NCBI RefSeq assembly: GCF_009914755.1 | Contig: NC_060925.1 | Strand: one strand, 5' to 3' | Origin: the human T2T-CHM13v2.0 reference genome, Homo sapiens | DNA length: 64,000 nt | Part shown: positions 1-64,000 of the stretch, piece by piece | Position numbering within the stretch: the stretch's first letter is position 1 | How the letters are laid out: each line of letters opens with the position of its first letter | Position numbers and translations under genes: made by a program | The notes under the pieces: generated by a model | Told to the model about the DNA's origin: nothing | The model's input: the letters and a program-made list of their open reading frames with translations, nothing else | Database searches by the model: none

Positions 1-146
<146 letters not shown>

Positions 147-179
147 TGAAGAGAAATGATCCTGCTTGAAAGAGTAACC

Positions 180-543
180 TGTCATGTTGTGAGAAGGCCT
201 ATGAAGGGGGCCCCAGAGTGGATCTGAGAGATGCCTCTGGGAGCTAAGAATGATTCCAGGCCAGCATCTAACAAGAAAACAGGGGCCTCAGTCACACAGC
301 CATAAGGAAATGAATGATGCCAACAAACTGAATGAGCTTGGGAGCAGATTTTTCCTCAGTCAAGCCTCCAGATGAGAATGCAGCCCTTCAGACCTTAACT
401 TAGCCCTGTAAGGACTTTAGCAGAGGACCTACATAAGTCGTGCCCAGATTTCTGACCCATGGAAACTATGAAATAATAAATGTTGTTGTTTTAAGCTGCT
501 AAGTTTGTGGCCATTTGTTATGCAGCAATAGAAAACAAATACA
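180..543 (+). mobile_element. MaLR MLT1-type LTR
   Basis: Typical end ...ttttaagctgctaagtttgtgg...ttatgcagcaatagaaaacaaataca. Confidence 0.75.
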
Positions 544-704
544 GTATCTAAGATAATCAGGTAGCCTCCTGGCCATATAAGAGCATGTCAACAGCTTAGA
601 ATGGAATCTTTGATGTATCTTTCTCATAACCATACAAAGACACAAGAAGAATTAATATGTTAAAATCCTACACCTTTAGCAAAATTAGCAGATTAAAAAA
701 ATCC

Positions 705-940
705 AATTTTAGTTACAAAGGATGAATATGTTTGGGAGATCCGTAGTACCGCAAGGTGATCATAGTTAATACTAATATATTGTATACTTGAAAATTGCTA
801 AGAGTAGATCTTAAGTCTTCTCACCACAAAAAAAAACAAGTATGCATGGTGATAGATATGTTAATTAGCTTGATTTAACCATTTCACAATGTATACATGT
901 ACCAAAACATCATGTAGTGTGCTGTAAATATATATAATTT
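705..940 (+). mobile_element. L1M (L1MA/MB) 3'UTR fragment
   Basis: gtatacttgaaaattgctaagagtagatcttaag...ccatttcacaatgtatac. Confidence 0.75.
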
Positions 941-1899
941 AAGAAGACAAAAATGGCCACAAACTTTTTGGTATATGAAAGTAAGTGTGGAGAGGGGAGA
1001 GAGCAAGTCAGGAAACTAATACTAGAAGCCATAACAATGAATGGTGAGGTAGTGGAATGGTGAGTGCTATGAGGAAACGTGGAGATGGAAAAAGAGACCA
1101 TTATAATCTGGAATCCACAGCAGATATTCATCACCAGAATGTGAGGGACCACCTAGAGGGGCACTGCTCTGGACAGTTCTAAGAATGAAAAGGGTATTGC
1201 ATGAGAACTGGTGGAGATCAACAGAAATGACTGGGAGTGCAAGGAGAACAAATGTAGTATCACAATATATCCAATAAACTACCAATTGAGTGCAACAGAT
1301 GGAGGAGCCAATGAGCTGAGAAACAGGAGAAGCTATATTAATTTTCTCCCACCTCCAAACACAACTGTCACAGGATACTCCTGTAGCAACTGGACCAGAA
1401 AAAACCAACTCATTCAAATACGAATAATAAAAAGGCAAACTGTCACATCCAAACAAAGCCTCCATTTAAACATATGGCATAAGATCATATTTTATTAACA
1501 AAAAACTCATCATTAAAAAAGGTTCCAATAGGCAGAGGGAAAACATATTTCAACATAATTTTCCTAATTGTCTACCTATAAAAAAATTCACAAAACAGAA
1601 GTAAAAGGCCTCAAAGAAGAATTTAACTCGGCAATAGGAGGATGTGAAAGAGAAGTGACATAATCATCTCAGGAATTAAGACTAAAATACAAGGAGTACA
1701 AAGGGGAGCATGTGCCCCAGAAAACACATGTCAGGTGTCTAGAGAAAAGAAATTTAAAAGTCCAAAGAAACTAAAATTTTTTAAAAAGACAGAGAAAAAA
1801 AAGAATTAGAGAGAGTTTGTACACAATATGATGCACTTATTATCTCAGAACTGTACACTTAATACTTATGATGGTAAACTGTATGTGTATTTCACCACA

Positions 1900-3420
1900 A
1901 TAAAAAATTGGAGGAAAAAAGAATTAAAGCAAAAGTGATCAATGTAGAAGACAGGCAAAGGAGATCCAACATACATATAATTCATGTACCAAAAGAAGAA
2001 AACCAATGTAAAAGAGTAAATACCTTAAACAATAATTCAAGAAAAAATGTTTTGAAATCAAAGATACAACTCTACATATTGAAAGGCCACACTTTTACCT
2101 GTGAGAATTAACTTGCAATAGTAATTGCTAAACCATGTTATGGTACTTAAAATATGAAGAAATAAACTTTTTAGTCAGTCATGTGAAGAGACCAAGCCAT
2201 TTATAAGAGAAAAAATTAGATTGCCATCAGGCTTCTCAACAACAACATTCACACACAGATTGTGAAGAAGAACCTACAAGAGACTCATCAAAGAAAAGAT
2301 AGCATGAGCCAAGGATTTTATGTCCAGCCAATCTGTCCTTCAAAGTATAAAGGCTACAGATAAAAACTGTTTTGAATATGTAGTAACTAGGTAAATCTTT
2401 TTGCTCCATGAGCCCTGCTATGGTTTGAATGTGTTCCCCAGAATCTATGTGTTGGAAATGTAATTCCCAATGTGATAATTCTGAAAGGTAGGGCCTAATG
2501 GGGGGTGTTTAAGTCATGAGAGCTCATGCCTATCTGCCTTCCACTATGTGAGGATGTAACAGAAAGGCCTTCACCAGGTGCTTGTGCCATAGTCTCAGAC
2601 TTGCCAGCCTCCAGAACGGTAAGCCAATAAATTCCTGTTTATTATAAATTACCCAGTGTCAGGTATACTGTTATAGCAGCACAAAATGGACTAAGGCAAG
2701 CTCTTTATTAAGTACTTTACTAGAGAATAATCTTTATCCAGTCAACAAGTTATTGGAGAAATTTTGGCCAAAAAAACTAAAAACTTGTGGTGAGCATCAA
2801 ATATGTTTAACTGTAGAACTAGGGCTAAAACAAGTCTGAAGGACACAAAAGTAGATCCAACAAGTGAATGGGCATTTTTAATAAATATTATTGAAACAAG
2901 TAGATAGTCATATGGAAAGAAATAAATTTTTTATCCATACCATACACAACACAAAAATAAACTCTAAATGAATCAAAAAATACATACAAAAATTAAAACA
3001 TTGAATTACTTGAGAAAACATGAATTAATTTTATTATAACATGGGAGTGGTAGGCCTTTCTAAATATGACTCAGAAGTCATAAAATATGATAAATTGGCT
3101 ACTTAAAGTAAAAAACTCTTGCATACTCCAAAAACTAAAAATGTATCATAAGCAAAAGCAAAAAGCAGATAACAAGCCTGGGAAAAATATTTGCAATTAG
3201 TTTCACAAAAAAAGCTAATTTCTCTAATGTATATATTTTTGCATGAAAGCACTTAGAAGCAGAAGACCAACAATCAAATAGAAAAATGGGCAAAGGACAA
3301 GAAGAATGGATGGAAAGAGAGATACAAATCTCCCTTACACACATGAAAAGATACTCAAGGTCACTTATAAGAGAAATATATATTAAAATTTCACATAAAT
3401 GCCATTTTTAACCAATCAAA
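1900..3420 (+). mobile_element. Ancient L1M remnant (ORF1 motif EDRQRRSNIHIIHVP, then ORF2 3' fragments), interrupted by an MST LTR
   Basis: ORF 1908..2111 resembles the L1 ORF1p RRxNIRIIGVPE motif. Confidence 0.6.
2416..2698 (+). mobile_element. MaLR MST-type LTR
   Basis: Starts tgctatggtttgaatgtg; ends ...tgttatagcagcacaaaatggactaaggca. Confidence 0.8.
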
Positions 3421-3882
3421 TTTGTTAGACTTACTTCTATGAATCTCACCTCTTTATAAATTCCAGATCTTTAAAATATTCTGTATATGATCTTTTTGTC
3501 ATCTGTGCTTTGCGGATGCTTTCTCTAACTTGGCGGTTTACCTGTGCACTTTCTTAATAGTGTCATTTGATGAACAGTAGTTATTAATTTTAACATAATC
3601 CAACTTATAATCTTTTCTTTTAGGGTTAATGTTTTTTCCGTCATTTTTAAGAAGTCTTTTCCTACACCATAAAAAATGAAGATGGATATATTATCTTCTA
3701 CATCGCTTATGTTTAGCCCATTGTATGCAAATCTACAATTCACCTGGAATTGATATTTGTGCATCGTGTGAAGGATAGGTTTTATTTTTTCTATAGGAAA
3801 ATCCAATTATTCTAGCAGCATTTGTTGTATAGGCAATTCCACAAATATTCTCTCCCCTCTCCTCCTACGAGTAACAAAGTGT

Positions 3883-4095
<213 letters not shown>

Positions 4096-4474
4096 GAAGA
4101 AGAAAAGTGTACTTTTCTGTCTTAGTAGTATTGATCTGGCCATGTGATTTGCTTTGGCCAATAAGTAGATCATGGAAGTGAGGTGCAAAAGCTTGAAATT
4201 TACATATGCATTTGGACCCCAGAATAAATATGCATGGGGTTGTTCTGTGTCTAGTCTGGAGCAAGAAGCCAAACCCAGACAGAGCCACAGCTTGAAGCAA
4301 AGCCTGTCAGTCAACTCTAAATCAGCTCATTCACACTTGTTTCTCAGTGTGAGAATAAATGCTTATTGTTGTATTCTGCTAAGTTTTGAGGTGATTTGTG
4401 AGGCAACATTATTGTGGCCAGTGCTACACTGGGGAACCAATATATTATTTTAAAGAATCAAGCTTTTGTTTGAG

Positions 4475-4475
<1 letters not shown>

Positions 4476-4512
<37 letters not shown>
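4476..4512 (+). repeat. (TG)n microsatellite
   Basis: Direct reading. Confidence 0.95.
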
Positions 4513-4514
<2 letters not shown>

Positions 4515-5007
4515 ATATTGTTTTTTATTTTTTCTGTATAAACTCTATCTCATGGTATTCAAATGGTTGGTAAATGGAAGTTTCCCTTTATAAAAGTATT
4601 CCAGCTAATAAATGAAGCTGGAACTATTGAATTATAATATCAGCATTTTATCATCCCTAATAAATTTCTGAACATAATTATCAGTGGCTGCTAACATCAA
4701 AAAGAAGAGCTAAATAGGCCATCAGGCATTATGTGACTTCTGATGGAAGAATCTAACCCCATCATTAAGTATTCTTGCCCTCAAAAAAATTGAACCAAAA
4801 ACCTCTAGATCTACCAACTTACAGGAAATTTCAGAGCAGAGAGATGTGTTAAAATGTACCATGGATACAAAATTGCAAAATCTATGCTGTGGAAAACTGT
4901 AGCAAACCAAACTAGTTTCTTCAACAAATAAATAGCAAGGAAAAAAAGAGATGCTAGGAGCCTACAGGTTAGAGGAATTATAAAAGACATATCAAACACA
5001 ATGTATG

Positions 5008-5326
5008 GGCTGGGTGCACTGGCTCACATCTGTAATCCCAGCACTTTGGGAGTCCGGAGTGGGTGGATCACTTGAGGCCAGGAGTTCAAGACCAGCCTGA
5101 CCAAAATGGTGAAACCCTGTCTCTACTGAAAACACAAAAATTAGCCAGGAGTGGTGGCAGGCACCTGTAATCCCAGCCATTCAGGAGGCTGAGGCCTTAG
5201 AATCGCTTGAGCCCTGGAGGCAGAGGTTGCAGTGAGCCAAGACCACACCACTGCACTCCAGCCTGGATGACAGAGTGAGATTCTGTCTCAAAAAAAAAAT
5301 AAAAAATAAAAAATAAATTTAAAAAA
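5008..5326 (+). mobile_element. Full-length Alu inside an L1MC-like 3' remnant (~4560-5700)
   Basis: TSD-like CACAATGTATGG on both sides. Confidence 0.9.
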
Positions 5327-6164
5327 CCACAATGTATGGACCTTATTTGGATGCCAATTCTAACAAACAGGAAAAAAGCGAGACAAATTCATGCACAAAC
5401 TCAGCATTTTATGATATTGAGAAATTATTATTGATTGTTGATTCTTTTAGGCATGATAATGATATTGACTATTTCTTACTGTCATTTTATTTCAGCAACA
5501 TATAATGAAATGTTTATAGGTGACATTGTATGATACATATGAATTTCTTTTGCGGAAATGTGTGGGGAGTATGGTTTAAATGTAATTAGCCATGAATTAA
5601 TCATTTAAGCTAGATTTTGGGTACGTATGAGTTAAATATATTAGTCTCTATAGGTTTGTATAAATCTAAAATATTCCATAAGGGGGTATTTTTATTATGC
5701 TGCCTCATACAACAAGTTGGAGAGTGTTCCTCTTTTCCTACTATAAAAAGGTTGTTTAAAATGGATGTTATTTCTAACTTCTTCTCTTGTAGAATTCATT
5801 AGTGAAGATACCTCAGACTAACTTTTTTAATTGTTGTTTTGTGTTGTTTTGTTATTATAAGAAGGTATTAATTACAGATGCCATTTCTTTAACGTTTAGG
5901 ACAAGTTAGGTTTTCTGTTTCTTCTTGTGTCAAATTTGGTGATGTGCACCTTTTTAGGAATTTTTCTATTTAATGTCAGTTTGCAAATGTATTGAATACT
6001 GCTTTTCATACTATCTTCTTACTATGTCTTCAATGATCTTCAGTAACGTTCCTTGCTTAATTTCTGACATTAGTTATATATGTTTCTCCTCCACCCCCTC
6101 TTTCTCAGTTAGACTTATTAGAATTTTACCAATTAATCTTTTTTAAGATTAATTTTAGACATCA

Positions 6165-6623
6165 GGACGGGTTCCAAGATGGCCGAATAGGAACAGCTCC
6201 AGTTTACAGCTCCTGGCGTGAGTGATGCAGAAGACAGGCGATTTCTGCATTTCCAACTGAGGTACTGGGTTCATCTCACTGGGGCTTGTCAGACAGTGGG
6301 TGCAGCCCATGGAGTGTGAGCCAAAGCAGGGCGGGGCATCGCCTCACCTGGGAAGCACAAGGGGTCACGGAATTCTCTTTTGTAGCCAAGGGAAGCCATG
6401 ACAGAGGATACCTGGAAAATCGGGACACTCCCACCCTAATACTGTGCTTTTCCAACGGTCTTAGCAAATGGCACACCAGGAGATTATATCCCGCACCTGG
6501 TTCAGAGGGTCCCACTCCCACAGAGCCTCGCTCACTGCTAGCACAGTCTGAGATTGAACTGCAAGGCAGCAGCGAGGCTGGGGGAGGGGTGTCCACCATT
6601 GCGGAAGCTTGAGTAGGTAAACA
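6165..6623 (+). mobile_element. Isolated L1PA 5'UTR (first ~455 nt) with YY1 site and antisense ORF0
   Basis: CCAAGATGGCCGAATAGGAACAGCTCC start; ends at GTAGGTAAACA. Confidence 0.92.
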
Positions 6624-9347
6624 GTCCACAGACCTTTCATCAGTTGGGAGCTGTGTGTGTGACGTTAACAGTCATTAATGCCTAGATTTTTTATTAGGGC
6701 TTGCAATGTGATGATATTCCATTTCTACCATTACTTTTTCATGTATTTATTAGAGTACATCTATTAGGAGAAGTTCTCTACTATTTGGTTATTCAATTGT
6801 ATTCTGTGTATAGGAAAGGAAGAATAGGTACATTTCTCTTTCCCTTTTTTTACAAGTTTTAAAGTAAAAAAGTAGATTCAGTGGATGTCCTAGCAGTGAC
6901 AATTCGGGGGTTTTTTTAGTGTTATTATGAATGTGTTGATTTAAACTTAACAAGCTCAGACCCATTGCAGTTGTTGTTGCTATTTATGCTCATATTGTCA
7001 TTAGCCATTAGACATTGGAATTTTCCCATTAGACAGTAGAAATTTCCCAAGTCCTTTTGACCCAATATGAGAAATATTTAATAGCTTCATTGTTACCTTA
7101 TATGATAAAATGTTTTAACTTATATGTTTCCCATCCCAGACCTGAAATCAGCCATTTCTCTAAGAACTGTTGATTTCTTTTACTGGGAAATGGTATTTTA
7201 AGATCACAACTTGGGTACTACAGATACTTATTGCTACCATATTGATCGGGTTTCTGGGCCCTTTCAGTGAGCAAAGGTAAAATTATTTAAGGTGAAACAC
7301 CTCATATGTTCATAAATGAGTTCACCCTATTGTTTTTTTAATTCACATCCAGGGACACAGTGTATCACTTAACCTCTGCTGTGTTAATCTGTATCTCCTT
7401 TTCCCACACTGAGAATCCTACTTTCAAAAACACTGGGGATGATGGAACTAGAATATCACATAATTACTCATTTGTTTGATTCAACATCTCATACTAAACT
7501 TTCTTCTAATAACAATATTAATATTAGAACTATAATATGATGACTAAAATGATTTTAAAAACTAACTTGCAGATGCTCTCCTTATTCTCTCCCCACTTTT
7601 TTACAGTTCTACCTTATACTACATTGTCAGAGTTCATAACCATTACATACAATACTATTTTTCTAATAACTTTCATTTGGTCTTAATTCTACAAGTAAAT
7701 ATATATCAAATGCTTACCACCAGTCATAATGCCAGTGTCTCTAAAGTTATTTTGGTCATTTTTAAAGACATTCTCCTGTAGATTCTTACAAAGAGTCTTA
7801 TGGGAATAGTATTCACAGAGTTCTTCCATGTTCATGAGAGTTTATCTGTGACCTTTGTATATAAAAGTCAATTTGATTGAACATAATCCTTGGATCACAT
7901 TTTTTCTTATTTTTAAAATGTGTTATTATATTTTCTCCTAGCCCAAAATGTTGTTGTCAATAAGTCTGATGATATTTTTCTCTCTTATTAGTGATTTGTT
8001 TTTTTGTTTTTTCCTGAATGCCCAAAGGATATTTTCCACTAAAGAGAATGAGTTCTTAAAAATCCATTAGTTCAAATAGACCGTATGTTTGCATTCATCA
8101 TTTTGAGTGCATCTTTTCTGGTAGGAAATGTGCCCTTTAAAAACAAAATTTCAAATTTTTTTTATTTCAGGAGGTGTTTCTAGCATAGTAGTTTTGAATA
8201 TTTGTTCTGTTCCTTTACTTCAGTTTTCTTCTTTAGGGACTCCAGTTACATGTATACTTGTATCTTGTGTCTTCTTTGCCTATCTTTTATATTTATCACT
8301 TTCTCTCTAATTATTTTAATGTTACTTTTTAGTTTATTTTTTATTTTAGAATTTTCCTTCGTTTTATCTTATTTTTCTTTAAAGGCATTATCCATTATGT
8401 ATATCCACTTTTAACATTTTTTTTTTACTGATTATTTCTGAAATTGATATTTCCTTTATTTCTTATTCTCTTCTGAGCCCCATTACCTTATTTCTGAGTT
8501 TTTGTACTTTCCATTAATTGTTCTTTCATATCTTGTATTATTTTCCTAATTATTTTAGCTCAGTTTGAAATTGTAGTTTATAGTTTTCACCCATAAGCAT
8601 GTCTTTATGTAATGCTTTTATTTTCTTTATTCTGCTCCTGATTCTATTTTTATCTTAAAATGACTTTATGTGGGTTTGAACCTCAATTATTTTCTGTTGT
8701 TTATTTTATATATTAGCTTTCCTCAACTTTAAAGATGTATGGTTTTGAGAAGCTTTTTTAATTCAATCACTCTGGGACACCTTCTATTATTTTTTTCAAG
8801 TAAATGTTCAACATTATGATGGCTTATATTCAGAGAGCTTCTTGCTCCACTGCCTTTCCACACTTTCATGTGAGCTTCTTTTTTGTTTTTTCTTTTTTTA
8901 ATCTCTTAGGCCTGGACTGAATTAGATTCTGTTTCCAGCAGTTCTCACCTGTGGGGCTTTGTTCTAGAAGGGAATTTTAGCTGGCTAGTTTTGAGAGGCA
9001 TAGGACCCAAACCGTTCCAGTTCCTGCAGATCTTACTACAGAATCCTTTGTGTTTACACACCATTGGAGTGTGCAAAAAGGCCTCTTGATTTTAGATGCT
9101 AAGCTGTCAAAAATTTGGGGTAAAAATATCTTGGTTATTTTAGGTTCTCATGTCCACCGGACACCCTGTTGCTTCTCTTTGCTTCCTCTTACACAGATGC
9201 TGGTACCATAGAGATCTTATGGCTCTTGGACTGAGAGGGAACAGAAACACAGAAAATGCTGGTGGTATGCGGGCACTGTCCAGAAAGTTCTTCTCCAAAT
9301 AGGGGATGATGTAGTGAATTGGCAAGGTGAACATGAATTTGGATCTC

Positions 9348-9700
9348 TTCATTCATTTATTCATCCATTTCTCTAATAAACATCAGTAGAACCCATTAAA
9401 TTTCAGACACTGCTGAGAAACAGAGGACATAGAGATGAATAAAACACAGTTCCTCCCCTGGAGAAACTCACAACCAAGTAGCAAGGATAGACATATCTAT
9501 AAATAATGACAGCCATTAAATAAGGGCTACATCCAAATATATACAAGTTTATGTGTAAGCAAGGAAGGGTGGTCACGTTGACCTGAGTTATGGGTGAGGG
9601 GTGATAGGTGGGAGGTGGGGGCTGCCAGGCAGACACCAGGGGAAGGCTCACCAGGCAGAGGGGAATGGAGAGAGAGAGAGAAATGAAACAAGAACCAGCC
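9348..9700 (-). mobile_element. L2 3' end within the PGLYRP4 3'UTR
   Basis: attcatttattcatcc...gaataaaacacagttcctcccctggagaaactcac, typical of an L2 terminus. Confidence 0.6.
9356..9361 (-). terminator. Probable PGLYRP4 polyadenylation signal AATAAA
   Basis: tttatt on the + strand, ~625 nt past the stop, inside an L2 tail. Confidence 0.6.
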
Positions 9701-9984
9701 CATTGTCTCACCTGGCTGAGGAGTTGGGTTTCCAAGGGAGAGGAAGGTAAGGAGAGAAGAAATCTGGACTCAGACTCAGAGGGCTGTGAATGTCCAGCTA
9801 TGAGGTTTGGAGGCCCTTGGAGGATGTTGGCAGGAGAGGGCATGATCATCCCAACCTGAAAAAGGAGGCACAGGACTGTGTGGCAGGGGAGGAGGGCAAA
9901 AGGTGTTGAGCCAAGCTGGATGGTTAGGACAGGAGAGACCTGACAGGGGAGGGAAAGCAGTCTCAGAAGGACCTGGGGCTTCTC

Positions 9985-27159
<17,175 letters not shown>

Positions 27160-27754
27160 CCCCACGTGGTCCCAGGACACCAATCTGGAGAGTGTGGATG
27201 GCAGCCTGAGAGAGACGCTGACAGTTGTTAACATGACCATTCTCAATCTGCAGAGCATCCCAAACCCTGACTGCAGTGGGTGCCATCTGCCTCCTCTACC
27301 ATCCTGTGGCCTCCTGAGGGCCAGCACCTGCCTCAGTCTTCTCAGGGCCCCCAGCATACAGCAGGTGCTCAGCATCCCTGTCCTATTATTACCCGAGGAA
27401 CTCAATTTCATCACGTGCCCACGGCATGCAAGGCTGTGTACACACTTGCACATGCAGTCTTATTTAATTAGTCCTCACACTAATCCTGTCATGTAAGACT
27501 GTTAATCCCCATTTTTACAGACAAAGGAAGTAAGATCCAAGAATGGTACAACCGAGAAATCCAGACTCATATGGATGGGTCTGATGCAGAGAATCCCTTC
27601 CCAGCTGGGAATATGCCAGATGAGGGAGATATAGGAGTAGGAGGGGTTCCTAGTTCTAGGGCAGAGGAAATCCAATCCTTAACACTCTTTCTGGTGGATT
27701 CCAGTCCCTTTGCTGGAAGAGGGCTTCTGAAGAAGAAACACATACTCAACTCAC

Positions 27755-27825
27755 AGATATATGTGGGTCCTGTGCTGTCCCAGCCCAGCAGGTCAGGGTG
27801 CAGTCAGCTTGCCCCTGATTGGCCA
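27755..27825 (-). promoter_or_regulatory. Probable PGLYRP4 non-coding exon 1 end (donor CT|gtgagt at 27754) and upstream CCAAT box (~27818-27822)
   Basis: GTGAGT donor and GGCCAATC on the - strand; TSS not determinable from sequence. Confidence 0.5.
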
Positions 27826-29782
27826 GCAGCTCCTTCCCTTCCAGACTTGGCCTCCAGGCCCTGCCCTTCTTCACCAACTGGCGCCTTCTCCTCCAGCCTT
27901 CACTCTCCCTAGCCCTAGAGGGCACTCCCTCCCTGGGAATGGAGCACGCGGGCTCTAGCTTCCCAGAGAGAAGAAGAGAGCCCAGGATCCCTAACAAAAG
28001 ATGGGGAGAAGGGAAGACAGAGGGCAAGGCTCTGAGCCAGCTCCTTTCACAGCACCTGGAGAAATGCAAGTGGGACCAGACTCAGGCTGAGAGCACCTGG
28101 GTACCCGCCCTGTGAATAAGCCCCTCCCTGGGAAAGGGCAAGATTGCCCAATACTCCGGAGAGCTCGTCCTCAGCCCCAACCTGGGAAAGCCTGCAGGGC
28201 CTGAGGGTTGTGTCTGCAACATCTAGATACTTCCTGCCTGTGAAGATCTGCTCCAGGAGCCTGAAGACTGTGGATTGAAGTCACTCACCAACACCACCTT
28301 TTACCAGGGTCATGAGCAGGGTCAGGATTGACAGAGAGAAACTGGGAGGTACAATCTCAGGAAACAGCTCACGATGCCTAATTCTGCCCCAATAGCTTAC
28401 ATGTCTGCCCATCATCCTCCCGCCTGCCACTCCCCACTGTCGGCATCAAGCTGCCACCTACCACAGAAAGCCTCCCACAAACCAAGAATCTCCAGCTCCT
28501 CGCCATGTTCCAGTTGTCACCTAATCTCATTCCACATTCTGCAACCTGGACTTATAGCCCTTGAGTCTTCACAGAGGAAACTCTGCATGACACTTTCCAA
28601 GAACGCAGTAGGATGCAGTCTCCACGGGGACCTGCAGAGCCTCTCATGTCCCGGAGGGTGGGGCAGCCTCCCTAGACACTTAGGAAGTGCCCTGAATCCA
28701 GAACAGTTGCTCTCAGTGAGCTGCAGTCCCACTCTCAGACTGGGCTCCCCAGGAGCGCTCTCTGGATGGGGCCCCTTGAGCATGCGCCAGGTCTACCTGG
28801 CATTCATCCCAGTCATGCACCCAGACCCAGGCTGGAGCTGTGTGATGAGCAGGGGCTGCTGAGCTCTGTCCTGGGGTGAGGGTGAATGTGGGGCAGAGCC
28901 GGAGACAGAGATGAAGGAGACCAAGAACTGCAGCCTGGGACCAGCACTGTAGGGACCCTGGTAGTTTCCCCAGCCTGGCAACATGCTGTTTCTCCATGCC
29001 TTTTGCTGGCCGCCCATCCTAAATAAGTAGAACAGCTCTCAAAATGAGAAGGTTTCTGGGCTTGCATCCGGGGCACCAAGGACTTGAGGAGACTCGGTTC
29101 CCCTTTTTGGAGCGGCTTGGGGAGGGGAAGCCCAAGAAGAGATTGGGTGGTGGCTGCCAAAGGGGACCAACAGATTCTCTGCCCCATCCAGAGACCAACA
29201 GATTCTTGAGGACTAACAGACTGAGGGCTGTCCGGGACGAGGGCATCAGGAGGGAGGAAGAGAGCAGTGTGGGTTGTCCCTCTCTGATTCTGTGAACTCA
29301 GAATCCCGAGAGGACCTCCTAAGTCCTAAATTATCTGGCCCCCAGCCCCATCTCACTCCACGCTGCCAGAGCAGGCTCCCAGTGCTCTCTGCCCCACCTC
29401 CCACCATCTCAGGACCCTTCCCAAGTGCCCAGCCTCGCTCCCCACCTGCACCCAGAGGCTCCACTTCAGCCTGGCATCTTTGGAAAGGGCTCCGTGACTA
29501 GTTGGGACTGGTAGAGGCTCAGAGTCTCTCTTCTCCATTCTAGCACCTGAATGAATTGTAATTATAATCTCCTCAAGAGCAGTTCCCAAGTCTATCTCTT
29601 TACCTGCCTTTAATACTATCATTATTTATATTTACATTTTTTTGTCCTCTGTCTTAAGCTTCCCTCCAGCTGTGAATTTCACAGAGGTGGGAATTTACTT
29701 TATTCTGTAGTCTCAGGGTTTAGCTTAGTGTCTGGCATAATGCTGACACATGTTAGAAACTCAATAAGCATTTGTCAGATAA

Positions 29783-29861
29783 AGAAGGAAGGAAGGAAGG
29801 GAGGGAGGGAGGGAGGGAGAGAGAGAGAGGGAGAGAGAAAGAAAGAAAGAAAGGAAAGAAA

Positions 29862-29925
<64 letters not shown>

Positions 29926-29955
29926 AGAAAGAAAGAAAGAGAGAAAGAAAGAAAG
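29783..29955 (+). repeat. Compound (GGAA)/(GGGA)/(GA)/(GAAA)n microsatellite on an L2 tail
   Basis: Direct reading; pure purine tract of ~170 nt. Confidence 0.95.
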
Positions 29956-30063
29956 ACTTAAACAGGACACTCTTTTAAAAGGTGTCAAAAGAAGAAATGG
30001 AAAGGAAAAGCAAGCCAGCACACCGACCTGCCTCAAATAATGCATACCTTCAAGTACCTAAGG

Positions 30064-31803
<1,740 letters not shown>

Positions 31804-31840
31804 GGCCAAAGGAATCCCACAGGCTGTCCTGATGCAGATA

Positions 31841-31858
31841 GGCCACAAGGTGGCAGCA
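31841..31858 (+). promoter_or_regulatory. Candidate CTCF site GGCCACAAGGTGGCAGCA
   Basis: Close match to the CCASYAGRKGGCRS core. Confidence 0.55.
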
Positions 31859-33380
31859 TGCGCCCTCTGATAACTCCGGAGTCACCTTTCACTCACTAGG
31901 AGTCTCTGAGCAACCTCTTTTATCCATCACTCCCTTCCACTTCCTTCCTTACCTTCATGCTTCTGTGTGGCACGTCTTTTTTTTTTCTAACTAGCTTTAT
32001 CCACCAACGCCTTCATAATTACAGGGCATAGCCATCTCCTAAGCATAAGTTCTGGCCAAACCAAGCCAGTCATTCATTTTATTCTGCAAACATTTGTCAG
32101 GTGTCACTCATATGCAAAGCTTATCATCCAGGGATGAGTACATTGAGAACACTGCTCTCAAGTAGTTAATAATATAATGAGGGAGACAGATCCAAACGCC
32201 AGTGATTATAATGCCTGCTGAGTGTGAAAACCCTTTATTCTTTACAAAGGGCTGTGGACTTCAAAGGGAGTCCTGAGAGCAGAGGATGCCAAAAGCCAGA
32301 TGCTGAGATACTCGCCAAAAATTTCTGCAGAGATCTGGAACCTAGGGACATAGTGAGCGCAAAAGCCAGGTTCCCAAGAGATCGGGGAGGAGAAAGGGTT
32401 GGAGCAACAGAAGCCAGGCAACAAAAGGGAATGCCAGCTTTCTCAATTTTGAAGGTGGCATGTCTGAGAAATTAGGAGGATGATGAGCAGAGGCAGCCAA
32501 GGTGGAGACAGGGGGAGAGGTCCAGACTTGGGGAAGCTTAGGTTGAATGTCTAAGAAGCCAGATCATTGGAGGGTCCTCACTGTGGATGCTGGAGCAGCC
32601 CAGCATGGGGGCAGGGAGTGCGGCTGCTCTCAGCAGAGGGCCTCAGAGACCTCAGGATGGCCAGTCAAGGGAGGCCACAAGGATGCCAGGGGTGGTCAAA
32701 GCTTGATGTGGACTGAGCCCAAACGTGGTAGAACAATGGTCTGAAGCTACCCGTGGATAGCTTCTGTAAGTCATCCTAATGCACTAGAGTCTAGAATGAG
32801 CACTGGGGAAATGGGGGATGTTAGGGCGCTTGTGGTTAGGAGACCCGTACCCAGAGATCTCCAAGGAAGAGCACTTGGGACTCCCAGCAAGGAGGAAGAC
32901 AGGGAGTGGAGGAATAGGCAGCAGGCTGTGCGCAGCCTGAGTGGGGCTGGGCCTCAGGCATCAGAGTCCCTGTGAGGAGAGGGACCTGACTTCACCTGCA
33001 GGTGGAGCAAGTAAGCCAGGAGACAGTGTCCAGGGGCCATGAGGCTAGTAGTAGTCATGAAGCCCACCAAGAGTCCATCAAAACTTGGAATCTGTGCTAG
33101 AAATGACCTAAGGGTCAGCTGTCCCAATCTCCTCATGTAATGGATAAGAAAATGGAGGCCCGAACATGGAAATCACTTCTAAAGACCACCAGCAAGTCTG
33201 AGAAAGCTAAGGACTAAAACCAGCTCAGTCCCTCAGTCCGGGTCCCACTGTGTGCCTGCTGTAACACCCCCATTACAACACAGGAGGGGTAAAGCTCCCT
33301 GAAAGACCACAGTGGGAGCTGCAGAGAAGGGAAAGACAGACCCGCAGTGGGTCCCAGGCATCTGGGAAAGAGCACAGTGA

Positions 33381-33727
<347 letters not shown>

Positions 33728-34971
33728 ACTTATTTGTTTTTTAACCCAAAAAGCCACACCCTTTTCTCCCAGTGAAAACCTCGAGTCATTGTACAGAGCC
33801 AGGAAAATTGGCCCACCCACTTCATGCCCTAGCAGAAGGCTCCGACTTTCCCTGGAAAATCAGTACCCAGAGGGGAAGACCCCCATCCCACCATCCCTCA
33901 GTCCAACCTCTGGCCTCGGCTGGCAGTGAGGAGGCAGGTGGGTGTCGGCCACCTACTGATCATGCCAGGAATTGTCTGCTCCGGTCAGAACCAGAATGGC
34001 TCAGCCCTGGCCTCACCTGCGCCTGGGCTAGCCTGGAACCTGGGGGCCTGCAGTGGCCTTCTAAGATGGGGGCCCACTGTCAGCATCAGATCCCCCAAGT
34101 GCAGATTCCCGTCTGTTTTGAAACCCTGACCAGCTGCTCATTCCCACCCACTGCTGAGCCTTCTCTCCCCCAACTCCCTATTTTACTTTCATTCTGAATC
34201 AGCACTAAATGACCACAGTCAGTGGCTCTGCAGAAAGTCACAGAACAGAGGGTGACAGGCCAGTGTTTATGTCACATTCACTCATTTCATCATTGATTCA
34301 TGCACTCCTGAATTTATTCAATCAACAAGCGTTCATCCAGTGCCTCTGAGCCAGCCCTTGCCTGGTGCTAAGACTTTGGAGGGTAGCAGGCAGCATCCCT
34401 GCCTAGAGGAGCCACAGTGGTGTGGAGGAATCAGAAAGTCCACCTGAAAGTTGAGAGCTCCATGACAAAGCAGAGATGCCTGCCGCACACCATCACTCAG
34501 GGTTTGAGTCACACACACCCTGCTTCATTGTCATGCTTTTTTTGTTTTTATTTTAAATTAATGGACAAATTGTATTAAACAGGAATTTTCATATAAAGCT
34601 TCAGATGTCCTGGGCCCTCAGGAGGTCCAAGAACATCTGGTCTACTTTCCCACGTGGCAGCCCTGGCCTGACACTGGCTGTCCCTTCAAGGTAGGAACGT
34701 TCTCATTCCCCACAGTTGCCACCACTGTCCAGTGTCCCCAACCCTGAGGCCCCATATCAGTGGCCACAAGTTGCCCTACTGCTGCCGTTGATGTTCTCAT
34801 GCCCCACCAGCTTCACCTTGGGTCTGGTTCCCGCAAGGGTGAGTTGGAGATCCTTGGTCCTGAGTGAGAAGTGCTTTGTCAGAGGCAGCAGAGGGCGCCA
34901 TGGGAGCACACAGGAAGGGCGCCTGGGGCTGTGCAGGGACTGCAGAACAGGCTGCACTGGCACACAGGGTT

Positions 34972-35004
34972 GGCTGCTGGCTGCTGGCTGCTGGCTGCTG
35001 GCTG
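34972..35004 (+). repeat. (GGCTGCT)n short tandem repeat
   Basis: ggctgctggctgctggctgctggctgctggctg. Confidence 0.85.
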
Positions 35005-36899
35005 GGTTTCCTCTATTAGCTTAAACAATGGAAGGTGGACTTGGATAGGAAATCTACCTCATGTATTCCTGAGCTGTGTCTGCACCATTCATTCATTCAT
35101 AGGCGACTCATGTATTCAAGCACTCATTTATTTATTAGATGCTTGCTGTGTGCTTAGCACTGTGCCAAGCCCTGTCCTTAGCTACCAAGAGTTTAAAACG
35201 TAATTTGGAAGACAGGATATAAGATTATGTCTCCCCTTTGTATTGCGACTCACTCATCAAGTTCTCCCAGCATCTAGCATTCATATCTGGCACTCAGTAG
35301 GTGCTCAACAAATATTTGTTGCATAAATGAATGAAAAGATTATTAGTAATAATACCTTTTATTTACTGAGCTCTTCCCAACTTTCCATGTATTGTCGCAA
35401 TCCTCAAGGTAAGTCCTGATATTATCCTATTTTATTGATAAGAAAAGTAAGGCACAGAGAAGTTAAGTAAACTGCCTAAGGTCACACAGACAGTCTGAAG
35501 TCTTAACCACTACTCCAGGTGCATCTCAGCAGTGTGAGGCAGGCCATGCTTAGGGCCAATGCTTAGCACACACAGAGATTGCCTCAGGCTTTCAGAGGAC
35601 AAAGCAGTCAGGAGGGGCTGGGGCAATAAAGGAAGGCTTCATGGAGACAGAACAAAATAACCAGTGCAGGTAGAAGAAGAGAACCATCTTTCCTGATAGA
35701 GAGAGGGGGCAGCAAGCAAGAGGGAGTCCCAGGGTGGATCATCCATACTGGCTTCCAGGGGTGACGGGAAAGGATGCCAGCAAGGACTTCAGCAAGGATC
35801 AATCAGCAAATCCGAGGGTGTCTCTCTTGCCAAGCCCCGGGCTGTGTGCATAGGAGAAGGAGAACATGAATGAGAACCTACCTTTGAGGATCTACAGCCA
35901 ATTGTTGGACAGAGGCAAAATATGTATATAATTTTACTCCAGGAAAGCAAGTGTTGAGAGCCAGAAGTGGTATGAGAATCATAGTCAGGAAGACAGAAAC
36001 TGTTTCCAAATGGGAAGCACAGAGCAGTCTCCTTGGAAGAGAGTGCATTAGAACTGAGCCGTGGGGGCGGGCAGGATATCACTGTGGAGTAGGGGAAGGG
36101 CACTCCTGGGGTGGCAAGGTGGGAGGTGGGCCCTGTGTTCCCACAGTGGGCAGGGAGGTAGTGAAAGGGAAGCTGGCCGGACAGGCAGGGCCATTCCAAG
36201 AGGGCTTTGTGCGCAGGGCTAAGCCAAGCTTTCTCCATAGGCAATGGGGAGCAACTGGAGGTTCGTAGCAGGAGAAGGACACATCTTGCCCACCAGGAGG
36301 CTAAGTAAAAACAGTTGTCTCCCAAGTTATAAGTTCCTGGAACCCTTGCTGGGAGCAGGATTTAGAAAAATGATGCTGAGAGATGCTAGAAACATATTCG
36401 CCCTGAGGCTCTCTCACTCAGACTGCAAGAGGAAGGTATCATCAGAATTGCCCTTAACCAGGAACCAGAATAGCTGGGTCCCCTTCCTGCCAAGTCAGCA
36501 ACCAGCTATGTGACCTTGCTCAGGTCCATCTCCGGGTGTCAGTTTCTTCATCTACAATGCAAGAGGGTTGCCCACCTCTGAGAACCCTTCTAACCCCAAA
36601 TCTCACCCTATGAATCTAAGAACACCAACCCCTCGCCATCCTAAGTATCACAGAGCCAGGCAAGCATGGGTGAGAGCTCAGACCATCCTTGTTGGACTAA
36701 AAGGAAGGGGCAGACTGCCCATGGGGGGCAGCCGAGAGGGTCAGGCCCCCATAGGTCCTCAGCCTGCTTCAACCTCAAAGGGGATGGGGGGCTGAGTGGT
36801 GCCAGAGGAGCAGCAGGCTCGCTCGGGGAGAGTAGGGCCTTAGGATAGAAGGGAAATGAACTAAACAACCAGCTTCCTCCCAAACCAGTTTCAGGCCAG

Positions 36900-37058
36900 G
36901 GCTGGGAATTTCACAAAAAAGCAGAAGGCGCTCTGTGAACATTTCCTGCCCCGCCCCAGCCCCCTTCCTGGCAGCATTACCACACTGCTCACCTGTGAAG
37001 CAATCTTCCGGAGACAGGGCCAAAGGGCCAAGTGCCCCAGTCAGGAGCTGCCTATAAA
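36900..37058 (+). promoter_or_regulatory. S100A9 proximal promoter: TATAAA 37053-37058, C/EBP-like GTGAAGCAAT ~36995-37004, GC box ~36948-36957, kB-like GGGAATTTCA 36904-36913
   Basis: Motifs seen directly; TATA-to-exon 1 spacing is canonical. Confidence 0.8.
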
Positions 37059-37081
37059 TGCCGAGCCTGCACAGCTCTGGC

Positions 37082-37109
37082 AAACACTCTGTGTGGCTCC
37101 TCGGCTTTG
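37082..37109 (+). other. S100A9: S100A9 non-coding exon 1 (exon 2 begins 37497)
   Basis: ~30 nt after the TATA box; ends TTTG|gtaagt. Confidence 0.85.
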
Positions 37110-37418
37110 GTAAGTGAGCTGCCAGCTTCCCCAGGCAGAAGCCTGCCTGCCGATTCCTTCTTTCCTTCCCTGACCCAACTTCCTTCCAAATCCTCCTCCT
37201 AGAAGCCCTCCTTGGTTGGCCCTGCCTACTTTAAAGCTTCTTTCACATTTTCTTAGGTCATGTTCCCCTGGGGCCTCCTGCCCTCAAATGCTTTGCTTTT
37301 TGGCACTCTGTAGATATTCTAAAAAATCATTTTGTACATGTGTGTGACAGGCCATCTCCCAGTTAAGTTGCAGCCTGTGCTTTCTTTTTATTTTGCACTT
37401 CCCCCACTATTTCTGTGA

Positions 37419-40065
<2,647 letters not shown>

Positions 40066-40230
40066 GACCACAGTGGCCAAGATCACAGTGGCCACGGCCA
40101 CGGCCACAGTCATGGTGGCCACGGCCACAGCCACTAATCAGGAGGCCAGGCCACCCTGCCTCTACCCAACCAGGGCCCCGGGGCCTGTTATGTCAAACTG
40201 TCTTGGCTGTGGGGCTAGGGGCTGGGGCCA

Positions 40231-40236
40231 AATAAA
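40231..40236 (+). terminator. S100A9 poly(A) signal AATAAA
   Basis: 165 nt after the stop, followed by a GT/T-rich downstream element. Confidence 0.88.
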
Positions 40237-42359
40237 GTCTCTTCCTCCAAGTCAGTGCTCTGTGTGCTTCTTCCACCTCTTCTCCAACCCTGCCTTCCCA
40301 GGGCTCTGGGCATTAGACAGCCCTGTCCTTATCTGTGACTCAGCCCCCTCATTCAGTATTAACAAAATGAGAAGCAGCAAAACATGGGTCTGTGCTGGGC
40401 CCCTTGGGCTCACCTCCCTGACCATGTCCTCACCTCTGACTTCAGGCCCCACTGTTCAGATCCCAGGCTCCCTGCCCCATCTCAGACACCCTGTCCAGCC
40501 TGTCCAGCCTGACAAATGGCCCTTGTCACTGTACACTGTAGAAAGCAAAAGGGCATATCTCTACCCCTTGATATGCCTGCTACCTCACCAACCAGCCCCA
40601 AGCCTGTCTTCACCCATCACTGTCTACACAGCCCTCTCTCTCTCCTAACAGAATTCTATTCCTCTGAAAGTCTTCCAGAAATGGACCTAGATAGTGCCAT
40701 GTCTGGGGAGGAATACTGGCACCCAGGCAGTGGAAACAAGGACAGATCCGGTGTGTTTACTCTCACACTTTTTCTGGATCCAAGAGAGCAATTGGATCTC
40801 TCTTAACAGACCTGCCACCCTAATCAACGGGAGTGCTCACACAAGTGGGAGTCTGAGAGCTTAGCCCTATGCCCACCCTGGTCTCAACAGAATGGCAGAG
40901 TGAAGAAATGAGCTCCAGTCCGGGCTCTGCAGCTAAAAGACTCCGTGACTACCAGGAGGAGTCTGTGCTCTGGGTCCAGAGAGCCTGGGGGTCTGAAGAT
41001 TCTGATTTTAAGCTTTGAGGGCCAGCTGTCCTTTCTGGTGGGTAGCTGAGAGCTGGGCCCAGCACAAGTATCTGCTTCTCTCTGCAAAGCCTACTACCAG
41101 GCCTGGCCCTAGCTGCCTCAGGGCTACTGCTGCAGCTCCCCCTTCAAGCTGCCCCAGATCCAAGTGCTCAGTTCAGGGACTCCTCTGCCATCTTCCTGCC
41201 CTTTGGCTATAAAGTCCCTTTCCTAGGTTATAACCAGTGGGGTTTGGCCTTCCAAAAACCAGAGTCCAGATCAAGATCCTCTGACCCCTGTCCTTTCAGC
41301 AGAAAGAAGACTCACAGAATTAGGATCTGGGGAAGCTGGGAAGACTAGCAGTCACCTACTCTCCCTTTTCATAAGTGAAGAAACCGAGGTGTAATATGGA
41401 GAAGAGACTAGTCCAAAGTCACACAAATGACAGAGTTGCTCAAAATAATGCAGTACGAAAAGTAGCTTGAATCATATCTGCCCCACTGGCTGCACCTCCC
41501 CAGCCCCTTCCCCAGTGCAGAGCAGGAAGATATAGAGCTGCCAGTGTTGGATTTCAGCCCTCCCCTCACAGCCTGGCTATGGTTGTGCCCCCAACCTGCC
41601 TGTTGCAGACTCCTGCTTTAAGGGCCTGGGGGCTCCGCTCTGGGTGCAGGGTTTTAAGGGCTCCCACTCGAGGGTATGAGGATGTTTCCAGGAACTGTCT
41701 CAGGCTGAGAGCTTAGGCAGCAGAGTCTAGAAGCCCTCCTCAGTCCCTTCTGTGCCTGACTTGGAGACCTGACAGCTGGGGACACTCATTTTCTGACAGC
41801 CCTTCTGCTCCCATGCTCACATCCAGGGAGGAGTCACTGTCTTCACTCCCTTCTGAACACAGCTTGGTAATGAGGAGAGAGAAGCATCCTGGGGATTGGA
41901 GGGCCTTAGACCAGATGCTTCCAGTAGGGTGGTAAGTGCTCCCCCTAGGCCCTCTGCCCACCACTACTTATCACAATGTGCCTAAATATGTTTATGACTC
42001 TGCCTACCCCTCCAGACTGATAACTCCAAGAGAGCAAAGTCCATCTGTTTTTTTTTTCTGATTTATTCTCAGCACCTAGAGTAGTGGCTGCTACATAGAA
42101 GGTTCTCAGCAAATATTGCCTGTATAATGGCCTAAGTTTCTCACGTGTTCTATGCTCTCTTCTCAAGGGATGATGTGGAGAAAAAAAAGCAAGAGGAGAT
42201 CAAAACCTGCAAATGGAAGGCTTCTGCATTAGCATTACAGAATCTCAAACCTGAAGGTAAGGAGCAGCAAGTTGATGGAATCGGAGGGCCCCTCCACCCC
42301 CTGTTCAATCAGACCAATTTGATTTGAAGGAAGAGATTTGTCTTGAAAAAAGTGTGAAA

Positions 42360-42780
42360 ACTATGGACTTAATCCAATCTGCCCCACCCACACTCTAGAG
42401 TGATTCTTGCCAACATCCCTGCCAAGTGACTGAACCAACCCTGCCTGAATTCCTCCAGGAAAGGAGAGTTTCCCCCTTTGGGAGTGACACTTGGAATGTC
42501 CCTCATTATACTGAGCTGAAATCCATCTCCTCATGCCCACCCAGCATTAGTCCTACTTTTCCTCCCCTTTGAGGACACAGAACAAATCTAACCCCTTATC
42601 ATCCATCCTCCCATCCACATGTTTATTCCTCCACTTCTTCAAAACGCCTTCCCTAAATTACATCCAGGCTTTCTCCAGCCTCTTCACCTTTGCACCAAAA
42701 ATGCTGTGCTCCATCCTGGTGTCTCTTGTAAGTCCCTTAGGATCCATCAAGCCTTGGAACAAGTGTTAGTGCTTCCTCAC
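42360..42780 (-). mobile_element. L3/CR1-like LINE remnant
   Basis: attatactgagctgaaatc...cacagaacaaatctaacccc motif. Confidence 0.5.
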
Positions 42781-45700
42781 CATCCACCCTTCTCAAGAAG
42801 ATAGGGACTTCCTCCTCCAGGCCCACAGAACTCTGACAATTCCACCATTGCACTTCAAATACTGAATGGCAAATACTCATTTGCCAAGACTATGAACCCC
42901 TGAAAGCAGGGACTATAGCTGATTTTCCCCCACATTCAAGATCCCAGCATGGACCATCCACTTGTTCATCCACAAAGTGAAGATAGGATGGTTCTAGAGC
43001 AGAAATGGGTGCTTTGCTCGAATGTGGGTGTGAGGTAGGAGTGGCTCTCAGGAACTGGGGTTGGGGGTGCCAGCTGTCTGGAGACCTGGGGCTGGCAGAG
43101 AGCAGAGCAGCTGAGTGGCAGGATGACCCAGAGACCTCCTCAGGTAACAAGGATTCTTCCATTTACCTTGTCTCTAGTAACTCAGTCTGCATGTAGGCAA
43201 TTGTTTCAGACCCTGGGGGAAGGTCTGACAACAAGCCACTTGCACCCTGCGGAATTTTCTTTAAACGTAGTTGAACAGAACTCATCAAGGTGACTTAACC
43301 TCTTCATTCCCATTAGCCTCTTTCATTTCAAAAAAAAAAAAAAAAAAAACCTCATTCTGCTGAGTAGAGCAGAGTGGGCTTCTTTTCTCAGATAGAGAGA
43401 GCAAGCATGTCCATGTCCATGTCAAGGTTAAGATTCCCACTCCAAGTGGAAATCAGTAGCTATCTCTGTGATTAATGAGTCCTTTGGGGAAACATGACCT
43501 TTGGGGACTTTCCCAGCACCATGGTGACTAAAGAATCAGAGACAACCTGTCTTCAGATGACTATCCAACAATTCCTGCAACAATGAGTTGCCCTCCAGGC
43601 TGGTGTTAGCAGTGGAACCTGAACTGCTAGATGCCTTCCTGGGAGGAATGAGGAAGGATCAGAAGTAGTCTAAGCTGCTAAACTCTTCCCAGACACTTCA
43701 CAGTGCTCTGAATGTGGTCTGGGGCCTGGGTGGTGGTGGGATGGCTCCAGAACTTGGGGGAGAAATGAATTCACTTGTCCACTCACTTGTATGTCCCTTC
43801 ATTCACTCAACAGACATTAACTGCAGACTTACTATGTGTCAGGCACAGTATAATGCTGAGGGGCCTTCATGATAAATAAAGCTTGTCCATGTTGTCAAAG
43901 AGTTCTCGGGCCTGCAGGGAGACAAGACAGCTCCTCAAATTAATCTGATGTGGAAAATGAGAGGCCAGGGAGGTCCAGCTAAAAGATTTCGGTGGGATGT
44001 AGCTCGGTGGGACTTTGAGGTGGGAATGATGCCCTTCACTGGGGCCATCTCCATGGAGGGGTAAGTATCAGTGTGACATCAAGGCTGGTACCTGGAGACA
44101 TCCCGGGATAAACATGAAGGTGCTTCAGGAGACCATGTATGCAAAGGCCTGGAAATGGGCAGGCGTGGGGTTTGAGGGCGAATGAGGAGCACTGGGGGCG
44201 TGGCAGGGAGAGGTAAGAGAGACAGATGAGAACAGGATAGGTACCAGGCCAAGGAACTCACACTCCATTCAGCAGAACAGGGGCAGAGCCCCGAAGGCTT
44301 CAGGGAGGGCAATGATATAATCACATTTGCATTTCATAGAAGTTTCTCTATCTGTGTTTTATGGGATGGGTTTGGGGTGGGAATGAGACCCCAGGCACAT
44401 GGCCTGTGGGGAGTCTGTTGCAAGAGCCCAGGTGAGCACTTAAGAGTCCAAGCGGTGCTTCTCAGAAAAAGTAAAGCTAGAGCCTCAAACTACCCCAAGC
44501 TTCACCTCAATTAGGAGAGGTGTGACTGCAACATGATAAATAAGATCATTTCATGCTGTTTGCCAAGACCTTTCCAGGAAGGAAGATCTCAGCTTTCACC
44601 AGCCCGGTGAGCCAACCTTACACAACCCTGATGCAGCCCTGCCCTGAAGTAAGCTCCATAATCCAACCCCAATGCACTGCCCCCTCTTCCAGCAGTTGCT
44701 TAAAACATATATTTTAGAAAGCCCCGTGTCATGGATTTTGACACTCCAATTACCAAAGTGACAGCAGGACTGAAACAACTGGTTTCTCAAGTCCTATTGC
44801 CCCTTGGGGCTCTGACCTGAAACAGTTTCTCTATCCTAAGACGACAATCAGTCCCTGGATGATTAGATCACCCCTGTCTTCAGAGATCCACTCCCAGACA
44901 CAGGAGACAGGGAAAGGGAGCCCCTGAGCGACAGCCAGCTGGCCTCCATCCTGAGTGTCCCACGGAATGCAGAGTCCCAACTAAACACAGAGCACCGCTA
45001 TTGGTGCTGGCTCAAAACAACTACATCTAGGCTTTCCTTTTCTGCATGAGTTCTCCCACTCTTGCCCACGTACCCAAAATTGCTGCATGCAGACTGTACA
45101 GTGAGGAAGGGGTTTGTTGCCAAGACCCGAGGTGAAGAGGAAGAGGAGGGTGGCCACCAGCAGGGGCGGCAGGGGCAGCAGGATTCCAGCATGCAGCCCG
45201 CACCTTCAGCATCCCCCGCCTTGACTTGGAGTCTGATCCTCCCTCCTCTCCCCTGCCTCTCCCCCAACCTTTTCCCTCTTGATTTGCCCCCTCTCTTTCT
45301 CTCTTTACCTTTTCTACATCCTCTCCCTGAGCTTTTTCTCACTTACTGCCTTCTGCCCTCCTGTCCTCTGTGGTAAAATGCAGTTCTATGTGGCTGAGTG
45401 CTTTCAGGGAAGCAACTAGGGGTCATATCTAACCTTTGTGAAGTAACTACGGGTCATATCTAACCAGAAATGGCTCCCTCAAAACACAAGATGTCCCAAT
45501 TTCGAGTCTACTCCTCATAATGAAAGGAGACAATCACAAGGGAAAATTGTTGAAGGTCTTGGGGAATCAAGTCTGGAAAAGGTAAGCAAGGGAGCCATGA
45601 CAGCTGCCTTCAAATATCACCAGGGTCCAGGGAGAGGAGCCCACCCCCGGGGGCAAGGCCTCCAAACCCGCTGTGGTGTGGCTCATTTGCTGCCAGGCCC

Positions 45701-48137
45701 TCCCACTCTCCCAGCACTGCCTCAAGCATCGCCCTCGCATTCTACTCCAGGTGTTCATTCCCTCTGGTAGGAAACAGCTCCATGCAAAGAAGCCAACATT
45801 CATCAGCTATTCAGTCTGCAAATACTCATTGAGTGAGAACTAAATGCAGAGCACTGTTATAGGTGCTGGGTCAACAAAACTGCGTCTAGGGGAGAGTCAG
45901 ACAAGAGGCAAGTCAAGAAATAGATAGCCCAGATCATTTTAGATGGTGATGAGTTGCACAAAGAAAATAAAGGGGACATGCTAACAGGACTGCTTTGTGG
46001 GCCGGCAGCCAGGCAAGGAAGCAACACTGGAAATGAGGCCTGGATGACAAGAAGCCATCTCAACGAAGATTTCACCCCAAACACATTGGAGAGCCTTTGG
46101 AGGGTTTTAATCAGGCAGGTGATGTGATATGATGTATCTGGAGGAGAATATTCGGCAGCTGTGTGGAGGGTAGCCTGGAGAACCCCAGAGTAGAAGCATG
46201 AGGACCAGTTAGGAGGCTGATGAGCCTGGTCTTATGTCAAATAGTGTGCTAGATTCCCTGCCTTCACAGAGCCCTCAGTCCAGTGGGGGCACAATTACCA
46301 GATATTTTCTCTATAATACAATGTTGTGGGCAAAAGACAAGCAAAGGCAGATGATAAGCACAAGATGCCCAGAGAGTACAGAAGGCACTTTTTGCCGTCT
46401 TATTGGCTGTGGTGTGGGGGAGGGGGTAGAGGGGAGCCGGGGGGCAGGGGTAGAGGGAAGGAGAGAGAAGGAAAGCTTGCTTGGACTAATGCCCAAGCTG
46501 AGTTTTCAGAGGGCAAGAATTGCACTTCCATGTGCCCAGTGCTGTGTTAGGCAATAAAAGAAATCAGAGAAACATAGGAAGTAAGGGCTCTTGCCCTCCA
46601 GATTTTTAGTTTGCTTTATCTTAAAACTTGAAAGGCTTCTTGTGTTGGCCAAGTCAAAATGATGAGACCTAGCCATTCTCACATCAGGGGCTTCTGATAG
46701 TCATTTTGTTGAGCCCAGATCCTTCTCCTGAGCTCCAAGAGCCTGATGCACAGGCTGGCATGGCTTGGCTTGTGGTGTACTGGAAGCCTGCCTGAAATAT
46801 CCTCCTGAGGGCAAAGTATTGCACATATAGCACCCAAAAGAGTGTTATTGGTGTCCTTTATCACTCAGTAATGCCTTTGCCCAGACAGCTTTGTCAGGCT
46901 CATCATTCCAGCAGCAGCCAGTGAGCAGAAGAGGGAGGTCAGCCCCAAATTGGAAGGGGCCTAAAGTCTACTCTTGATGGAAATACATGAGGAAGATATG
47001 AACAGGTGAGCTCCCTGGAGGATGTGACGGTTGAGTCAGGCCATGGTGTATAAGCAGGTGTTCTAGAGCCAGAGAAGGGCCCAGGTAGCCTAGTGTCTGC
47101 AACAGAGCAGACACAAAAAAATGTTTGTGAATGAAGGGATGAAAAGGCACTTCAGACAAAGAGAACAAGAGGACAGCAGGAGCAAAACCCAAGAAGTTTC
47201 AAAGCCGTGGAGAAACTAGAGACTGTTCTAGAGTGGCTGGAGAATAGGGCCTCTGGGGGTGGACAGATGGTGACAGTGAGACAGGGCCTCCAGAAGCAAC
47301 AGGGCCAATCCCTGGGCTCTGTGGATCTAACAGTGCTTGTGTTCATTTGCTTGTTCCACGACACCAGCCACAGTCACAGGGTCTAGTCTCTGTGTATTCA
47401 TGAAGGGACTGGAGATCACTTGTGCAAACAGCACACTATATACATGAAAAAACTGAGGCTCAGAGAAGGGAAGCCATTCGCCCAAACTCACAGAGCCAAG
47501 CAGTTGAGCTGGGAGTCTAACCAAGCTCATTTGATTCCAAGTCAAGGGCCCTTGTCATTGTCCTTAGGTGCCGCTGACTGATGGATTTTGACCAAGGTTA
47601 GCAGCCCTTAAAATTTTTCTAGCCATGATTTAAGTTCAATTTGTGGTTCAGTGGGCTATTTGGAAACAAAATTACAGCTGGTGAATGTTTTCACAATAGC
47701 AAATGTGCTGGACTTTTGCTCTCATCGGTTAGTTGTTGGTTTTTTTGTTGTTTTTTTTTTTAACAGATTCTAATACTACTATATATATCAGAAGTGGTCC
47801 CAAATCAAGGTAAGTGCATCAAGGGAGTGGCCTAGTTTGCAGAACAGCTTGGTCTAGTTCAAAGGCCTTTAGAGGAAGATATTGCATAACTTCCCTTGGT
47901 TCCTTATCTTACACTGGTCAACTTTAACTATCCAAGCCACCCCTAAATATAACCTCAGTCTGCTTTGGTTTAAAATAATCTATACCTATTGTGCTGTGGC
48001 AGAGGGTGGGTCAGCTACAATCGTTACCTCCTGTCTAAATTATTATCTTACTGTTATTGCTAATGTTTGTTGAGTGCTTACTCTGCATCAGATACTGTGC
48101 CAAGTGCTTTCCATGTGCTATGAGATGACCTAATCTT

Positions 48138-48507
<370 letters not shown>

Positions 48508-49369
48508 CTACTGATGGGGAAATTGAGGTTTAAAGATTCTAAGTAACTTGTTCAAGGTCTCACAGTTAGTAAGTGGCAATGCTAGGATTTGAATACAGAA
48601 GCATAACTTCTAGCCTCACACTCTCGACTGCTACTCTTTAGCACCAAGGGACATCCTCCTTCCTACCCTCTCACTAAGTGATGTTCTCCTTCTAGACCCT
48701 GCACCAAGTTCCCCTCTATCCAACTGAGGTCTCTCAGAGCACTAACACTGGGTGACACCTGAGTATTCACCTAGTCTAAAACTTTCCAAAATAGATGTTT
48801 AAAATTCCTTTGAATTCTTCAAAAATAAAGAAAACACAGACCCAGAGAGGCAAAGTGATTTGGCCAAGGTCATGCAGTGAGGGAAGGCTTTCCCCAAATG
48901 CTCTCACATTCTCATTCACATTTGGTGATAGAAGCCTTCCAGGCTTGGGCCATTCCAGGACTCCCTTCCCTGGGTCACACATTCCTTCCTTTTCTGCCAA
49001 TCCCACTTCACCCCCATCTTCAGGCTCTCCCCTCAACCCCATCTACAGGCTTCTACTTTCTCGCACACTTTCCACACAACTGCAATTGTTTCCTTTGATG
49101 GGGGTGGTCAGCAAAGCTTCACCCCAAGACCATGTGCCCAGGACTCATCATTTGTCACTTGTCCTGAATCCCAGCTTCCCATACACTGTCTCCACATGGC
49201 TTCACAGTAAATAAGCCGAAAGTCAAACCCACTCTCCTGCAGTAAAAAGCCCCCTTTCCCACTTTTCCTCACATCTGTCTTGCCTGACCTCCAGCAGGGT
49301 ATCTAACCTTTCTAAAATTCTTCAATTTTGCCACCTGGCCTGCCCCTGCTGCTGAAGAAGATCCAGAGG

Positions 49370-50001
49370 TGGAACAGGAATTAAAAGAAATTAAAGAATG
49401 TGTAAGCAGAAACTCAGTTGTATGTAAGAAAACCCAATTCCCCCTGAGAAGGAGAAAGAGCTGGAGTCCTTTAAAAATTAACTGCCTGTTTTTCTGTAGC
49501 TAGTGAGCCTTATCTTTCCTCCTTTCCCAGGCATTATGAAGACCTGTTTCTCTAGCTATGCAGCTGCAAGGTCACTAGACAAATAAACTCAAGTCATAAA
49601 ACGTGTTTTTCCTTGAAAAGTAAGAAATGATGTAACGCATGTCTCAATTAATTGAAATCCAGTGTATTACAGTTCTAGTACATCTCACACATATGACCAT
49701 GTTTCAAGTCCTCAGTAGTCATGTATAGATCGTGGCAACCATATTGGACCCTGAAGCCCTAGATCATTTCAGAAATGGAATGGGGCTGGACTAGGGTGGT
49801 GATAATGGTGGTGACAAGGGGTGGTCAGATTATCAATACATTTTGAAGGTGGAAATGACTTTCCAGTGACTTCTGCTGATTTCATAGTTCAGGGCTCAGT
49901 CCTTTGAATGTTAATCCAACTGGACCGGTTCACCTAAATAATTAATAAATATCCTCCTCAACCCCATTGGTCTCTCTTATTTTTTAAAATATCCCGCTAC
50001 A
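49370..50001 (+). mobile_element. ERV1 solo LTR (LTR15-like) carrying an internal foreign insertion
   Basis: TGGAACAGGAATTAAAAG ... AATAAA ... CCCGCTACA; 4-bp TSD GAGG (49366-49369 and 50002-50005). Confidence 0.75.
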
Positions 50002-50356
50002 GAGGGAGCAGCCACGGGAGGGTCTACCAGAGCCCAAGGCTCTGCCCCTGCTGCCTCTTCTGTGTGTATCTTGATGTTCCCACTAAACAGGGACTGGGGC
50101 TGACTTCTGATTTCATGCTCCCCATCAGTGCCAGACCTAACTTTAGTGGTTGGTTGGAGGAGTCAGGGGTTGGAGGACAGGGAGGTTTCCAGTGACTTCC
50201 GCTGATCAGATTGAATTGCACTTTTCACCAGGGCCCAACAGCTGTCCCTGAGGCCATGCTTCTTCATATTTTCCCTGGGGCCAGTTATAGAGAGTCAAGC
50301 CAACAGACTTATCAATTTCCACACATTTATTCATTTAAGAAATGTTTATCAAACAT

Positions 50357-50745
50357 TGTCCTAGTGTCCTCATGCTACTATAACAAAATATAGAATGGAT
50401 AATTTATAAACAACACAAATTTATTTCCCACAGTTCTGGAGGCTGAGAAGTCCAAGATCAAGGTGCTGGCAGGTTCAGGTGCCTGGTGAGGGCTGCTCTC
50501 TGCTTCCAAAATGGCGCCTTGTTGCTGCTTCCTCCAGAGAGGAGGAGCACTGTGTCCTCACATGGTGGAAGGTTTAAAAGGGGAAAACTTGCCTCCTCAA
50601 GCCCTTTCATAATGCATCAACCCATTCAAAAGGGTGGAGGCATCATGGCCTAATCACCTCCTAAACCCCAACCTCTTAATACTCACATTGGGGATTAAGT
50701 TTCAACATGAATCTCAACAGGAACACAAATATTCAACTCATAGCA
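50357..50745 (-). mobile_element. MaLR MST-type LTR within L2
   Basis: cacagttctggaggctgagaagtccaagatcaaggtgctggcagg. Confidence 0.8.
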
Positions 50746-51379
50746 AACAACCACCTCTTTCCAGGCACTGTGCTTGTGCTAGTGATTCACAGTGATTCAG
50801 CACCTGCTCTTTAACAACCTAGTCCATCAGAGAAGATGAATATTAAACAAATAATCATGGCCATGGATCCAGAATCACAAAAGAAGACAAGAGCACCAAA
50901 GGAGAGCAGCATGGTCCTACGGTACTGTTAAACAAAGAACCTGGCCTGGACTAGTGTGGAGAGTCTAGTCAGGGAAGTCTCCCCTGACCCTATGTTGGAC
51001 AGGGCATAATACTCTTCTCCCTGGTCACTTGCTCCTTGTTCTTCCCAACTCCTTTCCATCCCTTTCCTTCTTTAAGAAAACTAAAGAGAGTGTTTCTCAC
51101 TATCCCATGCCCACAGACATGCAAATTCTATATCATTTCCCCCCTTTCAAAGTTCTGCCCCAAATTTTATGACCATGTGTCCACTCTTTCAGGTAGCCTA
51201 ACTGGCCCCAGTGCACCCCCAAAGCTGGGTCACTCTCTATTCTCCCACAACATCGTATACTTACTTCTGCCAAAACATATATGACATGGCATAGGGATTC
51301 CTCCCGATTCAGGCCTTCCGCAATCAGAGATGAACATTTAAGCCAAGGACTTCTTCTTTCATCTCTGTATCCCTAGCAT

Positions 51380-52760
51380 CCAGACCAGTGTCTTAGGGGA
51401 AAACTTTTGGAGTAATCCTTGATTTTTCAATTTCCACCTTCAAAATGTATTGATAATCTGACCACCCCTTGTCACCACCATTACCACCACCCTAGTCCAG
51501 CCTCATTCCATCTCTGAAACGATCTAGGGCTTCGGGGTCCAGTATGGTTGCCATGATCTATACATGACTACTGAGCACTTGAAACATGGTCATATGTGAA
51601 TCTTTGGATTTCAAAGTCTTAAAATGAAAGAAAAGAATGTAAACTATCTCAACAATAATTTTATATAGCTGAAGTAATAATATTTTAGATCTATTAGGTT
51701 AACCAAATGTTATTAAAATTAATTCCCCTTTATTTTTACTTTTTTAAATATGGTTTCTAGTAAAGTTTAAGTTATACATATTATATTTCTCTTAGACAGG
51801 ATTGCCCTGGGGAATCTCTTCTTAGCTGATCTCTTAGCTTCCATGCTTGCCTGTGCTCTATAATCTGTTCTCCACGAAAGCAGCCAAAGTAATCCTTCAA
51901 AGCATAAATAGAATCATTTCGCTCCCCTGGTCAAAACCCCCCAGTGTCTCCTTAGCACATTTAGAATAAAGTCTAAAGTCCTCCCCATGGTCTATAAGCT
52001 GCTGTTATCTGCTTCCTGATACCTACAGGCTCATATTCCCCACCACTCCCCATTTCAGTCACTGTACTCCAGGTATACTGGCTTCTGTGCTACTCTTTGA
52101 GCAGGTCAGGTATGTGCCCACCAAGAGCCTTGGCTACTCACTGCCAGGAACTCTTGGCCTCTAGATAGCTGCAAGTCACTCTTCTTCATTTCTTTCAGAT
52201 TTCTGCTCAAATGTATACCCTGACCACCCCATCGAAACCAACATCACCTTCCTTCCCTTTCCACCCCAACTCTACTTCTCTACTTTAGTTTTCTTCATAT
52301 AACTTATCATTAACTACTATTGTATCAATATGATCACACCATGTCATATCATATTATATTATATCATATATACACATATATATGTATATATCATATATAT
52401 ACATATATATATGTTTAAAGACATATATATATGTGTGTGTATATATATATGTGTTTAAAGACAGGATCTTTCTATGTTGCCCAGGCTGGAATGCAATAGC
52501 TATTCACAAGTGTAATCATAGCACACTACGGCCTCAAACTCTTGGACTCAAGCAATCCTCTCGCCCCAGCCTCCTGAGTACTGGAACTACAGGCACATGC
52601 CATGATGGCCAGCCATACAATATATTTTTATTTGCTTGTCTATTTATTTATTTTCTATTCTCTCCCAAATAATATGCAAGCTCTAAGAGGACAAGGACTT
52701 TGTGTCTTTGGTCTCTGATGCTCAGAGAATATTTGTTGAGTGAGTGAATGAATGAATGAA
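51380..52760 (+). mobile_element. L2 with nested MER33/MER3-like element (~51527-51790), (TA)n and a FLAM/AluJ monomer (~52455-52615)
   Basis: L2 motifs and (TGAA)n tail at 52740-52760. Confidence 0.65.
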
Positions 52761-52948
52761 TGGTGGACATTCAATAAATAATTCGATAAATAAATAATTG
52801 GTGATCAAATGAACAAATGGGGCAGGAGTTCTAAGGGATCTAAATCAGACTGCCAGAAGAGCAGGGGTAAGGTGTGATCAAGTTTGGGAACCGCAGGCAT
52901 GGAAAGAAAAAAGTTCACAGACACTATTCAGAACTTTTCGTGAGTGTG

Positions 52949-52954
52949 TTTATT
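52949..52954 (-). terminator. S100A12 poly(A) signal AATAAA
   Basis: tttatt ~100 nt past the stop. Confidence 0.85.
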
Positions 52955-53050
52955 AACTCTTACTCCCCACGGGCAAGGCTGGGTTTTGGTGAGGGAAAGA
53001 AAAGACCCTCATTGAGGACATTGCTGGGTAAAAAGCCTTCAGAGAGCTAC

Positions 53051-53816
53051 CTACTCTTTGTGGGTGTGGTAATGGGCAGCCTTCAGCGCAATGGCTACCA
53101 GGGATATGAATTCTTGAAAGTCGACCTGTTCATCTTGATTAGCATCCAGGCCTTGGAATATTTCATCAATGACAGCTTTATCTTTGATATTCTAGGAAAA
53201 AAGGACAACAGAGACCTTGAGTTCAGAACCTCCACACAAGACCCTTTCTTAGGCCTCTTATCCCTCAGAGCTCGGGTTGTGAAGGCCCAGGCACATTAAC
53301 TCATTAGCCAACACTGTGTTGGAGAATCCAGTGTAACAAAACAGAGAACACAATGGTCATGAACCACCCTGGAATTAACAAGGCTTGACCTGGAAGGTAC
53401 TCTTCTGCTCACTCATTCAACCCCTCCCGTGCCCTGCCTCTCTCCATTTTACATATGAGGAAACAGACTCAGAGAGAGGAACTGAGTAGAGCCTTAAGTG
53501 AGTTATTGAGAGAGGGAAGCAAAGGACCTCTCCCACAGCAGCGGGGAGAGCATCCTTTGGGAGCTCAAACTGGGGCCAACCCCACCCCAGTCCTTGTCCC
53601 ACCATCCTCTGCCAGGCCTTGCCACTCCCCTCAGTGCAGGGTCATGGGCAAGTTTGCAGTGAGAGGGGCATCACCTACCTTGATGGTGTTTGCAAGCTCC
53701 TTTGTAAGCAGCTGCTTCAGCTCACCCTTAGAGAGGGTGTCAAAATGCCCCTTCCGAACTGAGTATTGGTGGAAGATATTGACAATTCCCTCCAGATGCT
53801 CTTCAAGTTTTGTCAT
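53051..53816 (-). CDS. S100A12: S100 calcium-binding protein A12 (calgranulin C/EN-RAGE): join complement(53679..53816, 53051..53191), 92 aa
   Basis: [46 protein letters not shown]|[46 protein letters not shown]; canonical junctions. Confidence 0.99.
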
Positions 53817-54043
53817 CTTCCCAGCCTAATGTTAACCTTCAAGGAAACAAGGGAAGTCTAGAGGCAGTTTCTCCCCCACCCCTCAACCTCCACTCTCCCC
53901 TCTCTTTCTGAATCAAGGGCCTAAAGAAAACATAACATCCTCCATATCTATTTTGTGGTCTCTGCTCTGTTTGATCCATGGTGAACTTCTCATGTGTGGA
54001 TAGGATGGGGAGGAGAAAACATATAATACTGTCTAACGTCTAA

Positions 54044-54571
<528 letters not shown>

Positions 54572-54775
54572 TGCTTAGCCATTCTTAAATCATGGGACTG
54601 AGTCTACATAGCACAACAAGAGCTGATCTACTTGGGTCCAAAATGCAATATCACCCCAGAGGTGCTCAGGCAAGTGGAGGGTTGTGGTTTCCAACACCTT
54701 GTGATTTCAAAGTGGTCACCTGCAGTCACTACCCTGTGGACCACCTAAGAACCCATCCAAGGAAAATGCACTTAC

Positions 54776-54823
54776 CCCTCAATGCACAGGAATGTGGAGC
54801 TACAGCAAAAAGCCAGCAGTGGT
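54776..54823 (-). other. S100A12: S100A12 non-coding exon 1 (exon 2 acceptor at 53836)
   Basis: Donor GAGGG|gtaagt at 54775; lies ~25-30 nt from the TATA box. Confidence 0.85.
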
Positions 54824-54846
54824 GAAGGGCACTGAGCCAAGGAAGG

Positions 54847-54940
54847 TTTTATAATCAGTTCAGGCTTCATCTTAGCCCTTGGGTGAAGAAATCTCTGATT
54901 CATCTTGAGGCAATTTATGTAAAGTACTCTGTTGCTCAAT
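54847..54940 (-). promoter_or_regulatory. S100A12 promoter: TATAAAA (54853-54847) and a cluster of C/EBP-like sites (54905-54914, 54915-54922, 54932-54940)
   Basis: ttttata; TTGAGGCAAT, TTATGTAA, TTGCTCAAT. Confidence 0.75.
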
Positions 54941-55445
54941 AGAAGCTTCAAACCTGTGGCTTAGGCTGCCACAGGAGCAGCCCAGATTGTACCCAGACTG
55001 AATTTTGCCCTCCTGCTCAGCCTGAAACAAAATCACCCCCACTCCACCCACCCGCACAGGGGTGCCCTGAACCTTTTTTAGCCCTGAGCCAGGGCCCAGG
55101 TTTCAGGTTTAGCTCTACTCCACTGCTCCCTAATAAAAGACTAGGAGAACAAACTTTACAGCCTGAGTGTCTTGTTTTAACAGATGAGGTTACCAGCTCT
55201 TCAGTTTTGGCAAATGGAATATCAACTTAAAGATCTTTATGCAGCTAAGGAGATAGGTAGGGAGACCTCCTCCTAAGTCGTTCTGGGATGCAAAGTTCAT
55301 CACTGGAGCAGAGGATCAGTTTTCAAAATAGATTCCAAGGTTTTCAAAAAAGGAGAGAGCAATGCTACTATGCCTCCCCTTTGCTTTCCCAACTTTCTAA
55401 CTTGGCTGTTACAAAGACCTAGAAAGCTGGAGTAGGGTAATCATT

Positions 55446-55779
55446 GTGTGTGAAGAAAGTTCACCATGCCTAGGTTACTTTACCATGTTCATGAGTTCAG
55501 TAAGACAGAACATTCACACGAGTTTTAGTAAAGCAACTTTATTACTCACAGAGAGGCAGCAAGGGACAACAGATGCCCAGGATTCATGGAGAGGTGGTCC
55601 TTCAAGATTCAGAAACCTGCCCAAAATGGATTAAGTCTCATCTGTACATTCCCCATGTCGCACCAAAGCTAAGGGACATCCAAAAGCACTCTGCCCTTGG
55701 TTTATGCCTAGAGGTCAATAAGATTGCTGAGCAATCAAGGCCATGCCAGAACCTGTGCTGCCATCTACCCCACAACACA
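55446..55779 (-). mobile_element. 3' LTR of an ancient env-bearing ERV
   Basis: On the - strand: polypurine tract AAGGGGGATA, then TG...AATAAA (55543-55538)...CA. Confidence 0.6.
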
Positions 55780-55971
55780 GATATCCCCCTTAGCAAAGCT
55801 AGTTCATTTCATGTGCCCACCGACCTCTCTGGATCTGGAGGCAAAAGTCTGTCTCTCCGATCCATGTGTCACCTTGACTGACACAATCTCAGTGCAACAT
55901 TGTTAAGCCATTGACAGTATTTGTTTCACTAGGCCCAGGAGGACACCACCAGAGCAGGATGATCAGGCTTG

Positions 55972-56644
55972 TGTAAATCAATGACAATGACCAAGGTGAA
56001 TCTCAATCATTTTAGGAGGTTTATTTGGCCAAAGTTAAGGATGCGTGCCCAGAGGTAGGTCTACGTCTTTCTCCAAAGATGATTTTGAGGGCTTCAATAT
56101 TTGAAGGAGAAACAGTGGATATTGGGGGAAGAGGAAGAAATATTTTTTAAATGTGTCAGTAGATAAGAGACAAGTGATTGCATCCTTTTGAGTCTTTGAT
56201 CAATCTTTCACTGAATACACAATTTTCATGTGGGAGCGGAGTAGAGGAAATAGTCACTTATGCCTTCATCTGGCTCAGTGAATCTGCATTTTTACATAAG
56301 ATAACAAAAATAGGGGAGAGGAAGCAATCAGATATGGATTTGTCTTGGGTGAGCAGAGGGATGACTTTATGTTCTGCCCTTTGTCCCACACCTGTGAAGA
56401 TAAGCTGTCAATTACACTGCCAGGGTGAAATTCAATAGAACTGTTTTAGGGTAAAGATCTTGAGGCTCACAAGGAATTTCCTTGTGGGCAAGTTGTGAGA
56501 TTGGTGTATGGCTTTTTATCTTTGTAGCTATCTTATTTAGAAACCAACCTGGGTGGGGGCAGGCTTGCATGACCCATTTCCCAGCTTGACTTTTCCCTCT
56601 GGCTTAGTAAGTTTGGGATCCTGAGATGTTTTTTTTTTTTCACA
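55972..56644 (-). mobile_element. MER4-type ERV1 solo LTR
   Basis: - strand starts TGTGAAA...CCCAAACTTACTAAGCCAGAGGGAAAAGTCAAGCTGGG. Confidence 0.8.
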
Positions 56645-56703
56645 TCTGCCTGGAGAAGGGACTAGCCCAGGATCCCAGCCATCCAGGCAAGAGGTTGCTA
56701 AAT

Positions 56704-56941
56704 GCGGATCACGAGGTCAGGAGATCGAGACCATCCTGGCTAAGATGGTGAAACCCCATCTCTACTAAAAATACAAAAAATTAGCCAGGCATGGTGGCAG
56801 GCACCTGTAGTCCCAGATACTCAGGAGGCTGAGGCAGGAGAATGGCGTGAACCCACAAGGCGGAGCTTGCAGTGAACCGAGATCGCGCCACTGCACTCCA
56901 GCCTGGGCAACAGAGTGAGACTCCCTCTCAAAAAAAAAAAA
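56704..56941 (+). mobile_element. 5'-truncated AluY
   Basis: gatcacgaggtcaggagatcgagaccatcctggctaa; poly(A). Confidence 0.9.
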
Positions 56942-57840
56942 TAGAAATCAAAAAAGCAGGAACACAGCCTCACATACAAATATTAACCTCCAATGTGAAT
57001 GGCCTAAACACTGCACTTAAAACACATACCTTGGCAAATTCGATTTAAAAACAAGACCCATCCTTCTGCTGTCTTCAAGCACCTGTCTCATGTGTAATGA
57101 CACCTGTAGATTCAAAGTAAAGGGATGGAGAAAGATCTATCATGCAAACAGAAAACAAAAAAGAGCAGAGGTTGCTATTCTTGAATCAGATCCGATAGAC
57201 TGTAAGCCAACAACAGTAAAAAAGGATAAAGAAGGGCATTACATAGTGATAAAGGGTTCGATTTAACAAGAAAATTTAACCATCCTAAATAAATACACAC
57301 CCAACACTGGAGCACCCAGATTTATAAAATAAGTACTTCTGCATCTAAGAAAAGATTTTGGCAGCCACACAATAATAGCAGGGGACAACACCCCACTGAC
57401 ATCAGTAGACAAATCATCAAGGCAGAAAACTAACAAAGAAATTATGGACTTAAATTTGACACTTGACCAATTAGACTTAATAGACATCTATAGAACAATG
57501 CACCCAACAACCACAGAATATATATTATTTTCATCTGCACATGGAACATACTCTAAGATCAACCACATGCTCAGTCATAAGGCAAATCTCAATAAATTCA
57601 AAAAAATCAAAATCATACCAAGAATCTTGGACCGCAGTGGAATAAAAATAGAAATCAATACCAAGAGGAACTCTCAAAACCACACAAATAAATGGAAACT
57701 AAACAACTTGTTCCTGACTTTTGGTTAAACAACAAAATTAAGGCAGAAATCAAAAAATTCTTTGAAACATACAAAAATAGAGACACAACACAACATATCA
57801 AAACATCTGGAATGTAGCAAAAGTAGTGTTAAGAGGGAAT

Positions 57841-60194
<2,354 letters not shown>

Positions 60195-60232
60195 AAGAGG
60201 GAATTTTATAGCGCTAAATGCCTATATCAAGC

Positions 60233-60400
60233 GGGGTGGGAGGAGGGGGGAGAGATAGCATTAGGAGATATACCTAATGTAAATGACGAGTTAATGGGTG
60301 CAGCACACCAACATGGCACATGTATACATATGTAACAAACCTGCACATTGTGCACATGTACCCTAGAACTTAAAGTATAATAAAAAATATATATATATAA
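60233..60400 (+). mobile_element. Short 3' end of a younger L1PA (L1PA3-5-like)
   Basis: gatagcattaggagatatacctaatgtaaatgacgag...ccctagaacttaaagtataataaaaaa. Confidence 0.88.
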
Positions 60401-63400
60401 AGAAGATATTAATAGAAAGATCTCAAATTAACAACCCAACCTCCACCTAAAGTAATTAGAAAAACAAGAACAACTAAGCTCAAAGCTAGCAGAAGAAAAG
60501 AAGTAACTAAAATAAGAGCAGAACTAAGTGAATTGAGACCCAAAAAGCCATACAAAGGATCAGTGAAAGGAAAACTTGCTTTTTTGAAAGGATAAACAAG
60601 ATTGATAGACCATTAGCTAGATTAACAAAGAAAACGAGAGAAGATCGAAATAAACACAATCAGAAATGACAAAGGTGACATTACAACCGATTCCACAGAA
60701 ATACAAGAGATCCTCAGAGATATGAACCTCTCTATGAGTACAAACTAGAAAATCTAGAGGAAATCAATACATTCCTGGAAACACAACCTCCCAAGACTGA
60801 GTCAAGAAGAAATAGAATTTCTGAACAGACCAATAACAAGTAATGAAAATAAATCAGTAATAAAACACCTACCAACAATAGCAACAACAAAAAACCCTGT
60901 ATCAGACGGATTCATAGTCAAATTCTACTAGATCTACAAAGAAGACCTGGTATCAATCCTAAAGAAACTATTACAAAAAATCAAGGAGGGACTCCTCCCT
61001 AACTCATTCTATGAAACCAATATCCTCATGACACCAAAATTTGGCAAAGGCACAACAAAAAAAGAAAACTACAGACCAATATCCCTGATGAGCATAGACA
61101 TAAAACTCTTCAACAAAATACTAGAAAACCAAATACAGCAGCATATCAAAAAGTTGATTTCCCAAATAAGTGGGCTTTATTCCTGGAATGCAGGGATGGT
61201 TCAACATATGCAAATAAATACATGTGATTCACCACATAAACAGAATTAAAAACAAAAACTATATGATCATCTCAATCAATGCAGAAAAGCATTCAATAAA
61301 AATTCAACATTTCTTCATGATGAAAGCTCTCAATAAAATAGACATCAAAGAAACATACCTCAAAATAATAAGAGCCATCTATGACAAACCCACAGTTGAC
61401 ATCATACTGAATAAGCATAAGTTAGGTGCATTCTGCCTAAGAACTGGAACAAGACAAGGATGTCTACTCTCACTATTCCTATTCAACATAGTACTGAAAG
61501 TCCTAGCCAGAGCAATTAGACATGAGAAAGAGATAAAAGGAACCCAAATTGAAAAAGAGCGAATTACTTCTTTTCACTGACAATATGATTCTATGTCCAG
61601 AAAACTCTAAAGATTCTTCCAAAAGACTCCTAGACCTGATAAACAACTTCAGCAAATCTCAGAAAACAAAATCAACATAGAAAAATCAGTAGCATTTCTA
61701 TACACCAATAATATTCAAGCTGAGAACCAAATCAAAGATGCAATTCCATTTACAACAGCCACACACAAAAAATAAAATACCTAAGAAAATATCTAACCAG
61801 CAAAGTGAAAGACCTCTACAAAAAGAACTACAAAACACTGCTACAAGAAATCATAGATGACACAAACAAATGAAAAAGCATGCCATGCTCATGGATTGGA
61901 AGAATTGATATAGTTAATAAGTCCACATTGCCCAAAGCAATCTATAGATTCAATGCTATTCCTATCAAATTACCAAGGTCATTTTTCACACAACTTTACA
62001 AAACTCGTCTAAAATTCATATAGAAGCAAAAAGAGCACAAATAGCCAAAGCAATCTTAAGCAAAAAAGAATATAACCAGAGGTACCACATTACCCAATTT
62101 CAAACTACACTACAAGTCTACAGTAACCAAAACAGCATGGTATTGGTACAAAAATAGACACATAGACCAATGGAACAGCATGGAGACCACTGAAATAAAA
62201 CCACATACCTACAACCAACTGACCTTGAACAAGGCTGGCAAAAATAAACAATGGGGAAAGGAAATCTTATTCAATAAATGGTGCTGGGGAAACTGGCTAA
62301 CCATATGCAGAAGAATGAAACTGGACCCTTACCTCTCACCACATACAAAAATTAACTCAAGATGGATTAAAGACTTAAATGTTAAGACCTTAAACTATTA
62401 AAATCCTGGAAGAAAACCTAGGAAATACTCTTCTAGACATGTTCTAGGCAAAGAATTTATGGTTAAGTCCTCAAACGCAATGCAACAAAAACGAAAACTG
62501 ATATGGGACCTAATTAAACTAAAAAGCTTCCACGCAGTGAAAGAAACTAATAACAGAGTAAACAGACAATCTACAGAATGGGAGGCAATATTCACAAACT
62601 ATGCATCTGACAAAGGGCTAATACCCAGAATCTATAAGGAACTCAAACAACTTAACAAGAAGAAAACAAATAACCCCATTAAAAAGTGGGCATAGAACAT
62701 GAACAGACATTTCTCAAAAAGAAACACAAGTAGCCAACAAACATGCAAAAACTAATCATCAGAGAGATGTGAATCAAAACCACAAGAAATATCATCTCAC
62801 ATCAGTCAGGATGACTATTATTTAAAAGTCAAAAAAATAACAGTTGTTGGCAAGGTTGGAGAGAAAAAGGAATGATTATATACTGTTGGTAGAATGCAAA
62901 TTAGTTCAGCATTTTGGAGATTTCTCAAAGAACTAAAAATAGAATTGCCATTCAACCCATCAATCCCGTTACTGAGTATATACCCAAAGGAAAAGACACC
63001 TGCACTAGTATGTTTATCAAAGCACTATTCACATTAGCAAAGACATGGAATCTACCCAGGTACCTATCAATGGTGGGTTGGATAAAGAAAATGTAGTACA
63101 TATATGTCATATATGTCAATACTATGAAGCATAAAAAAGAACACTATCATGTCCTTTGCAGCAACATGGATGCACCTGGAGGCCATTATGCTAAGTGAAT
63201 TAATGTAGAAACAGAAAACCAAATACCAGAATTTCTCACTTATATGTGAGAGCTAAACACTGAGTACACACAGACAAAAAGATGGGAGTGGTAGACACTG
63301 GGGATTCCAAAAGGAGGGAGGGCAGGAGGGGCACCAGGGTTGAAAAGTTACCTAACAGGTACTATGTTCACTATTTGGGCAATGAGATCATTCGCAGCCC

Positions 63401-63479
63401 AAGCCTCAGCATCATGCAATATACCCATGTAACAAACCTGCACATGTATATCCTGAATCTAAAATAATTTTTTTTTTTT

Positions 63480-64000
63480 ACAAAAAGGCCAAAGAAGGAT
63501 CCTTCAGATGGCCTCACTGTTTGAAACCAACGGGCTGGGTCTGCCTGTGGATCCCTTCCCCTGTGTCTGTACAATCCCTGAGGTGTTTACTCAGGTACAG
63601 CAGGAGGTGTTGGCAACAACCAAAGGCCACTCTGCTCTGCCAGCAGATGATCAGAGGCTGTTCAGGTGTTCATCACCAGCTTAGTTAATGCATTCAGTGA
63701 GTCTCACTGGTCCTAAATAGTCCAGGTGGTAGCATTAGTTGTCACTGACGTAGTCAATGACAAGTTGGGTACCATTTTTCCCAGGGCATGTACACCTATG
63801 CCAAGTAGGAGGACACAGACAGCAAAATGGAATCAGCTATCAGAATGCCTTCCTGGCAGAGTATGTCAGGCAACCTTGCAATGTCAGAAGCCCTTCCAGC
63901 TTACGGTGTCATTTTGCACAAACACTTGAGGACCCCAAATTCCAAAACAGCATGCTCTATCTAAGGGTGACAGGTATTCTGCAGTATATCCCACAAAGGA
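63480..64000 (-). mobile_element. Degenerate retroviral env (TM ectodomain) remnant
   Basis: - strand reads SLNALTKLVMNT*TASDHLLAEQSGL..VANTSCCT*VNTSGIV, an immunosuppressive-domain plus CX6CC-type region. Confidence 0.7.

What the first reader, a model, noticed from the sequence alone, without database searches (positions are those of the whole stretch)
40063..40137. Hidden in-frame His/Gly-rich tail immediately after the S100A9 stop codon
Seen: after TAA (40063-65) the same frame continues unbroken for 23 codons, DHSGQDHSGHGHGHSHGGHGHSH, to a second TAA (40135-37); 9 of the 23 residues are His. The stop sits in repeat register: TAA-GAC-CAC-AGT-GGC vs the next unit CAA-GAT-CAC-AGT-GGC, so the human stop looks like a single CAA->TAA change. 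Established: S100A9 tail histidines (His103/His105) complete calprotectin's His6 Mn/Fe/Zn/Ni site, and some other mammals (e.g. cattle, from recall) have long GH-rich S100A9 tails. Inference: the human lineage truncated an ancestral metal-binding tail but kept it intact in the 3'UTR. Readthrough or a stop-loss allele would give a ~138-aa S100A9 with extra metal-chelating or antimicrobial capacity. Even low readthrough could matter because S100A9 is extremely abundant in neutrophils. Caveat: UAA-G is a tight stop context.
Basis: partly seen in the sequence, partly recalled or inferred. Interest (0 to 1): 0.85.

Follow-up and report, generated by a model that had tools for sequence, protein, structure and literature searches.

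The report
Fossil histidine tail behind S100A9 stop
The 69 bases after the human S100A9 stop codon are the untranslated remnant of a histidine- and glycine-rich protein tail that most other mammals still make, and nothing seen here suggests that humans still translate it.

Summary
After the S100A9 stop (TAA, 40063-65) the frame stays open for 23 codons, DHSGQDHSGHGHGHSHGGHGHSH, up to a second TAA at 40135-37.

An open frame means little here. Five of six frames are open, and the chance expectation is 0.33-0.52. Homology is what decides it. All 13 long-tailed orthologs tested align in frame from exon 3 straight through the stop, and 10 of them end exactly at 40134. The last 11 hidden residues are the exact C-terminus of 16 of 120 relatives, and the last 6 of 43 of 120. 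The second TAA is therefore the ancestral stop.

Long HxH-repeat tails occur in monotremes, marsupials and all placental superorders (58 of 100). Three Old World monkey proteins stop where human does, while Aotus keeps a tail. The truncation is therefore catarrhine-wide and not specific to humans.

The intact frame is what neutral decay predicts (P 0.54-0.87). UAA-G is the least leaky stop context (PMC7089771). No paper found describes the fossil or any readthrough.

Verdict: a real evolutionary fossil. Its claims of preservation and readthrough are not.

The parts
39871..40062 (+). S100A9 exon 3 coding part (residues 51-114), including the retained proximal tail with His103 and His105 and the end ...GLGEGTP
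   Evidence: Translation. RefSeq annotation given with the finding. EF-hand Pfam hits. 92% identity to Chlorocebus S100A9.
40063..40065 (+). Present stop codon TAA, followed by G. It is the derived (premature) stop, shared at protein level with Old World monkeys.
   Evidence: Old World monkey proteins of 114 aa end at the same aligned position. 13 of 13 long-tailed orthologs align across it.
40066..40134 (+). Relic of the ancestral distal His/Gly-rich tail, now 3'UTR: 23 in-frame codons, DHSGQDHSGHGHGHSHGGHGHSH
   Evidence: Its last 11 residues are the exact C-terminus of 16 of 120 relatives, its last 6 of 43 of 120, and its last 15 of 3 of 120.
40063..40092 (+). Two tandem 15-nt units (*DHSG / QDHSG), 13 of 15 bases identical. 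The present stop is the first codon of unit 1.
   Evidence: TRF row 40064-40094, period 15, 93% matches. Identity count.
40075..40128 (+). Two 27-nt units (GQDHSGHGH / GHSHGGHGH), 22 of 27 identical. The QDHS stretch looks like a diverged copy of the HSHG repeat.
   Evidence: TRF period-27 rows. Identity count.
40135..40137 (+). Second TAA, at the position of the ancestral stop codon
   Evidence: 10 of 13 ortholog alignments end exactly at 40134. In 5 of them the ortholog's own last residue pairs with the last codon before this TAA.
40231..40236 (+). AATAAA polyadenylation signal, which places the relic well inside the mature 3'UTR
   Evidence: offset 166 from 40066. Sequence. RefSeq transcript end at 40250.

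Best explanation
The 69 bases after the human S100A9 stop are a molecular fossil. The ancestral mammalian S100A9 ended in a longer, disordered tail of HxH repeats (...GHGHSHGGHGHSH-stop). In the stem lineage of catarrhine primates a stop codon arose about 24 codons upstream of the old stop, just after the GLGE motif. It arose within or beside a small lineage-specific tandem duplication. The retained proximal tail, with His103 and His105, still completes the His6 metal site. The distal repeats became 3'UTR. They have stayed open and recognisable because little time has passed at primate mutation rates, because His/Gly/Ser codons almost never mutate to stops, and because the repeat units are multiples of three. 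In humans the stretch most likely acts only as 3'UTR RNA and is translated only at the background error rate of a very tight stop.

Shown here: the sequence, its homology and collinearity with orthologs, the shared stop position at protein level in Old World monkeys, and the neutral expectation. Inferred: the date, the order of duplication and nonsense change, and the absence of meaningful translation.
For: -: sequence and frame.
- 13 of 13 chosen long-tailed orthologs (13 of the 120 held) align in frame 1 from 39871 through the TAA. 10 of 13 end at 40134.
- suffix identity in 16 of 120 proteins (11 aa), 43 of 120 (6 aa) and 3 of 120 (15 aa). The median local score of frame +0 against ortholog ends is 70, against 5-34 for the other five frames.
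- 58 of 100 labelled mammalian S100A9 proteins carry >=3 HxH motifs after the G-L/F-G motif. They come from monotreme, marsupials, Afrotheria, Xenarthra, Laurasiatheria, colugo, tarsier, strepsirrhines, Aotus, pika and some rodents.
- three Old World monkey clusters are 114 aa and gap-free against human to E111, plus three more residues.
- Aotus (119 aa) continues ...GEAPGHGHGHGHGH.
- 1 of 207 single changes makes a stop, against 19 of 576 in the exon-3 coding part. Neutral retention P is 0.54-0.87.
- P(last 15 aa unchanged) is 0.08-0.38 under neutrality.
- PMC7089771 passages rank readthrough UGA>UAG>UAA, rank the +4 base C>U>A>G, and call readthrough of normal stops rare.
- the paralog S100A12 has stops at the 4th and 8th codons after its own stop, so no such fossil exists there.
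Against: - No primate DNA could be fetched. The shared catarrhine stop rests on protein models of equal length, and neither the nonsense event nor neutral decay in other catarrhines was observed directly.
- Ape proteins were not returned by the searches. The human cluster itself was not listed.
- The last 15 hidden residues are identical to three living C-termini. At the oldest and fastest setting that has neutral P of only 0.08, so weak constraint, or homogenisation among the repeats, is not excluded.
- No ribosome-profiling or mass-spectrometry data could be consulted, so absence of translation is an inference.
- The 3'UTR stretch folds somewhat better than shuffles (z -1.80, 9 of 200 shuffles as good).
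Confidence: 0.85

Rival explanations
1. Functional readthrough: a fraction of ribosomes read through the UAA, producing a 138-residue S100A9 whose extra HxH repeats add metal-binding or antimicrobial capacity. Selection keeps the extension open for this reason.
For: - The extension is in frame, would add 5 HxH motifs, and ends at the ancestral stop.
- Its last 15 residues are unchanged relative to three living C-termini.
- HxH motifs with a small middle residue bind zinc and are METTL9 substrates (PMC7873184 abstract and passages).
- S100A9 is very abundant in neutrophils (recalled).
- The downstream RNA is mildly structured (z -1.80).
Against: - UAA followed by G is the least leaky stop context (PMC7089771 passages).
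- The open frame is the neutral expectation. Five of six frames are open there.
- The segment just after the stop (DHSGQDHS) is a diverged duplicate unlike most ortholog tails.
- Rfam finds no element: one hit at E 0.84, far below its gathering score.
- None of the listings from 8 literature searches shows S100A9 readthrough or an extended form in a title or abstract start. For one search that covers only 15 of 32 papers.
- The proteoform list in PMC9866740 has none, though it is a targeted list.
Confidence: 0.05
2. Chance: a GGCCAC-type microsatellite in the 3'UTR happens to be open in the S100A9 frame and happens to read as Gly-His. It has no common descent with ortholog tails.
For: - The stretch is repetitive.
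- Open frames of this length are expected by chance with P 0.33-0.52.
- Five of six frames are open.
- Low-complexity similarity can mislead.
Against: - The alignments are collinear from the conserved EF-hand core through the stop to the end, in 13 of 13 orthologs.
- The irregular 11-residue end GHSHGGHGHSH is the exact C-terminus of 16 of 120 relatives and is followed by a stop in human too.
- The other frames score 5-34 against 70.
- The paralog S100A12 has nothing similar.
Confidence: 0.02
3. The stretch is kept for an RNA-level role in the 3'UTR, such as a structure or a binding site affecting S100A9 mRNA stability or translation. Its coding look is then incidental heritage.
For: GGCCAC and GTGGCC words pair with each other. 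The minimum free energy is -45.3 kcal/mol, z -1.80, with 9 of 200 shuffles folding as well.
Against: The z-score is modest. There is no Rfam family. No comparative data were available to test covariation. Neutrality explains the state of the sequence.
Confidence: 0.08

Closest known systems
Long His/Gly-rich C-terminal tails of non-catarrhine S100A9 (for example Bos 147-156 aa, Sus 188 aa, Canis 184 aa, Suricata 150 aa, Tenrec 130 aa)
   Same: Same gene, same position after the GLGE motif, same HxH-repeat composition, and the same terminal residues and stop position.
   Different: In those species the tail is annotated as coding. In human it lies behind a TAA in the 3'UTR. The first nine hidden codons (DHSGQDHS plus the stop) belong to a small duplication that most orthologs lack. 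No solved structure covers any long tail: PDB S100A9 chains are at most 122 aa, and the bovine query matches only over residues 1-113.
C-terminal extension of sauropsid MRP-126 and S100A12-like calgranulins
   Same: The gecko, tuatara and bird relatives returned also end in ...GHGHGHSH-type repeats (P0106-P0119). PMC5826337 describes MRP-126 as having a disordered C-terminal extension. The repeat tail may therefore predate S100A9 itself.
   Different: Their orthology to S100A9 specifically is unresolved in that paper. Human S100A12 has no tail and no fossil of one.
Programmed stop-codon readthrough genes of mammals (recalled examples: AQP4, MDH1, LDHB, VDR; VDR seen in the listing)
   Same: An in-frame open extension beyond the annotated stop that would add a C-terminal peptide.
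   Different: Those genes have leaky contexts, typically UGA followed by CUAG (recalled), and extensions conserved as protein. Here the stop is UAA-G, the tightest class, and conservation could not be tested.
Relic coding sequence in a 3'UTR after a lineage-specific nonsense change (C-terminal truncation)
   Same: A derived upstream stop, with the former coding sequence still recognisable downstream and ending at the old stop.
   Different: Nothing in kind. The particular interest is that the lost part is a metal-binding repeat of a major innate-immunity protein, and that similar truncations recur in other mammals.

Membership tests
S100A9 orthologous distal tail (coding in other mammals) | Collinear with the ortholog tail, continuing from the conserved core in the same frame | tested here: met
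   13 of 13 orthologs align in frame 1 from 39871 across the stop.
S100A9 orthologous distal tail (coding in other mammals) | Ends at the same terminal residues and stop as orthologs | tested here: met
   10 of 13 alignments end at 40134. The last 11 aa are the exact C-terminus of 16 of 120 proteins. TAA follows at 40135-37.
S100A9 orthologous distal tail (coding in other mammals) | Is translated as part of the protein | tested here: not met
   An in-frame TAA precedes it. RefSeq ends the coding region at 40065. PDB human chains are 113-114 aa apart from tagged or engineered ones.
Programmed stop-codon readthrough | Leaky stop codon and +4 context | tested here: not met
   The stop is UAA followed by G. 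PMC7089771 passages rank UGA>UAG>UAA and C>U>A>G at +4.
Programmed stop-codon readthrough | Stimulatory RNA element downstream of the stop | tested here: inconclusive
   Fold z -1.80, 9 of 200 shuffles as good. No Rfam family reaches threshold.
Programmed stop-codon readthrough | Protein-level conservation of the extension among species that share the stop | not testable with these tools
   No primate genomic or mRNA sequence can be fetched. Only protein models end at the stop.
Programmed stop-codon readthrough | Ribosome footprints or peptides beyond the stop | not testable with these tools
Paper supplements are closed.
Relic coding sequence after a nonsense change | Derived stop shared by a clade, with outgroups reading on | tested here: met
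   At protein level only. Three Old World monkey clusters of 114 aa end at the human position. Aotus, tarsier, strepsirrhines and colugo continue into GH repeats.
Relic coding sequence after a nonsense change | Downstream sequence evolves neutrally | tested here: inconclusive
   Its present state is compatible with neutrality (P 0.54-0.87 for the frame, 0.08-0.38 for the 15-aa end). Rates could not be measured without other catarrhine DNA.

The most novel reading that the evidence does not exclude
The fossil tail is not fully silent. Rare readthrough in neutrophils, which are packed with S100A9, or stop-loss alleles in the population, would yield a 138-residue S100A9. Its five extra HxH motifs would restore the ancestral distal metal-binding, METTL9-methylatable tail and change calprotectin's metal capacity or its oligomerisation. 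A related reading is that the recurrent loss of this tail in catarrhines, three rodent groups and other lineages was adaptive and not neutral.
Probability: 0.05. Interest if true: 0.7.

Novelty: new member of a known kind. Interest (0 to 1): 0.4.

Why it matters
Calprotectin work rests almost entirely on human and mouse proteins. One search shows that both are truncated, atypical forms. Most mammals, including cattle, pig, dog, horse and bats, carry a much longer HxH-repeat tail. No solved structure covers it and I found no functional study of it.

Recognising the human 3'UTR stretch as the fossil of that tail does three things:
- It dates the loss to stem catarrhines.
- It gives a natural, human-derived sequence for testing what the distal tail adds to metal sequestration, METTL9 methylation or aggregation.
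- It says what a stop-loss variant at 40063-65 would produce.

It does not by itself change the understanding of human S100A9 function.

Tried and rejected
1. Open frame as evidence. Rejected: chance P is 0.33-0.52 and five of six frames are open.

2. 'Kept intact' as evidence of selection. Rejected as uninformative: 1 of 207 single changes makes a stop, and neutral retention P is 0.54-0.87.

3. Looking for an older copy of the mRNA as a processed pseudogene, to date the stop. The exon-3 DNA finds only itself in G000. Closed regions are not shown, so this is not proof of absence.

4. Pfam on the 23-residue tail gives 0 families. Rfam on 39871-40300 gives one chance-level mir-939 hit (E 0.84, 19.4 bits against a gathering score of 84).

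5. A cryptic mini-intron that would skip the stop (GT at 40010-11, AG at 40072-73, read off). Rejected by inspection: it is 64 nt long, has no pyrimidine tract, and shifts the frame to the Thr/Val/Ala reading. No tool was run on this.

6. Whether the Bos repeat DQGSH-DQGSH is the same duplication as the human *DHSG-QDHSG. The residue order differs, so I treat them as parallel events. This is unproven.

7. Literature. Nine searches: eight on S100A9 itself and on stop context. In the listings returned, no title or abstract start describes a hidden tail, an S100A9 stop-loss or S100A9 readthrough. One search found 32 papers holding both 'S100A9' and 'readthrough', and I saw the listing of only 15. 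I saw passages through 'find' only, never whole texts, of PMC7213983, PMC7873184, PMC12047837, PMC5222828, PMC12432413, PMC5826337, PMC9866740, PMC7089771 and bioRxiv 10.1101/796219. Supplements are closed. The alignment in Figure 1-figure supplement 1 of PMC7213983 and the per-gene readthrough tables of PMC7089771 could bear on these claims, and I did not see them.

The tail is a low-complexity, presumably disordered repeat, and they would not have added primate DNA.

Rows dropped before the count: 20 of the 120 proteins.
- P0004, an engineered human fragment.
- P0010, a Callithrix fragment.
- P0098, P0101, P0102, P0103 and P0111, which are aberrant or fragmentary models.
- P0106-P0108, P0110 and P0112-P0120, which are sauropsid, bird or other S100 relatives.

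My regex failed on 3 of the 100 kept proteins. P0052 and P0059 (Dasypus) clearly end in long GH tails. P0057 is 104 aa. All three were counted as short.

Divergence dates, Thr113 phosphorylation, neutrophil abundance and the UGA-CUAG motif are recalled and come from no call.

Full report
**What is there.** Reading exon 3 of S100A9 in frame from 39871 gives residues 51-114, ending ...[16 protein letters not shown] follows at 40063-65. Then come 23 further sense codons, DHSGQDHSGHGHGHSHGGHGHSH (40066-40134), and a second TAA at 40135-37. The stretch holds 9 His, 7 Gly and 4 Ser, with five overlapping HxH motifs. It lies inside the annotated 3'UTR, 94 bases upstream of the AATAAA signal at 40231-36. 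Tandem Repeats Finder reports a period-15 repeat at 40064-40094 (2.1 copies, 93% matches), period-27 repeats over 40075-40154, and three GGCCAC units at 40090-40107. Every sequence statement in the finding is correct.

**Is the open frame more than chance?** No. Twenty-three open codons after a stop have probability 0.33 with uniform codons and 0.52 at this 3'UTR's base composition. Five of the six frames across 40066-40134 are open. The mechanical ORF list shows a 212-aa ORF in another + frame and a 52-aa ORF on the minus strand over the same bases. The open frame carries no weight by itself.

**Is it homologous to a coded tail?** Yes, decisively.
- Two protein searches returned 120 S100A9-like proteins. 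One search scored 10 of 10 candidates, with 5 left out as known from samples alone or of untold source. One search found 122 at E<=1e-10 among 845 candidates and listed 120, with 7155 candidates left out before scoring.
- Their C-termini show that most mammalian S100A9 proteins continue beyond the GLGE motif into HxH repeats ending ...GHGHSH.
- I aligned 13 long-tailed orthologs (13 of the 120, chosen across clades) to the window DNA with tblastn. All 13 aligned in frame 1 from 39871 straight through the TAA.
- 10 of the 13 alignments end exactly at 40134. In 5 of them (Hyaena, Suricata, Galeopterus, Nycticebus, Tamandua) the ortholog's own last residue pairs with the last codon before the second TAA.
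- The other three ended at 40113 (Monodelphis), 40128 (Aotus) and 40152 (Bos, which ran on past the second stop).
- The last 4, 6, 8, 11 and 15 hidden residues are the exact C-terminus of 53, 43, 16, 16 and 3 of the 120 proteins.
- The median local score against the last 30 residues of the 120 proteins is 70 for the S100A9 frame and 5-34 for the other five frames.
- The second TAA is therefore at the position of the ancestral stop codon, and 40066-40134 is former coding sequence.
- As a control, the paralog S100A12 in the same window has stops at the 4th and 8th codons after its own stop and nothing His-rich.

**Who has the tail, and when was it cut?** Of 100 mammalian S100A9 proteins that I labelled by taxon (20 of 120 dropped, listed under Tried and rejected), 58 carry at least three HxH motifs after the G-L/F-G motif. 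Two more (Dasypus) were missed by my regex but have long tails.
- Long tails occur in echidna, two marsupials, afrotheres, xenarthrans, carnivores, pangolins, perissodactyls, artiodactyls including whales, bats, eulipotyphlans, pika, colugo, tarsier, strepsirrhines, the platyrrhine Aotus and some rodents (Ctenodactylus, Dipodomys).
- Sauropsid relatives also end in GHGHGHSH-type repeats.
- The three Old World monkey clusters (Piliocolobus, Colobus, Chlorocebus) are 114 aa, like human. Chlorocebus aligns to the human exon-3 product without gaps to E111, and each then has three more residues (human GTP, monkey DAR).
- Aotus (119 aa) reads on...GLGEAPGHGHGHGHGH.
- At protein level the early stop is therefore shared by catarrhines and absent in the one platyrrhine seen. 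That puts it between the platyrrhine/catarrhine and the ape/Old World monkey splits, roughly 25-45 million years ago (dates recalled, not from a call). It is not a human-lineage event.
- Ape proteins and the human cluster itself were not listed by the searches, so the ape state rests on the human reference alone.

**How did the stop arise?** The 27-nt unit 40075-40101 (GQDHSGHGH) is 22 of 27 identical to the next unit, 40102-40128 (GHSHGGHGH). The unusual QDHS stretch therefore looks like a diverged copy of the ordinary HSHG repeat. The 15-nt unit that begins with the stop is in turn a copy of the unit that begins with CAA. Relative to most orthologs the codons TP*DHSGQDHS are an insertion (gaps). 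The reverse order, a duplication of a unit already carrying TAA followed by T-to-C in the untranslated copy, needs the same number of steps. Only primate DNA can decide, and no tool here supplies it.

**Preserved or merely not yet decayed?** In the stretch, 1 of 207 possible single-base changes creates a stop (the CAA at 40078-80). In the exon-3 coding part the figure is 19 of 576. The repeat periods (6, 15, 27) are multiples of three.
- A simple neutral simulation used 0.03-0.08 substitutions per site, an indel-to-substitution ratio of 0.10-0.15, and 20-60% of indels in threes.
- It keeps the frame open with probability 0.54-0.87.
- It leaves the last 15 residues unchanged with probability 0.08-0.38.

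The intact look is what neutrality predicts. Only at the oldest and fastest setting is there a weak hint of excess conservation, and homogenisation among the repeats could produce that too. The parameters are my assumptions.

**Is it translated?** Nothing suggests so.
- The stop is UAA followed by G. Passages of PMC7089771 give readthrough likelihood as UGA>UAG>UAA and C>U>A>G at the +4 base, and call readthrough of normal stops rare. That paper does not mention S100A9.
- The RNA from 40050 to 40160 folds at -45.3 kcal/mol, z -1.80, with 9 of 200 shuffles as good.
- Rfam gives only a chance-level hit. Pfam finds nothing in the 23 residues.
- All S100A9 chains in the PDB are 99-122 aa. A bovine 156-aa query matches them only over its residues 1-113, so no long tail has a solved structure.
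- A top-down saliva proteomics paper lists short, long, oxidised, phosphorylated and glutathionylated S100A9 forms and no C-terminally extended one. Its list is targeted, so this is weak evidence (PMC9866740 passages).

**What the retained and lost parts do.** Passages of PMC12432413 state that the S100A9 tail supplies His103 and His105 to the His6 site, is essential for Mn binding, and is dispensable for high-affinity Zn binding. PMC7213983 states that S100A9 gained two His through a C-terminal extension. Both histidines lie upstream of the catarrhine stop, so the truncation spared the His6 site. The lost distal repeats are HxH motifs with small middle residues. PMC7873184 shows such motifs to be METTL9 substrates, and shows that their methylation lowered zinc affinity in a peptide. 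I infer that in long-tailed species the distal tail adds low-specificity metal binding. I found no experimental study of it.

**Comparison and novelty.** Long S100A9 tails are visible in public databases, and the C-terminal extension is discussed in the literature. PMC5826337 removed tails before building its trees. In the search listings and passages I saw, nobody points out that the human 3'UTR still holds the distal tail in frame, or that the truncation is catarrhine-wide. A relic of coding sequence behind a derived stop is a known kind of event. This is a new, tidy example in a heavily studied immune protein.

**Verdict.** The ancestral-tail origin is supported. 'Human lineage' should read 'catarrhine'. 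The 'kept intact' and readthrough claims are not supported. The CAA-to-TAA origin is plausible but untested. Interest is moderate (0.4). The main value is comparative: human and mouse calprotectin are both truncated outliers, and the fossil offers a ready-made construct for asking what the distal tail does.

Noticed in passing
proteins P0001-P0105; relates to window 40063-40137: The distal GH tail seems to have been lost or cut down repeatedly: catarrhines (3 of 3 clusters plus human), myomorph rodents (11 clusters), squirrels (4), hystricognaths (4), and single models of elephant, Suncus, Pteronotus, Sarcophilus and Prolemur. Phyllostomid bats are reduced to one HxH. Ctenodactylus and Dipodomys keep long tails, which implies at least three separate losses within rodents. 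Many cuts fall right after the GLG(E/K) motif. Some short models may be annotation artefacts.
   Followed up: partly
window 40054-40062 against P0001-P0003: The last three residues differ completely between human (GTP) and Old World monkeys (DAR), in proteins that are 92% identical over the aligned part of exon 3. The new C-terminal end has evolved fast. The human Thr113, a phosphorylation site from recall, is absent in the monkey sequences.
   Followed up: partly
P0027, P0047, P0055 (Bos): Cattle S100A9 carries its own five-residue tandem duplication (DQGSH DQGSH) at about the same place as the human *DHSG QDHSG units, but with a different residue order. This looks like a parallel duplication in a slippage-prone region.
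   Followed up: no
window 52961-53053, minus strand: The S100A12 protein ends ...HYHTHKE. Stops follow at the 4th and 8th codons after its stop, and there is no fossil tail, although the sauropsid 'S100A12-like' relatives end in GH repeats.
   Followed up: yes
window 40010-40648 (+) and 39976-40134 (-): Long mechanical ORFs (212 aa and 52 aa) overlap the repeat in other frames. They read as Thr/Val/Ala or Pro/Arg/Trp runs and are by-products of the GGCCAC composition.
   Followed up: partly
P0009 (Propithecus, 154 aa), P0013 (Chrysochloris, 176 aa), P0038 (Rhynchocyon, 132 aa): Propithecus repeats the whole GPGLGEGG...GH block twice. Chrysochloris and Rhynchocyon models run from the tail into unrelated non-His sequence, which suggests frameshifted or mis-predicted ends.
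   Followed up: no
window 40122-40186, minus strand: A weak Rfam match to the mir-939 precursor (19.4 bits against a gathering score of 84, E 0.84). I take it as chance.
   Followed up: no
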